This document shows, piece after piece, positions 1 through 64,000 of a stretch of DNA of 64,000 bases. Position 1 is the stretch's first letter, and every line of letters begins with the position of its first letter. This DNA comes from Vulcanimicrobiota bacterium (GTDB lineage: Bacteria > Vulcanimicrobiota > Vulcanimicrobiia > Vulcanimicrobiales > Vulcanimicrobiaceae), in contig OY968762.1 in the NCBI GenBank assembly GCA_963695225.1, forward strand, positions 2,592,001 to 2,656,000. Direction: 5' to 3'. The translations under genes and the position numbers were made by a program. The notes beneath the pieces are model-generated. The model was not told the origin of the DNA, did not search any database, and saw nothing but the letters and a program-made list of their open reading frames with translations.

Positions 1-367
1 AGATGCGCTGGGCCGCCTCGCCTCGCGCAAGGAGATGTATCGCAGCAACGGCGTCGCGTATTATCGCCCCTGGGTTTTCCTGATCACGGACGGCGAGCCG
101 ACGGACGACTATCTTACCGTCGCCAAGGACGTTCGCGCCGGCGAAGCGCGGGGAGCCTTTTCGTTCTACGCGGTCGGCGTCAGCGACGCGAACATGCAGA
201 AGCTCACCGAGATCGCGCCGGTGAATCGTCCGCCGGTCAAGCTCGACGGCTTGCGTTTCCGCGAACTCTTCGTATGGCTCTCGAAATCGATGCGCACGGT
301 CTCGCGGTCGACCATCGGGCAGGCCGTCACGCTCGAAGCGCCAGGGTGGATCACGACGCAAGCGTGA
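1..367 (+). CDS. vWA-domain protein (TerY/YegL-like), 5' truncated by window edge
   Basis: YYRPWVFLITDGEPTD and FYAVGV...ELFVWLSKS motifs typical of TerY-type vWA proteins. Confidence 0.85.
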   Translation, partial: DALGRLASRKEMYRSNGVAYYRPWVFLITDGEPTDDYLTVAKDVRAGEARGAFSFYAVGVSDANMQKLTEIAPVNRPPVKLDGLRFRELFVWLSKSMRTVSRSTIGQAVTLEAPGWITTQA

Positions 368-437
368 ATCGGGGGCGCGACTGCGCGCCCCCGCGCCGCC
401 GGTTCCGCGCCGCAGACCGGCGCCGGGGCGGCCTTTG

Positions 438-2393
438 ATGTTTCGCGACTCGTCCGGCGCGACGCTCACGATCGGCAAGAAGCTCGGCGAGGGCGGTGAG
501 GGCGTCGTCTTCACGACGAACGAACGCAGCGACGTCGTCGCGAAGATCTACTCGCGCCCGTTGACGCCGCTCCAGGTCGCCAAGCTCGAGCAGATGGTCT
601 ACGCGGGTGACGACGCGCTCGGATCGGTCGCCGCCTGGCCCACTTCGATGTTGTACAAGGGCGCGCAGCCGGTCGGCTTCACGATGCCGCTCTTGACCTC
701 GCAGCATCCGCTGCACGATCTCTTCGGTCCGAGACGCCGCCAGGCGCTCTTCCCGAACGCGCACTGGAGCTTCCTCGTCCACACCGGCATCAACCTATCG
801 CGAGCGTTCGAGGTGCTGCACGACCGCAACGTCGTCGTCGGCGACGTCAACTCGAACAACGTCGTCATCTTCCGCGATTCGACCGCGCGCTTGATCGATT
901 GCGACAGCTTCCAGATTCGCAGCAACGGGACGGTCTTTCGTTGCAACGTGGGCGTGGCGGAATACCAGCCGCCGGAGTTGCAGGGCGGCGATTTCTCGCG
1001 GATCGACCGGCTCCCGCACCACGACCTCTTCGGCCTGGCGGTGATGATCTTCCAGCTATTGTTCGTCGGGAAGCATCCCTTTGCGGGCATCCTTCCGACG
1101 ATCGGGCACGACGCCATGCCGATCGGAGCGAACGTCGCCGCCCGCCGCTTCTTCTACGGCGGGGACGAGCAGCGCCGGGGCCTGCGCCCGCCGCCCGGCA
1201 GCCTGGCGCTCACCGCGATCACGCCGCAGCTCTCGACGCTCTTCCAACGCGCGTTCGTCGGCGACCCCATGCGCCGCCCGAACGCCGCGGCCTGGCGCAC
1301 CGCGCTCGACGACCTCAAGGCGAAGACGGTCGTCTGCCGCTGGAATCCGTTGCATCATTATCTGCGCGGGACGGCCTGCCCGTGGTGCGATCTCGAGAGC
1401 TCCGGACTCTACTATTTCAACGACGGCGCGCTTGCGAGCGGGCACGACGAGCAAATCTGGCAGGGTTGCAGCGATGCGGAGGTGGAGCGCATCTGGGCCG
1501 AGATCGAGGCGGTCCAGCCGCCGCCGGAAGTCGATCCGACGATCGAGCCGGTGCGCACCTACGAGCCCGAGCCCATCGCGCTGTGGCTCAAGCATCGCCG
1601 CAGATCGTATCGCGACGGCGCCATCGCCACGATCGCCGCTTCCGGCGCGTTGCTCTTCCTGCACAAGCCTTGGCTCGCGATGGGGCTCGTGCTCGCGGTG
1701 CTCGTCCTGGGATTCATCTTTCGGCCGGATGCGCGCACCGTCGCCACGCAGCGCGCGAAGCGGCACGCCGAGGCACGCAGGGTCTTCAAGGCCGCGGAAC
1801 GCGAGTGGACGCGCGCGGCCCGGAACACGCGCTTCGCCGAGGAGCGGGAACGGCTTGCCCGCATCAAGGCCAGGTTGCTGGACCAGCGCGCGCGCTACGC
1901 CGCGGAGCTTGCCGGGCTCGAGAAGAGCCGGGAGCGCAAGGAACGCAACGCGCTCCTCGCGCGCCACACGATCGCTGCCTGCAACATCTCGGAGATCACC
2001 TGGCAGACGCGGCTGCTCCTGCGCTCGTGGGGAATCGAGACCGCAGCCGACGTGACGTTCGATAACCTCGAGCGCGTCCCGGGGCTCTGGCGGCCCGCGA
2101 AGTACTATCTTCTGGCTTGGCGCCAGACCGTCGAACGCAGGCTCAACTACAAGCCGAAGAAGGGCCTAGGCCCGGAGATCGTCCGCGAGTTCAAATCGGC
2201 CCACACGCGCGAGCGGAACGAAAACCACGCGCAGCTCGCCGCCGGCGCCGCGCAACTCCGCCAAATCGCGCTGGAGACGCAGCGCCAGCGCCCCGCGCTC
2301 GAAAAGGCCGCCCGCGAGGCCGCCGAGGTCTATTGGCAAGCGCAAGCCGACGACAACCTCTCCCCGCTCCTCTATTGGACCGCCTTCATGTAG
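438..2393 (+). CDS. YegI-like atypical Ser/Thr protein kinase with TM segments and C-terminal helical region
   Basis: GEGGEG Gly loop, VAKIY, VGDVNSNN catalytic loop, IDCDSF in place of DFG, CPWC motif, hydrophobic hairpin. Confidence 0.85.
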   Translation: MFRDSSGATLTIGKKLGEGGEGVVFTTNERSDVVAKIYSRPLTPLQVAKLEQMVYAGDDALGSVAAWPTSMLYKGAQPVGFTMPLLTSQHPLHDLFGPRRRQALFPNAHWSFLVHTGINLSRAFEVLHDRNVVVGDVNSNNVVIFRDSTARLIDCDSFQIRSNGTVFRCNVGVAEYQPPELQGGDFSRIDRLPHHDLFGLAVMIFQLLFVGKHPFAGILPTIGHDAMPIGANVAARRFFYGGDEQRRGLRPPPGSLALTAITPQLSTLFQRAFVGDPMRRPNAAAWRTALDDLKAKTVVCRWNPLHHYLRGTACPWCDLESSGLYYFNDGALASGHDEQIWQGCSDAEVERIWAEIEAVQPPPEVDPTIEPVRTYEPEPIALWLKHRRRSYRDGAIATIAASGALLFLHKPWLAMGLVLAVLVLGFIFRPDARTVATQRAKRHAEARRVFKAAEREWTRAARNTRFAEERERLARIKARLLDQRARYAAELAGLEKSRERKERNALLARHTIAACNISEITWQTRLLLRSWGIETAADVTFDNLERVPGLWRPAKYYLLAWRQTVERRLNYKPKKGLGPEIVREFKSAHTRERNENHAQLAAGAAQLRQIALETQRQRPALEKAAREAAEVYWQAQADDNLSPLLYWTAFM

Positions 2394-2524
2394 GCACCGC
2401 CGGCCGAACCCCGGATCGCCCCGCCGGTGCGCGACCGGTTCGCCCGGGGCGGCGAAGCCGTCGCGGGGCATTCGTGGAAACGGCGAGAAGTGCGAACCGA
2501 TATGAAACCGCTGGATGCGCGAGG

Positions 2525-3070
2525 ATGAGGGGCTCGACGCGGGGGCTGCGAATCGCGCTGGCGGTCTGGGGCGCCTGGGAGATCCTCAACGGCGTGCTGG
2601 CCACGTTCGTGACGAAGGCCGGCGCAGAGATGGTCGGCTGGGCCCCCAAGTTCGGCTGGAATTCGGACATCCTCGCGATGAGCGCGCAGTACGGCATGGG
2701 CCTGTTCCTGCTCGGCTTCGTCTACCTGCTGGCCTCGACCGACCCGGTCCGCTACGCGATCTTCGTGTGGGTCGCCGTCGCCGAACAGGGCCTCGGGATC
2801 CTCATCGGCTTCAACGGCACGTTCGTCGTCCGCACCATCACCGTTCCGCAATTCTTCGCGCTGGTCATCATCAACCTCATCATCGCCACGATCTTCCTCA
2901 CGCTACGCCAAGACGAACCGGCTACACTTGCGCCGCCGCTCGGCGCCGGTTCCCACGCGCCCGAAGCCGCGCGAGCCACCGCAGCGCACGCCGCGACCCA
3001 CTCCAACGGATCGATCCCGCCCGTCCCCGCCCCCGACCTCGCAAGCGCCCAAAGCGGCCCGCCTGCCTGA
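2525..3070 (+). CDS. ~4-TM membrane protein of unknown function (paralog A)
   Basis: ATG at 2525; strong similarity to the 3513-3965 product (WGAWE, GWNSD.LAMS.QYGM, FVWVAVAEQGLGILIG). Confidence 0.75.
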   Translation: MRGSTRGLRIALAVWGAWEILNGVLATFVTKAGAEMVGWAPKFGWNSDILAMSAQYGMGLFLLGFVYLLASTDPVRYAIFVWVAVAEQGLGILIGFNGTFVVRTITVPQFFALVIINLIIATIFLTLRQDEPATLAPPLGAGSHAPEAARATAAHAATHSNGSIPPVPAPDLASAQSGPPA

Positions 3071-3155
3071 GCCATCGTCTCCCGAGGGGCGGCCCGCTCC
3101 CGCCTTCCGATCCGCGGTCTTGCTCGCCGGCGTCCGGCGGCTGGATGCCGGATTC

Positions 3156-3497
3156 TTAGCCTAAGGCGTCGCCGTCGTTCCCGGGCGGGGTGAGGCCTTT
3201 GCGTAAGTCCGCCGCTTCGGCGAGGCGTTTCTGCTCGCCGGCCGGCGTCGTGTGCGTGTGCAGATGCGTCGCTCCGAAGCGCTCGATGCAAGCGGCGCGC
3301 TCCGGTCCGTCGGAGAGCGCCTCCAGGCTTTCGCACTCGCCGACGAAGACCGCCCGCCAAAGTCCGTTCACGCGCTTGGCGTAGATGTAGTTGCCCGCCG
3401 CGCCCTGCATCGGCCGGTCGAGCGCGTAGATCCAGTAGCCGTAGCGCGTCCCGGAAGCGCCTTTCCAGAAGATGTCCGGCAGGAGGGGAGCGGCCAT
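3156..3497 (-). CDS. hypothetical protein, possibly GIY-YIG-like fold
   Basis: 113-aa ORF with GAGGA RBS; GNYIYA...VFVGE pattern. Confidence 0.65.
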   Translation of the reverse strand: MAAPLLPDIFWKGASGTRYGYWIYALDRPMQGAAGNYIYAKRVNGLWRAVFVGECESLEALSDGPERAACIERFGATHLHTHTTPAGEQKRLAEAADLRKGLTPPGNDGDALG

Positions 3498-3512
3498 GCA
3501 ATCGTGTCCTCG

Positions 3513-3965
3513 TTAGCCTTCGGCGCGCGCGCGGGCGGCGTGCGCCGCGGCCGGCTGCGCGACGTGCTCCGGCCGTTCGCTCGGGCGGAGCAAGATGAAG
3601 ACGGCGGCGATGATCGTGTTGGTGATGACGAACGCCAAGAACAGCCCCATCGGCGCCGAGTGGGCCACGAACGTGTCGTAGGAGCCGATCAGGATTCCGA
3701 GCCCCTGTTCGGCGACGGCGACCCAGACGAACGCCGCGTAGCGCACGGGGTTCGTCGCGGCGAGCAAGTACGCGAAGCCGAGCAAGAACATCGTCATCCC
3801 GTACTGCTGGCTCATCGCGAGCACGTCCGAGTTCCAGCCGAAGGCGGGATCCCAGCCGACCATCCGCGCGCCGAGGTGCGGCGCGAACGTCGCGAGCGCC
3901 GCGTTCGCCAACTCCCACGCGCCCCAAAAGACGAATGCGGCGCGCAGCGGGGTCCCCGATCTCAC
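3513..3965 (-). CDS. ~4-TM membrane protein of unknown function (paralog B)
   Basis: GTG start overlaps the TGA of the upstream Crp gene (GTGA); paralogous to 2525-3070. Confidence 0.75.
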   Translation of the reverse strand: MRSGTPLRAAFVFWGAWELANAALATFAPHLGARMVGWDPAFGWNSDVLAMSQQYGMTMFLLGFAYLLAATNPVRYAAFVWVAVAEQGLGILIGSYDTFVAHSAPMGLFLAFVITNTIIAAVFILLRPSERPEHVAQPAAAHAARARAEG

Positions 3966-5062
3966 GAAAGCGAGCCGTTCCGGAACACCTCGGCGAGGCG
4001 CTCCACGTCCAGGATCACGATCGAGGACGCGTTGCGATGGACGTCGATGATCCCGAGCTCGCGCAGCTCGGAGAGCTTGCGCGTCACCGTGACGCGATTC
4101 GCCCCGACCATTTCCGCGAGCCGCTTGTGCGTGAGCGGCTGGTTGACGCGTCGCACCATCCGGTCGCCGATCTTGACGGTCTCGGAGAGCTCGAACAGCG
4201 CGCGGCACAGGCGCAGGTCGACGCTCTTGTTGAGCAGGTCCTCGATCAGCAGGTGCGATTCGTTCAAGCGGCGCCCGAAGCTCGAAGCGAATTCCGCCAC
4301 CGCCTCGGGTGACGCGGCGAGGACGTCGCCCAGCGTCTGCTTCGAGAACGCGAGCAGCGTCGTATCCTGCATCGCTTCGCCCCCCAAGCTGACGAGTGCG
4401 GCTTCGGGGCCGACGCAGCGCAGGAACAGCTCGTTCGAGCTCAAGATCGAGAGCGTGAGCGAACGCCCGTCGGAGTGGGTCGCGTAGAGCCGCAGCAGCC
4501 CGCTCTCGACGAAGTAGAACCGCGTGTCCGGCTCCCGGCTCGTGGGGATGTGCTCGCCTTTGCGCAGGAGGATCTGCGTGTGCAGCTTGCGCCGGACCGC
4601 CCGCTCGATCGCGTCGCGTTTGTCGTTGGAGTGCGGAAGCGTCAGCTTCGGGCGCGGGGGCGCCTTTGCGTCGGCCCGCACCGAGCTGTACCCTTCGAGG
4701 ATCGCCGTCGAGACGAGCGTCCGCAGTTCGACCAGCTCGCGAAACACGGGGATCGGCGGGACGCCGAGCGTGTTCGCGACCGCGAGCTCGATGAGGTTCG
4801 TCATCTCGATCGTCCGGCGCGCCGCTTCGGGGTAGGTCGTCCCGGTGATCGATTGGATCTTCCCCGCGGCGCGCGCGGATTCGAGGAGGTGGTCGTAGCG
4901 CGAGTTGTGCGCCGCCTCGACCATCGCTTCCCACGAGCGGTAGCCCTGGTTGATGAACTCCGGGTGGGGCTTCGTATGGAACTCGGTTTGGCTGCGCTCG
5001 ACCCAGCGTGCCGCATACCACTCGGCACTGTCGCGCAACATTCTCGCGAGTTCTTTGGACAC
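3962..5062 (-). CDS. Crp/Fnr-family regulator with extra N-terminal helical domain and NtcA-like HTH
   Basis: cNMP-type beta-barrel (FYFVESGLLRL) and HTH LTHKRLAEMVGANRVTVTRKL; GTG start overlaps bchH TAG (alternative ATG at 5041). Confidence 0.88.
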   Translation of the reverse strand: MSKELARMLRDSAEWYAARWVERSQTEFHTKPHPEFINQGYRSWEAMVEAAHNSRYDHLLESARAAGKIQSITGTTYPEAARRTIEMTNLIELAVANTLGVPPIPVFRELVELRTLVSTAILEGYSSVRADAKAPPRPKLTLPHSNDKRDAIERAVRRKLHTQILLRKGEHIPTSREPDTRFYFVESGLLRLYATHSDGRSLTLSILSSNELFLRCVGPEAALVSLGGEAMQDTTLLAFSKQTLGDVLAASPEAVAEFASSFGRRLNESHLLIEDLLNKSVDLRLCRALFELSETVKIGDRMVRRVNQPLTHKRLAEMVGANRVTVTRKLSELRELGIIDVHRNASSIVILDVERLAEVFRNGSLS

Positions 5063-8000
5063 TAGCCTGCGCCTTCGAGACGGTCCGTGCAGTCCTCGTA
5101 AATCGATTTCAGCCGGGCGATCGTCTCCTCGTCGGAGTTCCACAGCCCCCGGCCGTTTGCTTCGAGGAGCCTGCCCGAGATGTTCTTCATCGCGCCCGGA
5201 TTCAGCTTCTGGAGCCGTTCGCGCATCGTGTCGTCGAGGGCGAACGTCTGCGCCGCATCGTTCCAGACCCAATCGTCGACGGCCGAGGTGACGGCGTCCC
5301 AGCCGAGCATATACGTGAACCGGTTGCTGATCTCGGCCGCTCCGGAGTTCCCGTGCTCGAGCATCCCCTCGTACCAGCGCGGGTTGAGCAGCTTCGTGCG
5401 GTACTCCGTGCGCAGCACCTGGTCGACGTCGCGGACGGTCGTCTCCGCCGTGAACGATTCGACGTAGTTGAGCTTCACGCCGGAGGGCGCGCCGGAGCGC
5501 CGCTTCGCCGCCATGAAGAGCGCGCCGGAGGACGAGAAGTAGTGGTCGATGTCGGAGATTCCGAACTCGATCGAGTCGATCTCCTGCACGACGCGGCCGA
5601 CCGTGCCGAGCAGGCGATCGAGGATCTGCGGGACCGGTTGCCCGTGCCGTCCGTTTCCGTAGGCGTACGAGTTGCGCCGCAGGTAGACCGACTCGAGATC
5701 GTCTTGCGTCTTCCAGGCCGAGTCGTCGACCATGTCGTCGACGTACGTGCCGTACGATCCGGGCGCTTGCGTGAGGACGCGCGCGCTCGCGTCGTCGAAC
5801 GTCGTCCCGCGTTCCATCTCGTCGGCTACGTGCTTCTTGATGTAGTTCATCTCGACGGGTTCGTCGGCCGCCGCGGCCGCGCGGATCACCTTGTCGAGAT
5901 AGTCCATCACGACTTCGAACGTGTCGCGGAAGACGGGGCTCAGGTTCAGGACGACGTCGATGCGCGGACGGCCGAGCTCGGCGAGCGGGATCAACTCGTA
6001 GTGGCTGATCTTCCCTTGCCCGTCGTAGGCCGGGCGCGCGCCGATGAAATGCAGCACGGTCGCGACCGCTTCACCCTTGGTCTTGATCGTGTCCAGCCCC
6101 CACAGGACTTGGGCGATCGATTCCGGGTAGACCCCGCCGCTCTCTTCGAGATGCCGTTTCACGATCGTCGCGCCGATCTTCGAACCGCGCAGGTACGCGG
6201 CTTCCGAGGGGATGCGCCACGGATCGATCGCGTGCAGGTTCCGTCCCGTCGGCATCACGCTCGCGCCGTCGCGAATCAGGTCACCGCCCGGCGCCGGAGC
6301 GATGAATCCGCCGGAGAGCGCGCGGGCGATCGCGTCCAACTCGCAACGGTTGTCGGCAAGCGCGATCTTGAGGGACCGGCCGTAATCGACGGCCTCGCGC
6401 AGATGCTCGGCGACGCCGGCTTCGAGGTGATGGTGCGAGCCGACGGCGGCGCCGAACGCGGCGACGGGGGGCTCGTCGGAGAAGATCGAGCGTTCGACGA
6501 ACGCCTGGCACGCGCTGTCGACGGCTTGGCGGAGTTCGAGCGCGACGGGGTCGCCTTTGCGCGCGCGCGTCGAGATGTCGGCGTATCCGCCTGCGGTGCC
6601 GGGTTGGAGCGCCTTGATCGCGAGGCTCGCAACCGAACTCCCGTTGCCGTGCGCCTTGAGCGCCTCGGTCACGAGCGTGACCTGCGTCGAGGGTGCGGCG
6701 GCGACGCCCAAGACGTGGAGCGTCCCCGTGATGAGCCGCTCTTGCAACTCGTGCAGGTAGGCGTAGAGCCGGCTCGCGTAGGTGCCGAACGCTTCGCCCG
6801 CCATGCGCGGACAGTCGGTGTCGATGTTGGCGAGCGCGACGCGCTCCATGATCGCCTCTTCGATCGCGGGATCGAGGGCGGCGCTCTCCGCTCCGGCTGC
6901 GCGGAGCCGCTCGCGGTAGTCCGTCAGCAGATCGTTCAGTTGCAGCAGCTCTTTGTAGAGCCCGGCGCGCGAGAGCGGGGGAACCGCGTGCGAGATCATC
7001 GTCGCGTAGCCGCGCCGCTTCGCGAGGTTCGCTTCGCTCGGATTGTTCGACGGATACAAATACAGATGCGGCAGCTCGCCGAGCAGCGCGTCCGGCCAGC
7101 AGTCGCTCGTCAGACCGAGCTGGAGCCCCGGCATCCATTCGGCCGAGCCGTGCATGCCGACGTGGATCATCGCGTCCGCGCGATACTGTCGCGATACGTA
7201 GCGATAGAACGCGAGGTACTGATACGGCGGGACGTTCTCTTTGTCGAAGAGCAGCCGCATCGGGTCGCCTTCGAGATAATAGCGCGGCTGGATGCCGACG
7301 TAGATGTTGCCGAACTGCAGGCCGCCGACGAAGACCGCGTCCCGCCCCATCGCGCCCATCTCGCCCGGGAACGAACCCCAGCGCGCTTCGAGGCGTTCGC
7401 GTTCGCGCGGCGAGGTGATCTCGCGGAATTGCGCGCGCGTCACGACGCGGGCTTGCCCGGACGTCACGGCTTGGTGCGAATCGGTTGCGACGTCGATTTG
7501 GTGCAAGAGTTCTTCGCGCGTCGCCGGGAGCTCGCCGACGGAGTAGCCTTCGGCCTTGAGCTTACGCAGCAGCTCGAGGATGCTCGACGGGACGTCGAGC
7601 AGCGCCGCCGTCGCTTTCTTCCCGACGCCGGGAGGAAAGTCGTATGCGACGATCGCGATGCGTTTCTCGGAGTTCTTCTTGCGGCGCAACGCGACCCAGC
7701 GCGACGTGAGATCGGCCAAACGCGCCAAGCGGTCCGGCTCGGCGACGAAGCGCCCGTCCTTGAGCGCGCCGAGGACGACGGGCGAAATCGCGCCGTCCAT
7801 CTCCGGCACGGAGTAGAGCACCGCCGACTGCATCGGGCCGACGCCGTGTTCTTTCCAATCCGCGTAATCCTGCACGTAGAGCGGTTGCGTGACGATGTAG
7901 GGTGCGTTGAGCTTCGAGAGGATCTCGAGCGAGATCTCGGCCGCCTGACCGGCTTTCGTCGAACCGGCCGGCCCGCCGACGAGCGCGAAGCCGATCGTGC

Positions 8001-8871
8001 TGACGAGCGCGTCGAGGCGCTCCTTCGCGAGCCATTCGCGCACCGCGACGTGCGATTCGATCCCCGTTACGAAGACGGGATAGACGTAGAGCTTGCGCGC
8101 TTCCAGCGCGCGCAGCACGTCGTCGATGTAGCCTTTGTCCTGCAGCAGATGCTTGCGGAAGAAGAGCAGACCGATCGTGCCCTGCGCGTTTTGCGGTTTT
8201 CCGCGGCGGTCGCGCCAGCGGCGGAAGGCCTTCGGATCGTGGAACAGATCCGGCGCGTCCGGGTGGTAGAGGCCCATCAGCGGAACGTCGGAGGCCGGCT
8301 CCACGCGCGCCGTCCCGCCGAAATACTCGCGCAGGATGAAGCGGAACATGTTGACGATGTTCGACGCTTCCGGCTGGTTCCAGTAGATGTTGACCTGCAT
8401 CCAGTTCTTGAAGTCGTGCATCCGTTCGGGGATGAAACGCATCATCACGCGCGTGAACTTCATCAGCTTGGTGAAGCCGTAGAGCGTGTCTTCCTCGCGC
8501 CCGCCGACGAGCATCCGCGCGACCTTCTTCATGCCCTCGGGCATGCCGGTCTTGCCGGCCATCGAATACTCGCCGACCTTCGTCAGCGACATCACCTCGG
8601 GCATCGACTCGAACGCGAAGACGGTCTTCGCGCGCGATTGCAGGACTTGCTCGCGCAGCCAATCCGCCTCGGTCTTGAAGTTGAGCATCGTCATGAAGAC
8701 GCAATCCGCATCGCGAATCGCCTGCGCCGCCTCGGGAGACTGCTTTTGCAGATCTTTTTCGGTGAAGCGCGAGAGCGTGGCGTCGGGTGCGATCTGTTCG
8801 TGAACCTCGCGCCAGAGCGCCTCGTTATAGTGCTCCATGCCGACGACGGCAACGATGTGCGGTTTGCTCAT
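5062..8871 (-). CDS. bchH: magnesium chelatase subunit H
   Basis: 1269 aa; HVGMHGSAEWMPG, NNPSEANLAKRR, PTGRNLHAIDP, RTKLLNPRWYEGML motifs. Confidence 0.97.
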   Translation of the reverse strand: MSKPHIVAVVGMEHYNEALWREVHEQIAPDATLSRFTEKDLQKQSPEAAQAIRDADCVFMTMLNFKTEADWLREQVLQSRAKTVFAFESMPEVMSLTKVGEYSMAGKTGMPEGMKKVARMLVGGREEDTLYGFTKLMKFTRVMMRFIPERMHDFKNWMQVNIYWNQPEASNIVNMFRFILREYFGGTARVEPASDVPLMGLYHPDAPDLFHDPKAFRRWRDRRGKPQNAQGTIGLLFFRKHLLQDKGYIDDVLRALEARKLYVYPVFVTGIESHVAVREWLAKERLDALVSTIGFALVGGPAGSTKAGQAAEISLEILSKLNAPYIVTQPLYVQDYADWKEHGVGPMQSAVLYSVPEMDGAISPVVLGALKDGRFVAEPDRLARLADLTSRWVALRRKKNSEKRIAIVAYDFPPGVGKKATAALLDVPSSILELLRKLKAEGYSVGELPATREELLHQIDVATDSHQAVTSGQARVVTRAQFREITSPRERERLEARWGSFPGEMGAMGRDAVFVGGLQFGNIYVGIQPRYYLEGDPMRLLFDKENVPPYQYLAFYRYVSRQYRADAMIHVGMHGSAEWMPGLQLGLTSDCWPDALLGELPHLYLYPSNNPSEANLAKRRGYATMISHAVPPLSRAGLYKELLQLNDLLTDYRERLRAAGAESAALDPAIEEAIMERVALANIDTDCPRMAGEAFGTYASRLYAYLHELQERLITGTLHVLGVAAAPSTQVTLVTEALKAHGNGSSVASLAIKALQPGTAGGYADISTRARKGDPVALELRQAVDSACQAFVERSIFSDEPPVAAFGAAVGSHHHLEAGVAEHLREAVDYGRSLKIALADNRCELDAIARALSGGFIAPAPGGDLIRDGASVMPTGRNLHAIDPWRIPSEAAYLRGSKIGATIVKRHLEESGGVYPESIAQVLWGLDTIKTKGEAVATVLHFIGARPAYDGQGKISHYELIPLAELGRPRIDVVLNLSPVFRDTFEVVMDYLDKVIRAAAAADEPVEMNYIKKHVADEMERGTTFDDASARVLTQAPGSYGTYVDDMVDDSAWKTQDDLESVYLRRNSYAYGNGRHGQPVPQILDRLLGTVGRVVQEIDSIEFGISDIDHYFSSSGALFMAAKRRSGAPSGVKLNYVESFTAETTVRDVDQVLRTEYRTKLLNPRWYEGMLEHGNSGAAEISNRFTYMLGWDAVTSAVDDWVWNDAAQTFALDDTMRERLQKLNPGAMKNISGRLLEANGRGLWNSDEETIARLKSIYEDCTDRLEGAG

Positions 8872-8872
8872 G

Positions 8873-10678
8873 TCAGAGATGCCTCACGATGTCCGCTGCG
8901 TTCGCATTCGGAAGATACAGGTAACGCGCGTCGAGATAATCGGCGAGGCGCGGGGCGTAGCCGCGCGAGAGATAATCGACCTGTGTGTCGACGACGATCG
9001 CCCGGCAACCGTCTGCTCGGATGAGAGCGCAGACTCGGCGGACTTCGTCGTCGATCTCGGCTTCGCTTGCCCGCTCGCCGTCGGGACGCGGCTGGAGGGG
9101 GACGTTCCCCCGCCCGTCCGTCATCAGGATCAACACGGATTGCTGCAGGCCGCGGGCCCGGGCTTGGCGCGCGGTCTGCCAAGCCGCGACGAGCGCGGCG
9201 GCGAGCGGCGTCGCGCCGCCCGTCGGAAGGACGTCGAGTTCGCGCTTCGCCCGCTCGACGCTCTGCGTGGGAGGGAGCAGCACTTTTGCCTCGCGCCCGC
9301 GGAACGAGATCAAGCCGATGTGGTCGCGGTGGACGTAGGCCTGCTGCAGGAGCGTCGTGACCGCCCCTTTCGCTTCGCGCATGCGGTTCACGGCCATCGA
9401 GCCCGAGGCGTCGACGACGAACAGGAAGAGCGTCCCCGCCTTCGTGCGGAAGCGTTTGATACGGAAATCGTCGCGCTCGACCGCGAAGCGGGACCCCGCG
9501 CCGCGCATCTTCTGACGCGGTGCGGCCGCGATCAGCGTGGGGAAGAGCGCGAGCGAGCCGGTCTTCGGGGAGCCGGGGTGGGCGCCGACGACCCGGCCGC
9601 GCTTGGCGTGCTTCGTCTCGCCGCGGCTTCCGGCCGATCCGCGGGCGGCCTTCGCGAAGGGCATGTTGAGCAGATTCGGCGGCAGGATCACGGCGACCGA
9701 GCCGACGAGCAGCTCGCCCGCCGATTCGGCGCTTTCGCCTTCCGGCGGTTCCTCGTCGTCCTTCTCGGGCTCGTCGTCCGGCTCGGAGGCCGCTTGCTCT
9801 TGCGGCTCCTCTTGCTTCTGCTGCTCGGGAGGCTCCGGCGGTTTCGGCATTTGCGTCGCGCGCGGGAGCAGGACGAGCTTGCAAGCAAGCGCCACGTCGT
9901 CGTCGGAGACGGCCGCCCGGCCCCCGAGCGCGGCGCTCGCGATAGCGGCGCGGGCGGCGAAGATGTCGGCCCGGTTACCTTCGACGCCGAGGCTGAGCGC
10001 GGCGAGGGAGAGTTCGGTCAGCTGCTCGTCCTCGATCGTCACCGCGGCCAGGCGCGCTCGGGCGCGTGCGACGTTCTCGCGCCATAGGGCGATTTCGTCG
10101 GCGTCGTCTTTTGCGGAGGCGGGGCGGTCGCGGCCGGTGACGGCGCGGACGACGTCGGCCCGGCCTTCGGGGTCCCGCTGGGCGGGCAGCGCGACGATCA
10201 GCGCGAGCCGGTCGAGAATGTCACGCGGCGGCTCGCCGTCGCTCGGGTCGAAGCTCGCGACGAGCATGAAGCGGGCCGGCTGCACGAGGCTCAGGCCTTC
10301 CCGCTCGATCGCGACGCTGCCGCGAGACATCACGTCGAGGAGCTGCGTGACGACCGCTTGGTCGAGCCGGTTGAGCGCGTCGACGTACAGGACGCCGCCG
10401 TCGGCGCGCGCCAGGACGCCGCTCTCGACCACGCGCCGGCCGGTCGTGAGCATCGTCTCGAAATCGAGGCCGCCGAGGACCCGATCCTGCGTGATTCCGA
10501 GCGGCAGCTCAACGAACGGGGCGCCCTCGGGGATCGCGTGGGCGAGCGTGCGCGCGAGCGAGCTCTTCCCGGAACCGACGGAGCCTGAGATCGCGAGGCC
10601 GCCCAATCCCGGGTCGACCGCTAGGAGGAGCGTCGCTTCGAGTGCTGCTTCGAGTCCGACGAGCCGGCTCGCCAACAT
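8873..10678 (-). CDS. bchD: magnesium chelatase subunit D
   Basis: N-terminal AAA+ module, Pro/acidic linker, C-terminal vWA (VDASGSM, GGATPLA, LMTDGRGN). Confidence 0.95.
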   Translation of the reverse strand: MLASRLVGLEAALEATLLLAVDPGLGGLAISGSVGSGKSSLARTLAHAIPEGAPFVELPLGITQDRVLGGLDFETMLTTGRRVVESGVLARADGGVLYVDALNRLDQAVVTQLLDVMSRGSVAIEREGLSLVQPARFMLVASFDPSDGEPPRDILDRLALIVALPAQRDPEGRADVVRAVTGRDRPASAKDDADEIALWRENVARARARLAAVTIEDEQLTELSLAALSLGVEGNRADIFAARAAIASAALGGRAAVSDDDVALACKLVLLPRATQMPKPPEPPEQQKQEEPQEQAASEPDDEPEKDDEEPPEGESAESAGELLVGSVAVILPPNLLNMPFAKAARGSAGSRGETKHAKRGRVVGAHPGSPKTGSLALFPTLIAAAPRQKMRGAGSRFAVERDDFRIKRFRTKAGTLFLFVVDASGSMAVNRMREAKGAVTTLLQQAYVHRDHIGLISFRGREAKVLLPPTQSVERAKRELDVLPTGGATPLAAALVAAWQTARQARARGLQQSVLILMTDGRGNVPLQPRPDGERASEAEIDDEVRRVCALIRADGCRAIVVDTQVDYLSRGYAPRLADYLDARYLYLPNANAADIVRHL

Positions 10679-10681
10679 CGG

Positions 10682-11818
10682 CTAGAGTTTCTCGAGTTCT
10701 CGCTGGATCCGCTCGTCCGAATCCGTCGTCTCCAGCGGATCGCGCCGCAGGCGGTGGCGGAGGGCCATCAGGGCCACGGTGCGCACGTCGCCGAGCGTCG
10801 CACGCTTATGACCCTGGTAGGCGGCATGCGCGCACGCTGCGCGCGTGATGGTCAACTCGCCGCGATGCCCGTCGATCCCCAAGTCGGAACAGAGCTGCGC
10901 GATCGCGAGCAGGACGTCGTCGGGCATCGCGACGGCGCCGGCGCGCTTGCGCGCCCGGGCGATGCGCGAAGTCCATTCCTTTTGGTCGGCTTCCCAGGCT
11001 TCCGCGAACGCCTGGGGGTCGTTGTCGAACGACCGGCGGCGCTTGACGATCTCCACCCGCTGCACCGGGTCGAGGACGGTCGTGATGCGGACGTTGAGGC
11101 CGAAGCGGTCGAGCAGCTGCGGGCGCAGGTCGCCTTCTTCGGGATTTCCGGAGCCGACGAGGACGAAGCGCGCCGGGTGGGCGACGCTGATCCCCTCGCG
11201 CTCGACGACGTTGCGCCCGCTCGCGGCGACATCCAATAGGAGATCGACCAGATGGTCCTCCAGCAGATTGACCTCGTCGATGTACAGGAAGCCGCGATGG
11301 GCCCGGGCGAGCAGCCCCGGCTCGAAGCGCTTCTTCCCGTGGGCGAGCGCTTGCTCGATGTCGATCGTCCCGCAAATGCGATCTTCCGTCGCGCCGAGCG
11401 GGAGGTCCACGACGGGAACCGGGATCTTCTCGGTCTTCGTCGCGTGCGGCTCGTCGAATTCTTCGGGCATCCGGTTGCAGGCATCGCCCACGGCACGCGT
11501 GATGCTTGGGAGGATCTCCGCGAGAGCGCGGACCGCGGTACTCTTCGCCGTGCCGCGGTGGCCCATGATCATCACGCCGCCGACGCGTGGATCGACCACG
11601 TTCAAGATCAGCGCCAGCTTCATCTCGTCCTGGCCGACGATCGCGCTGAACGGATAGTTCGGGGCGGCGCCGTTCCGGCGTTCTGCGGGCTTGGGCTGCG
11701 GCTTCGCTTTCGGCTTCGCTTTCGTCTGTGCCGCAGCTTCCTCGGCGACGGCCACGGGAAGAACGGCCCGGGTTCCGGGAGACGGGGACGAGCCGTTGAC
11801 GGGCTGCTGAATGGACAC
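10682..11818 (-). CDS. bchI: magnesium chelatase subunit I
   Basis: YPFSAIVGQDEMK, GHRGTAKST, LYIDEVNLLEDH, GNPEEGDLRPQLLDRFG. Confidence 0.97.
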   Translation of the reverse strand: MSIQQPVNGSSPSPGTRAVLPVAVAEEAAAQTKAKPKAKPQPKPAERRNGAAPNYPFSAIVGQDEMKLALILNVVDPRVGGVMIMGHRGTAKSTAVRALAEILPSITRAVGDACNRMPEEFDEPHATKTEKIPVPVVDLPLGATEDRICGTIDIEQALAHGKKRFEPGLLARAHRGFLYIDEVNLLEDHLVDLLLDVAASGRNVVEREGISVAHPARFVLVGSGNPEEGDLRPQLLDRFGLNVRITTVLDPVQRVEIVKRRRSFDNDPQAFAEAWEADQKEWTSRIARARKRAGAVAMPDDVLLAIAQLCSDLGIDGHRGELTITRAACAHAAYQGHKRATLGDVRTVALMALRHRLRRDPLETTDSDERIQRELEKL

Positions 11819-11853
11819 AAGAAGCCTCAGGGACAGACGAGTAGGCTGCCGAC

Positions 11854-11897
11854 ATTACAGCACCGCACGGTCCCCGGGAGCCGTGACTTTCGACACA
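11854..11897 (-). promoter_or_regulatory. Crp-type box (TGTGT-cgaaag-TCACG, 11882-11897) plus extended -10 TGnTGTAAT upstream of bchIDH
   Basis: GTG-N8-CAC lies 23 nt upstream of the -10-like hexamer at 11859-11854. Confidence 0.55.
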
Positions 11898-11923
11898 AAT
11901 TCGCGAGAGGCGTTATCAGTTAA

Positions 11924-12421
11924 CTAACGGCGGGATCGACCTCGTCTTTCCACATGCGGCGATTGCTCGCGCACGAGCGCCATCGCGCGTCGCGCCGAGG
12001 CGTGTTTGAGAACGTATTGCGTGACGTTGACGACGTACGCGAGGTAGGAGACGATCAGCACGGCGACGTTCGCCGCAAGGTTGTCGGGCGAATGGTAGTA
12101 CACGAGCAAGTAGCCGATCTGGAAGAGCGCGACGACGTACGTCATCAAGTCTTCGAGGAAGAATTGCGGCGCGAACCACCAGTAGCCGTAGACGGCCCGC
12201 TCCCAGAGCGAGCCCGTGACGACGGCGCCGGCCATCAACGCGATCTTCAGCAGCGCGGAGAGGTGCACCACGTTGAACGAGATCTGACCGGCGAAGAAGA
12301 AGCCGATCAAGATGACGCTTACGACGCACACCGCCAGTTGCGCGAACGCAAACGGCGGATGGATCCTCGTCCAAATCGTAGCCTCGCGACGCTGGGCGAT
12401 CGCGAGCCGGCTATCGTCCAT
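11924..12421 (-). CDS. bchF: 3-vinyl (bacterio)chlorophyllide hydratase, copy 1
   Basis: WTRIHP..A.AQ, LLKI...VTGSLWE.AVYG.WWFAPQFFLED, YVVNVTQY BchF motifs. Confidence 0.9.
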   Translation of the reverse strand: MDDSRLAIAQRREATIWTRIHPPFAFAQLAVCVVSVILIGFFFAGQISFNVVHLSALLKIALMAGAVVTGSLWERAVYGYWWFAPQFFLEDLMTYVVALFQIGYLLVYYHSPDNLAANVAVLIVSYLAYVVNVTQYVLKHASARRAMALVREQSPHVERRGRSRR

Positions 12422-12457
12422 GGAACTCCCGGCTTCGGCAAGGGGTGACCTGTTGGG

Positions 12458-12501
12458 ATTGTAGGATGCCTCCGGGGCCGCCGATTGTCGCCCCGGCTAC
12501 A
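12458..12501 (-). promoter_or_regulatory. NtcA-like box (TGTAG-ccgggg-CGACA) plus -10 TACAAT for bchF copy 1
   Basis: GTA-N8-GAC-N23-TACAAT on the minus strand. Confidence 0.6.
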
Positions 12502-12532
12502 TGCGCGCGCGCGGTTCCACGATTCGAACGCC

Positions 12533-12575
12533 AAAAAAGCCCGCCGCAGGCCTTTCTGTGGCCGCGACGGGCTTT
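12533..12575 (-). terminator. intrinsic terminator downstream of the 39-aa ORF
   Basis: GC-rich stem AAAGCCCG...CGGGCTTT running into a T-tract on the minus strand. Confidence 0.75.
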
Positions 12576-12607
12576 GCGTGCGAGTCGGAAAGGGGGCCGC
12601 GTGCTGC

Positions 12608-12727
12608 TTAGAGCGCGTCCTCAGGATCGATCCAGGGCCACGGAATCAGCGCGAGGATCGGAGAGGCGATGATCGTTCCCACAATGATGAGCGTGAAGAT
12701 GAGCGTGGTGCCGAATGTTGCTTCCAT
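12608..12727 (-). CDS. 39-aa single-TM protein MEATFGTTLIFTLIIVGTIIASPILALIPWPWIDPEDAL (not in ORF track)
   Basis: AGGGAG RBS, ATG, hydrophobic helix, own downstream terminator. Confidence 0.7.
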   Translation of the reverse strand: MEATFGTTLIFTLIIVGTIIASPILALIPWPWIDPEDAL

Positions 12728-12778
12728 CGATACTCCCTGTCTGTAACCAAGCGTATCACACGCGGGGTGTAGCTGAAG

Positions 12779-13819
12779 CTACACGCCCAGCGCGACCGGT
12801 TTGAATGCGCGCAGTTGCTCGCGATTCGTGGGGACGGCGATCGCACCTTCGACGATCGCACGGTCGATCGCCGTCAGCCGCTCGCGTTGCGTTTCGGAAA
12901 GAGCTTTGCGCGTCACCGCCGTGTCGGTGAGGCCGATCGCGCCCTCCTCGAGCCCGAGTTCGAGCTGGCCGCTGATCGGCTTCTGCGAAACGGTATCCTC
13001 GCAGATTCGGAAAACGCCGACGTCGATGCGCTTGACCATGCTCGTGAGTACCTTCCCGGATGCGAGCGCATCTTGATCCGTCTCCGCGCCGATGACGTAA
13101 GCCCTGTGTGACTTCACCTCTTCGAATGTGCCGAGCCCCGCTTTGCCGGCTGCGGCGAACACGACGTCGGCATGTTTGGCGAAGAGATCGCGCGCGATGC
13201 GCCTGCCGCCGTCGTAGTCGAAGTTCGAACCGACGTAAGACACGAGCACGTTCACCCCGGGATCGGCCTCCCGCGCGCCCGCAGCGTAGCCCGCCTCGAC
13301 CCGGCGCAACTGCGGCGTATCGACGCCGCCGAGGAACGCTATCGTCTTCGTCTTCGTGACCATCGCGGCGGCGGCGCCGGCGAGAAACGCTCCGTCTTGC
13401 TCGCGAAAGGTAACCGACGTGACGTTGGGGACATTCACGATCGCGTCGATGATCGTGAAGTTGCGCTTGGGCCAGCGCCGCGCGACGGCGGCGACGTCTT
13501 TCGCCATGTCGAAGCCGATCGCGATCGTCTGATCGGTGTCCTTCGTCGCCATCAGCGTCAGGTTCGAGAAGTAATCGGAGCTGCTGCGCGACTCGAGCAC
13601 GTCGATTTGGATGTGCAACCGGCGTTGCGCCTCTTGCAGAGCCGCGTACGCTGCGTCGTTGAACGAGCGGTCCCCGAGGCCGTTCGAATCGGTCACCAAA
13701 CCTAGCTTTGGGCCGGCGTTGACGGGGGGCGGAGTCTTGTTGCAGCCCGCGAGTGGGGCGCAGAGAACGAGCGCGAGTCCTATGAGCGCGACCGAAAGCC
13801 TCGATAGCATCGGCATCAC
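12779..13819 (-). CDS. BMP-family ABC substrate-binding lipoprotein
   Basis: lipobox LAGC, GLGDRSFN, FREQDGAFLAG, LTSMVKRID. Confidence 0.92.
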   Translation of the reverse strand: MMPMLSRLSVALIGLALVLCAPLAGCNKTPPPVNAGPKLGLVTDSNGLGDRSFNDAAYAALQEAQRRLHIQIDVLESRSSSDYFSNLTLMATKDTDQTIAIGFDMAKDVAAVARRWPKRNFTIIDAIVNVPNVTSVTFREQDGAFLAGAAAAMVTKTKTIAFLGGVDTPQLRRVEAGYAAGAREADPGVNVLVSYVGSNFDYDGGRRIARDLFAKHADVVFAAAGKAGLGTFEEVKSHRAYVIGAETDQDALASGKVLTSMVKRIDVGVFRICEDTVSQKPISGQLELGLEEGAIGLTDTAVTRKALSETQRERLTAIDRAIVEGAIAVPTNREQLRAFKPVALGV

Positions 13820-13918
13820 CTACCCCAGGGACGCCGCCTATCCTCCCCGGCGCCGCACCGCGGCGCCGGGGAGGATTCGTTGAACAGGCACTCCGCCTGC
13901 GGCTCCGCGCCCCCCGCG

Positions 13919-14115
13919 CGCCAAGCGCGCGGGGTCCCCCACGGGTAGAGCCGCGGACCCTGCCGCGCAGCGGCGCCGGGGAGGATAGGCGCACGCCAAG
14001 CGCGCGGGGTCCCCCACGGGTAGAGCCGCGGACCCTGCCGCGCAGCGGCGCCGGGGAGGATAGGCGCGCGCCAGGCGCGCGGGGGGCGCGGGTAGGGCCC
14101 GCGGGCCCTGCCGCC
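13919..14115. repeat. 75-bp GC-rich tandem repeat (2 near-identical copies plus a degenerate third)
   Basis: unit CGCCAAGCGCGCGGGGTCCCCCACGG...GGGGAGGATAGGCGC starts at 13919, 13994 and (degenerate) 14069; related hairpin at ~13836-13876. Confidence 0.85.
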
Positions 14116-14141
14116 TGCTGCGCGGTGGAAGGGCCTGGAGT

Positions 14142-14185
14142 GGTAGCGCAGGCTACAGGCCGGACCGGGGGGGCTATGCTAATCT
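14142..14185 (+). promoter_or_regulatory. NtcA-like box (GGTAG-cgcagg-CTACA) plus extended -10 TGcTAATCT
   Basis: GTA-N8-TAC-N23-TAATCT upstream of the small-protein pair. Confidence 0.65.
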
Positions 14186-14283
14186 GCGTCTAGGAGCTGT
14201 CTAGCATAACTCCGGCGGTGCCGTCAGCGTAAGGCTCGGTGCGCCGACGGCTCCTCTTCACGATAAATGAAAGGTTGCGCAGA

Positions 14284-14538
14284 ATGAGTTCGTTCAAGAA
14301 GGCGATCGCAACGTTGGGAGCGGCAGCGTTCGGTTTGTTCGCATTCCTCCAAGTGCACGGGTATGCGCTTGCGACGGAACTCGATGGTAACAAAGAAACC
14401 ATCGGCAAGCCCTATTATTACGGTGGATATCCTGGCCCGCCGACCTGGTTCTGGATCCTTGCGTTCAGCTCCATCCTGGCTGCCGTCGTGGTCTTCATGG
14501 CCGACGCCAGCGTTCGGAACGCCGGCAAGAATCGTTAG
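14284..14538 (+). CDS. 84-aa signal peptide + single-TM protein with PYYYGGYPGPPTWFWIL motif
   Basis: GAAAGG RBS, signal peptide ending ALA, motif shared with next ORF. Confidence 0.8.
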   Translation: MSSFKKAIATLGAAAFGLFAFLQVHGYALATELDGNKETIGKPYYYGGYPGPPTWFWILAFSSILAAVVVFMADASVRNAGKNR

Positions 14539-14580
14539 TCCGTTTGACGTCGATCGCCTGAGTTTGAAGGGGTGCGAAGA

Positions 14581-14862
14581 ATGACTTCTTTGTCCAAGCG
14601 TACGAGGGCGGTCTCGCGTGGCCTCGGTTTGGCGGGGGCGCTCGTCCCCGCCCTGATCGCGGTCGTCCAACAGGTGGCGCTAGCGGCGGGTGATACCTCC
14701 GTACCGAACCCCTACTACTACGGGGGATATCCTGGGCCGCCGGCATGGTTTTGGATCCTAGTCTTCCCCGGCTTCCTTGCGGCGCTCGTGTTCCCAATGG
14801 CCAGTGGCTGGCTGAGCAACGCCTATAAGGAAGCAAACGCCAACCTGCGCAACAGGGGCTGA
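14581..14862 (+). CDS. 93-aa signal peptide + single-TM protein with PYYYGGYPGPPAWFWIL motif
   Basis: GAAGGGG RBS, signal peptide ending ALA, tandem paralog of 14284-14538. Confidence 0.8.
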   Translation: MTSLSKRTRAVSRGLGLAGALVPALIAVVQQVALAAGDTSVPNPYYYGGYPGPPAWFWILVFPGFLAALVFPMASGWLSNAYKEANANLRNRG

Positions 14863-14868
14863 CGCTTC

Positions 14869-14914
14869 GAATACATTGGGGGGTGGCCTTCAGGCCGCCC
14901 CCCAATGTATTTTC
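14869..14914 (+). terminator. intrinsic terminator
   Basis: ATACATTGGGGGGTGGCC-ttca-GGCCGCCCCCCAATGTAT followed by TTT. Confidence 0.85.
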
Positions 14915-15233
14915 CTCCGGCCGGTTCAGGGCTCTCCGAGGGTCGGGCGGCTGAGGCCTGGCGTAGTATTTGGGTTGCCGTTCGTCTTTACGGTCCTAGC
15001 CCCGGGCGCTTGCCGTCGGGGGCATTTGTCTGTGCGTTCGAGCACATCCGCCCGCCCCGGAACTAGTGGATGCTTTGGTGGGCGGCCCCGTCGCAAGGCG
15101 GACGCTCGAAAAAGGGAAGCCGCGCAGGGGCGATAATGGCAGCGGGGTTGCGATCATCCCGCGTTGAGCGCACTCGAGGGTAGTAATTCTGAACGACGTA
15201 ACGCTCCTCAAAAGTCTGTCGACGTTATGGCGC

Positions 15234-17006
15234 TTGGCGTCGGCGACGCATGGACGCCTGCGGTTTGCCGGCCTGCTGGGAGCGGTGAGCGCGTTGCTGG
15301 CCCTGGTCCCCGCGGCGATCGTCTACTGGGTCGCGCTGAACACCGTCGGTCCGAACGCCCAGGGCATGTTGATCCGCCCGTTCGTCTTATGGGCGGTCCT
15401 CTCGGTCGAGATCCGTTTTGCGCTGCTGTTCTTCAGCCGCATCCTGGCGCGCGTTGCCGGTGTGGGGATCGGGTACGGCCTGCGCGTCCAGGTAGCCGAC
15501 ACGCTCGGGAAAGTGCCTCTGGGTTTCTTCAACGTACACCAGAGCGGTGCGCTCAAGCAGGCGGCGATCGAGGACGTCGACGGCGTGCAGACCTTCTTTG
15601 CGGACGATTTCATCGAAGTCGTTTCGGCCGTCGTGATCCCCGTGGCGATCGTGCTGGGCTTCTTCATCGTCGATTGGCGGCTCGCGCTCGCCTCGATCGT
15701 GACGTACCCGCTCACGGTGATGGTGCAGCGGCGCCTGGTGGAACGTTCCCGGACGCTCCGCGAGGAGTACGAGCGTTCTCGCGACCGGGTCAACGCCGCC
15801 ACGGCGGAGTTTACGCGCGCGATCGTGCTGCATAAGTCGTTCGGGCAGTCGCATGAATCGGTGCGCGTGCTGGAGTCCGCGATCGATGCGTACCGCGAGG
15901 CATACAGCGCGCAGGTGGAGGCGACGGCGCTCCCCGCGAGCTTGGTGCGCACGCTGACCGGAAGCAATCTCGTCGTCGTGATCCCGCTGTCGTTGCTGTT
16001 GAACGGTGCCGGGGTGGCGGGTCTGGCGACGCTCGTCTTCTTCGGGCTGTTCAACCTGCGCCTCTCCGGCGCGCTGTTGCGTTTGGCGAAGTTGACGGCG
16101 ACCGTCGTGACCGCCGGCGTGAGCGCTCGCCGCTTGGAGGAACTCTTGGATTCCACGGCGCTGGCGGAGAAGGGGACGCTCGAGACCCCCGCGGATGCGT
16201 CGATCGGCTTCCACGCGGTGACGTTCCGCTACACGCGCGAAGGCGGCGGCCGGGACGCCTTGCAGGACATCACGCTGGAGGTTCCGGCTGGGAAGGTGAC
16301 CGCGGTCGTGGGCCTGTCGGGCGCCGGGAAGACGACGCTGGCCCGTTTGGCGGCCCGCTTCTGGGACGTGGACCAAGGCTCGGTCGAAATCGGCGGCTCG
16401 GACGTCCGGAACTACCGCTTGGAGCGCCTGATGGACGGCATCTCGTTCGTCTTCCAGGAAGCGTACCTGCTGGACGACACGGTGGCGGAGAACATTCGGA
16501 TGGGCCGCCCGGAGGTGAGCGACGAGCGCGTGACGGCGGCTGCAAAAGCGGCTCGCGCGCACGAGTTCATCTCGGCAATGCCCGAAGGGTACGCCACGGT
16601 CGTCGGGCGCAACGGCATCCGCCTCTCCCAAGGGGAGCGCCAGCGTATCCAGATCGCGCGGGCGCTGCTCAAGGAAGCCCCGGTCCTGATCTTAGATGAA
16701 GCGACCGCCTCGACGGACCCCGAGAACGAAGCGATGATCCAGGATGCGCTGGTGGCGCTGGCACGCGAGAAGACGGTCCTGGTGATCGCGCACCGCCTCT
16801 CCACGGTGGTGGATGCCGACCAGATCGTCGTGCTCGACGCGGGGCGCATCGTCGCCAAAGGGACGCACGCCGAGCTGCTCGCATCGAGCGACCACTACCG
16901 CCGCCTCTGGCACGACTACACCACCTCGTTCGAATGGGCCATCGCGAGCCCCGAAGCGGCGCCTGCTCCGGCGGCCGGCTCGGCGGCGGAAGGAGCGGCG
17001 CGATGA
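15234..17006 (+). CDS. ABC transporter fused permease/ATPase (YbtP/IrtA-like half transporter)
   Basis: TMD plus GLSGAGKT, LSQGERQR, ILDEAT; TTG start uncertain. Confidence 0.9.
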   Translation: MASATHGRLRFAGLLGAVSALLALVPAAIVYWVALNTVGPNAQGMLIRPFVLWAVLSVEIRFALLFFSRILARVAGVGIGYGLRVQVADTLGKVPLGFFNVHQSGALKQAAIEDVDGVQTFFADDFIEVVSAVVIPVAIVLGFFIVDWRLALASIVTYPLTVMVQRRLVERSRTLREEYERSRDRVNAATAEFTRAIVLHKSFGQSHESVRVLESAIDAYREAYSAQVEATALPASLVRTLTGSNLVVVIPLSLLLNGAGVAGLATLVFFGLFNLRLSGALLRLAKLTATVVTAGVSARRLEELLDSTALAEKGTLETPADASIGFHAVTFRYTREGGGRDALQDITLEVPAGKVTAVVGLSGAGKTTLARLAARFWDVDQGSVEIGGSDVRNYRLERLMDGISFVFQEAYLLDDTVAENIRMGRPEVSDERVTAAAKAARAHEFISAMPEGYATVVGRNGIRLSQGERQRIQIARALLKEAPVLILDEATASTDPENEAMIQDALVALAREKTVLVIAHRLSTVVDADQIVVLDAGRIVAKGTHAELLASSDHYRRLWHDYTTSFEWAIASPEAAPAPAAGSAAEGAAR

Positions 17007-18802
17007 CGGCGCAGACTCTCGACCGGGACGCTCGCGTCGCGCCCGGCCTGAACGGCCCACCCGGCGGGCGGCGAGGCGCGGCGGCTACCGAAATCATCGA
17101 CGGCAACGATCCGCAACTGCGCTCGGGCCTCGTGTTCACGGTGCTCGAGGCGCTCTGCGCGGCGCTCCCGATTCCGATCATCTATTACGCCTTGATCGCG
17201 GCGTTCCATCATAAGGCGTCGGCGGGGACGGCGGCGCTCGTGGCGCTCGGGCTGCTGGCCGTGCTCGCGGCGCAGGCGTACTTCGCCGAGCGCGCGACGC
17301 GGGAGACGCGCTTGGCGATCGTGCGCATGACGTGCCAGTTGCGAGCGCAGGTCGCGCGGCATCTTCGCACGCTGCCGCTGAACTTCTTCACGCAAGGCGA
17401 CCCTGACGAAGCCGTCGCCAAGACGACGCAGGATCTGACGCTCGTCGAGGACGCGCTCACGCAAGGGATCGACGATCTGGCCGGCGGCCTGGCGCAGGTC
17501 GGGTTCGTCGTGCTGTTCTTGTTCGCGCTGGATTGGCACTTGGCGCTGGCGGCCGTGGTCGTGCTGCCGCTCGCGCTGCCCGTGCTGTTCATGGCGCAGG
17601 GCGCCGCCTCGGTCTACGCCCCGCGCCTCCTCGAAACGCGGACGGAAGCGATGCTGCGCATCCTCGAGTACGTCGAGGCGATGCCGCTGCTGCGCGCCTT
17701 CAACCTCTCGGGGGAGCGGTTCGTGCGGCTGACGCGAGCGCTCCAATTGCTCAAGCAACGCTCGTTCTCGACGGTGGTCGCGCCGACGCCCACGGCGTTC
17801 ATCGCGTGGTTCTTCTTTGAACTGAGTTTCCCGACCGTCTTGCTGACGGGGGCGTTCCTGGCCGCGACCGGGACGATCACCGTGACGGTGGAGCTCGTCT
17901 TCCTTGTCGTCAGCATCCGCCTCTACCAGCCGTTGCTCGAGGCCACGGACGCTTACCTCCGTCTCAAGTCCGTTCGCCCGGCGCTGGAGCGGATCGGCGC
18001 GATCCTCTCGACGCCGACGCTGCCGGAACCGGCGAGCGGCGCATTCCCCGAGCACTTCGAGATCGCGTTCAAGGACGTGAACTTCGCGCACGGGGAGAAC
18101 GCGGTGCTCAAGGGCGTGACCTGCATGATTCCGGAGCGGAGCGTGACCGCGATCGTGGGACCCTCCGGTGCCGGGAAGACGACGATGGCCGGGCTTATCG
18201 CGCGCTTCTGGGACCCGAACTCCGGGAGCGTCGAGATCGGCGGGGTCGACGTGCGCGCGATGCGGGCCTCGGACGTGCAGCGCTGCGCGGCGATCGTGTT
18301 CCAGGACGCGTACCTGTTCCGAGACAGCGTCCGTAACAACATCCTGGTGGGGAAGCCCGATGCGAGCGCGGCCGAAGTGGAAGCGGCGGCCCGGGCGGCG
18401 CGCTGCCACGAGTTCATCGTGGGGTTGCCGGCCGGGTACGAGACGGTGATCGGCGAGGGCGGGGCCACGCTCTCGGTCGGCGAGCGGCAGCGCATCGCCA
18501 TCGCCCGCGCGATCCTCAAGGATGCGCCGATCGTGATCCTGGACGAGGCCACGGCCAGCGTCGACCCGATCACGGAGGCGGAGATCCACCGCGCCGTGGA
18601 GTCTCTGGTGACGCGTAAGACGGTGATCGTGGTGACGCACCGGCTCTCCACGATCCGCAACGTCCACCGGATCCTGGTGCTCGAGAAGGGGCGGCTGGCG
18701 GAGAGCGGGACTCACGACGAGCTGATCGCCCGGGACGGCGTCTACGCCCGCCTCTGGCGGGAGCGCGAGCGCGCCCGTCACTGGCGCCTCACCCCGGCCT
18801 AG
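17003..18802 (+). CDS. ABC transporter fused permease/ATPase (YbtQ/IrtB-like partner)
   Basis: ATGA overlap with the previous gene; GPSGAGKT, LSVGERQR, ILDEAT. Confidence 0.9.
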   Translation: MTAQTLDRDARVAPGLNGPPGGRRGAAATEIIDGNDPQLRSGLVFTVLEALCAALPIPIIYYALIAAFHHKASAGTAALVALGLLAVLAAQAYFAERATRETRLAIVRMTCQLRAQVARHLRTLPLNFFTQGDPDEAVAKTTQDLTLVEDALTQGIDDLAGGLAQVGFVVLFLFALDWHLALAAVVVLPLALPVLFMAQGAASVYAPRLLETRTEAMLRILEYVEAMPLLRAFNLSGERFVRLTRALQLLKQRSFSTVVAPTPTAFIAWFFFELSFPTVLLTGAFLAATGTITVTVELVFLVVSIRLYQPLLEATDAYLRLKSVRPALERIGAILSTPTLPEPASGAFPEHFEIAFKDVNFAHGENAVLKGVTCMIPERSVTAIVGPSGAGKTTMAGLIARFWDPNSGSVEIGGVDVRAMRASDVQRCAAIVFQDAYLFRDSVRNNILVGKPDASAAEVEAAARAARCHEFIVGLPAGYETVIGEGGATLSVGERQRIAIARAILKDAPIVILDEATASVDPITEAEIHRAVESLVTRKTVIVVTHRLSTIRNVHRILVLEKGRLAESGTHDELIARDGVYARLWRERERARHWRLTPA

Positions 18803-18830
18803 CCTCCCCTAATTCGGCTCTTTTGCCCGG

Positions 18831-19037
18831 CGTGACCGCCATCACCCATGGGAAGGGCGGTCTTCGCGCATGCTCTTAGCATCCAGCATGAGGGGCAGCC
18901 GATGGTGAAACGGGAGCGGATCCGCGGGTCCGGGAGCGGGGTGGATGGCGTTACGCCCGGCCCGCCGGCCCCAGGAAAGGCGCCCTGCGTCCTTGGTAAC
19001 ACGCGCTACAACGCGGCCGGGACCCGGATGCTACACT
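18831..19037 (+). promoter_or_regulatory. puf promoter with three Crp-family boxes (18831-18846, 18940-18955, 18995-19010) and extended -10 TGcTACACT
   Basis: proximal GTA-N8-TAC-N22-TACACT matches the NtcA class II architecture; distal CGTGA-ccgcca-TCACC is almost identical to the bchF2 box. Confidence 0.7.
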
Positions 19038-19088
19038 CGCTTGGAGCCGCACTGCGGCCAGCCAGCTTGAAAACGGGGGAATAATTCC

Positions 19089-19271
19089 GTGGCAGCTTTG
19101 GAAGATCAGATCGTCTACGAGGAACGCAACGACCTCGTCCCCGAGGTATATCGGGATTTGTTTAACAACGCGGATTGGATCGTGCACCGCTTCACCGTCT
19201 ATGGCGTGTGGGTTTACGTCGCAACGTTCCTCGCGTGCCACACCAGCCTGTGGTGGGGACGTCCCTGGTAG
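19089..19271 (+). CDS. pufB: light-harvesting antenna beta subunit, Chloroflexota-type
   Basis: NDLVP...LFNNADWIVH N-terminus as in Roseiflexus/Chloroflexus beta; second His followed by W..RPW. Confidence 0.93.
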   Translation: MAALEDQIVYEERNDLVPEVYRDLFNNADWIVHRFTVYGVWVYVATFLACHTSLWWGRPW

Positions 19272-19362
19272 TCTTTTCGACCCGTTGGTTTTGCGCTTGA
19301 TCGCGGCGCCGCCGGCTAGTAGCTAGAGCGCCGGTCTCTTAGTTTTAGAGAGGAAAAGCTTC

Positions 19363-19581
19363 ATGGCCCAGTATGTACGTCGTCCGTACAATCCGTACAA
19401 TCTCCGCGCCACCATCGGCGCCTCGCTCGTCGGCGCGACGTTCGTCGCGTTCGTGATTCACTTCGTTTGCCTGGCATCGCCGCGTCTGAACGTCTGGCAG
19501 CCGGTCAATGCAGACGGTTCTGCTCCGACGCAGGCCGAGCTGCAGCCCGCACCCGTCGCTCCCGCACCCGGCGCGAAGTAG
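19363..19581 (+). CDS. pufA: light-harvesting antenna alpha subunit
   Basis: TM helix with A-x3-H (AFVIHFVCLAS..LNVW), GAGAGGA RBS, position between pufB and pufL. Confidence 0.92.
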   Translation: MAQYVRRPYNPYNLRATIGASLVGATFVAFVIHFVCLASPRLNVWQPVNADGSAPTQAELQPAPVAPAPGAK

Positions 19582-19638
19582 TCTTTACTCGTCGTCCGGA
19601 GGACGCCAGCGCGCGGGTCGAGTCGTAACGCCAACGCT

Positions 19639-19666
19639 CGCCCTCGGTCGATTGCGCCCGAGGGCG
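19639..19666 (+). other. pufA-pufL intercistronic stem-loop
   Basis: CGCCCTCGG...CCGAGGGCG 9-bp stem. Confidence 0.55.
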
Positions 19667-19688
19667 GTGCCTAATAGGGATTGGCAAC

Positions 19689-20564
19689 ATGGCAACAGAT
19701 TTTGAATCCATCGAAACCTACTATCGCAAGCCTGGGAAGACGATCCTGGATCGTACGATCTTCGGCGGCGATTTGTTCGACACGTGGGTCGGACGGTTCT
19801 ACGTCGGGGTATGGGGCTGGATCTCGCTTGCGGGAGTCTTTGCCGCGTTAGCCGCCGTGTTTCTGTCTGCTCACGGATCGGGCGATTTCCGTTCGTGGCA
19901 GTCCGGGGACTACGACCTGCTCAGAGGAGCGGTCAATTCTCCGCCGCGCCAATACGGGCTCGGCGTAGCGCCGTTTTACGAAGGTGGAGCGTGGCAGCTC
20001 ACGGTCATCTTCGCGACGGTCGCGTTCGTCGGGTGGGCGTTACGCGAAGTGGACATTTGCCGGAAGCTCGAGATGGGCTACCACATTCCGGTGATGTTTG
20101 CGACGGCCATCTCAGCGTGGCTCTCGGTTCAGCTCGTGCGGCCGCTCTTGATGGGCTGCTGGTGCGAGGGCATGGATCTCGGGTTCACGGCTCACTTAAC
20201 GTGGACGTCCAACTACGGGTGGCGGTTCTTCAACTGGTACATGAACCCGTGGCATGACTTAGCGCTCGCCGGGTTCTTCTTAGGCGCGATGTTCCTCTCG
20301 ATGCACGGCAGTGCGATCTTGGGGACGTTCAACACCGACAAGAATCCGAAAGTCGAAATGTTGCGTGAAGACAATTTCTGGCGCGACTACGTCGGCTACT
20401 CGATCGGCGAGTACGGCATCCACCGGTTGCTGTACTACTGGGGCCTGTTCACGCTGATCAATTGCGACTTGATGGACATCACGGCCGGCCCGTTGGTGAA
20501 GGATTACATCGCGATCTGGCAGTGGCATCTCCCGTGGATTCACAACGTACCGTGGATGCAGTAG
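19689..20564 (+). CDS. pufL: type II reaction centre L subunit
   Basis: GGDLFDTWVGRFYVG, WALREVDICRKL, NPWH, MHGS, GYSIGEYGIHRL. Confidence 0.97.
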   Translation: MATDFESIETYYRKPGKTILDRTIFGGDLFDTWVGRFYVGVWGWISLAGVFAALAAVFLSAHGSGDFRSWQSGDYDLLRGAVNSPPRQYGLGVAPFYEGGAWQLTVIFATVAFVGWALREVDICRKLEMGYHIPVMFATAISAWLSVQLVRPLLMGCWCEGMDLGFTAHLTWTSNYGWRFFNWYMNPWHDLALAGFFLGAMFLSMHGSAILGTFNTDKNPKVEMLREDNFWRDYVGYSIGEYGIHRLLYYWGLFTLINCDLMDITAGPLVKDYIAIWQWHLPWIHNVPWMQ

Positions 20565-20581
20565 GCGGGAAGGAATAGCAG

Positions 20582-21619
20582 ATGGCAACATACATCGACC
20601 CCTATGGCATCGCGGTAGGTCCTCGCGACCCGCTGCCTCCCAAGCCGATCGAATACGCGGAGCCCAGCCCCTACGATCATCACGATCCGTTGGGCATCCG
20701 GATCGGCAAAGCGTTCCGCATTCCGTTCCTAGCGGACACGCTGTTGGTGGATTCCCAGTTTGGGACGGTATGGCTCGGGACGTGGGGCGTCTTCTCGGTC
20801 GCGTTCTTCTTCGCCGGGCTGACGATGTGGGCGGGCGCGTGCCTCGCGCAGGTTCACGGTCATCTCTCGCTGTTCTTCCAGTACTTTGCCAACGTGCAGA
20901 TCCTGCCGCCCGATCAGGGCCTAGGGTATGCTCCGACGCTCGAGAGCGGCGGCTGGTGGCAGTGGTGCGTGGGCCTGTTCGCGCTATCGGTGCTGTGCTG
21001 GCTGGGTCGTTGCTGGGAGCACTGCAAGCGTCATAACTGGCGTCCGTGGCTGTTCTTCGGATTCCTGATTCCGATCATGTGGATGGGGGCGGTGTACTTC
21101 TTCCATCCGGCGATGATGGGGACGTGGGCCGAGGCACCGCAGCTGGGCTGGTACGGCGACTTGGACTGGGCGAACAATTTCAGCATCCGTTGGGGCAACT
21201 TCTACTACAACCCGTTCCACCAGTGGGCGATCGCGAGCTTGTTCGGCAGTTCTCTGCTGATCGGCGCGCACGCCGGGACGATCTTGGCGACGGCGGCCGA
21301 AGGCAGCCATCACGAAGTGGCCGAGATCAAAGAACTGCACTCGGGTTCGTACAAGGCGATGTTGTTCTGGAAGTGGACGATGGGCTTCAATGCGACGCCG
21401 AAGTCGATCCACGTCTGGCTGTGGGCGTTCCCGGCCGCTCTTGGGACCGCGTGTTTCTGCGGGATCATGGCGTGCGGCGTGTTCACGGACAACTGGTATG
21501 TCTGGGGTGTCGACCACGGGACGGTCAAGGAATACGGTCCGATCTCTCGTGACCAGGTTCTTCGCCGGCCGTTGGCGGTGCCGATCGAAGTCGATCAACC
21601 CGGGCTTGCGCGCCCGTAA
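20582..21619 (+). CDS. pufM: type II reaction centre M subunit
   Basis: GGWWQ, LDWANNFSIRWGNFYYNPFH, HAGTILA, LFWKWTMGFNAT..SIH.W. Confidence 0.97.
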   Translation: MATYIDPYGIAVGPRDPLPPKPIEYAEPSPYDHHDPLGIRIGKAFRIPFLADTLLVDSQFGTVWLGTWGVFSVAFFFAGLTMWAGACLAQVHGHLSLFFQYFANVQILPPDQGLGYAPTLESGGWWQWCVGLFALSVLCWLGRCWEHCKRHNWRPWLFFGFLIPIMWMGAVYFFHPAMMGTWAEAPQLGWYGDLDWANNFSIRWGNFYYNPFHQWAIASLFGSSLLIGAHAGTILATAAEGSHHEVAEIKELHSGSYKAMLFWKWTMGFNATPKSIHVWLWAFPAALGTACFCGIMACGVFTDNWYVWGVDHGTVKEYGPISRDQVLRRPLAVPIEVDQPGLARP

Positions 21620-21662
21620 GGACCTGTCGTACTAGGCAGTACTAGCAGTACTAGAGGGTATC

Positions 21663-22784
21663 ATGAGCTTTCGGCGCCTATTGGCTCCATTCATCATCAT
21701 CGCAGCGCTCGTGTTCGCCGGGCTGTTCCAACCGTTACTCGAACGAGCGCGTGCGGAGACCGGGCCGGGACCGAACACGACGCGGCCCTACGAAGGGTTT
21801 GCCGACCGTCAGGCGACGGCGTTCCAACAGCGTCCGACGGCGGTGGTCGGTCAAGGTTCTCGGACCTTCGTTCCCAATCAGCAGTACACGACGTCGGTGA
21901 CGCCGTTCTTGGGCACCCCGTACGGTGGGCCGATTCCTCCGGACCAGGCCAAGGGGGTCGGGCCGGTGGATCAATCGGCGCCGATGGACTACGCGACGCA
22001 GCCGAAGTCGGTCCCGCATGCGTACGTTGGTGGAAAGCTCTTCAACGTCCAGGTCCTCAAGAAGTATGACTACGCTGGTGTGCTCAACCAGATGAATTAC
22101 TTCGCGCAATCTCTGGGCGTGCAGTGCCAGTACTGCCACAATCTGACGAACTACGCGTACGACACCCCGACGAAGAAGCTGGCTCGCAACATGATTGCGG
22201 GGACGATCGCGATCAACTCGACGTGGGTGACTCCGGACAAGAACGCGGTTCCGACGCAGGCGGTGTCGGGCGCGGTCGGATGCGCGACGTGCCATCGCGG
22301 TTCTGCGCGGTTGGACGTTCACTACAACATCGTTCCGGTGCAGTACGTTCAGTATCGTTACAAGACGACCAAGCAACTCGGTTACGTATACAACGCGATG
22401 TACGGCGTGGCGCGGTCGTTGGGCGTGAACTGCCTGTTCTGCCACAACACCGCCGACTTCGTCACCCTGCGGTACTACCCGACGAACAAGCTGGCGTTGC
22501 GGATGTTCTACATGGTGGACGACATCAACCACAAGTACTTCCCGCCGTCGGTCAAAGCGGTGACGTGCTACACGTGCCACCAGGGCGCGAAGTGGCCGGC
22601 AGCGCTGGTGAAGGCCGGCGACGACCAGACCCCGATCGAAAGCGTGGCCGCGCACCCGACCGCTCACTACAATCCCGGCGATCCGGTGGACATGAACGGC
22701 AACGTGAAGCAGCATCAGCCGATCAACGGCTGGAACACCCTCTACCCCGACCGGTTCTGGGGCTCGATGGGAGTCCCCGAGTAA
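21663..22784 (+). CDS. pufC: RC-bound tetraheme cytochrome c
   Basis: four CxxCH motifs (CQYCH, CATCH, CLFCH, CYTCH), SLGVxC repeats, N-terminal signal/TM. Confidence 0.95.
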   Translation: MSFRRLLAPFIIIAALVFAGLFQPLLERARAETGPGPNTTRPYEGFADRQATAFQQRPTAVVGQGSRTFVPNQQYTTSVTPFLGTPYGGPIPPDQAKGVGPVDQSAPMDYATQPKSVPHAYVGGKLFNVQVLKKYDYAGVLNQMNYFAQSLGVQCQYCHNLTNYAYDTPTKKLARNMIAGTIAINSTWVTPDKNAVPTQAVSGAVGCATCHRGSARLDVHYNIVPVQYVQYRYKTTKQLGYVYNAMYGVARSLGVNCLFCHNTADFVTLRYYPTNKLALRMFYMVDDINHKYFPPSVKAVTCYTCHQGAKWPAALVKAGDDQTPIESVAAHPTAHYNPGDPVDMNGNVKQHQPINGWNTLYPDRFWGSMGVPE

Positions 22785-22814
22785 ATCGCGACTCCGCACA
22801 TCAACGCAAAGCAG

Positions 22815-22846
22815 AGGACCGGATCCGCAAGGGTCCGGTCCTTCTC
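22815..22846 (+). terminator. hairpin/terminator after pufC
   Basis: AGGACCGGATCC-gcaa-GGGTCCGGTCCT, GNRA loop, short pyrimidine tail. Confidence 0.7.
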
Positions 22847-22863
22847 GTTCAAAGAGAAGCATC

Positions 22864-22989
22864 GTGCCGCGCAATCAGCTCTACATCTACATCGCCATCA
22901 CCATCGTCGCCGTCATCCTGGGCCTCTTCAGCGGCGCCATCAGCGTCTGGCTCCGAGAACTCATCGAACACGGCCACGGCCACTTCTAG
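22864..22989 (+). CDS. 41-aa single-TM protein MPRNQLYIYIAITIVAVILGLFSGAISVWLRELIEHGHGHF (not in ORF track)
   Basis: GTG start, strong C-ending codon bias, TM helix, His-rich tail. Confidence 0.65.
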   Translation: MPRNQLYIYIAITIVAVILGLFSGAISVWLRELIEHGHGHF

Positions 22990-23030
22990 GTCCGGCTCCC
23001 AGTCCGGCGAAGGGTGAGCCTGCGCTTGTG

Positions 23031-23190
23031 GCCCGCGTCCGGGTCGGGGCGGGGTTCCTCCGCGGGGACGCCCGCGATTTCGCATCCATGCGAAATCGCT
23101 ACTCGTGCACTTTCCGGCTCTCGCCATCGTGGCTCCGCCGGAAAGCTGCACGCCCCGCGGAGAAACCCCGCCCCGACCCGGACGCTACCT
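23031..23190 (+). repeat. ~160-bp structured repeat, copy 1
   Basis: long terminal inverted repeat enclosing GCGATTTCGCATCCATGCGAAATCGC and a second hairpin. Confidence 0.9.
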
Positions 23191-23299
23191 TGGGGGGCTA
23201 CTGCATTCTTACCTCAGTGATCCATGGCCTCGAGTGCCGCTCTGAGCCCGTCGGAGCGGGAGCGGCCGCGGTCTGTTTCGCCTCCGTGCTCATGCCGTG

Positions 23300-23460
23300 A
23301 GGTAGCGGTTGGGGCGGGGGATGGTGGCTCCGCGGGGCGTGCAGCTTGCCCGCGGAGCCACGGATGGCGGGAGCGGGCAAGTGCACGAGTAGCGAATTCG
23401 CATGGATGCGAATTCGCGGGCGTCCCCGCGGAGCCACCGTCCCCCGCCCCGGCCGCGGGC
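23300..23460 (-). repeat. ~160-bp structured repeat, copy 2 (inverted)
   Basis: reverse complement of the copy 1/3 core; same GCCCGC...GCTACCT ends. Confidence 0.9.
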
Positions 23461-23524
23461 AACACCGCGCACGAGCCGGCGGCCCCGCGGCCTAGCCCCC
23501 AGGTGCGCGGAGAAGGCCGGGCGA

Positions 23525-23567
23525 TGAAGCCGAGGCTACAACGGGCGGGGCGCACTTTCGGTACACT
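23525..23567 (+). promoter_or_regulatory. NtcA-like box (TGAAG-ccgagg-CTACA) plus -10 TACACT
   Basis: GAA-N8-TAC-N22-TACACT; shares CTACAACG and TACACT with the puf promoter. Confidence 0.6.
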
Positions 23568-23700
23568 TTGCATGGAGTATTGTCTCACGGCCCCGCCTCC
23601 ACGGGGTCCCGGCCGGGCGTTGCGAAGGCAATGTGCCGGGCGGGCTAGCCGTGAGCCGAGGCGCGTTTCCGACCGCTCGCCGGCTGCTTAAGGAGAAACC

Positions 23701-24135
23701 ATGGCTGTTTTCGCAGAGCTCACGATCCCGATCTTAGCAGTCCCCGAGCCCGAGGCTCGGTGGTTCGCTATTGCCAAGAAGATCGCCGAAGATACGGCCG
23801 GCTCGACCGCCGTTGAGCTCGAGAATTCCATCTTGAAGTTCAAGATCGTGTTCCCCGGGAACCTGACGTCGCTGGTTGCGAAGCTCGCGGATCGCAACAT
23901 CCAGGTCGGGAACGTCAAGGTCGTCCTCTCGGATTTCACGTTCGTCGGTGAAGACGTCGACGCGGGTCAGGTCGTCAAGGAGCTCAACGAATATCCGGGG
24001 ATCGCGAACGTGAGCTTCGACGGCAAGCGCCTCGAAGCGACGATCGCCCCGACGACGGGCAAGCTGCACGCGATCTACCGCCTCTTGATCGAGAACGGCA
24101 TCATCATCAAGACGCCCGTCGCCGCAGGCGCGTAA
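23701..24135 (+). CDS. hypothetical protein, probable tandem ferredoxin-like/HMA-like folds lacking CxxC
   Basis: TAAGGAGA RBS; two beta-alpha-beta-beta-alpha-beta-like repeats (e.g. ELNEYPGIANVSFDG). Confidence 0.8.
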   Translation: MAVFAELTIPILAVPEPEARWFAIAKKIAEDTAGSTAVELENSILKFKIVFPGNLTSLVAKLADRNIQVGNVKVVLSDFTFVGEDVDAGQVVKELNEYPGIANVSFDGKRLEATIAPTTGKLHAIYRLLIENGIIIKTPVAAGA

Positions 24136-24314
24136 AGGGGCCTCGCAGACGATCGGCGATCGCGGACCGGCCGCGCGGGGGGGCGCGGCCGGCTGCGCGA
24201 AAACCGTTTCGACCGTCGAAGCGAGTGCCGTTACACTCGGTTCGAACGTCTGATAAGGCGTCGACGTCTGCAAGACCAGCGCCTTCGGCAGGCGCAAGGG
24301 CTACATACATTCCC

Positions 24315-24396
24315 CGTGTCACTCGTTACAATGCCGCTGGAAGATGTAGCCTCTGTGCCGACTATCACGGTTGCACTTCGGTTGGGCGAGTAGCCT
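24315..24396 (+). promoter_or_regulatory. two Crp-family boxes (24315-24330, 24354-24369) plus -10 TAGCCT for the crt operon
   Basis: TGTGC-cgacta-TCACG, i.e. GTG-N8-CAC-N22-TAGCCT. Confidence 0.65.
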
Positions 24397-24427
24397 AGCG
24401 AAGACGGCAAGGATCGAGAGGAGAACG

Positions 24428-24505
24428 ATGAGCGCCCTAGCTACTTCGACGAACCCGCTGAGTCTGGGGAGCAAAGCTATCGTATCTCCGGGGGCTATGA
24501 ATTGA
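24428..24505 (+). CDS. 25-aa upstream ORF coupled to the desaturase TTG start
   Basis: GAGAGGAG RBS and ATG; its TGA overlaps the TTG (TTGA) at 24502. Confidence 0.45.
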   Translation: MSALATSTNPLSLGSKAIVSPGAMN

Positions 24506-25896
24506 TCGCAACGTCGGAACCGGATGTCCTGATCGTCGGCGGCGGCCCTGCAGGGCTCGCTACTGCGAAGTATTTGGCCGACGCGGGGAAGAGCGCGCTC
24601 GTTCTCGAGAAGCGCCCCATCGCGGGCGGTATGCTTTCGTCTTGGCGCGACCGCGACGGCGATTGGCTCGAGAGCGGCCTGCATTCGCTGTTCGGCGGCT
24701 ACGATCGCGTCCACCAGCTGCTCGAGGACGTCGGAATCTCGGGCAACGTGCGCTGGCAGCCGCACACGCTCACGTTTGCGATGCCGCCGCATTTCAGCTC
24801 GCGCTTCAACGGCCAGCCGATCTTCGAAGAGTTCGAATTCGTCAACGCGCCCCATCCGCTTCACGGCGTCGGCGCGGTTCTCAAGGGAAAGTACGTCTTC
24901 AATACCGTTGAGAAGCTCCAGTTCGCCAAGGGGACGCTTCCGGTGCTGTTCGGCGATCACGACTACGCGGAACGGCAAGACGATCTGACATACGTCCAGT
25001 GGCACCGGATGCGAGGAATGAGCGAGCACATGCTCCGCACGTTCTTCGCGCCGATGGCGCTCGCGCTGAATTTCACGCCGGCGGATCGGATCTCGGCGGA
25101 AGCGATGCTGCGCGTCTTCGCGTATTTTGCCTCGAGCCGGAACGCGAGCAGGGCCGGCTTCCTCAACGGGCCGCCGTCCTTGATGCTGATCGAGCCGATC
25201 GTCGAACATTTGCGCAAGCGCGGCCAACGCGTCGAGATGGGCGCCGGTGCGGCAGAACTTCTGTTCGAGGGCGATCGCTGCGTCGGCGTACGGACGCGCG
25301 ACGGGCGCACGTTCGGCGGTAAGGTCGTCGTCTTCGCCGGAAGGGTCCACGATGCGGCGCGCCTGCTCCCGGCCGAGATGCTCCGCGACCCGCTCGTCGC
25401 GGGGATCGCGAAGCTCGAATCGAGCCCGGTCATCAACGCGCACCTCTGGTTCGACCGGAAGATCTCGCGATTCTCGAACCTCGTGTTCGGCGCGGGCACG
25501 CTGCTCCCGGTCCATGCCGACCTCGGCCAATCGACGAGCGGGTACGAATGGCCCGACCGCTCGTTCGTCGAGATCTGCGTTGCCCCGGCCGACGATCTTA
25601 TGAAGCTCGACGACGACGCGATCGTCGATCGTATCATGGACGACATGCTGCGCCTGTATCCGCTCGCCACGCGCGAGCACTTGGTCAAGGCGAAGCTCGT
25701 CCGCATTCCCAAGAGCGTCTATCGCGCGAGCCCCGGCGCCGAGCGCCTGCGGCCCGGCGTGCGTACGCCCGTGAAGAACCTGTTGCTGGCGGGATGTTAC
25801 ACGAACATGAAATTCCCGGCGAGCATCGAGGGGGCGACGCGCAGCGCTCAAATCGCGACCGACGCCGCGTTGGAGCTTCTCGGTGTTCGAGCGTAA
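24502..25896 (+). CDS. CrtP/CrtQ-type (PDS/ZDS family) carotene desaturase
   Basis: GGGPAG FAD motif, SWRDRDGDWLESGLH.LFGGY, ALNF, FLNGPP, ASIEGA; adjacent to crtB. Confidence 0.88.
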   Translation: MIATSEPDVLIVGGGPAGLATAKYLADAGKSALVLEKRPIAGGMLSSWRDRDGDWLESGLHSLFGGYDRVHQLLEDVGISGNVRWQPHTLTFAMPPHFSSRFNGQPIFEEFEFVNAPHPLHGVGAVLKGKYVFNTVEKLQFAKGTLPVLFGDHDYAERQDDLTYVQWHRMRGMSEHMLRTFFAPMALALNFTPADRISAEAMLRVFAYFASSRNASRAGFLNGPPSLMLIEPIVEHLRKRGQRVEMGAGAAELLFEGDRCVGVRTRDGRTFGGKVVVFAGRVHDAARLLPAEMLRDPLVAGIAKLESSPVINAHLWFDRKISRFSNLVFGAGTLLPVHADLGQSTSGYEWPDRSFVEICVAPADDLMKLDDDAIVDRIMDDMLRLYPLATREHLVKAKLVRIPKSVYRASPGAERLRPGVRTPVKNLLLAGCYTNMKFPASIEGATRSAQIATDAALELLGVRA

Positions 25897-26779
25897 AGAA
25901 GTGCTCGAAGGCTGCGTCGAGCTGACCGCGGCGGGGACGCCCGAACTCGAGCAGGCATATCGCGCCTGCCGCGAGCTGACGAAGACTGCTTCGAAGACCT
26001 TCTACATGGCGTCGCTCTTCCTCGGCCCCGAGAAACGCCGGGCGATTTGGGCGATCTACGCGTTCTGCCGGACCGCCGACGACATCGTCGACCGGAACAC
26101 GCCCGCAGCGGCTCGCCTGGCCTCCATCGACGAGCTCGAGCGGAAGCTGATCGCGGCGGTGCACGGGTATGCGGTCGAGCCTATCTTCGTCGCCTATCAC
26201 GATGCGACGAAGAACTTCGACGTGCCGCTCGAGCCCGCGCTCGACCTGTTGCGCGGATTGCGGATGGACATCACGATCCGCCGCTATCCCACGTACGAGT
26301 CGCTGCTCGACTATTGCTATCACGTCGCGTCGACGATCGGGTTGCTCGTCGCGCCGGTGCTGGGCTATTCGAACGGCGCGCTCGAGTACGCGGTCGCGCT
26401 CGGCCGCGCGATGCAGTTGACGAACATCCTGAGGGACATCGGTGAGGACGCGCGCATGGGGCGCATCTACCTTCCCTCGGAGGATCTGGCGCGCTTCGGC
26501 TACTGTGAGAGCAACGTCTTCGAGGAGGTCATCGACGACTCGTTCGTCGCGCTCATGCAGTTCCAGATCGCGCGCGTCCGCAAACTGTATGCCTCCGCGG
26601 AGCCCGGAATCGCCCTGCTGGCTCCGGAAAGCCGCTACACGGTGCGGCTGGCGCTCGCGCTCTACTCGCGGATCTTGCGCGCAATCGAATTGAACCGGTA
26701 CGACGTGTTCGGCAAGCGCGCGTACGTCCCGTTCCGTTCGAAGGTCCTGACCGCGATGACCTTAGCGCTCGCGCGCTAA
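25883..26779 (+). CDS. crtB: phytoene synthase
   Basis: SKTFY, YAFCRTADDIVD, QLTNILRDIGED..GRIYLP. Confidence 0.95.
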   Translation: MFERKEVLEGCVELTAAGTPELEQAYRACRELTKTASKTFYMASLFLGPEKRRAIWAIYAFCRTADDIVDRNTPAAARLASIDELERKLIAAVHGYAVEPIFVAYHDATKNFDVPLEPALDLLRGLRMDITIRRYPTYESLLDYCYHVASTIGLLVAPVLGYSNGALEYAVALGRAMQLTNILRDIGEDARMGRIYLPSEDLARFGYCESNVFEEVIDDSFVALMQFQIARVRKLYASAEPGIALLAPESRYTVRLALALYSRILRAIELNRYDVFGKRAYVPFRSKVLTAMTLALAR

Positions 26780-26913
26780 CGAAAACGGGTACGCGCCGGG
26801 TCCGTCTGGCGACGCCCTTCGGGCTCGCGCTCGCCGTCGAGCGAGACGATACGGGCCTGGTCACCGCCTCGTTCGAACGTGCGTCGGCGGTCCGCGGGAA
26901 GATCGCCGACCCC

Positions 26914-27261
26914 ATGCTGGCGGAGGCTGCTTCGCAAGTCAACGCATACTTCAAGCGCCGCCTGCGTCGCTTCGATCTTCCGCTGTCGCTTGCGGGGACC
27001 GCACTCCAAATCGAAGCGTGGCGCGTGGTCGCGCAACTCGAGTTCGGGCAGCTCGTCGCATACTGCGATGTCGCGCGCGCGATCGGGCGGCCCGGAGCGC
27101 ATCGCGGCGTCGCCGCGGCGATGGTGCGCTCCCAACTCGCGTTGTTCGTCCCCGCGCATCGCGTGGTCGGGGCCGACGGCTCGCTGCGCGGGGCGGGGCC
27201 GGGGTCGATGCGGGCCCGATTGCTGGCCTTCGAACGGGGGGAGGCGCACGGCGATACTTAG
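26914..27261 (+). CDS. alkyltransferase-like (Ogt/ATL family) protein; true start possibly further upstream
   Basis: LAGT..Q...W..V..L.FGQ...Y..VA..IGRP.A.RGV, active-site motif VPAHRV. Confidence 0.8.
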   Translation: MLAEAASQVNAYFKRRLRRFDLPLSLAGTALQIEAWRVVAQLEFGQLVAYCDVARAIGRPGAHRGVAAAMVRSQLALFVPAHRVVGADGSLRGAGPGSMRARLLAFERGEAHGDT

Positions 27262-27524
27262 GGGGATTAAGGCCCCCGCCGCAGAGAACATGAATCGCCA
27301 GCCCCGATCGCCCGCCCCGGCTCAGGGCAGAACAGAAGGGCTCGCTGAATCAGGGGAGACGCATGGGTCAATCGCTCGGGTCCCGGGAATTCGCTCCGGC
27401 GGAGGCACACTTAGCCCGGCTTTGGGGCGGAATGGCAGGGCTCTCTCGAACTTCGGTCCAAGCGCAGGGAGAGCGCCCTTTCCTTACTGTGGGCGTGTAC
27501 TTTCCTTCGAGGGCGGCTCAGTAG

Positions 27525-28208
27525 TTGGAACTGTTTTGGAGCCTTCCAAGCGTCTCACTGATCGCGGGCACGAACGATCGCTCGGTCGAGATGCTATTTG
27601 CCGGATCCCCCGTCCGTCGCTTCGACGAGGGTGGCCGGCTATCAGATCCCGACGCTCGGCCGGAAAGAACGTTCCTTTGCCTTAGTGGTACGCTCAAGGT
27701 GACGAAACTGCTGGCGAGCGGCCGTGAGATCTTGATCACGATCCTCCAGGCGGGTTCGATCTGGAGCGACCGCGCCGTTTTGAACGGATACTGGCGCGAC
27801 GTCTTCATCGAGACGATGGAACCGAGCGATATCGTTGCGATCGAGAACGCCGCGTTCGAAGATTATCTCCGTTCGCGTCCGGAACTCGTATCGAGTTTCA
27901 TGGTTCGCATCTCCGAGCAGGTCAGCGACGCGCTGACGCTGCTCGACGATTTCCGCGGCAGGGACGTCGCCTCGCGCCTGGCGAGCGTGCTGATCCGCTT
28001 CTCGAAGCAATATGGGGTCCCGACGGACGACGGGGTTCGCATCGACCTTCCGGTCACGCACCAGGACCTCGCAAACATGATCGGAACGGCGCGCGAAACG
28101 GTCTCTCGCAACATGGGGCGCTTTCGCAAGAAGGGCATGGTTCGAGAAGCCGAAGGGCACGCTTTGGAAATCGTCAATATCGGCGGATTAGAGTCCCTCA
28201 TCGTTTAG
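27525..28208 (+). CDS. Crp/Fnr-family regulator with CRP-like HTH
   Basis: SGTLKV..L..SGRE; HTH THQDLANMIGTARETVSR. Confidence 0.9.
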   Translation: MELFWSLPSVSLIAGTNDRSVEMLFAGSPVRRFDEGGRLSDPDARPERTFLCLSGTLKVTKLLASGREILITILQAGSIWSDRAVLNGYWRDVFIETMEPSDIVAIENAAFEDYLRSRPELVSSFMVRISEQVSDALTLLDDFRGRDVASRLASVLIRFSKQYGVPTDDGVRIDLPVTHQDLANMIGTARETVSRNMGRFRKKGMVREAEGHALEIVNIGGLESLIV

Positions 28209-28272
28209 GCCGCCCGCGCTGGGAGCGCATCCTCTGAGCTCGCCGAAGGGTGAGTTCGTCGAAGGCGCGGGG

Positions 28273-28315
28273 CGTGACAGCCATCACCGAGGGGGCTCGC
28301 GGCCGACGATACGAT
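28273..28315 (+). promoter_or_regulatory. Crp box (CGTGA-cagcca-TCACC) plus -10 TACGAT for bchF2-bchC-bchX
   Basis: GTG-N8-CAC-N22-TACGAT. Confidence 0.7.
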
Positions 28316-28335
28316 CCTCTGTGGAGGCAGAACGC

Positions 28336-28812
28336 TTGCAGGACGCCGGTCAGCGCGCCATGCTCGCCCGCCGGGCGAAGAGTGTATGGACGAAGATCCA
28401 CCCCATATTCGCCATCGGGCAACTGCTGGTGTTCTTCGTGAGCGTCGGGTTGCTCATCGCGTATTTCCGGGGCGCGACCGATTTTTCGAACGTGCACTAC
28501 TCGGTGCTCTTGAAGATCGGGCTGATGGTCGGTGCGGTGATCACCGGCTCCCTCTGGGAGCACGACGTTTTCGGGCATTGGTGGTTTGCTCCGGAGTTCT
28601 TCGTCGAGGATGCCATGACGGCGTTCGTCTTCGCGACGCAGATCGCGTATCTGACGATCCACGCGGTCTATCCGGGAAACCAGAACCTGATCACGCAGAC
28701 GCTGATCGTCGCGTACGTCGTCTATTTGTGTAACGTCGCACAGTATATCCACCGCTGGCAGCGCATGAAGCAAGAGCGAGAACGGCTCAAGAACGTGAGG
28801 CCGGCCGCGTGA
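28336..28812 (+). CDS. bchF: 3-vinyl (bacterio)chlorophyllide hydratase, copy 2
   Basis: WTKIHP..AIGQ, LLKIG...ITGSLWEHDVFG.WWFAPEFFVED; TTG start after GGAGG (alternative GTG 28321). Confidence 0.92.
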   Translation: MQDAGQRAMLARRAKSVWTKIHPIFAIGQLLVFFVSVGLLIAYFRGATDFSNVHYSVLLKIGLMVGAVITGSLWEHDVFGHWWFAPEFFVEDAMTAFVFATQIAYLTIHAVYPGNQNLITQTLIVAYVVYLCNVAQYIHRWQRMKQERERLKNVRPAA

Positions 28813-29810
28813 GCGCGGTCCTCCCGGGCGGGCACGCCGCGCCGCCGCCGATGACGGCGAGCAGCGAGACGGTCCGCGCGGTGGTCTTCGCCGAAGCGGG
28901 GAAGCTCGAGATGCGCACGTTGCGCCTGCGCGAGCCCGCGCCGGACGAGGCGACCGTCGACACCCATTTCTCGTCGATCTCGGCCGGCACGGAGCGCCTG
29001 ATCTTCGGCGGCAAGCTCCCGGGCTTTCCCCACCTGCGCTTTCCGCTCGTCCCCGGCTACGAAGCCGCGGGGATCGTGAGTGCGGTCGGGCCGGACGTCT
29101 CGGGCATTCGCGTCGGCGACGCCGTCTTCGCCGGCGGGAGCATGTGCTATGTCGATGCGGCCGGCGTGTTCGGCGGGCAATCCTCGCGCTTGATCAAGAA
29201 GGCGGCCCAACTCGTCCCGCTCGACGGGATTCCGCTCGAACGGGCTCCGGTACTCGCGCTCGCGGCGACCTCGCTGCACGGCGTGCGGCGCCTCGGCGAC
29301 GTCTCCGGAAAGACGGTCGCCGTCTTGGGGATGGGCGCGATCGGCCAGCTCGCGGCGCGCTTCCTCGGCGCCGCAGGCGCCCGCGTCATCTGCGCCGACA
29401 CGCGGCCGGAGCGGTTGGATGCGTCTCTCGGCGAGCAGCACGATCTCTCCCAAGCTCCGCTCGACCGGTTCGTGCGCGACGCGGACGCCGTCATCGAGGC
29501 GACGGGCCTCTCGCCCATGATCGCGACCTGCGCGCGCGCTTGTAAGCCGGGCGGCAAGATCGTTCTGTTGTCGTATTATGACGAACTCGTAACATCATAC
29601 GTCGACTGCTTCGTAAAGGAAGTCGACCTCCTGGTTGCCAGAGAGTGGTCCCATCCCGATCTGTTGGCTGCGCGCGATGCCATCGCAGCCGGCACCATCG
29701 ACGTTCGCTCACTCGCCGAGCACGTCGTCCCCGTGGATGCCTACGAGCGAGCGTATCGAACCGCGTTCGAGGACCCCTCCGTCCTGAAGGTGATTCTCCG
29801 ATGGGTGTAA
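28809..29810 (+). CDS. bchC: 3-hydroxyethyl bacteriochlorophyllide a dehydrogenase
   Basis: SISAGTERL...FPLVPGYE, GVFGG, AREW motifs; between bchF and bchX. Confidence 0.93.
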   Translation: MSAVLPGGHAAPPPMTASSETVRAVVFAEAGKLEMRTLRLREPAPDEATVDTHFSSISAGTERLIFGGKLPGFPHLRFPLVPGYEAAGIVSAVGPDVSGIRVGDAVFAGGSMCYVDAAGVFGGQSSRLIKKAAQLVPLDGIPLERAPVLALAATSLHGVRRLGDVSGKTVAVLGMGAIGQLAARFLGAAGARVICADTRPERLDASLGEQHDLSQAPLDRFVRDADAVIEATGLSPMIATCARACKPGGKIVLLSYYDELVTSYVDCFVKEVDLLVAREWSHPDLLAARDAIAAGTIDVRSLAEHVVPVDAYERAYRTAFEDPSVLKVILRWV

Positions 29811-30787
29811 GCAAGAACTCTACCGTTGCGATCTACGGCAAAGGCGGCGCGGGCAAGTCGTTCCTGACCAGCGCGATCGCGAAGACGCTGACGGACCGCG
29901 GCAAGAACGTCCTGCAGATGGGCTGCGACCCCAAGCACGACAGCGTCGTGACGCACTTCGGCGGCGCGTTCATTCCGACGGTGCTCGGAACGTGGGCGCA
30001 ATTCCAGAAAGACGGCCGCGAGGAAGAGCTCGCTCCCGAACACATCATCTTCAAGGGTGAAGGCGTGTACTGCATCGAGCTCGGCGGGCCGGAATCCGCG
30101 CGCGGGTGCGGCGGACGCGGGATCACGTTCGGGTTCCAACTCCTCGAGAAGTGGGGCCTCTCGGAGTGGAACTTCAACTACATGCTGCTCGACTTTTTGG
30201 GCGACGTCGTCTGCGGCGGTTTCGGCACGCCGATTGCGCGTTCGATGGCCGACAAGTTGATCATCGTCTGCAGCAACGAAGGCCAGTCGATGTACGCCGC
30301 CAACAACATCGCGAACGCGGTCCGCTACTTCGCCGACCAGGGCGGGAAGACGCGCTGTCTCGGGCTGTTCGTCAACAAGGACGACGGCAGCGGGAAGGCC
30401 GCGAAGCTCGCCGAGTTCCTCGACGTGCCGGTCCTCGCTTCGTTGCCGATCATTCCACAGGATCAAGTGCGCGTCGACGGCGTTCTCAATCCGCTGATCT
30501 CGGCTGCCGTCGAGAAGGTGATCGACGCGATCGATAACCTGCCGGCGCGGTATCCGCAGTTCGTCGACTTTCACAAGTTCATGTGCCATCTGTCCGGGAA
30601 CGCGGCTGAGATGCAGGGCACGGCGGTCACCGGCGACGAGCTCTGGAGCTTGCCCGAGGTGGAGGCGATTCCGAACGGCGGGAAGTTCGACGAGCGCTAC
30701 ATCGAGAGCGAGGACGATGCCGACAAGCTTCTCGTGCCGACCGTAGTCAGCGCCGGAGGCTTCGCGGTCGCAGCAGCCGACTGGTAG
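29801..30787 (+). CDS. bchX: chlorophyllide a reductase iron protein
   Basis: YGKGGAGKSF, GCDPKHDS, ELGGPE..RGCGGRGI..GF.LLEK.G..EW.F...LLDFLGDVVCGGFG.PIAR (BchX rather than BchL signature). Confidence 0.92.
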   Translation: MGVSKNSTVAIYGKGGAGKSFLTSAIAKTLTDRGKNVLQMGCDPKHDSVVTHFGGAFIPTVLGTWAQFQKDGREEELAPEHIIFKGEGVYCIELGGPESARGCGGRGITFGFQLLEKWGLSEWNFNYMLLDFLGDVVCGGFGTPIARSMADKLIIVCSNEGQSMYAANNIANAVRYFADQGGKTRCLGLFVNKDDGSGKAAKLAEFLDVPVLASLPIIPQDQVRVDGVLNPLISAAVEKVIDAIDNLPARYPQFVDFHKFMCHLSGNAAEMQGTAVTGDELWSLPEVEAIPNGGKFDERYIESEDDADKLLVPTVVSAGGFAVAAADW

Positions 30788-30994
30788 CCGCTCCGCGAGG
30801 CGCAAGGCTTTCGGCTTGCCTCGGCAGTGCCGGGAGCAGGCAACGCCCCGTGCATTGCCTGTTCCCCGCACTGCCGTCTAAGTGCAACGGAGCGCGGCAC
30901 GTTCCGTTTCTAAAGAGCGATATCGGCTGAGTGCTGATTAGCGAGTCGTTGCGGCATTAGAGGTGCAGGAGAGCGGAATTGGGAGCGGTCGTTC

Positions 30995-32281
30995 GTGGTT
31001 GATGTCGTTCCGGCTCGTGCGCGGCTGGCGGGGGGCGCTAGCTCGCCGGTGCGGGCGGGGTATGCGGTCGGCGGCGATCCCTTCGTGCAGGCCGAGGGGC
31101 GCGGGGCGTATGCGTATGATGAGGCGGGGAACGCGTACGTCGATTACGTGATGGCCTACGGGCCGCTGTTGTTCGGGCACGCGCATCCCGAGTTCACGAG
31201 CGGCCTCGACGAGATCGCGCGGCGCGGGAGCGTGTTCGGGTCGACCACTCGGGAAGAAGAACGCCTTGCGGAGCGGATCGGGGGGCATCTCCCGTCCATC
31301 GAGGCGCTGCGGTTCGTGAGCACGGGGACCGAGGCGGTCATGAGCGCGGTGCGCGTCGCGCGCGCGTTCACGGGGCGCCCCCTGATCGCTCGCTTTGCGG
31401 GGAACTATCACGGGCACTTCGATCAGGCGCTGCTGGACGCGGGGGCTTCGGCGCTCCAGGGCGCGGGCGGCCGTAGCGGGATCCCGGAAGGGGTGCGGCG
31501 CGATACGCTCGTTGCGCGATTCAACGATCTCGAAGATTTCGACGGCAAGCTCGCGGGTCGGGAAGGCGAACTGGCGGCGATCCTCGTCGAACCCGTCGTT
31601 GGAAACATGGGTTTGGTGCTGCCCGAGGAGGGGTTCCTCGAGGGGCTCTTTGAGCGGGCGCGGGCTTGCGGCGCGCTTGTCGTGTTCGACGAGGTCATCA
31701 CGTGGCTGCGGCTGGGGCTTGGGGGCGGGCAGGGAGCCTGCGGGCTCCGCCCCGACCTCACGACGCTTGGAAAGATCATGGGAGCCGGCTTTCCCCTCGC
31801 GGCGTTCGGCGGGCGGGCCGACGTGATGGCGGCGCTGGCGCCGGTTGGCGCGGCCTTCACCGGGGGGACGTTCTCCGGGAATCCGTTCTGCGTGGCGATG
31901 GGGCACCGCATGCTCGACGCGATCGCAGCGCGGCCGCATCTGTACGCCGGGCTCGAGGCTTTGGCTCGCGCGCTCGCGGAGGGGTTACGGCGGATCTTCG
32001 CGCAACTTTCGCTGCCTTACGCGGTCGTGCAGCATGGGAGCATGGTCGATTTCAAGTTCCGGCCGGGGCCGCCCGCGCGCAATTACGACGAGGCCAGGGA
32101 AAGCGACGCGACGGCGTTCGCCGCCTACTACCACGGGATGCGCTCGCGCGGCGTCCTGCTCGCCCCCTCGCCGAACGAGCTGATGTTCGTCTCCACGGAA
32201 CACGGGTCGCGCGAGTTCGACCGTACGCTCGAAGCAGCCGAATCCACCCTTCGCGACCTTCGTGAAAGGAAACTCGTATGA
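30995..32281 (+). CDS. hemL: glutamate-1-semialdehyde 2,1-aminomutase
   Basis: GGASSPVRA, VSTGTEAVM, YHGH, FDEVIT, TLGKIMG, GTFSGNP. Confidence 0.93.
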   Translation: MVDVVPARARLAGGASSPVRAGYAVGGDPFVQAEGRGAYAYDEAGNAYVDYVMAYGPLLFGHAHPEFTSGLDEIARRGSVFGSTTREEERLAERIGGHLPSIEALRFVSTGTEAVMSAVRVARAFTGRPLIARFAGNYHGHFDQALLDAGASALQGAGGRSGIPEGVRRDTLVARFNDLEDFDGKLAGREGELAAILVEPVVGNMGLVLPEEGFLEGLFERARACGALVVFDEVITWLRLGLGGGQGACGLRPDLTTLGKIMGAGFPLAAFGGRADVMAALAPVGAAFTGGTFSGNPFCVAMGHRMLDAIAARPHLYAGLEALARALAEGLRRIFAQLSLPYAVVQHGSMVDFKFRPGPPARNYDEARESDATAFAAYYHGMRSRGVLLAPSPNELMFVSTEHGSREFDRTLEAAESTLRDLRERKLV

Positions 32282-32565
32282 GCTTGCTCCCGCACGAACA
32301 GGTCCATGCAAGACTTGCGAGCCTCGAAGGCTGGCACTTGATCGGCAACGCGATCGAGCGGACGTTCGATTGCGGCGATTTCGACGGCTCGATTCGCTTC
32401 GTCAACGCCGTCGCGGCGGCCGCGAATGCGGCCGGGCACCACCCCGATCTTCGCATATCATGGAACCGCGTCACGGTCACGCTCAGTTCGCACGATACAG
32501 GCGGCGTCACGGAACGCGATTTCGCGCTGGCCAAGGCGGTCGACGCAGTCGCCGCGGCCGCATGA
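32278..32565 (+). CDS. pterin-4-alpha-carbinolamine dehydratase
   Basis: HHPDL.ISWNRV.V.L.SHD.GGVTERD. Confidence 0.92.
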   Translation: MSLLPHEQVHARLASLEGWHLIGNAIERTFDCGDFDGSIRFVNAVAAAANAAGHHPDLRISWNRVTVTLSSHDTGGVTERDFALAKAVDAVAAAA

Positions 32566-33569
32566 AGAGCCGCGAGATCCGGCTCGCGCGCAGGCCGGAA
32601 GGGTGGCCCTCGGCCGACACGTTCGAGTTCGCGACCGTCGACGTGCCGGCGCCTCGTTCGGGGCAAGCGACGGTTCGCAACATCTACATGTCGGTCGACC
32701 CGTACATGCGCGGCCGCATGAACGACGTGCGTTCGTACGCGCCGCCGTTCAAGGTCGGAGCTCCGCTCGAGGGCTTGGCGATCGGGCAGGTCGTCGCCTC
32801 GGAATCGCCGCTCGAAGTCGGGACCTTCGTGTCGTCGAGTTTCGGGTGGCGCGAAGCGTTCACCGCGCGCGCCGAGACGCTGACGAAACGCGACCCGCAG
32901 CTCGCCCCGCTTTCGGCGTACCTCGGCGTCCTCGGGATCACGGGCTTCACGGCATACGTGGGACTCGTCGAGATCGCCGGGCTCAAGAGCGGCGACGACG
33001 TCTTCGTCTCATCGGCGGCGGGAGCGGTCGGGAGCGCGGCCGGGCAATTCGCGAAGCTACGCGGGGCGCGAACGATCGGGAGTGCCGGCTCGCCTGAGAA
33101 GGTTGCGTTCTTACGCGAGATCGGATTCGACGATGCGTTCGACTATCACGACGGGGACGTACTCCGGCGCCTCACCACGTTCTCGCCGCACGGGCTGTGC
33201 GTCTACTTCGACAACGTCGGGGGCGAACAGTTACGCGCCGCGCTGGCGGCGATGAGGGATTTCGGGCGGATCGCGGTCTGCGGGATGATCGCGGGATACA
33301 ACGAGCCGGTAGCCGGGCCCGACAACCTCGCGCTGTTGATCTCCCGGCGCCTGACGATGCGCGGCTTCATCGTAACCGACCATCTTTCAAAGTACGGCGA
33401 GTTCGTGCGCGAGTTCGCTCCCGCGGTCCGCGACGGCCGTGCCGGCGTCCTGGAGACGATCGTCCAGGGCCTCGACGCGGCGCCGCAAGCGCTCCTCGAC
33501 GTGCTCCGCGGCGGCCAGCACCGCGGAAAACTCCTCGTCCAACTAGCCCCCGACCCCACGCGAAATTAG
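32562..33569 (+). CDS. NADP-dependent oxidoreductase (CurA/PTGR-like)
   Basis: SVDPYMRGRM, AAGAVGS, YFDNVGG, CGMIAGYN. Confidence 0.92.
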   Translation: MKSREIRLARRPEGWPSADTFEFATVDVPAPRSGQATVRNIYMSVDPYMRGRMNDVRSYAPPFKVGAPLEGLAIGQVVASESPLEVGTFVSSSFGWREAFTARAETLTKRDPQLAPLSAYLGVLGITGFTAYVGLVEIAGLKSGDDVFVSSAAGAVGSAAGQFAKLRGARTIGSAGSPEKVAFLREIGFDDAFDYHDGDVLRRLTTFSPHGLCVYFDNVGGEQLRAALAAMRDFGRIAVCGMIAGYNEPVAGPDNLALLISRRLTMRGFIVTDHLSKYGEFVREFAPAVRDGRAGVLETIVQGLDAAPQALLDVLRGGQHRGKLLVQLAPDPTRN

Positions 33570-33590
33570 CCTCATCGGGCTGATCGCGGG

Positions 33591-33750
33591 GCCCGCGGGC
33601 GGGGTGGGGCGACGGTCCCCCGCGGGGACGCCCGCGATTTCGCATCCATGCGAAATCGCTACTCGTGCACTTGCCCGCTCCCGCCATCGTGGCTCCGCGG
33701 GCAAGCTGCACGCCCCGCGGGAGACCGTCGCCCCACCCCGCCCGCTGCCT
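33591..33750 (+). repeat. ~160-bp structured repeat, copy 3
   Basis: core near-identical to 23031-23190 with a different but paired outer stem. Confidence 0.9.
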
Positions 33751-33802
33751 AACCGATAGCAATGGAACTGGCCCGACCTGCCAAGCCCGTGTCCGGCTTC
33801 GC

Positions 33803-34543
33803 TCAGGCGGAGATTTCCGGCTCGTCGCGCATCGGCTCGTGCTCGCGGCCGGTCTCGATGCGCGAACCGTCCGCGCGTACCGTTTCGGGGAAATTGGCGA
33901 AGGGGCGCATGCGCCGGGGTTCCTGCAGTTCGATCTCCGGGACGAGATCCTTGAGTTCGGTGAACTCGTCGGCAGCGTCCAGGAGATCGTCCGAGGCGCG
34001 CGCCGGAAACGCGCGCGGATGCTCCGCGGTTGCGCTGTACGCCTGGGAGACCTGGCTCGCCACGACTTGCACGCGCACGCCTCGCATCCCGACGGCCTTG
34101 ACGACCGGGACGAAATCCGAATCGCCGGAGACGAGAACCATCCGGTCGCAGCGATCGGCGAGCGTGAGCATGTCGATGGCGAGCTCGATGTCGAGATCGG
34201 CCTTCGTGTTCCCGTCGGCGAAGACTTTGACGGGCTTGCGGACGACTTGATACCCGTTACGGTTCAGCATCCGGATGAACCCCTGCTGCTGCGCCCGCTT
34301 GCGTTCGCTCTCTTGCGGATCGGCCTGGAAGACGCCCCCTTCGACGAGGCGAGCGCGCCGCAGATTCTGCAGGTTCGCGTACGCCTCTTCCGTCCATTCT
34401 CCGATGTAGTAGTACGCGCGCAGGAGAGTTCGAGAGCCGGTAAGCGTCGTCAGCAGCCGCTTGAAATCGACGCGGATGCCGAAACCCTCGTAGGTCGCCT
34501 TCGCGAAGTTCCAGCCGTCGATGAAGATCGCAACGCGCTCCAT
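33803..34543 (-). CDS. NYN-domain (LabA/DUF88) protein
   Basis: AIFIDGWN, KADLDIELAID, LVSGDSDFVP; GAGGA RBS. Confidence 0.92.
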   Translation of the reverse strand: MERVAIFIDGWNFAKATYEGFGIRVDFKRLLTTLTGSRTLLRAYYYIGEWTEEAYANLQNLRRARLVEGGVFQADPQESERKRAQQQGFIRMLNRNGYQVVRKPVKVFADGNTKADLDIELAIDMLTLADRCDRMVLVSGDSDFVPVVKAVGMRGVRVQVVASQVSQAYSATAEHPRAFPARASDDLLDAADEFTELKDLVPEIELQEPRRMRPFANFPETVRADGSRIETGREHEPMRDEPEISA

Positions 34544-34625
34544 GTTTCCTCTTCCGTTCACGATTCAAATTCGTACCCGGCTTGCGGGGCCGCCAATCGC
34601 GAGGGACGCGCGGGGGACGTAAGTC

Positions 34626-35936
34626 CTAGGCGAAACTCTCCTCGCCGGCCGTCGCCGCGACGCCGTCGGAGACGGCGACCCGCGCGAGCTGCACGGCCTG
34701 CTTCGCCGTGATCTTCGGGGGCTCGGTGCAGACCGGCATGCGCGGCCGGAACCACGTGGCGAAGGCGGCGCGCGCCGCGTTGATCCCGAGCATCAGATGC
34801 TGGTGCGGCCTCACGGTCGCCATCTCTTTGAAGAGGTAGCTATCGAACGTCAGCTTCTGCACGACGTCGACGTCGCACATGTCGACGAAGAATTCACGCC
34901 GGCGATGGCTCGTGTACGAGATGTTCTCGAGGAACTCGAGGAAGTCGAACATCGCGCCGTAACGCTTCTGCCAGAGCATCTCGTAGCGGTCGAGCCTCGC
35001 CTTGTGATCGCCGAAATACGCGTGGAGCGTCTGAGCCGCCAGCCGTCCCGACGCCATCGAAAAATAGATGCCCTCGCCGGACGTGTGCGCGACCATTCCG
35101 CCTGCGTCGCCGACGAGGAGCGTGCGGCCGTAGACGAGCTTTTTGTGGCGCCCCATCGGCAGCGGGTGCCCTTCGAGCAGGATGCGCTTCGCGCCGCGCA
35201 GCTTGTCGCCGGCGCGTGCCTTGACGCCCTCGAGGAACGCGTACGATTGATTCGCGTGTTCGGGGCGGCAGCCGGTGCCGACCGCGACGTGGTCGCTCTT
35301 GGGGAAGATCCAGCCGTAGAAATCCGGAGAGACGTCGTCGCCGAGGTAAAGTTCGGCGCGCGATTCGTAATACGCCATCGCGTCGTCGGGGAGCATGAGC
35401 CGTTCTTGGATCGCCGAGGCGTGGCGGGCGGGCTTGCGTCCGCACGATTTCGCGACCGGGGAGCCGGCGCCGTCCGCACCGACGAGCGCGTCCGCGTTGA
35501 TGAATTCCTCGCGCCCGTCGCGGTAGCGCACGCGCACGCGCACGGTACCGTCGGGGAGGTTCTCGTGCGAAACGAACGTCGCTTCGCGGAGTTCCGCGCC
35601 CGCCTGCTGCGCTTTCTCGCGCATCGCGCGATCGAGCACTTCGCGCGTGACCATGATGATGTAATCGTCTTCGCGCGGAATCGTCCCGCGCACGTCCATC
35701 TCGATCTGCTTGTTGCTCGGCCCGATCACGACGGCACGCTTCGTCTTCCGTTCGATGATCGTGGGCGGAATGCCGAACTCCGTGATCGCCTTCGGGGGGA
35801 CGGCGCCGCCGCAGGGTTTCTTCCGCTTGAGATCGCGCTCGAGCATGAGGACGTCGAAGCCGGTTGCCGCGAGATCGCCCGCTGCGACGCTGCCGCCGAC
35901 GTTGGCGCCGACGACGATGACCGAACCATGCTTCAT
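34626..35936 (-). CDS. bchP: geranylgeranyl reductase
   Basis: KPCGGAVP, GADGA.S, VSPDFYGWIFPK, GDAGG.V...SGEGIY, LTFDSYLFK. Confidence 0.95.
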   Translation of the reverse strand: MKHGSVIVVGANVGGSVAAGDLAATGFDVLMLERDLKRKKPCGGAVPPKAITEFGIPPTIIERKTKRAVVIGPSNKQIEMDVRGTIPREDDYIIMVTREVLDRAMREKAQQAGAELREATFVSHENLPDGTVRVRVRYRDGREEFINADALVGADGAGSPVAKSCGRKPARHASAIQERLMLPDDAMAYYESRAELYLGDDVSPDFYGWIFPKSDHVAVGTGCRPEHANQSYAFLEGVKARAGDKLRGAKRILLEGHPLPMGRHKKLVYGRTLLVGDAGGMVAHTSGEGIYFSMASGRLAAQTLHAYFGDHKARLDRYEMLWQKRYGAMFDFLEFLENISYTSHRRREFFVDMCDVDVVQKLTFDSYLFKEMATVRPHQHLMLGINAARAAFATWFRPRMPVCTEPPKITAKQAVQLARVAVSDGVAATAGEESFA

Positions 35937-36926
35937 TTAGAATCCTCCGGAGCGAACGGCAAGCGCCGCGACGAGCATTCCCCAAACGAACGGGGGGATG
36001 CCCGTGGCGCAATACCACGGCGCGAGTTTGGCGGGATCCGAGGCGAGCTTACGCTGCATCGGAAGTTGCACGAGAAAGAGAATCGCCATCACGCCGGCGG
36101 CGAGATACATGCGATGCGCGAGCACGTACGCGATCGCGAGAACTTGGAAGACGTCGATGAAGACGATCGCGGCCTTGAGCGCATTCTCGCGGCCGAGCAG
36201 CACGGGGAGCGAACGAAGTCCGAGGCGCTTATCGCCTTCGTAGCTCTTGAAATCGTTGAGCGTCATCAAGCCGTGCGAGCCGAGCGAATAGAGCGAGGCG
36301 AGGACGAGCGTCCCGGTCGAGACGTGCCCGAAGCTCGCGGCGCCCGCGACCCACGCGAAGCCTTCGTACGAGAACGCGCAGGCAGCGTTGGCGAGCCACC
36401 CGTTGCGCGCTTTCAGCCGTAACGGCGGCATGCTGTATGCGAAGGCGAGCACGATGCCGCCGATCGCAAGATATCCGACCGAGGGCCCCAGCACGAACGC
36501 GACGATCAGCGCGAGGGCGAGGAGCACGCCCGAAACCGCGGCGACGATCCCCGGCGTGAGCTGGTTTGCAGCCGTCGGCCGCTCCGGTTCGTTGATCCGG
36601 TCTACGTCGCGGTCGTACCAATCGTTGACGACCTGCGAGAGCGCGCACAGTAGCGGGCCGGCGAGGAACATCCCGAGCAGGATGCGTCCGATCGAACCGA
36701 GGTCCCAGTGCGCGTTCCCCGAGGCGACGCAGCCGACGAGCCAGGCCCACATCGGCGCGAACCATGTCCCCGGCTTCATGAACGTGCGCAGCGAGGCGTT
36801 GATGTTCGCCGCGCCGTGTTCGCGGCTGGCAAACGGCAGCATCATCGCGCCCAAATGTCCGGCCGTCGAAACGGTCGAGCGCGCTGTCTCGCGTAGGGTG
36901 GAAATCTTCGAATCCGGGGTGGACAT
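35937..36926 (-). CDS. bchG: bacteriochlorophyll synthase
   Basis: MKP.TWFAPMWA, NDWYDRDVDRINEPERP, YSMPPLRLK, NDFKSYEGD. Confidence 0.95.
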   Translation of the reverse strand: MSTPDSKISTLRETARSTVSTAGHLGAMMLPFASREHGAANINASLRTFMKPGTWFAPMWAWLVGCVASGNAHWDLGSIGRILLGMFLAGPLLCALSQVVNDWYDRDVDRINEPERPTAANQLTPGIVAAVSGVLLALALIVAFVLGPSVGYLAIGGIVLAFAYSMPPLRLKARNGWLANAACAFSYEGFAWVAGAASFGHVSTGTLVLASLYSLGSHGLMTLNDFKSYEGDKRLGLRSLPVLLGRENALKAAIVFIDVFQVLAIAYVLAHRMYLAAGVMAILFLVQLPMQRKLASDPAKLAPWYCATGIPPFVWGMLVAALAVRSGGF

Positions 36927-36929
36927 CCC

Positions 36930-38471
36930 TTAACCCCCGATCTGTTCCCGCGCGCGAAGCACGACGCCTTCGTCGATCGTCGCGATCCGGTGCTCGCGCG
37001 CGTACTTCTCGACGTTCGAGCGGGCCTTCTTGCGGACGAAGAACGGGATCCGCGACATCAGCCGCTCCGCCCCGGCATCCCACACGAGCGTCCCGCCGCC
37101 GTCGTTCCCGCTCGCCGCGACGGCGGTCGCGCTCGCGGCCGGCGCCTGCTCCCGCTCGGGTTCCGGTGCCGCCTCCGCGAAGCGCCCCTGCCCGCGCGGC
37201 CCGAACGTCTCGATCAGGTGATGTTCGAGGCCGAGCACTTGCGTCGAGTTGACGAGATCCCCAAGATGGTTCGCCCCGTCGTAGCCCACGAACGGCGCGT
37301 ATCCCAGCGGGAAGTTCAGAATGTGTGCCGGCGGCGAGATCACCGCGCACGGCACCCCGAAACCGCTCGCCGAATGCCGCTCCATCTGCGAGCCGAACAT
37401 GATGTCCGGCCGCGTCGCGTCCATTTCGCGCGCGACCTCGCGGTAATCGTCCGTCACGAGCACGCGCTCCGTGACGCCGGCGACCCGCTCGCGCAGCCAA
37501 TCCCCATACTCGAGCACGTACGTCCCGACGAAGTCGACCTGCATGTCGAGTTCGTCGCGCAGCGCCCGCGCGATCCCGGCCGCCGCCGTAGGCGTCCCGA
37601 ACACGGCAACGCGCTTCCCCGAAAGCGCATGCGCGTCGACGGTCCGCGCGTACCAGAGCAAGCGTGCGTCCTTCGCCGCCGCCTTGATTCGCTCGCCCGG
37701 AATCTCGACGAGCGCGCACAGCTCCCGCAGAAACCGCGTCGTCCCCGCTTCCCCAAACGGCAGCGCCTCCGTCCACGGAGTCCCAAACCGTTCCCGAAGG
37801 AAGTCGAGCGTCGGCTGCGCCAACTCGAATGCGGTCGGGACGTTGACCCAAGCCCGCCCGAGCGTCGCCAGATCCGCCGGCGAAGCCCCGAGCGGAACGA
37901 CCGCGTTGACCTCGATCCCGAGCGCCGCGAACATCTTGCGCAGCGACTCGATATTGCCGTGGTCGTGGAACCCCAGCAACGAAGGCCCGATGATGTTGAC
38001 GGAAGGCCGTTCGCTGCGCGCCGTGTCCTTCGCGAAATGCGCGACGAGCTCGCGGACCGTCTTCGCGAACGCGCTCGTCTCGTTATCCCGAACCGGATGC
38101 GCCGTCGCCTGAAAGATCTCGGCGGCGACCTCCCCCGGCTTCATCATCGAAATCTCGCCGTCGAGCGGCTCCTGCAGCACGCTCGCCGTAGCGCTCCGAG
38201 TCACGACGATCAACTCCGGCCGCTCGCGCCGGTCAACCTCCCGCAAGAGCGCCGGAATGTTCGCGCTCGCCCCCGCCAGCGTCGCCTCCGAGAGCCCGCA
38301 AACGCTCATCGGCGGGGTCACCCCCAACCGCTCGAACATGGCGAGCATGATCGTGGCATACCCGTCGCCCTTGGGCGCCCGCAGCACCGCATGCACCTTC
38401 GCCATGGAAGCCGCCGCCCGACAGACGCCCACATGCGCCGGAGCCTGATAGCTCCAAATCGCGAGCTTCAC
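36930..38471 (-). CDS. bchB: dark-operative protochlorophyllide reductase subunit B
   Basis: KLAIWSYQAPAHVG, AP.GD.Y, GSQMERH, LGLEHHL, C-terminal PCP_red domain (IPFFVRKKAR.NVE). Confidence 0.95.
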   Translation of the reverse strand: MKLAIWSYQAPAHVGVCRAAASMAKVHAVLRAPKGDGYATIMLAMFERLGVTPPMSVCGLSEATLAGASANIPALLREVDRRERPELIVVTRSATASVLQEPLDGEISMMKPGEVAAEIFQATAHPVRDNETSAFAKTVRELVAHFAKDTARSERPSVNIIGPSLLGFHDHGNIESLRKMFAALGIEVNAVVPLGASPADLATLGRAWVNVPTAFELAQPTLDFLRERFGTPWTEALPFGEAGTTRFLRELCALVEIPGERIKAAAKDARLLWYARTVDAHALSGKRVAVFGTPTAAAGIARALRDELDMQVDFVGTYVLEYGDWLRERVAGVTERVLVTDDYREVAREMDATRPDIMFGSQMERHSASGFGVPCAVISPPAHILNFPLGYAPFVGYDGANHLGDLVNSTQVLGLEHHLIETFGPRGQGRFAEAAPEPEREQAPAASATAVAASGNDGGGTLVWDAGAERLMSRIPFFVRKKARSNVEKYAREHRIATIDEGVVLRAREQIGG

Positions 38472-38535
38472 AGCCGGCCCCACCCTTCGACAAGCGCAGG
38501 GTGACGAAGGACCAGGCGAGCCGTCAATGCCCATC

Positions 38536-38690
38536 GGGTCAGTCCGGGGCGGCGAGGGGCCTTGGCGGGAACTCCGACGACGAGCGGAGCCCGGAGGGCG
38601 GGAGCGAGGAGCGGTGTAGCGCTGGTTTTCCCATGGATGGGAAAACCAGCAGCGGTCCCGCCAAGGCCCCTCGCCGCCCCGGACTGACCC
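38536..38690. repeat. 155-bp element with perfect 35-bp terminal inverted repeats; divergent member of the CATCCATG repeat family
   Basis: arms 38536-38570 and 38656-38690; internal hairpin GCTGGTTTTCCCATGGATGGGAAAACCAGC. Confidence 0.88.
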
Positions 38691-38699
38691 AGCCGTGAC

Positions 38700-39974
38700 C
38701 TACGCATGCGCGCTCTCCGGCCGGAAGAACTCGAGGTCGATCGGCCGCGCCGAGGCCCCGTCGGCCGCGCGCCGCTTGGCGAGCGCGTCATGCCGCCTCA
38801 GACAGGCCGTGAACATGCCGAAGAGCGTGGCCGCGCCCGAGAAGCCGTGGATGACCTGGAACGAGAGCTCGGTCGACCATTTCACGTTGAACCCCATCCC
38901 CTCGAGCGGATTCGCCACGTTGAGGCTGGCGACGACGAGATCGGGCCTCCGAGCCGAGAGCCGTGCGAACAGCGCGAAGCGATCGGGCCGTTCGAGGATC
39001 TCGACCCCGGCGAGCGACTCGACCTCGGGGGCGTGGTACTTGCGGAAGACGTTCGGGGTGCCCACGATGTCGATGTGGGCACCGGCGGCGCGGAGCGTCC
39101 GGGCGAGCGGGAGTTCGAGCATCGTGTCCGACGCGAAGGCGATCGAGCGGCCGCGAAGTTGTTCCGTTTGGGGCGCGAGGGCGGCCCAAGCGGCGGCCTC
39201 GCGCTCGGCGTATGAGACGGATTTGCCGAACGCCGTCGCGAGCGTTTCATAGAACGCGCGCGCGCCGTCGGGGCCGTATGGGAAGATCGTCTTGTGCAAC
39301 GCGCAACCGCGCTCGCGCTGCGCGTACGTGACGGATCCGTACAGGAACGGATTCACCGGCGCGAGGACGGTGTTCGGCCCGATCGGCGGCAAGTCGAGCG
39401 CGCTCTCGGCGGGTAGGAACCGCGGAACGGGCAGGCCCATGCGGGAGCATTCGAGCCTGATCTCGGCTTCCTCGAGCGCGGAGATGCACCCCAGAATGAC
39501 GAGATTCCGTTCGCTCGTCGTCGGAGCGCGTTCGATCATCGCGGTGAGAACGTGGTCCTCGCCTTGGGTGTAGGACGGGTCGAAGCCGTCGAGCCGGCAA
39601 GGGTAGACCGGGACGCCGAACTCCCGCTCGAGCGGCGGCGCGCACCCGGCGACGTGCATCTTGAGGATCTCGGGCGTGCACGTCGAGGCGAGGAAGATCG
39701 CCCGGGGCGCGTGCTCCGCCACGATCGCCTCGACGAGCGGGCGCAGGCCGGTCAGCGGATCGGCGCCCGAGAGGTCGTCCTCGTCGAGGACGGCCGTCGC
39801 GAAGCGCGGCTTCGCGAAGATCATGACGCCGAGCGCGGTCTGCAGGAAGCCTTGGCACGAGCCAGTTCCCACGACCAAAAAGAAGCTGTCCTGCATCTTG
39901 TGATGCAGCCAGCCGATCGGCGCGAGGGAACAGAAATCATCGCGTTCGATGGTGTCGACTTGGGCATCGAACAA
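38700..39974 (-). CDS. bchN: dark-operative protochlorophyllide reductase subunit N
   Basis: FC.L..IGWLH.KMQDSFFLVVGT..C, LGVMIFA.PRF, STC.PE, KWS.EL; TTG start after GGAGG (ORF track starts at 40010). Confidence 0.94.
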   Translation of the reverse strand: MFDAQVDTIERDDFCSLAPIGWLHHKMQDSFFLVVGTGSCQGFLQTALGVMIFAKPRFATAVLDEDDLSGADPLTGLRPLVEAIVAEHAPRAIFLASTCTPEILKMHVAGCAPPLEREFGVPVYPCRLDGFDPSYTQGEDHVLTAMIERAPTTSERNLVILGCISALEEAEIRLECSRMGLPVPRFLPAESALDLPPIGPNTVLAPVNPFLYGSVTYAQRERGCALHKTIFPYGPDGARAFYETLATAFGKSVSYAEREAAAWAALAPQTEQLRGRSIAFASDTMLELPLARTLRAAGAHIDIVGTPNVFRKYHAPEVESLAGVEILERPDRFALFARLSARRPDLVVASLNVANPLEGMGFNVKWSTELSFQVIHGFSGAATLFGMFTACLRRHDALAKRRAADGASARPIDLEFFRPESAHA

Positions 39975-40008
39975 GGCTACGGCACCTCCGGACGTGGCTC
40001 TGCGTACC

Positions 40009-40051
40009 ATGATGCAGCCCGCGCCTCGGCGATGGGGTGATAGCAGTCACG
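40009..40051 (-). promoter_or_regulatory. Crp box (CGTGA-ctgcta-TCACC on minus strand) plus weak -10 CATCAT for bchNBGP
   Basis: GTG-N8-CAC-N22-CATCAT. Confidence 0.6.
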
Positions 40052-40149
40052 CCGCAAGGCCGGCGTCCGGTTTCGGGTCCGCGCGCCGGAACGCCGATAC
40101 TAGTGAGTGGAGGCAACCTAGCGCCCCGTTGACGAACGAAAGCACCACG

Positions 40150-40371
40150 ATGAAGCTCGATCCGCTATACGACGACTGCAAGTCGGAACTCAGCCCCGAT
40201 ATGTCGCAGAAGGCCGCAGCCCTCACCGATGCATCCCTGCGCGCCGAGTTGGCGTACGCCTACGAGTGCGGGCCGTACAACGATGATGCGGAACCTGAAG
40301 GGCTCTGGTTCGAGGCGCTCCAGGCGGAACGCGCGAAGCGCGGCCTCCCCGAAGGCTTCGGCAAAGGCTAG
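40150..40371 (+). CDS. small hypothetical protein (73 aa)
   Basis: ATG-started ORF with plausible composition. Confidence 0.55.
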   Translation: MKLDPLYDDCKSELSPDMSQKAAALTDASLRAELAYAYECGPYNDDAEPEGLWFEALQAERAKRGLPEGFGKG

Positions 40372-40374
40372 CGC

Positions 40375-40713
40375 CTGCGCACGGGCGATCCGGCTGTCTA
40401 CGTCCTGATCTGTTCGGACGGTTCGCTCTATGCCGGTTGGACAGTCGATCTCGCCGCGCGCCTTCGCAGCCACGGGAACGGCACCGCTGCGCGCTACACG
40501 CGCTCGCGCCTCCCATGCATGTTGCTCGCTTGGTGGACGACGCCGGATCGAGCGAGCGCGATGCGCGAAGAGGCGCGCTTCAAGCGCATGACGCGGGCTC
40601 AAAAGATCGGGACGCTGGAGAGCGGACAGGTGTTCGGCCGAACGCTGCTCAAGGCCCCGCTACTCGAACCATATGCAGCGCGGCCCAACTGCGGCCGCCG
40701 CCAGGGAGGAACG
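40375..40713 (+). CDS. GIY-YIG (UPF0213/YhbQ-like) nuclease domain, no clear start and no stop before the cyclophilin
   Basis: VYVLICSDGSLYAGWTVDL..RL..H..G.AARYTRSR.P...A.REE..FK.MTR.QK. Confidence 0.7.
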
Positions 40714-41208
40714 ATGCCCACGTATACCCCGCCGACCGGCGCCGAACTCGATGCGCTCGCCGCCGAAGCCGCAACCGTCCAAGCCCGGATAACGACGAAG
40801 AAAGGCGACATCGTCTTTCGCTTCTATCCGGTCGAGGCGCGACAGCACTCTGCCGCGTTCATCAAGCTCGCGCGCGCCGGCTTCTACGACGGCCTGAGCT
40901 TTCACCGCGTCGAGCCGGGCTTCGTCATTCAGGGCGGCTGCCCGAACGGAACGGGGACCGGCGGCCCCGGGTACAATCTCGATGCGGAGTTCAACGCGCT
41001 GCCGCACGTGAAGGGAACGGTCGCGATGGCGCGTGCGACGAACCCGAATTCCGCCGGCTCGCAGTTCTACGTCTGCCTCGACGACGCTCGCTTCCTCGAC
41101 AAGCAGTACACGGTGTTCGGGCAGACGACGAGCGGCCAAGACGTCGTCGACGCGATTCGCAAGGGCGACGTGATGGAGAAGGTCACGATCGAACCCTTGG
41201 GTACTTGA
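40714..41208 (+). CDS. cyclophilin-type peptidyl-prolyl isomerase
   Basis: FHRVEPGFVIQGG, GTGGPGY, AMAR...NSAGSQFY; GGGAGG RBS. Confidence 0.95.
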   Translation: MPTYTPPTGAELDALAAEAATVQARITTKKGDIVFRFYPVEARQHSAAFIKLARAGFYDGLSFHRVEPGFVIQGGCPNGTGTGGPGYNLDAEFNALPHVKGTVAMARATNPNSAGSQFYVCLDDARFLDKQYTVFGQTTSGQDVVDAIRKGDVMEKVTIEPLGT

Positions 41209-41223
41209 CGAGCGCGCCTCGGC

Positions 41224-42099
41224 TTATGAGCCCAGCGCGCCGTAGATCATGCGCGAGACGCGGCGGATAGCCGCGTCTCCGTTTTCAGGCTCGTTCAGAT
41301 TCTTTGCTAGCGCCGCGACGACGTACGGCGCGCGGCCGAACGGATCGACCGCGCCGATGTCGTTGCGGACGCGCTCGAGTTCGCCCGTCTTGTTGGCGAT
41401 CGGAATCCCGGCCGGGATACCGCGCGGCAGCCCCGTGCGGTCCTCTTGCGCGAGCATGATGCGCAGGATCCGGCGGCAGCCCGCGGCCGAGGCGAGCGGC
41501 GTTTCTTCGCCGCGCGCGCCGCGCGTGAGGTGTATCAGGAACGTCCCCATGTCACGCGGGGAGGTCACGTTCTCGCTCACCCGCCAAACGGGCGGATCGT
41601 CGGCGAAGTGCCGGGCGAGACGCGTCCGGTCGAGCGCGAGATCGGTCGCGACCGCGTTGATCGGCCCGAAGCCGAGCATCGTGATCAGAGCGTTCGAAGC
41701 GGTGTTGTCGCTCTGCGCGATCATCGCGCGCAACAGCGCGGCGACGGCATAGGAATGCCCCGGGCGCGCCGTGCCGAACGTGGGCGAACCGCCGACGATG
41801 TCGCTCGCGCGAATGCCGGCCGTCGCGCCGAGCACGGCCGGGTTCGCGTCGGCTGCGCGCATCAAGGCCGCGGCGATCAAGACTTTGATCGTGCTGGCGG
41901 CCGGGAAGACTTCGTCCGGGTGCAGGACGATCGGCTCGGCCGAGATGTCGAGCGGGCTTGCGAATACGCCGAGCCGGCCTTCGTGCAGCCGCGCCGCGGC
42001 GGCCACCGCCTCGCTCGAAAGATGCGCGCCTGCAGCCTGCGCCGGCCCCGGGACCAAGAGCCCCGCGGCGCCGGCGGCGAGAAACTCGCCACGTTTCAT
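41224..42099 (-). CDS. class A beta-lactamase-like serine hydrolase
   Basis: ASTIK (SxxK), SDN, NKTG; Tat-like leader. Confidence 0.9.
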   Translation of the reverse strand: MKRGEFLAAGAAGLLVPGPAQAAGAHLSSEAVAAAARLHEGRLGVFASPLDISAEPIVLHPDEVFPAASTIKVLIAAALMRAADANPAVLGATAGIRASDIVGGSPTFGTARPGHSYAVAALLRAMIAQSDNTASNALITMLGFGPINAVATDLALDRTRLARHFADDPPVWRVSENVTSPRDMGTFLIHLTRGARGEETPLASAAGCRRILRIMLAQEDRTGLPRGIPAGIPIANKTGELERVRNDIGAVDPFGRAPYVVAALAKNLNEPENGDAAIRRVSRMIYGALGS

Positions 42100-42155
42100 G
42101 CGCGTCCGACTACGGGCGAGGGGGCCCGGACCCCTCGCGCGGAAACGCCGGTGTG

Positions 42156-42824
42156 ATGGTCTCCCGCAGACGCATGCTCGGCGGCCTCGTTGCCTCGACA
42201 CTCTTCGCCGCGTCGCTTCCGGCGAATGCGGCGCCCGCGCTCCAGGGCCGCATCTTCGTGATCGATCCGGGGCACGGAACGCGCCTGCCGAACGGCGATT
42301 GGCTCAATACGGGCGCCGCCGGTCCGCACGGCATCGCCGAACGGGACATCGTGCTCGCCGTCGGAGAGAAGCTCGCCGCCCGGTTGCGCGCGCTCGGGGC
42401 GCGCGTCGTGCTGACGCGCAGTTACGCGCGCCCGATCCGCGTCGCGACGAACAAGTCGCGCGACAACCGCGCGCGGGCGAAGCTCGCGAACGACCTCGGC
42501 GCGAACGCGTTCCTCGCATTGCATTGCGATTCGTCGCTCGATCCGGCGGCGCGCGGGACGAGCGTGTTCTGGTTGCACGGCGATTCGACGGCGCTGGCAT
42601 ACGCCGTGCGCGCGCGCCTCGCGCCGCTCGGCCTCGGCGAAGCGCAATTTCGGCGCCGCGATCTCGCCGTGACGGACGAAGCGCGCGTCCCGGCGGTCCT
42701 CGTCGAGCTCGGCTTTCTTTCGAACCCGGCGCAGGAACGGCTCCTGTCGTCGGACGCTTTTCAAGACCGGATCGCGCAGGCGCTCGCCGGCGCGCTCTTC
42801 GACCTCTACGGGAGCACCACATGA
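42156..42824 (+). CDS. N-acetylmuramoyl-L-alanine amidase (Amidase_3)
   Basis: IDPGHG, E, LALHCD, VLVELGFLSN; Tat-like SRRR leader. Confidence 0.92.
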   Translation: MVSRRRMLGGLVASTLFAASLPANAAPALQGRIFVIDPGHGTRLPNGDWLNTGAAGPHGIAERDIVLAVGEKLAARLRALGARVVLTRSYARPIRVATNKSRDNRARAKLANDLGANAFLALHCDSSLDPAARGTSVFWLHGDSTALAYAVRARLAPLGLGEAQFRRRDLAVTDEARVPAVLVELGFLSNPAQERLLSSDAFQDRIAQALAGALFDLYGSTT

Positions 42825-44884
42825 AACGACCGCTCGTGCCGAGCGACCTCTACCGCATCGCGTTCGCCGGCGATCCGCGCCTGCTGCCCCAAGGGCGCGT
42901 GGTCTACGTGCGCGGCGCGCTGGATGAAGAGCGCGACGAAGCGCAAACGAGCGTGTGGATCGCGCGAGCCGGCGAAGCAGCGCGGGCGCTGACGCACGGA
43001 ACGAAGGATCGAATGCCGCGCCCGTCTCCCGCGGGGAAGGACGTCGCGTTCGTCGCGGACCGGGGCGAGGGAACGCGCATTTACCTGCTCCCGCTCGAAG
43101 GCGGAGAAGCGCGCCCCGTCTCCCCCGTGCACAAGGAGATCGGCGGACTCGTTTGGTCGCCGGACGGTTCGCTGCTCGCCTACACCGCGCGAACGGAGCG
43201 CGAACGCGAGACGGCGCGGATCTTCCACGACGAGAAGAGCGGGGCGCGGCACATCCGCGCGCTGCCGTTCAAGAGCGACGACGACGGCCTGTTCGACGGC
43301 ACGCGCAGGCACCTCTTCGTTCTCGATCCGTTCGCCGCGGGCGAACCCGTGCGCCTGACGCACGGCGATTTCGACGTGCAGACTCCGTGCTGGTCGGCCG
43401 ACGGGCGCAAGCTCGCGTTCGCCGCGCAAATCGACGCGCCCGAGTGGTCGTTCTTCTCCGACATCTACGTCCTCGACCGCGGCGACGGAACGATGCGCAA
43501 CGTCACGGGCGGCCTCGGCCCCATGATCTTTCCCGCGTTTTCGCACGACGGGCGCGAGATCGCGTTTCTCGGGCACCTGCGCGGCGACGATACGGGCGGA
43601 CGCTTCAACCCCGAATTGCTCGTCGTCGATCTCGCGAGCGGAGCGATCCGCTCGCTCTCGAGCGCGCTCGACCGCCCCGTCGGCGACTTCGTCATCTGCG
43701 ACATGCGCGGTGCGGGGGGAATGCAGCCCCCGGCTTGGTCCGAGGACGACGCGGAGGTGTTCGTCCTTGTCAGCAGCGAGGGGACGAGCGGCGTGCGCGC
43801 GTTCCGCCGCGACGGTTCCGGCGTGCGGACGGTCCTCGGCGGAGAGCGCGACGTGTTCGCGTTTTCGCGCGACTCAAGCGGTGCGATCGCGTTCGCGTAT
43901 TCCGATCCGCTCACCCCGTGCGACGTCGCGCTGCTCGACGAGCGGGGCGTCGAAACGCGCCTGACGCGAGGGAACGCCTGGCTCGACGAGCGCACGATTC
44001 GCGCGCCGCGGCGGTTCCGTCCGCGGACGGACGACGGCGCGACGCTCGACCTCTTCGTGCTGGAGCCCGATGAGCCGCGCGGCGCCCCGCTCGTGCTGCA
44101 AGTTCACGGGGGTCCGCACACGGCCTACGGCTTCGCGTTCTTCTTCGAATTCCAGATGCTCGCGGCGCACGGCATCGGCGTCGCATACGGGAATCCGCGC
44201 GGGAGCCAGACGTACGGCGGAGCCTACGCTGACGCGATCACCGGGGATTGGGGTGGGCGCGACGCGGCCGACGTGCTGGCGCTGCTCGACGCCGCGGAGG
44301 AACACGGCGAGTGGGATCGCGCGCGGATCGGCCTCGCGGGCGGATCGTACGGCGGCTTCATGACGACGTGGCTGCTCGGCCACTCCTCGCGGTTCGCCGC
44401 CGGCATCTCGATGCGAGCGGTCAACGATTTCGTCAGCGAAGTCGGCGCCGCCGACATCGGTTGGTTCCTCGAGCGCGAATTGAACGCGTCCTGGGAAGAC
44501 GACGGCCGCCAATTGTTCGAGGGCTCGCCGATGCGCGCCGCGCGGCGCATCGACGTCCCGCTCTTGATCGAACATTCGGAACGGGATTACCGTTGCCCGA
44601 TCGATCAGGCGGAACAAATCTTCGCGTTGTTGCGGCGCCTGGGGCGAACGGCGGAGTTCGTGCGCTTCACGGGTGACGGGCACAACCTCTCGCGCAGCGG
44701 CAAGCCGCGCAACCGCGTCTTGCGCCTGCGCGCGATCGCGCACTGGTTAATCCGATATTTACATCCGCGTGGTATCGTTCCGGTGGGCGATCACGCGGGT
44801 TCGCTCTTCGAACCGCTCGCGACCGAGGCCGATCCGTCCTCGGCTCCCGCTGCCCGCTTGGAGCCCGCGTCGATCGGGAAATAG
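42821..44884 (+). CDS. S9-family (acylaminoacyl/prolyl oligo-) peptidase
   Basis: beta-propeller WSPDG repeats, VHGGPH, GGSYGG, DYRCP, HNLSR. Confidence 0.93.
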
Positions 44885-44958
44885 ATCGGAGACGAGCCGC
44901 AGCCGCAACGTCATCCCGAGCTTGCCGAAGGATGCGCCGTCAGCACAGGAGCTTCCGG

Positions 44959-47337
44959 ATGAGCGACGTAGCGACCGACCCGCGCGAGTTGACTCCCGAA
45001 GAACTGCACGGGATCGACGCCTACTGGAGGGCGGCGAATTATCTCTCCGCCGGGCAGATCTATCTGCTCGACAATCCGCTGTTGCGCGAGCCGTTGCGGC
45101 TCGAGCACGTCAAACCGCGTTTGCTCGGCCACTGGGGAACGACGCCGGGCCTCAATTTCGTGTACGTGCACCTCAACCGGCTGATCCGCCGGCACGATGT
45201 CGACGTGCTCTACGTTGCGGGGCCGGGGCACGGCGGGCCGGGGCTCGTTGCGAACGCGTATCTCGAGGGGACGTACAGCGAGCTCTATCCGCAGATCGCC
45301 CCGAACGAAGCGGGGATCGGGAAGATGATGAAGCGCTTCTCGTTCCCCGGCGGCGTCGGCAGCCACGCGACGCCGGAGACCCCCGGTTCGATCAACGAAG
45401 GCGGTGAGCTAGGCTATTCCCTCGCGCACGCGTACGGCGCCGCGTTCGACAATCCGAACTTGCTCGTCGCGTGCGTCATCGGCGACGGCGAGGCGGAGAC
45501 CGGCCCGCTCGCCGCGAGTTGGCATGCGAACAAGTTCCTCGATCCGCAGCGCGACGGCGCGGTGCTGCCGATCCTGCATCTCAACGGGTACAAGATCGCG
45601 AACCCGACGATCCTCGCGCGAATCCCGCGCGACGAACTGACGGCTCTGTTGACGGGGTACGGATACGAGCCGCATTACGTCGAGGGGCACGAGCCGGAGG
45701 CGATGCATCGCCTGATGGCGGCGACGCTCGAGACGGTCTACGCGCGCATCCTCGCGATCCAAGCGGAGGCTCGCGAACGCGGCACGGTGACGCGCCCGCG
45801 TTGGCCGATGATCGTGCTGGTCTCGCCGAAAGGCTGGACGGGGCCGAAGTTCGTCGACGGTAAGCAGATCGAGGGGACGTTCCGCGCGCATCAGGTCCCG
45901 GTGACGGGCTTCGCGGAGCATCCCGAGCATCTCACGATCCTCGAGGATTGGATGCGCTCCTACCGGCCGGAAGAGTTGTTCGATGCGAACGGCGCATTCG
46001 TCCCCGAGCTCGCCAAACTCGCTCCCGCCGGAGTAAAACGTATGGGCGCGAACCCGGTCGCGAACGGCGGCTTGCTGTTGCGCGATCTCGCGATGCCGGA
46101 TTTTATCGCGCATGCGGTGCCCGTGACGGAGCCCGGTGCCTCGACCGGCGAATCGACGCGCGCGCTCGGAGCGTTCCTGCGCGACGTGATGCGCGCCAAC
46201 TCCGCGACGTTTCGCGTGTTCGGGCCGGACGAGACCGCCTCCAACCGTCTCGGCGCGCTCTTCGAAGTGACGAACCGCGAATGGACGGAGACGATTCTGC
46301 CGACGGACGATCATCTCGCGCACGACGGGCGCGTCCTCGAAGTGCTCAGCGAACATCTCTGCGAGGGCTGGCTCGAGGGCTACCTGCTAACCGGAAGGCA
46401 CGGGTTCTTCTCGTGTTACGAGGCGTTCATCCACATCGTCGATTCGATGGTGAATCAGCACGCGAAGTGGCTGAAGATCTGCCGGGAAGTGCCGTGGCGC
46501 CGTCCGATCGCCTCGTTGAACATCCTCTTGACCTCGCACGTCTGGCGGCAGGATCACAACGGCTTCAGCCATCAGGATCCCGGCTTTCTCGATCACGTGA
46601 TCAACAAGAAGGGGAACGTCGTCCGCGTCTACTTGCCGCCGGACGCGAACACGCTGCTCTCGGTCGCCGATCATTGCTTGCGCAGCCGCAATTACATCAA
46701 CGTGATCGTCGCAGGAAAGCAGCCCGCGCCGCAGTGGCTCGATATCGACGCCGCGATCCGGCACTGCACGGTCGGTCTCGGGATCTGGGAGTGGGCGAGC
46801 AGCGACGACGGGATCGAGCCGGACGTCGTGATGGCGTGCGCGGGCGACGTCCCGACGCTCGAAACGCTCGCGGCCGTCAGCTTCCTCAGGGAGCATCTTC
46901 CCGAACTGCGCATCCGCGTCGTCAACGTCGTCGATTTGATGACGCTCCAGCCTCCCGGCGAACACCCGCACGGGCTCGCCGATGCGGAATTCGATGCGAT
47001 CTTCACCGCCGACAAGCCGATCGTGTTTGCGTTCCACGGCTATCCATGGTTGATCCACCGCTTGACGTACCGGCGCAACGGACACGATAACTTGCACGTG
47101 CGCGGGTACATCGAAGAGGGGACGACCACGACGCCGTTCGACATGGCCGTTCGCAACCGGCTCGACCGTTACCACCTCGCCTCGGACGCGATCGATCGCG
47201 TCCCGCGCCTGCGCGAGCGCGCGGCGCACGCGCAGCAGCTCATCCGCGACACGCTCGTCGACCATCGCCGCTATATCGAGCGCTTCGGAGACGACCCGCC
47301 CGCAATCCGCGACTGGACCTGGAAAGGCGCGCGCTAG
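44959..47337 (+). CDS. xfp: phosphoketolase
   Basis: [42 protein letters not shown]. Confidence 0.96.
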
Positions 47338-48428
47338 CGCGCAGCGGCGGCGACGCTGCGCGCTAGCTGCCAGTTCTCGCGCGCGGCCACCACGTAGGCG
47401 CCGGCGCGCGAATCAGCCGACGAAATGCGGCCTTCGCCGGCGAGCGCCTCGTTCGCGGCTGCGTCGAGCACCGTCCCCCAGGCGGCGGCGCCTTCCAAGG
47501 CCGCGGCGCGGATCGAGGGGACGTGCTCGCCGATCCCCCCGGTGAACGCGATCGCGTCGACGCCGCCGAGCGTCGCGATCATCGCGCCGAGCGCCGAACG
47601 CACGCGCCAGGCCAGCACGTCGAGCGCGAGCCGCGCCGCGCGATCGCCGGGCGCGGCGAGCAGGTCGCGAACGTCCCCGCTCCTCCCGGAGATGCCGAAC
47701 AGGCCGGAACGGCGTTCGAGCATTTCCTCGAGTTCCTCGGGTGTCATCCCCATCCGGAGCAGGCGCAGGATGAGCCCGGGATCGACGGAGCCGGAACGCG
47801 TCGCCATCGGGATGCCCTCGAGCGGCGTGTAGCCCATCGTCGTATCGATGCTCTCGCCGTTGCGCACGGCGCAGAGCGACGAGCCGCCGCCGAGGTGCAG
47901 CGTGACGATGCGCGCGGCGCGAACGTCGATCCCCGCGAGCGCGGCGGCGCGGTGCGCGGCGTATTCGTGGCTGAGGCCGTGATAGCCGATCCGGCGCAAG
48001 CCGCGCTGCGTCAGTTCGCGCGGGATCGCGTACGTCGTCGCAGCGGGCGGGAGCGTGCGGTGGAACGCGCTGTCGGAGACGGCGAATTGCGGAAGCTCAG
48101 GGCGCCGGCGCCGCACCTCCGCCGCGGCGCGCAGCGCGGGCCCAGCATGCAGCGGCGCGTCGCTCGCGACTTGGGCGATCGAAGCGAGCGCCTTCTCATC
48201 GAGCGGGATCACCGGCGGCAAGCCGAGCGGAACGCGCACGAAGCGATGCGCGACGAGGGCGATCTCGCCCGCGAGCGCCGGGCCGAGGATCGCGTTCCAG
48301 CCGTCACTCCCGGCAGCCGCGGAGGCGAGCGGCGCCGGGGGCGAATCGATCGGCGGGAGCGGATCGGCGAGGGCGTACGTCTCGAGCTTGAGGGAAGTCG
48401 AACCCGCGTTGACCGTCAGGACGTGCAC
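47334..48428 (-). CDS. ackA: acetate/propionate kinase
   Basis: [39 protein letters not shown]. Confidence 0.93.
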
Positions 48429-48465
48429 GCTGACCTCCGATGCGCCGCGGGTTCTTGGTGCCTCG

Positions 48466-51400
48466 CTAGTTCGTTCCCGAACGCCGGACCGAGGGATTGG
48501 TGATGCGCGACGACGTGACGGTGACCGGGATCGTCAGATGGTTGTTGTTCGCATCGGCGATCGTGACGAGGGTGGTGCCGGAGGTCAGCGCCGTGAGCGT
48601 CAGCTGCGCGCGGCCCGCTCCGGCTGCGGAGAGCGCTGCCGTTGCGATTTCGGGATGGGAGTTCACGACGGAGAACGCGCCCGCATACCCGGCTTCGGCG
48701 ATCGAGACGGTGTGCACCCCATTCGCGCCCTGCGCGATGCGCAGCACCACGCTCGAATCGCTCGCCGTAAGCCCGCCCGCCGAAACCGGCTGCGCCACCC
48801 CAGCCCGAGAACCGATCGGCGCGTAGCGCTCGCTGCGGCGCCGATTTGAAGCCGGGACGCCCGTTCCGACCGTGATCGTTGTGGTTACCGCCGGCGAGCC
48901 GTGGTCATCGGTGATCGTCGCGATGCACGTGCCGTCACCCAACGTGTTGAACGTGAAAGCCGCGCCGGAGTTCTGGCCCCCGCTACCAGCCAAAGACGCA
49001 GCCGACGTCAGGTTCAAGAACGCGGTGCAGGGCCCGGCCGGCGCGGGTGTCGCTAGGGCGATCGTGAACTGGCCCGTGAAATATGGTTCGGCCGCAATGA
49101 TGGAACCGGAAGCCGGCCAAGCGTAGGTTTGGCTCGCGGGCGCGCTCAGCGTGCCGGTGACGGTGAACGGTATCGTTTTCGCGGGGCTGCCGAGTGCGTC
49201 GAATACGGAAATGGTCGGCGTGCCTCCACTCTTACCCGTGACGGTGAAGGTTGCCGGCGAGCCGGACCCGCTCGGCCCGGAGACGGTCGCCGTGCCGTCG
49301 CTGCTCGTGGCGTGGAACGGGGCGCCGCGGAACTCGGTGGCCGTGATCGTCGCCGTCGTACCCGTGCCGGCAGAGTTGATCGTCGTAGTATCGGCGCTCG
49401 CCGTGAACGCCCCGGGTTGAACGGTGATCGTCGTCGCCGGCGTGGTCGTCTGGCCGTGGAGGTCCGAGAAGGTGACCGTGCACGAACCCGCCGTCGTGCC
49501 CGCGGTGAACGTGAACGTTGCGGAAGGCCCATTTTGCGGCGATGCGGTTGAAACGATGTTCGTGCAGCCGGTGAGGTTGGCGCTGATGCTGCTGCCGTAG
49601 TTCACCTCGGTTGCCGTCAGCGTACCGGTTGTTTCAGCCGATGTAATGGTGAGGGGTCCGGCCGGAGGGCTCAACATGCCGGTAACGGTCACCGTCAGCT
49701 TTACGGTGTGTCCGACGGTCGCGTCGTCGATCGAGATGATCGCAGTACCACCGCTCTTCCCGGTGATGGTGAAGTTTGCGCTCGGACCGGCTGCTAATGC
49801 CGGCGTGACGGTCGCTACGCCGGGGGTGTCGCTGACCGCCGTGAAATTACCGGTGAAGCCCGCCTCGCTTGCATTCACGGTGAACGGATTCGAGGTCGTG
49901 GCGCCGGCCGCGGTGCCGAACGCGTTGATCGTCTGGGCTGCGCTTGGGTTAAGCGTGACCGCGCCGGCGGCACTAACGTTGATCGTCGCCGGGTCCGAAG
50001 CCCCGTGGAGATCGCTCACTGTGGCCGAGCACGACCCCTGGCTGACACCCGTGAAGGTGTAGCTCGTACCGGCGCTCGCGGTTCCTGGGTTGCTTGCCGT
50101 CACGGTGGCGGGTCCCGAAAGGGTGACGACGCCGTTACAAGATGGGGCGTTAAGCGCGATCGTGAAAGTGCCGCTATAATATGGCTCGGTGACCGCGACC
50201 GTGCCCGTCCCCGGGACCGTGATCGAGGCGTTCGCCGCGGTTAATGGACCCGTGATCGTGAAGGCTACGGGCGTCGAGTGCCCGATCGTGTCCGAGATCG
50301 TGACGCTTCCCGTTCCTGCCGTTCCGGCCGTAACGGTGAACGTGATCGGACCCGGGCCGTTCCCGGACGCAGGGCTGACCGAGACGCCGCCGCTCGCTGC
50401 GGCGGAGATCGTTCCGGTGTAGTTCGTATCCGTGACGGTGATCGTTGCGGTGTTCCCGTTGCCGGCCGTGTTCACGGTTTGCGTGCTGGGCGTAACGGTA
50501 AACGTCCCCGCGCTGACGGTGATCGACGCGACGGCGTTCTGGCCAGGGTCGTCCGTCACCGTCGCCGAGCACGTGCCCGGAGCTTTCACGGCGAGCGAGA
50601 ACGACGCGCTCGAACCGGCTCCGCCCGTCGCGGTCTGCGGGGATGCCGTGGCGAGCGAAACAACGTTCGCGCAGGACGATGCGAGCGCGACGCCGATCGC
50701 GCCGCTGTAGTAGGGTTCCGTAGCCGTGAGCGTCCCCGAGATCCCGGAAATCGTCACTGGGTTCGCCGCGAGCGGACCGGTGACGGTCACGTTGAGGAAG
50801 CTGTTATGGGCGGGGTTCGTGTCGGCGATTGCTATGAGCGCCGGTCCGGGTGCCGTTGCCGTCACCGTGAAGGTCACGGGGCCCGGCCCGTTTCCGGAAG
50901 CGGGTGTGACCGTCGCGCTTCCGCTCGCTACTTGAGCGGTGATCGGGCCCGTGTAGTTCGTTTCGGTCGCCGTGAACGTCGCATGGTTGGGCGTGGTTCC
51001 GTTACCCGTCGAGAGCGACAGCTGACCCGGGGCGAGTGCGATCGTGCCGGAGGAGACCGTGACGCTGATCGTCGCCGTCTTCGCCGGAGTGTTGGCGTCC
51101 GAGACGGTGAGGGTCGTCTGACCGCCGTTCAGCGGCGTCACCGTGAACGTAGCGGGTCCGGGTCCGTTCGCGCTTGCGGGCGCGACGCTCACGATGTTGG
51201 GCGTCGAAGCGGTCACCGTGATTGCCCCGGTGTAGTTTGCCTCGGTCGCCGTAAACGTCTGGGGAGCCGTCGTCGTCGCGCTGAACGACAACGTCGCAGG
51301 GCTCAGGCTGATCGTGAGCGGGCCGTAGACCGTGACGGCGACGGTCTGGCTTTGCGCGTGGTTGTCGGTGAATTTCAGTGTGGCCGTTCCCGGGCCGACG

Positions 51401-52599
51401 GCGGTTACCGTGAACGTCGCGCTCGGGCCGGTCCCTGATGCGGTAACGGTTGCAACTCCGGCCGCCGATGACGTCGCCGTGATTGCGCCCGTGTAATTCG
51501 GTTCGGCGGCCGTCACCGTCGCGGTCGCGCCGGCGCTCGCCAGCGAGAGCGTCGCGGGGGTTGCCGTCAACGTCCCCGGCGTGGGGACGGTCACGGCAAC
51601 GGTTTGGCTTTGGCCGTGATTATCCGCGAAGGTCAACGTGGCGCTGCCGGGGGCAATGCCGGTCACCGTGAACGTCGCGCTCGGGCCTGACCCGGAGGCG
51701 GTGACGGTAGCGATCGTGGACGCCGACGAAGTTGCGGTGATCGGGCCAAGGTAGTCCGCTTCCGTCGCCGTTACCGTCGCGGTGCTCCCGGCTGCCACCG
51801 AAACCGTTCCCGGTGCAACCGCGAGCGCACCGGGCGCCGGCCCGGACGACCCGCCCTTGCCGCCGCCGCCGCCGGCGGCTGCGGCGATCAGGCCGAGGCC
51901 CCCGAGGATGCCCAGAACGGCTCCGCCGCCGCCTCCTCCGGGCCCGGCCGTGGGCTTCGGGAGCGGCGCGTCTTTCGTGGCGGCGATGACGTCGGGGTCG
52001 GGGCATTCGAGCGCAGCGAGGCCCGTCGCCAGCGAGGAGAGCAGCACCGCCGTCTCGGCGCCCGTCGGGCTGAACGTGTACGCTTGCCCGGCTTCCGCGG
52101 TGACCCCGCCGCCGGTACGGACTTCGCCCTGATAGACGGCGAGGACCGTTGCGCCCGCGTCGCCGGTTGCGACGCTGTAGATCGCGGGCGCCGTTGCCGT
52201 CGTCAGCGTCACTCCGGAGCTAACGCCGACCTGCCCGGAGGTCGCGACGATGCAGACGCCGCCTTGCGTCAGGTCGAGCGTGAGGCCGCCGTCGGTGCGC
52301 AGCACGCGCGCGGTCGTCGACGGGCCGAGGCGCACGCGCGCGGTATCCGCGAGCGCGATGTCCGCGAGCGAAGCGGCGGACGTCTTGAGCGTATCGCCTT
52401 CGCGCGTCCGCTGCGCGGTCGTTACGTCGTGCTCTTGGCCGGTCGTCGGTTTGACCGAGAGCGTCCCTTTCGTCTTCGTGACCACCGGAACGATCGGCGC
52501 GCTGCTCGCTTGACCGAGAGAGGACAGAACGAACGCGAGCGTTGCGGCGGCACTGAACGTCCGCCGGAAGAGAATGCGGTCGAAAAAACTAGGAGTCAG
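48466..52599 (-). CDS. large secreted Thr/Ala-rich Ig-like repeat protein with FecR-like N-terminal domain
   Basis: CTG start at 52599 behind AGGAG, matching the paralog's N-terminus; many ~90-aa beta-rich repeats. Confidence 0.85.
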   Translation of the reverse strand: MTPSFFDRILFRRTFSAAATLAFVLSSLGQASSAPIVPVVTKTKGTLSVKPTTGQEHDVTTAQRTREGDTLKTSAASLADIALADTARVRLGPSTTARVLRTDGGLTLDLTQGGVCIVATSGQVGVSSGVTLTTATAPAIYSVATGDAGATVLAVYQGEVRTGGGVTAEAGQAYTFSPTGAETAVLLSSLATGLAALECPDPDVIAATKDAPLPKPTAGPGGGGGGAVLGILGGLGLIAAAAGGGGGKGGSSGPAPGALAVAPGTVSVAAGSTATVTATEADYLGPITATSSASTIATVTASGSGPSATFTVTGIAPGSATLTFADNHGQSQTVAVTVPTPGTLTATPATLSLASAGATATVTAAEPNYTGAITATSSAAGVATVTASGTGPSATFTVTAVGPGTATLKFTDNHAQSQTVAVTVYGPLTISLSPATLSFSATTTAPQTFTATEANYTGAITVTASTPNIVSVAPASANGPGPATFTVTPLNGGQTTLTVSDANTPAKTATISVTVSSGTIALAPGQLSLSTGNGTTPNHATFTATETNYTGPITAQVASGSATVTPASGNGPGPVTFTVTATAPGPALIAIADTNPAHNSFLNVTVTGPLAANPVTISGISGTLTATEPYYSGAIGVALASSCANVVSLATASPQTATGGAGSSASFSLAVKAPGTCSATVTDDPGQNAVASITVSAGTFTVTPSTQTVNTAGNGNTATITVTDTNYTGTISAAASGGVSVSPASGNGPGPITFTVTAGTAGTGSVTISDTIGHSTPVAFTITGPLTAANASITVPGTGTVAVTEPYYSGTFTIALNAPSCNGVVTLSGPATVTASNPGTASAGTSYTFTGVSQGSCSATVSDLHGASDPATINVSAAGAVTLNPSAAQTINAFGTAAGATTSNPFTVNASEAGFTGNFTAVSDTPGVATVTPALAAGPSANFTITGKSGGTAIISIDDATVGHTVKLTVTVTGMLSPPAGPLTITSAETTGTLTATEVNYGSSISANLTGCTNIVSTASPQNGPSATFTFTAGTTAGSCTVTFSDLHGQTTTPATTITVQPGAFTASADTTTINSAGTGTTATITATEFRGAPFHATSSDGTATVSGPSGSGSPATFTVTGKSGGTPTISVFDALGSPAKTIPFTVTGTLSAPASQTYAWPASGSIIAAEPYFTGQFTIALATPAPAGPCTAFLNLTSAASLAGSGGQNSGAAFTFNTLGDGTCIATITDDHGSPAVTTTITVGTGVPASNRRRSERYAPIGSRAGVAQPVSAGGLTASDSSVVLRIAQGANGVHTVSIAEAGYAGAFSVVNSHPEIATAALSAAGAGRAQLTLTALTSGTTLVTIADANNNHLTIPVTVTSSRITNPSVRRSGTN

Positions 52600-52624
52600 A
52601 ATGGGAAGCTCCTAAGCCTGACCC

Positions 52625-53788
52625 ATGGGCCACAAGACGTGCGTCCTCGCTTGTTACATCACATGTGCGTTTGTCCTTGCTAACGTACAGGCGAGCAGCG
52701 CGGCTTCTTCACCGAAAGTCCCGCCACACCAGGTAGCAAGCCCCACGCAGGCTCCCGCGCTGCCGCCTGCGCCGCCGCCGCCGGTGAGCGGCGCGCAGCG
52801 CGCGCTCGACCGGTATCGGGCCGGGATCGCGGCACAGAATGCGGGCAAACTCGCCGTCGCCGAACGCGCCTTTCTCGACGGCGAGAACGCCGATCCGACG
52901 ATCGCCGAAAACTATCTCGCGCTTGCAGATCTGTACGTACGCCGCGGGAACCTCAAGGGGGCCGAGAGCCAGCTCCGCACGGTCGCCGCATTCCATCCGT
53001 CGCTCCCGCTCGTCCACTACAAGCTCGCGGAAGTGCAGCATCGCCGGCAGCTCGACGCGCTCGCGGTCGCAAACTATGATGCGGAACTTCGCATCTCGCC
53101 GGATTTCCGGCCGGCCCTCGAGGGCCGCGACGTCGCCTTGCGCGCGCTCAACGCGGCGATGCCGGTTTCCACCGGGAAGCCGGGGACGCCGGGGGCCATC
53201 GCGATCTCCCCGGACCTCATCGTCGATGCGCGCAGCTATCTGCTCGGGGAAGCGGACGATTTCAACTTCACGCGCGCGATGCCGCAGCGTGTCGACTCAT
53301 CGGATCCCGAGGTGCTCGGAAAAGGCTTGCGTTCGAATCCCACGGTCGCCGACGCGCTTGCGATCGGTTCCGCCGCGATGCAAACCGGGCGGTTCGATCT
53401 TGCAGCGCGCGCCTTCGACTACGCTTCGCGCACGGGACCGAAAGATTGGCGCGGCCCGTACCTCAGCGGCCTCGTCGCGCGGGTTGCGGGAGACCCGGTG
53501 ATGGCGCGCGAGTTGTTCTCGCAATCGCTCGTGCGCGAGGAGCGCCCGGAGGCGCTCGTCTCGCTCGCGCTGCTCGATCTGGAATCGGGCGACCTAACGC
53601 GCGCGAGCGAACAGGTGCGGCGCGCGGTCGCGCTCGCGCCCGGGTACGAGCCCGCGCTCTTTTCCGCGGGCATGATCGCGTTGATTCGCTCCGAGCCCGC
53701 CGATGCCGAGCGCGATCTCTCGGCCGCCGTCGCGCTGAAGACCGCGCCCGCGCGAACGGCGTTCTTCCTCTCGGCGGTGCGCCGCTAG
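52625..53788 (+). CDS. secreted TPR-repeat protein
   Basis: signal-like N-terminus, Pro-rich linker, TPR-like helical repeats. Confidence 0.8.
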   Translation: MGHKTCVLACYITCAFVLANVQASSAASSPKVPPHQVASPTQAPALPPAPPPPVSGAQRALDRYRAGIAAQNAGKLAVAERAFLDGENADPTIAENYLALADLYVRRGNLKGAESQLRTVAAFHPSLPLVHYKLAEVQHRRQLDALAVANYDAELRISPDFRPALEGRDVALRALNAAMPVSTGKPGTPGAIAISPDLIVDARSYLLGEADDFNFTRAMPQRVDSSDPEVLGKGLRSNPTVADALAIGSAAMQTGRFDLAARAFDYASRTGPKDWRGPYLSGLVARVAGDPVMARELFSQSLVREERPEALVSLALLDLESGDLTRASEQVRRAVALAPGYEPALFSAGMIALIRSEPADAERDLSAAVALKTAPARTAFFLSAVRR

Positions 53789-56106
53789 TTCGTTCCCGGG
53801 CGCCGCACGTAAGGGTCGATGACCCGCGTCGACGTGACGGTGACCGGGATCGTCAGGTGGTTGCCGTTCGCATCGGCGACCGTGACGAGCGCCATGCCGG
53901 CGCTGACGGCCGCGAGCGTCAGTCGCGCGCGGCCGGCTCCTTCAGCGGCGAGCGTCGCAGCCGCGACGTCGGGATGGGAGTTCACCAGCGTGAACGCTCC
54001 CGCGTACCCCGCCTCCACGATGGAAACGGTGTGCAGCCCGTTCGCGCCCGGCGCGATGCGCAGCAGCACGCTCGTATCGCTCGCCGCGAGCGCGCCCGCC
54101 GAAACCGGCTGGACCACGCCGGCTAGCGAACCGATCGGTGCGTAGCGCTGCGCTCGGCGGCCGGCAGAACCGGCCAGCGTCGAAATAGTGACCGTGGCCG
54201 CGACCGCCTGGCCGTGCTGATCCGAAAGCGTCACGGTGCACGATCCCAAACCGATCGCGTTGAACGCGAACGTCGCCGCCCCGCCGATCGCGTTCTGGGG
54301 CGAAGCCGTCGTGAACGCGATGCGGGTCGAACACGACGAGTCCGGAACGTATGCGATCGCGCCCGCGTAGAACGGCTCGGTTGCCGTCAGCGTGCCGCTC
54401 GCCGCGATGACTTGCGCTGCAGCCGTCAGCGCTCCGGTGACGGTGAACGTCAGCGCGGTTGCATGGTGTCCGATCCCGTCGGAGACGGTTACCTGCGCGG
54501 TACCTCCCGATGCCGCTTGCGGCCCGGGCGCGACGGTGAACGTTACCGGAGACCCCGAGCCGGTCGGGCCTGAAACGCTCGCGACGTTGGGATTCGAACT
54601 GACGGCAGAGAACGTTCCGCCGTGCGACTCCGTCGCCGTGATCGTCGCCGACGTGCCGCTGCCGCCGTAGTTGATCACCGCAGTGCTCGCGGTCGCGGTG
54701 AACGGGCCCGCGACGACCGCGATCGCCGTCTGCGACGTCGTCTGCCGGCCGTCCGTGAACGTGGCGGTGCACGTTCCCGCCTTGATTGCCGTAAACGTGA
54801 AGGCCGCGCTCGAATTTGCGCCGCCGGAGGCCGGCGCAGAGGCCGGTGCCGTCACGACGTTCGCGCAGCCCGCGAGCGTCGAACTGACGGGGCCGCTATA
54901 GTACGGCTCCGAGACCGCTACCGTGCCGCTGGATGCCGTCGCGGGGATGGTGAGGCTGCGCGGTGCGCTGAGCGCTCCGGTGACGGTGGTCGTGGGCAGC
55001 GATGCCGAGTGCCCGGCCCCGTCGCTGACAGTGATCTGCGTCGTTCCCGGGGAGGCTGCGGTGACGGTAAAGCTCACCGTGGCCGCTCCCGAGGCCGGCG
55101 AGGGTGCCGCGATGTTGACGATGCCCGGCGGCGAACTCGATGCGGAGAACGTGCCGCTGAAACCCGGCTCTGAGGCCGAGATCGTGAAGGCGTTCGGTGA
55201 GCCGGACGTGCCGATCGTCTGCGCCGCGGACGGCCCTAGCGTGAGCGTGCCGGTGCTGGGTGGTGCCGTGGAGGCCCCTACGGGCGGCGCAACGGGGCTC
55301 GGGGTGGAGGTTCCGGCCGGCGCAGGAGCGCCCGGGACGCCTCCGCCCTTGCCGCCCCCGCCGCCGGCGGCTGCGGCGATCAGGCCGAGCCCGCCGATGA
55401 TGCCCAGGACGCCTCCTCCGCCTCCGCCTCCGCCTCCTCCGCTCGCTCCGGCCGCCGGCTTCGGGATTGGGGCTTCGCGTGCGACGGCGTCGGCGACGAT
55501 CGCCGGGTCGGGGCACTCCAGCGGGGCCAGGCCCTCGGAGAGCGAGGAGAGCGGGACCGCCGTTTCGCCGCCCGCCGGCGTGAAAGAGTAGGCTTGCCCT
55601 GCCTCGGCGGTGACGCCGCCGGTCCGAACTTGGCCTTTGTACACCGCTAGAACGGTCGCGCCCGCGCTGTCGCGTGCGACGCTGTAGATCGCGGGCGCCG
55701 TCGCCGTCGTCAGGGTCACGCCGGAGGTGACGCCGACCTGCCCCGAGGTTGCGACGATGCAGACGCCGCCCTGTGCGAGATCGAGCGTGAGGCTGCCGTC
55801 GGTCCGCAGCACGCGAGCTTTCGTCAGCGGGCCGAGGCGCATGCGCGCGGCATCGGCGAGCGCGATGTCCGCGAGCGACGCGGCGGATGTTTCGAGCGTA
55901 TCGCCGACCAGCGTGCGTTGCGCGGTCGTCACCTCGTGTTCTTGACCGGTCTCCGGCTTGACGGAGAGCTTCCCCTTCGTCGTCGTAACCACGATGACGG
56001 CGGGTGTGCCGCTCGCTCGACCGAGAGAAGAGAGGACGAATGCGAGCGTCACGACCGCGGCGGACGTCCGCCGGATGAGGTAACGGTCTGGAAAACTAGG
56101 AGTCAA
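53785..56106 (-). CDS. shorter paralog of the Ig-like repeat protein
   Basis: N- and C-terminal domains near-identical to 48466-52599, fewer repeats. Confidence 0.85.
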   Translation of the reverse strand: MTPSFPDRYLIRRTSAAVVTLAFVLSSLGRASGTPAVIVVTTTKGKLSVKPETGQEHEVTTAQRTLVGDTLETSAASLADIALADAARMRLGPLTKARVLRTDGSLTLDLAQGGVCIVATSGQVGVTSGVTLTTATAPAIYSVARDSAGATVLAVYKGQVRTGGVTAEAGQAYSFTPAGGETAVPLSSLSEGLAPLECPDPAIVADAVAREAPIPKPAAGASGGGGGGGGGGVLGIIGGLGLIAAAAGGGGGKGGGVPGAPAPAGTSTPSPVAPPVGASTAPPSTGTLTLGPSAAQTIGTSGSPNAFTISASEPGFSGTFSASSSPPGIVNIAAPSPASGAATVSFTVTAASPGTTQITVSDGAGHSASLPTTTVTGALSAPRSLTIPATASSGTVAVSEPYYSGPVSSTLAGCANVVTAPASAPASGGANSSAAFTFTAIKAGTCTATFTDGRQTTSQTAIAVVAGPFTATASTAVINYGGSGTSATITATESHGGTFSAVSSNPNVASVSGPTGSGSPVTFTVAPGPQAASGGTAQVTVSDGIGHHATALTFTVTGALTAAAQVIAASGTLTATEPFYAGAIAYVPDSSCSTRIAFTTASPQNAIGGAATFAFNAIGLGSCTVTLSDQHGQAVAATVTISTLAGSAGRRAQRYAPIGSLAGVVQPVSAGALAASDTSVLLRIAPGANGLHTVSIVEAGYAGAFTLVNSHPDVAAATLAAEGAGRARLTLAAVSAGMALVTVADANGNHLTIPVTVTSTRVIDPYVRRPGTN

Positions 56107-56311
56107 TTGCGAAGCTCCTAAGTCTGACCGAAGGCTTACAATACGTTCCTCTTCGCTTTACATCACGTGCGTATTTGTCCTTGCTAACGTACGAGCGAGT
56201 CCAAGTCGGCTTCTTGCCCGGCCCCCTTGTCACGCCGGGCAGCAAAACATACGCGCCGCTGCCTGCGCTACCAACTCAAAACGCAGGCCGGCGCGCCCTC
56301 GCGGTGCGCCG

Positions 56312-56824
56312 CTAGCGGAGCGGATCGAACGCCGTCGCCTCGGAGCGATCGGTGCCGCGCACGATCGTGGGCTTGCGATGCGGGCGCCGGCCCATCGCGA
56401 GTGCTTCGACCGTCTCGGCAAATGCCTCGAGGTCGTCGCGCAACTGCGCCTCGAACGCCGCCTGCGCCGCGGCCGCCGCCGCGGGGACGTGCGCCGTCCC
56501 CTCGGGCGGCTCGATGGATACGTCGACCGTGAGCAGCGTCGTCCCCGGGTGCGCCGGATCCGCTTCGAACAGGATGGACCCGGAGTTCACCGGGCCGCGG
56601 ATCGAACGCCACGCGATGCGCCGATGTTCGACGCTCTCTTCGCTCGCGACTTCGTTCTGATAGCTGCCCATCATCTCGACGTGCCAGAGCGAACGCGTCT
56701 CGTCGATGCGCTCGACTCGCCGGACGTACGAGAGGAGGCGCGGGTAATCTTCGAACTTCGACCACATCGCGTACGCGGTGGGCACCGCGGCGTTGACCGA
56801 GATCGTACACGAGTGGGCCGGCAT
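56312..56824 (-). CDS. SRPBCC/START-family protein
   Basis: W..FE.YP.L...V..VE, RRIAWRS, G.I.F; GGGGAGG RBS. Confidence 0.85.
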   Translation of the reverse strand: MPAHSCTISVNAAVPTAYAMWSKFEDYPRLLSYVRRVERIDETRSLWHVEMMGSYQNEVASEESVEHRRIAWRSIRGPVNSGSILFEADPAHPGTTLLTVDVSIEPPEGTAHVPAAAAAAQAAFEAQLRDDLEAFAETVEALAMGRRPHRKPTIVRGTDRSEATAFDPLR

Positions 56825-56928
56825 GATCGTCCTCCCCCTGCGCGGGGCGCTTCTATCTCCAGTCTTTACCCCGGTTCGCTCGCCGCGCCGCGCGGCGAGG
56901 GCGGCCGGCCGGGGAAATGTGATCTAGA

Positions 56929-57726
56929 TCAACTTCCCGTCCCCTGATAACGGTCGAGCCCGACCCGCCAGAAGGCGTAAGCGAGGCCGGCCCACACGGC
57001 GCCGACGAGCGGCGTGAGCAGCCCGATCTGCGGCGAGAGCGCGAGCCCGATATCACTTTTGTGCAGCAGGAACGATGCCGGGAAGAAGTTCATGAACGCG
57101 AACGGGAAGACGAACGTGAGGATCAAGCGCACTCCGCGCGTGTAGATGCTGATCGGATATCGCGTGAAATCCTGTTCGAGCGACATGACGACCCAGCGGA
57201 GCGTGTCGATGCGGACGAACCAGAACGCGCACGTCGCGATCGCGAGGTTGATCGCGAAATCGATCAGCGCTCCGCCGACCATCACGAGCGGGACGAGCAG
57301 AATGAAGACCGCGTCGACGTGCACGCCGCCGTACCACGTCGCGAAGGCGAAGAAGACGAAGGCGAGGAGCAGCTCGTCCGGCCAAATCTGCTGGGGGGTC
57401 GTCATCGCCTGGAAGAGCGGATCGAGCGGCCGCACGAGGTAGCGGTCGAAGCGGCCCTCGCGCACCATGTTCGGCACTTCCCCGATCGTGAAGAAGAACG
57501 TGTTGTGGAATCCGTGCCCGAGCATCCAAAGCGCGTAGAGGAACGCCATCTGCCGGAAATCCCAGCCGTTCATCGAGGGGAACTGATGGAGCGTGACCCA
57601 GAGCGCCGCGATCGCCGTCGCGTGGTAGACGATCGTAAACCCGAACCACATGACGAAATTCGCCCGGTACTCGAGCATCGTCAATAGGTTGATCCGCCAG
57701 TATTGCAGGTAGACGGCGAGGCTCAC
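56929..57726 (-). CDS. ABC-2-family permease
   Basis: YRANF, VREGRFDRYLVRPL, YPISIY, YQGTGS. Confidence 0.9.
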   Translation of the reverse strand: MSLAVYLQYWRINLLTMLEYRANFVMWFGFTIVYHATAIAALWVTLHQFPSMNGWDFRQMAFLYALWMLGHGFHNTFFFTIGEVPNMVREGRFDRYLVRPLDPLFQAMTTPQQIWPDELLLAFVFFAFATWYGGVHVDAVFILLVPLVMVGGALIDFAINLAIATCAFWFVRIDTLRWVVMSLEQDFTRYPISIYTRGVRLILTFVFPFAFMNFFPASFLLHKSDIGLALSPQIGLLTPLVGAVWAGLAYAFWRVGLDRYQGTGS

Positions 57727-57730
57727 GCGC

Positions 57731-57946
57731 CTAGTATTTGAACGACGCGAGCGCGAGGCCGAGGGCGACGACGAACATCGTGATCGCCGAGGCCGTGATC
57801 CACGTCCGCACGGCGGGGCTCGGCCGCTGCTGCTCGGGGATCCGCGCCTGCCAGAAGACGTAAAGCGCGACGACCGCCGCCATGAGAATCGCCAGCGTGC
57901 GCAATACGAAATGCAGGTCTCGCACGAACGGGCTGAGCTCGGGCAC
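57731..57946 (-). CDS. small 2-TM hypothetical protein
   Basis: GAGGA RBS, two hydrophobic segments. Confidence 0.65.
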   Translation of the reverse strand: MPELSPFVRDLHFVLRTLAILMAAVVALYVFWQARIPEQQRPSPAVRTWITASAITMFVVALGLALASFKY

Positions 57947-58042
57947 GTTATCCTCGTAACAAGTCGGTATGCTGGTTCATTCAGCCCGCCCCACGGCGGC
58001 CCTCCGTGGCCGGGAAAAGCCGGGACGCGACGGCGCCGCGGC

Positions 58043-60175
58043 CTAGCGGCGGCGGGAGCCCGACGACGTCGACGTGCGCGCGACGTCGACCGAGGTGACG
58101 GCGAGCTTGCTCGTGGCGGGGGCTCCGCGAACCAAGATGCCGTGGAGCCCGGCGTTCAACGTGACCGGAAGCGTCCCGGTCGCGGAGGTCGCCCCGTTCG
58201 TCCCCAGCGTCGTCGTCGCGGAGAGCGTCCCGAGCTCGTTTCCGTCCACCCAGATCTCCGCGACCCCTTTGCCGTCCGCCGAACCGGCGTGCAAGCCGAC
58301 CGTGAACGTCCCCGCCGCGTCGACGCGCGTCAGGTATCCGAACCACGTCCCCTGGGTGAAACCGGAGACTTGCTGGCTTTGGAGCGTGCTCGCCGGCACG
58401 TCGAACGAGGCCGCCGGGATCGAGGCCGGGAGGAGGGTTCCGATCGTGATGGCCGGGCGAGTTCCCGCGGCGAGTTGCGTCATCGCCTGCATCTTATAGT
58501 TGTACGGCTGCGAGCCCAGATCGAAGACGTCGTCGAGGAAGCCCCACGTGTAGTTCCCCGTCACCGTGTAGTAGACGAGGAGATCGCCGCCGTTCGCGCT
58601 CCACGTGTTGTGCGCCGCGACGATTTCGGGAGCGATCAGCGGACTGTCGTGCGCCGCTTGGAGATATCCGTTGGTCGTCGCGCTGTTCGTCGGCGCGAAG
58701 TACGGGCCGCCTTCGTACGCGATCCGGTGCACGCCGAACGCGGCGGCGTAGGCCGCGTCCTTCGGCAAGCTCGCGGCCCATCCCAGTTGCGGCGAAGCAC
58801 CCACGGCCGCGCTCAGCGTGGCGAGGATCGCGCCGGTCGAAGATTCGTCGCCGGGCGCGTAATCGGCGCCGCCGCCGAGCCCGTAGAAGTAGTAGTTGAG
58901 GGGGTGCGGCGTGGAGATGCCCGCCTGCGCGGGATTGTTGTAGTAGCCCTCCATGAAGTAGACGGCCTGTTGCAACGGCCCGTCCGCGTTGCCGAGTTGC
59001 GTCATCAACACGGGGCGTACGCGCGTCATCATCGCCGCGTCGCCGAACGTGCTGCGGAAGATCGCGCTGATCTGCGCCCCGCGCTGGGCGATTCGCCGCC
59101 AATCGATGTAATTGGAGTTCGTCGTCCCGTCGAAGGCGAGCACGGAGGCGTTGGCCTGCGCCGCTTGATGGTTGATCGCCGATTGGGCGTAGTTTTGGTT
59201 CCACACTTCGTTCGAGTATTCGACGTAGAGGTGCAGATTCGACGGGAGCGCCGTCTGCGCGAGTTGCGCGACGTGCTGCACGTAGTCGTCGTCGGCGCCG
59301 GCCGGGATGTTGATCCAGCAATCCTCGTTCGTCTCGCTGCAGAGCTGGAACGCGTACTCGTACGCGGCGCCCTTCAGTTGGGAAGTGGACCCCGCGAGGA
59401 CCGTCTGCGAAGCGCTCGTCGGCGTGACGCGGTCGGTCCAATGCTGCTGCGGGTTGCCGTTCGAGGCGAGCCAATCCGCGAAGCGCAGCGTCGAGAACGG
59501 CGCGAGCGAACTCTTGAAATCCGTCGTGAACGTCGTCGAGGTGGGATAGTTCGAGCCCGAGCCTTCGCTGAGCGGTCGCATCAACTTGACGGCGCTGACC
59601 CCCGTGTTCGCCGCGCTGCTCGGGAGCAAACGCGTGGAGGTGAACGTGAGCGTGAGATCTTGCGGCGAGGAGTCGGAGATCGTCAGCGTCGCGCTGGTCG
59701 TGTTGGATGACGGAGAGTACGTCACGGGGGAGAGCGTGCCGAGCGAGGTTTGCACGATCGCCTGCCCGCTGAAACTCAGCGCGTAGACGCCGTCCATGCG
59801 CGGCCGTCCGGACCAGACGCGGATCGCTGCGTCCTGCAGCGGCCAGCCGTTCGGATCGGCGACGGCGTTCGCCGTGAAATCGATCGTCGTCCAGGGGATG
59901 CGGCTCGTCTTCATCGCGTCCGCGAAGGCGCGGTTCGTCTCGGTATCGGTGACGGCGCCGACGTTCATGCCGAGCGCGTTTGCCGCCGGGGGCGGCGGGA
60001 TCGGGGTCGCCGAGCCGACCGGGCCGGGGGTGGCGGTGCTCCCCGGCGCCGGCGTCGGCGTCGCCGGGGGGAGGTGGCCGAGGGCGGCTTGCTGCCCGTT
60101 GCAGGCCGGCAGGGTGACTGAGAGCACGGCCAATGCAAGCGTGAGAAAGGATGCCCGGCCAAAGACGAAGCGCAT
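58043..60175 (-). CDS. lipoprotein with glycoside-hydrolase-like domain and C-terminal carbohydrate-binding module
   Basis: lipobox LPAC, LRFADW, WINIP..ADDDY, YVEYSNEVWN, AYEGG. Confidence 0.8.
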   Translation of the reverse strand: MRFVFGRASFLTLALAVLSVTLPACNGQQAALGHLPPATPTPAPGSTATPGPVGSATPIPPPPAANALGMNVGAVTDTETNRAFADAMKTSRIPWTTIDFTANAVADPNGWPLQDAAIRVWSGRPRMDGVYALSFSGQAIVQTSLGTLSPVTYSPSSNTTSATLTISDSSPQDLTLTFTSTRLLPSSAANTGVSAVKLMRPLSEGSGSNYPTSTTFTTDFKSSLAPFSTLRFADWLASNGNPQQHWTDRVTPTSASQTVLAGSTSQLKGAAYEYAFQLCSETNEDCWINIPAGADDDYVQHVAQLAQTALPSNLHLYVEYSNEVWNQNYAQSAINHQAAQANASVLAFDGTTNSNYIDWRRIAQRGAQISAIFRSTFGDAAMMTRVRPVLMTQLGNADGPLQQAVYFMEGYYNNPAQAGISTPHPLNYYFYGLGGGADYAPGDESSTGAILATLSAAVGASPQLGWAASLPKDAAYAAAFGVHRIAYEGGPYFAPTNSATTNGYLQAAHDSPLIAPEIVAAHNTWSANGGDLLVYYTVTGNYTWGFLDDVFDLGSQPYNYKMQAMTQLAAGTRPAITIGTLLPASIPAASFDVPASTLQSQQVSGFTQGTWFGYLTRVDAAGTFTVGLHAGSADGKGVAEIWVDGNELGTLSATTTLGTNGATSATGTLPVTLNAGLHGILVRGAPATSKLAVTSVDVARTSTSSGSRRR

Positions 60176-60233
60176 ACCGCCATTATCGGCTTGCACGCCG
60201 AACTACTGCAACTCCGCCGGTGTCCTAAGGGGC

Positions 60234-60953
60234 ATGAAGACATCGATCGCATCGTTCGAGGTGCAGCGCTCGAACGAGCGCGCGTACTTCGACCACGGCT
60301 GGCTGCGCACGTACCACTCGTTCAGTTTCGCCGACTACTTCGATCCGTCGAACGTCCGCTGGGGCGCGCTGCGCGTCTTCAACGACGACGTGATCGCGCC
60401 GGCGACGGGCTTCGGCACGCACCCGCATCGGGACATGGAGATCCTGACCTACGTGTTCCGGGGCGAACTCGAGCACAAGGACTCGATGGGGCACGCCGGC
60501 GTCGTGCGACCGGGGGGCGTGCAGTATCTGAGCGCGGGGACGGGCATCACCCACTCCGAGTACAACCACTCCGCGGAGCACGAAGTGCGGCTCGTCCAGA
60601 TGTGGGTGATGCCGAAGGCCTCCGGTCTGAAGCCGCAGTACGGCCAAGTCGACTACACCCGCGAAGAGCGGCTCGGTCGCTGGCTGCCGATCGCGAGCGG
60701 GCAGGCGGGCGTCGCCTCGAAGATCGCGATCTGGCAAGACGCGACGGCCTACGTGGCCCGGCTGGAAGGCGGCCGCCTCACGCACGAGGTGGCGCCGGGG
60801 CGCTTTGCGTTCCTGTTCGTCGGCGAAGGCTCGGCGGTGGTGAACGGGGAGACGCTCACCGGCGGCGATGCGGCGCGGATCGTGGGGCCGCTGACGCTCG
60901 ATCTCTCGGGCGACGAGGCGGAACTCGTCCTGTGGGACGTGCCGGGGACCTAA
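60234..60953 (+). CDS. pirin-family protein (YhhW-like)
   Basis: HGWL.TYHSFSF, GF.THPHRDMEI, SAGTGI.HSE. Confidence 0.94.
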   Translation: MKTSIASFEVQRSNERAYFDHGWLRTYHSFSFADYFDPSNVRWGALRVFNDDVIAPATGFGTHPHRDMEILTYVFRGELEHKDSMGHAGVVRPGGVQYLSAGTGITHSEYNHSAEHEVRLVQMWVMPKASGLKPQYGQVDYTREERLGRWLPIASGQAGVASKIAIWQDATAYVARLEGGRLTHEVAPGRFAFLFVGEGSAVVNGETLTGGDAARIVGPLTLDLSGDEAELVLWDVPGT

Positions 60954-61765
60954 CCGCCCTGCCCGACGATGCGGCGCGAAGCCGCGCGCCAAACGGCGAA
61001 ACCTATCGCTGCGAATACGGCGATCCAGCCGAGTTGCGCGGCGAACGCGCCGGCGTAATCGGCCGGCGAGAGCGCGCCGATGTAGATGCGCAACGGCGTC
61101 GAGTAGATCGCCGCGAACGGCAAGCGCGCGACGATCGCGCCGAGGATGCCGGGGAAGAACGAGAGCGGCAGGATCTGCCCGCTGAGCAGATCCGAGGCCC
61201 AGCGAATCATCAGCTGGATCGCATACGTCTCGAGCGTCCAGAACGCGACCGAGTTCATCAAGAAGTTCAGCAGAAAGTTCACGAGATACCCGAGCGCGAA
61301 CGAGAGCGCGAACGCCGCGAGCACTGCGGGCGAGGGCACGTCGATGCGCACGAGCAAGAGCGCGAAGAGCAGCGACGGGACGATCAACAACGCGTGGAAC
61401 GCCGTCTGCCCGAAGCCGTCGGAGAAAAAGTAGAGCGGTAGGCTGATCGGCTTCATCAAGTCCGTCGCGATCGTCCCTTCCCGCATCTTCTCGCGGATCG
61501 AGCCCGTCCCGTCGATCTCCAGGATGAGCGACATCAAGAGCGCGACCGTCGCGTAGGTGATCATCAGGTGGAGCGGGATCCCAGCCGGCGCGACGTTCTG
61601 CGCGTACAGTGCGACCCACACGGAACGGAGCAAGTAGACGCGCAGCACGAGCGAGCCGACGTTCGTGAGGACCTCGACGCGATAGGTCGACTCGCGCGCG
61701 AACGCTTTCTTCGCGAACTCGAGGTACGGCTCGATCCGCGCGCCGGCTGCGAGCGATGCGATCAT
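60950..61765 (-). CDS. ABC-2-family permease
   Basis: G.IA.DL.KP, LSG...PL.FFP, C-terminal QGG. Confidence 0.9.
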   Translation of the reverse strand: MIASLAAGARIEPYLEFAKKAFARESTYRVEVLTNVGSLVLRVYLLRSVWVALYAQNVAPAGIPLHLMITYATVALLMSLILEIDGTGSIREKMREGTIATDLMKPISLPLYFFSDGFGQTAFHALLIVPSLLFALLLVRIDVPSPAVLAAFALSFALGYLVNFLLNFLMNSVAFWTLETYAIQLMIRWASDLLSGQILPLSFFPGILGAIVARLPFAAIYSTPLRIYIGALSPADYAGAFAAQLGWIAVFAAIGFAVWRAASRRIVGQGG

Positions 61766-62781
61766 GCGCGAGCGCCGGCGTTCTCGGGGGCGTGCTCGGG
61801 TTCGTAGCCCTCGACGTAGAGGCGCCGGATGATCGATTCCAGCTCCGGCTCCTCGATCGAGATGTCGCTGACGCAGTACGCATCCGCGACGCGGCGGATC
61901 AAATGCTCGGCGCTCTGCGTGCGACGGTCGAAACGCAGGCGGATCTGATTGCCTAGGCGGGATTCGATCTCGATCCCCTCGAGCGCGAAATCCGGCGCGT
62001 CTTCGCACAACTCGACGACGAGCGTGCGATGCGTCCCGTACCGCTCCTTGAGGCTCTCGATCTCGCCGTCGTAGACGAGCTTCCCTTCGTCGATGAGGAC
62101 GATCCGCCGGCAGAGGCGCTCGACGTCGCGCAGATCGTGCGTCGTGAGGATCACGGTCGTGCCGCGCTCGCGATTGATCTCGGCGACGAACGAGCGGATC
62201 GCCTCCTTCGCGACGACGTCGAGCCCGATCGTCGGCTCGTCCAAGTAGACGATGCGCGGATCGTGCAGCATGGCGGCGGCGAAATCGCCGCGCATCCGTT
62301 GCCCGAGCGAGAGTTGGCGCACCGGCGTCTGCAGGAAGCCGCCCATCTCGAGACGCTCGGTGAATTCGGCCATAGTCCGCTTGTAGCGCTCTTGCGGAAC
62401 GTTGTAGATTGCGCGCAGCAGTTCGAACGATTCGATCAGCGCGAGATCCCAATACAACTGGCTGCGCTGGCCGAATACGACGCCGATGTTCCGTGCGTTG
62501 GCCGTGCGCCGTTCGCTCGGGACGAGGCCCGCGACGCGGATCAGGCCGGAGGTCGGGACGAGGATCCCGGTCAGCATCTTGATCGTCGTCGACTTCCCCG
62601 CCCCGTTCGGGCCGATGTAGCCGACGAGTTCCCCGGCTTCGAGGGACATCGTGATCCCCTCGACCGCCGCCTTCTCGACGTAGTCCCGCGAGAAGAGCGT
62701 CCGCAGCGCCCCGAGCGGGCCGGGAGCGCGCTTGACGGAGCGAAAGACCTTGCGCAGATCGCGGGTCTCGATGATCGGCAT
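61762..62781 (-). CDS. ABC transporter ATP-binding protein
   Basis: GPNGAGKST, FGQRSQL.WDL, LSLGQRMR, LDEPTIGLD. Confidence 0.95.
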   Translation of the reverse strand: MPIIETRDLRKVFRSVKRAPGPLGALRTLFSRDYVEKAAVEGITMSLEAGELVGYIGPNGAGKSTTIKMLTGILVPTSGLIRVAGLVPSERRTANARNIGVVFGQRSQLYWDLALIESFELLRAIYNVPQERYKRTMAEFTERLEMGGFLQTPVRQLSLGQRMRGDFAAAMLHDPRIVYLDEPTIGLDVVAKEAIRSFVAEINRERGTTVILTTHDLRDVERLCRRIVLIDEGKLVYDGEIESLKERYGTHRTLVVELCEDAPDFALEGIEIESRLGNQIRLRFDRRTQSAEHLIRRVADAYCVSDISIEEPELESIIRRLYVEGYEPEHAPENAGARA

Positions 62782-62870
62782 ATTCCCGCCAACCGTTCGC
62801 GCGCTCGGCCGGGTTTCGCTGCCCGCCGCCGGGGAAGGGGCCGCGCACGCCCGGCGCGGAAGCGGCCGTC

Positions 62871-63305
62871 ATGACGTTTCTAGGGTACGACCACGTCGAC
62901 GCGCGGGTCCCCTCGATCGCGCGCGTCGAGCCTTTCTACGACCGTCTCATGCCGGAACTCTATCTTCCGGAGAAGCGCTACGCGTACGTCGACGCTTCCG
63001 GCGAGTGGCATGATGCCTCGGATGCGCGTCCGTACAACGCGGTCGAGTATCACGAGGAAACGCGCTTCTCGGCTGGGCGCGCCTCGTTCTTCATCGGCAT
63101 CATCGAGGACGCGGCGATGGTCCCGACCTCGACGCGCATCGCCTTCCGCATCCCGTCCGCGGCGGACTTGATTCATTGGCACGCGATGCTGCTCGCGATC
63201 GGCGCGCACGCGGTCGAATGGTCCGAAGGCGAAGAGTATCCGGCGATCTTTTTCGAAGATCCCTGCGGCACGAAGCTCGAGGTCTGCGCGCGGTTGCCTC
63301 GGTAG
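62871..63305 (+). CDS. VOC/glyoxalase-family protein
   Basis: DHVD.RV, RIAF, Y.AIFFEDPCG.KLEV. Confidence 0.85.
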   Translation: MTFLGYDHVDARVPSIARVEPFYDRLMPELYLPEKRYAYVDASGEWHDASDARPYNAVEYHEETRFSAGRASFFIGIIEDAAMVPTSTRIAFRIPSAADLIHWHAMLLAIGAHAVEWSEGEEYPAIFFEDPCGTKLEVCARLPR

Positions 63306-63533
63306 CGCGCGAGCGACGAACGTCATCGCATTTCGCGGCCTTCGGCAATACGCTTGAACCGTATCGCGGCGCGCGTCGCGTTGCGGCTCGCCTTGCGTTT
63401 CGCCAAAAGTCGCACGGCGGCATGCGAGAGTCGAAAATAGCATGTAGATGTATCTCGCAACGAAATATCCGGCGCGCATCAGTTCGAAAAGCGGGTACAA
63501 AGGGCGGCATTGGATGCGCGAAAGGGAGAATAG

Positions 63534-64000
63534 ATGACCAAGATTCGGGATGCGATCTCGGTGCGCTGCCCCGTGCGGAGCGCTCCGGGATATTTGTCCG
63601 CCTACTTCGATCGCCAGGGCGAGGGAGAAGCGGGCGTGACGCTGACGCTGCATCTCACGATCGTGGACGTCAAGCTCGATCGTGAGGTCGTCGCGACGCT
63701 CACGACGCCGAAGGGCGCCTGGCCGCAGAACCGCTTCGAGTTCACGTGGGGTCCGAAGGCCGGCGGCGCGTATCCGACGTTCGAGGGGCATCTGGATGTC
63801 GAAGACGACGGCCCGGCGCGCTGCCGCCTCGTGTTGACCGGTTCGTACCAGCCGCCCTACGGGATCGCGGGAAAAGCTTTCGATGCGGCGCTCGGTAAGC
63901 GCATCGCCGTTGCAACGATCCGCGAGTTGCTGGACACGTTGAGGAACGAAATCGAGGCCGCCTATCACGTCGAGTACGCCGGCAACAACGCTTCCGCGAG
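63534..64000 (+). CDS. SRPBCC-like hypothetical protein, 3' truncated
   Basis: GGGAG RBS; YP.FEG.L, L.GSY.PP.G..G..FD..LG..IA pattern. Confidence 0.7.
   Translation, partial: MTKIRDAISVRCPVRSAPGYLSAYFDRQGEGEAGVTLTLHLTIVDVKLDREVVATLTTPKGAWPQNRFEFTWGPKAGGAYPTFEGHLDVEDDGPARCRLVLTGSYQPPYGIAGKAFDAALGKRIAVATIRELLDTLRNEIEAAYHVEYAGNNASA

Follow-up and report, generated by a model that had tools for sequence, protein, structure and literature searches.

Tandem genes for small predicted membrane proteins accompany the puf operons of one Vulcanimicrobiota clade: candidate accessory subunits of the photosynthetic complex

We analysed a 64,000-nt stretch of DNA (the window, G000:C1:2592001-2656000) from a single-contig genome of 2.98 Mb (G000). 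The host belongs to the Eremiobacterota (Vulcanimicrobiota), not to the Chloroflexota; its light-harvesting (LH) β chain is Chloroflexota-like. The window holds two small paralogous genes, A and B. These are genuine genes under selection, which form an operon, share a promoter box with pufBALMC, have been duplicated together with puf, and are restricted to a single puf clade. The pair is very probably tied to the photosynthetic apparatus, and its products are probably a stable component of a pigment-protein complex. The best reading, to which we assign a probability of roughly 40%, is that A and B are accessory RC-LH polypeptides that would dock on the LH ring as LH1-γ does. They form an undescribed family, whose job is most likely of a known kind.

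Genes A and B and their family

Gene A (14284-14538, + strand) encodes 84 residues, with a leader (1-30), a predicted periplasmic linker and motif (31-54) and a transmembrane (TM) helix (~55-76), which is closed by an invariant Asp and followed by a basic tail. Gene B (14581-14862, +; 93 residues) is preceded by a purine-rich RBS at 14566-14572 (+). Its product comprises a leader (1-35), the motif, a Pro-containing TM helix and, C-terminally, a conserved Trp with an amphipathic basic tail. The 17-residue motif, PYYYGGYPGPP[T/A]WFWIL, is encoded at 14410-14460 in A and 14710-14760 in B (both +). Both ORFs are thus present as originally predicted, and a re-count gave the same 16 identical residues out of 17. 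Synonymous codons differ at 6 of these 16 residues, meaning that conservation acts on the protein and that the motif is not a recently copied stretch of DNA. Compared with two orthologues in genome G001, A showed 22 and 23 synonymous versus 4 and 4 non-synonymous codon differences; the synonymous excess indicates that A and B are translated genes under purifying selection. Codon bias was uninformative with respect to high expression, because the reference pufB itself lies only at the 19th percentile.

The signal-peptide-like leaders proposed for both proteins were recognised by eye: ALA closes the hydrophobic stretch at residues 28-30 in A and 33-35 in B. The −3 Ala is invariant in 21/21 aligned sequences, and the rest of the leader varies. 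His25 of A sits in the leader and is not invariant. The proposed single TM helix is consistent with one further hydrophobic segment in each protein (19-residue hydropathy peak of 2.3 in A and 2.0 in B) and with the AlphaFold2 monomer of A, which has two helices (pTM 0.37), one spanning residues 54-82. Small residues (A66, A67, A73) are conserved along the A helix. The leader, hydropathy, basic tail and domain fusions predict an N-out, single-TM topology. The leader would export each peptide, and cleavage after ALA would leave a mature peptide of 54 or 58 residues. The Tyr/Pro motif would then be periplasmic, with W-F-W at the membrane edge and the basic tail in the cytoplasm, an orientation opposite to that of LH α/β.

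Homologue searches yielded 15 of 81 candidates for B, 5 of 20 for A and, for longer proteins, 2 of 8000 scored candidates. The family comprises 54 distinct sequences (23 A-type and 31 B-type), with tails of 8-18 residues. Asp ends the TM helix in all 23 A-type members, and Trp occupies the same place in 30/31 B-type members. His is absent from the motif to the C-terminus in 53/54 sequences, the exception being truncated; the tail is net basic in 52/54, the other two being truncated. One B subfamily (9/54 sequences) lacks YPGPP, and a divergent singleton in G001 lies away from any photosynthesis gene tested. Two 213-residue relatives (P0025, P0054) begin with a leader and a PF07833 domain, followed by an A-type module. 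All four motif carriers of G000 have 84-93 residues.

The predicted novelty of the family held in the Pfam, NCBIfam and PDB searches, in which, as with Foldseek and the ESM Atlas, no significant match was found. Profile A1 gave 13 matches to PDB sequences at E ≤ 10 with no photosynthetic chain among them; those to K2P channels were rejected. Foldseek with the A model returned 0 matches, and the best ESM Atlas scores (0.84 and 0.85) are leads only. Neither PF00556 nor the CTERM models of NCBIfam matched A or B at E ≤ 1. PF00556 is insensitive in this phylum, since it scored pufA of the window at only E 0.19 and did not match pufB. A profile search without filtering, run over 1.84 billion representatives, gave six matches, five of them real clusters. 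P0023, a 960-residue tandem repeat in which 12 weak stretches had been summed, was rejected, as were the matches Rhodococcus L046 and L114-L116, which covered only 9-25 residues. Neither genes of this kind nor a structure turned up in literature searches or in the available text of PMC9758169, PMC6664022 and PMC12654162; relevant entries may be contained in the gene tables of PMC9758169.

Promoter box, cassette and distribution

A GTA-N8-TAC box, a palindrome of the CRP/NtcA type, is located at 14143-14156 (+). In the form GTAGC[AG]CAG[GA]CTAC it lies 94-142 nt 5′ of A at 10/10 pair loci. A putative −10 hexamer, TAATCT (14180-14185, +), with TGC in front, follows after 23 nt; T41, A42 and T46 of promoter alignment A6 are invariant in 8/8 loci. 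The operon of the putative partner complex, pufBALMC (18996-22784, +), has the same box at 18996-19009, and TACACT begins 22 nt further on, in agreement with the promoter type that the original prediction had ascribed to both operons. A conserved leader RNA of ~95 nt (14190-14283, +) with a probable hairpin (consensus fold −13.4 kcal/mol; double change in 3/17 pairs, which is weak) contains the RBS of A at 14269-14274. Downstream of B, a 20-bp hairpin with a U-rich end (14869-14912, +; −39.3 kcal/mol, z −6.2) may act as a terminator or 3′ stabiliser. This hairpin was not picked up by the consensus terminator scan. In 8/8 loci folded, the 70 nt that follow B form hairpins of −30 to −45 kcal/mol. 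The separate operon that was claimed is borne out, with purine-rich RBSs and, in place of the claimed strong terminator, a strong hairpin.

Exact boxes number four in the window versus 1.5 expected, and 4 of 100 shuffles reached four; the box alone is thus weak evidence, and the real evidence is its positional conservation at 10/10 loci. The four precede D (a further small gene, see below), A and pufB, or lie in the pufM-pufC spacer. Within the window, the box marks genes of the apoprotein type only. None is directly 5′ of any bch or crt gene in the window, although bchF-I-D-H lie downstream of the D box on the same strand. G000 has 75 such boxes, eight of them with a −10 hexamer at 21-24 nt; four of the eight stand in front of A (in both pairs) and pufB (in both copies). 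No box occurs within 260 nt of the G001 singleton. At loci of the other puf clade, GTA-N8-TAC was found 95-137 nt before the pufB match in 11/11 examined, and it looks like a candidate phylum-wide photosynthesis promoter box. It equals the NtcA consensus as given in the available text of PMC3898017. A CRP-family regulator inside the cluster (27591-28208, +), among the ten window ORFs annotated, is a candidate binder. Of the co-expression with puf originally predicted, what stands is the common promoter box, which supports co-regulation at the sequence level.

A second A/B pair lies 24.7 kb upstream, outside the window, in front of a second pufBALMC, so that G000 has two pairs and two puf copies (97.9% identical over 4.4 kb). 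The duplicated block consists of pufBALMC and a downstream gene of 144 residues without a Pfam family (G000:C1:2582455-2587492 and window 18991-24129). In the five genomes carrying the family, the pair was found 0.36-4.2 kb upstream of 9/10 puf operons; the exception is the third, inverted operon of G152 (7 kb upstream examined). G001 and G158 have two puf operons each. In G152 there are three, and pufL is frameshifted in two of these. Two ABC exporter half-genes (window 15234-18802) separate B from pufB in a long cassette present in all five genomes, and a Bmp lipoprotein gene also rides in it. G000, G001 and G158 have in addition a short cassette, in which the ABC genes are gone and A and B are intact; a remnant of 29 residues persists in the short cassette of L094. 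Retention of the pair where the ABC genes are missing argues against mere hitchhiking. GC-rich dispersed repeats of 60-190 nt occur at ~13851-14129, 23001-23467 and 33571-33753 of the window. They have dozens of copies genome-wide, some inverted, and are REP/MITE-like.

Our sample comprised 401 genomes of the phylum, 29 of which were pufLM-positive (PF00124 above cut-off). The A/B profile matched six: five real, all among the 29, and one with three stops (G064, 32 positions), which was rejected. None of the other 372 had a real homologue, so the suggested restriction to pufLM genomes withstood the search. Among the pufLM genomes, the family is not general: 24/29 gave no match, although many genomes are incomplete and “not found” does not equal absence. 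In the PufL tree of the 29, the five positives, from four genera, form one clade (100/100) on a long branch, with PufL identities of 88.6-100% inside and 54-60% to other clades; they represent a single evolutionary event and not five independent ones. Of G158 and G228, two members of one genus, G158 carries both this puf clade and the pair, and G228 has another puf clade and no pair; the pair thus tracks the puf clade and not the host genus. Full-length matches in named genomes came from five loci, four of Ca. Eremiobacteraeota and one submitted under the name of an uncultured alphaproteobacterium. One B cluster has members named Ca. Baltobacteraceae.

Small TM genes near puf recur in the phylum, and A/B is one clade's version. 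Gene D (12608-12727, −), overlooked earlier, encodes 39 residues with a single TM helix and no leader, and has its own GTA-N8-TAC box at 12769-12782. A second copy (G000:C1:2581255-2581374) is divergent from the upstream pair. Relatives were found in 12/401 genomes, all pufLM-positive. Judged by its box, D would belong to the same regulon as A/B, and it is a good RC-subunit candidate. Gene C, from the other puf clade, encodes 61-68 residues comprising a leader, GP..WVWIL, a TM helix and a basic tail (L097:13893-14084, L099:13594-13776, L105:13461-13664, L120 and L121). In 3/11 other-clade loci, C and a D-like gene are neighbours, 1.1-1.4 kb upstream of pufB, and GT[AG]-N8-TAC occurs at the three loci where C was first seen. 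Five strong matches to C were obtained in the 401 genomes, all pufLM-positive. The other 11 of 16 (E > 5e-5) were dismissed as noise, mostly leader-only, with one covering the TM part and one holding a stop; the contribution of G008 is confined to the tallies and one discarded weak match of this kind. Homology between A/B and C is unproven (hhalign probability of 34% over 10 columns). PDB searches gave no match for C or D.

As regards the partner complex, the LH β chain is closest in the PDB to Roseiflexus/Chloroflexus-type chains. For V. alpinum, pufBALMC and bands at 798/868 nm are described in the available text of PMC9758169. At a G228 locus (L106:2209-3567), PufM carries an OmpA-family domain (E 2.7e-19) as a C-terminal fusion, and an extra pucBA-like pair lies upstream of pufB.

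Proposed role and competing explanations

We infer that A and B would be single-helix subunits of the lineage's apparently H-less type II RC-LH complex, seated in the grooves between β chains of the LH ring, where LH1-γ and γ-like peptides sit. Bound there, they would make the ring more rigid, protect its pigments, adjust absorption and control the exit of quinones. By prediction, they share the γ-like layout of a single TM helix, a periplasmic N-terminus and no His. An identical docking motif in two paralogues with differing TM helices and tails makes a repeated site the likeliest target, and suits such sites better than L and M, which are ~29% identical. The PF07833 fusions place the motif outside and indicate that a bulky N-terminal domain is tolerated, which also favours the ring. 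The same holds for the LH chains, which are altered at their periplasmic end: position His+6 of β is G/S in 4/4 sequences of this clade versus W/Y in 10/10 of the other, so that the aromatic is lacking, and α has a conserved longer C-terminal tail (96-97% identity within the clade). Nevertheless, the whole puf cassette is divergent in this clade, as the PufL identities show, and the LH changes need not reflect A/B. Tandem copies with a distant divergent singleton (G001) repeat the γ1-3 plus γ4 pattern of Blc. viridis, a further point in favour. Against docking on the ring count the lack of a sequence match to γ or any RC-LH chain of the PDB and of a fold match, the distribution that reflects a single event, the mature length, which exceeds that of γ (36 residues) and γ-like chains (22 residues), the B subfamily without YPGPP, and the G001 singleton without the box. 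The clade-specific N-terminal insertion of PufC also counts against it, as it fits a position beside the RC too. A complex prediction with two α, two β and residues 31-84 of A scored 0.00, with the controls not folded, and weighs on neither side.

The main rival to docking on the ring, rather unlikely in our estimate, places one copy each of A, B and D beside the RC as counterparts of Roseiflexus h/Z, I/Y and X. In that position they would substitute for the H helix, which appears to be missing, hold the RC firm against the ring and clamp PufC, a protein with a cleavable-looking leader. WPS-2 is reported to lack puhA (available text of PMC6664022), and a search with PF03967 (H subunit) gave no match, the control genomes being likewise silent. 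The three small TM genes of the regulon equal in number the small N-out TM peptides of Roseiflexus (available text of PMC10516601 and PMC10432797). The lipobox Cys is missing from all 14 aligned PufC leaders (window 21663-21752 included), 10 of which terminate in A-x-A; the cytochrome may therefore be anchored by neither a lipid nor a helix. The neighbourhood of C and D-like genes in 3/11 other-clade loci fits the same placement. However, two sites on L and M would hardly demand an identical 17-mer, the N-terminal fusions fit an outer site better, and A1, C and D have no PDB match. Moreover, an essential H substitute should show in more than 5/29 phototrophs. In layout, A/B differ from H itself (an N-out TM helix followed by a cytoplasmic domain), having short tails and no Pfam match. 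We consider it improbable that A and B act only transiently, as assembly or membrane-organisation factors (insertion helpers, spacers or envelope tethers). Such a role would agree with the failure to find a PucC/LhaA-family factor in G000 and with the envelope-type fusions of the lineage (PF07833 with the A module; OmpA with PufM in G228). It accords poorly with a promoter box common to apoprotein genes and with a hairpin-bounded bicistron duplicated in step with puf; near-invariant short peptides would also be more typical of structural subunits.

A His-free pigment-binding pair is less likely than the readings above. As an α/β-like pair of a separate antenna, A and B would bind carotenoid by way of the Tyr/Trp motif, with non-His ligands for BChl, and we give this a small chance. 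The two-gene, multi-copy operon resembles pucBA, the Asp and Trp at the TM end are near-invariant, and an Asp ligand to BChl was proposed for the WPS-2 RC (available text of PMC6664022). On the other hand, the near-total lack of His from the motif onward, the absence of an LHC match at E ≤ 1 and the reversed topology oppose it, and G228 uses an ordinary extra pucBA-like pair. A similarly small chance attaches to an antenna without kinship to LH α/β: a His-free, reverse-topology heterodimer forming an outer layer or second ring on the RC-LH complex with its own carotenoids and Asp-ligated BChl, in which domain-fused versions would tether the photosystem to the envelope. Least probable is that A and B are carried along passively by a mobile cassette, or form a sorting-signal module at the C-terminus that has nothing to do with photosynthesis. 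The single-clade distribution and the non-photosynthetic neighbours (ABC pair, Bmp lipoprotein) would suit passengers, but the pair is kept where the ABC genes are missing and has the puf box. The order of motif, TM helix and basic tail, as well as the fusions, resembles CTERM signals, which end many unrelated exported proteins, but almost no cargo precedes the motif, no CTERM model matched, and longer carriers amount to only the two found among 8000 scored candidates.

In the complexes described in the available text of PMC9640540 and PMC10516601, the small accessory chains came to light only through cryo-EM density, as no annotation existed for their genes. Here, a gene-level parts list is given in advance (A, B and D in this clade, C and D in its sister), together with predicted mature sequences and a candidate phylum-wide promoter box. 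A and B are most likely extra building blocks of the host photosystem. If the γ-like reading is true, a ring-cladding helix was recruited independently once more, here for the first time as two paralogues, and the pair may offer a way to tune absorption.

Comparison with known systems

The pucBA and LH α/β genes (PF00556) resemble A/B in that two genes for small TM proteins form one operon, occur in several copies and are followed by a 3′ hairpin. A and B differ from them in having no His ligand, a leader, a reversed predicted topology and no profile match.

LH1-γ is made with a cleaved leader. In Blc. viridis, γ packs between β chains with 16 copies per ring, is encoded by four genes, and its deletion causes a blue shift of 46 nm; the isolated chain has 36 residues, versus the full-length ORFs of the Fig. 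2 legend (available part of bioRxiv 2022.09.24.509313). A and B would likewise be small single-TM accessory chains, with clustered genes and a distant divergent copy. Unlike γ, to which they have no sequence match, they are longer and of two distinct types. Their genes adjoin puf and have its promoter box, whereas the γ genes are far from the cluster, and their host has Chloroflexota-like LH, unlike the γ host.

The γ-like peptides, N-out as A and B are predicted to be, have little sequence in common (PMC9640540, available text). That of the BChl a host Rhodopila globiformis also has a periplasmic N-terminus, a small unannotated gene and low similarity to γ chains, but it has 22 residues, an N-formyl-Met and no leader, and its gene is far from puf (same source). 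The Roseiflexus chains h/Z, I/Y and X, also reviewed in PMC10214105 (available text), are three unrelated single-copy chains without a common motif or a sequence match to A/B. Gene D has the 39-codon length of protein Y; its assignment as Y was rejected, as only the length agreed and the sequences did not match. The Roseiflexus chains are small TM helices of an H-less RC-LH complex with B800/B880-type LH (available text of PMC10516601 and PMC10432797), and A and B are proposed as helices of a similar complex.
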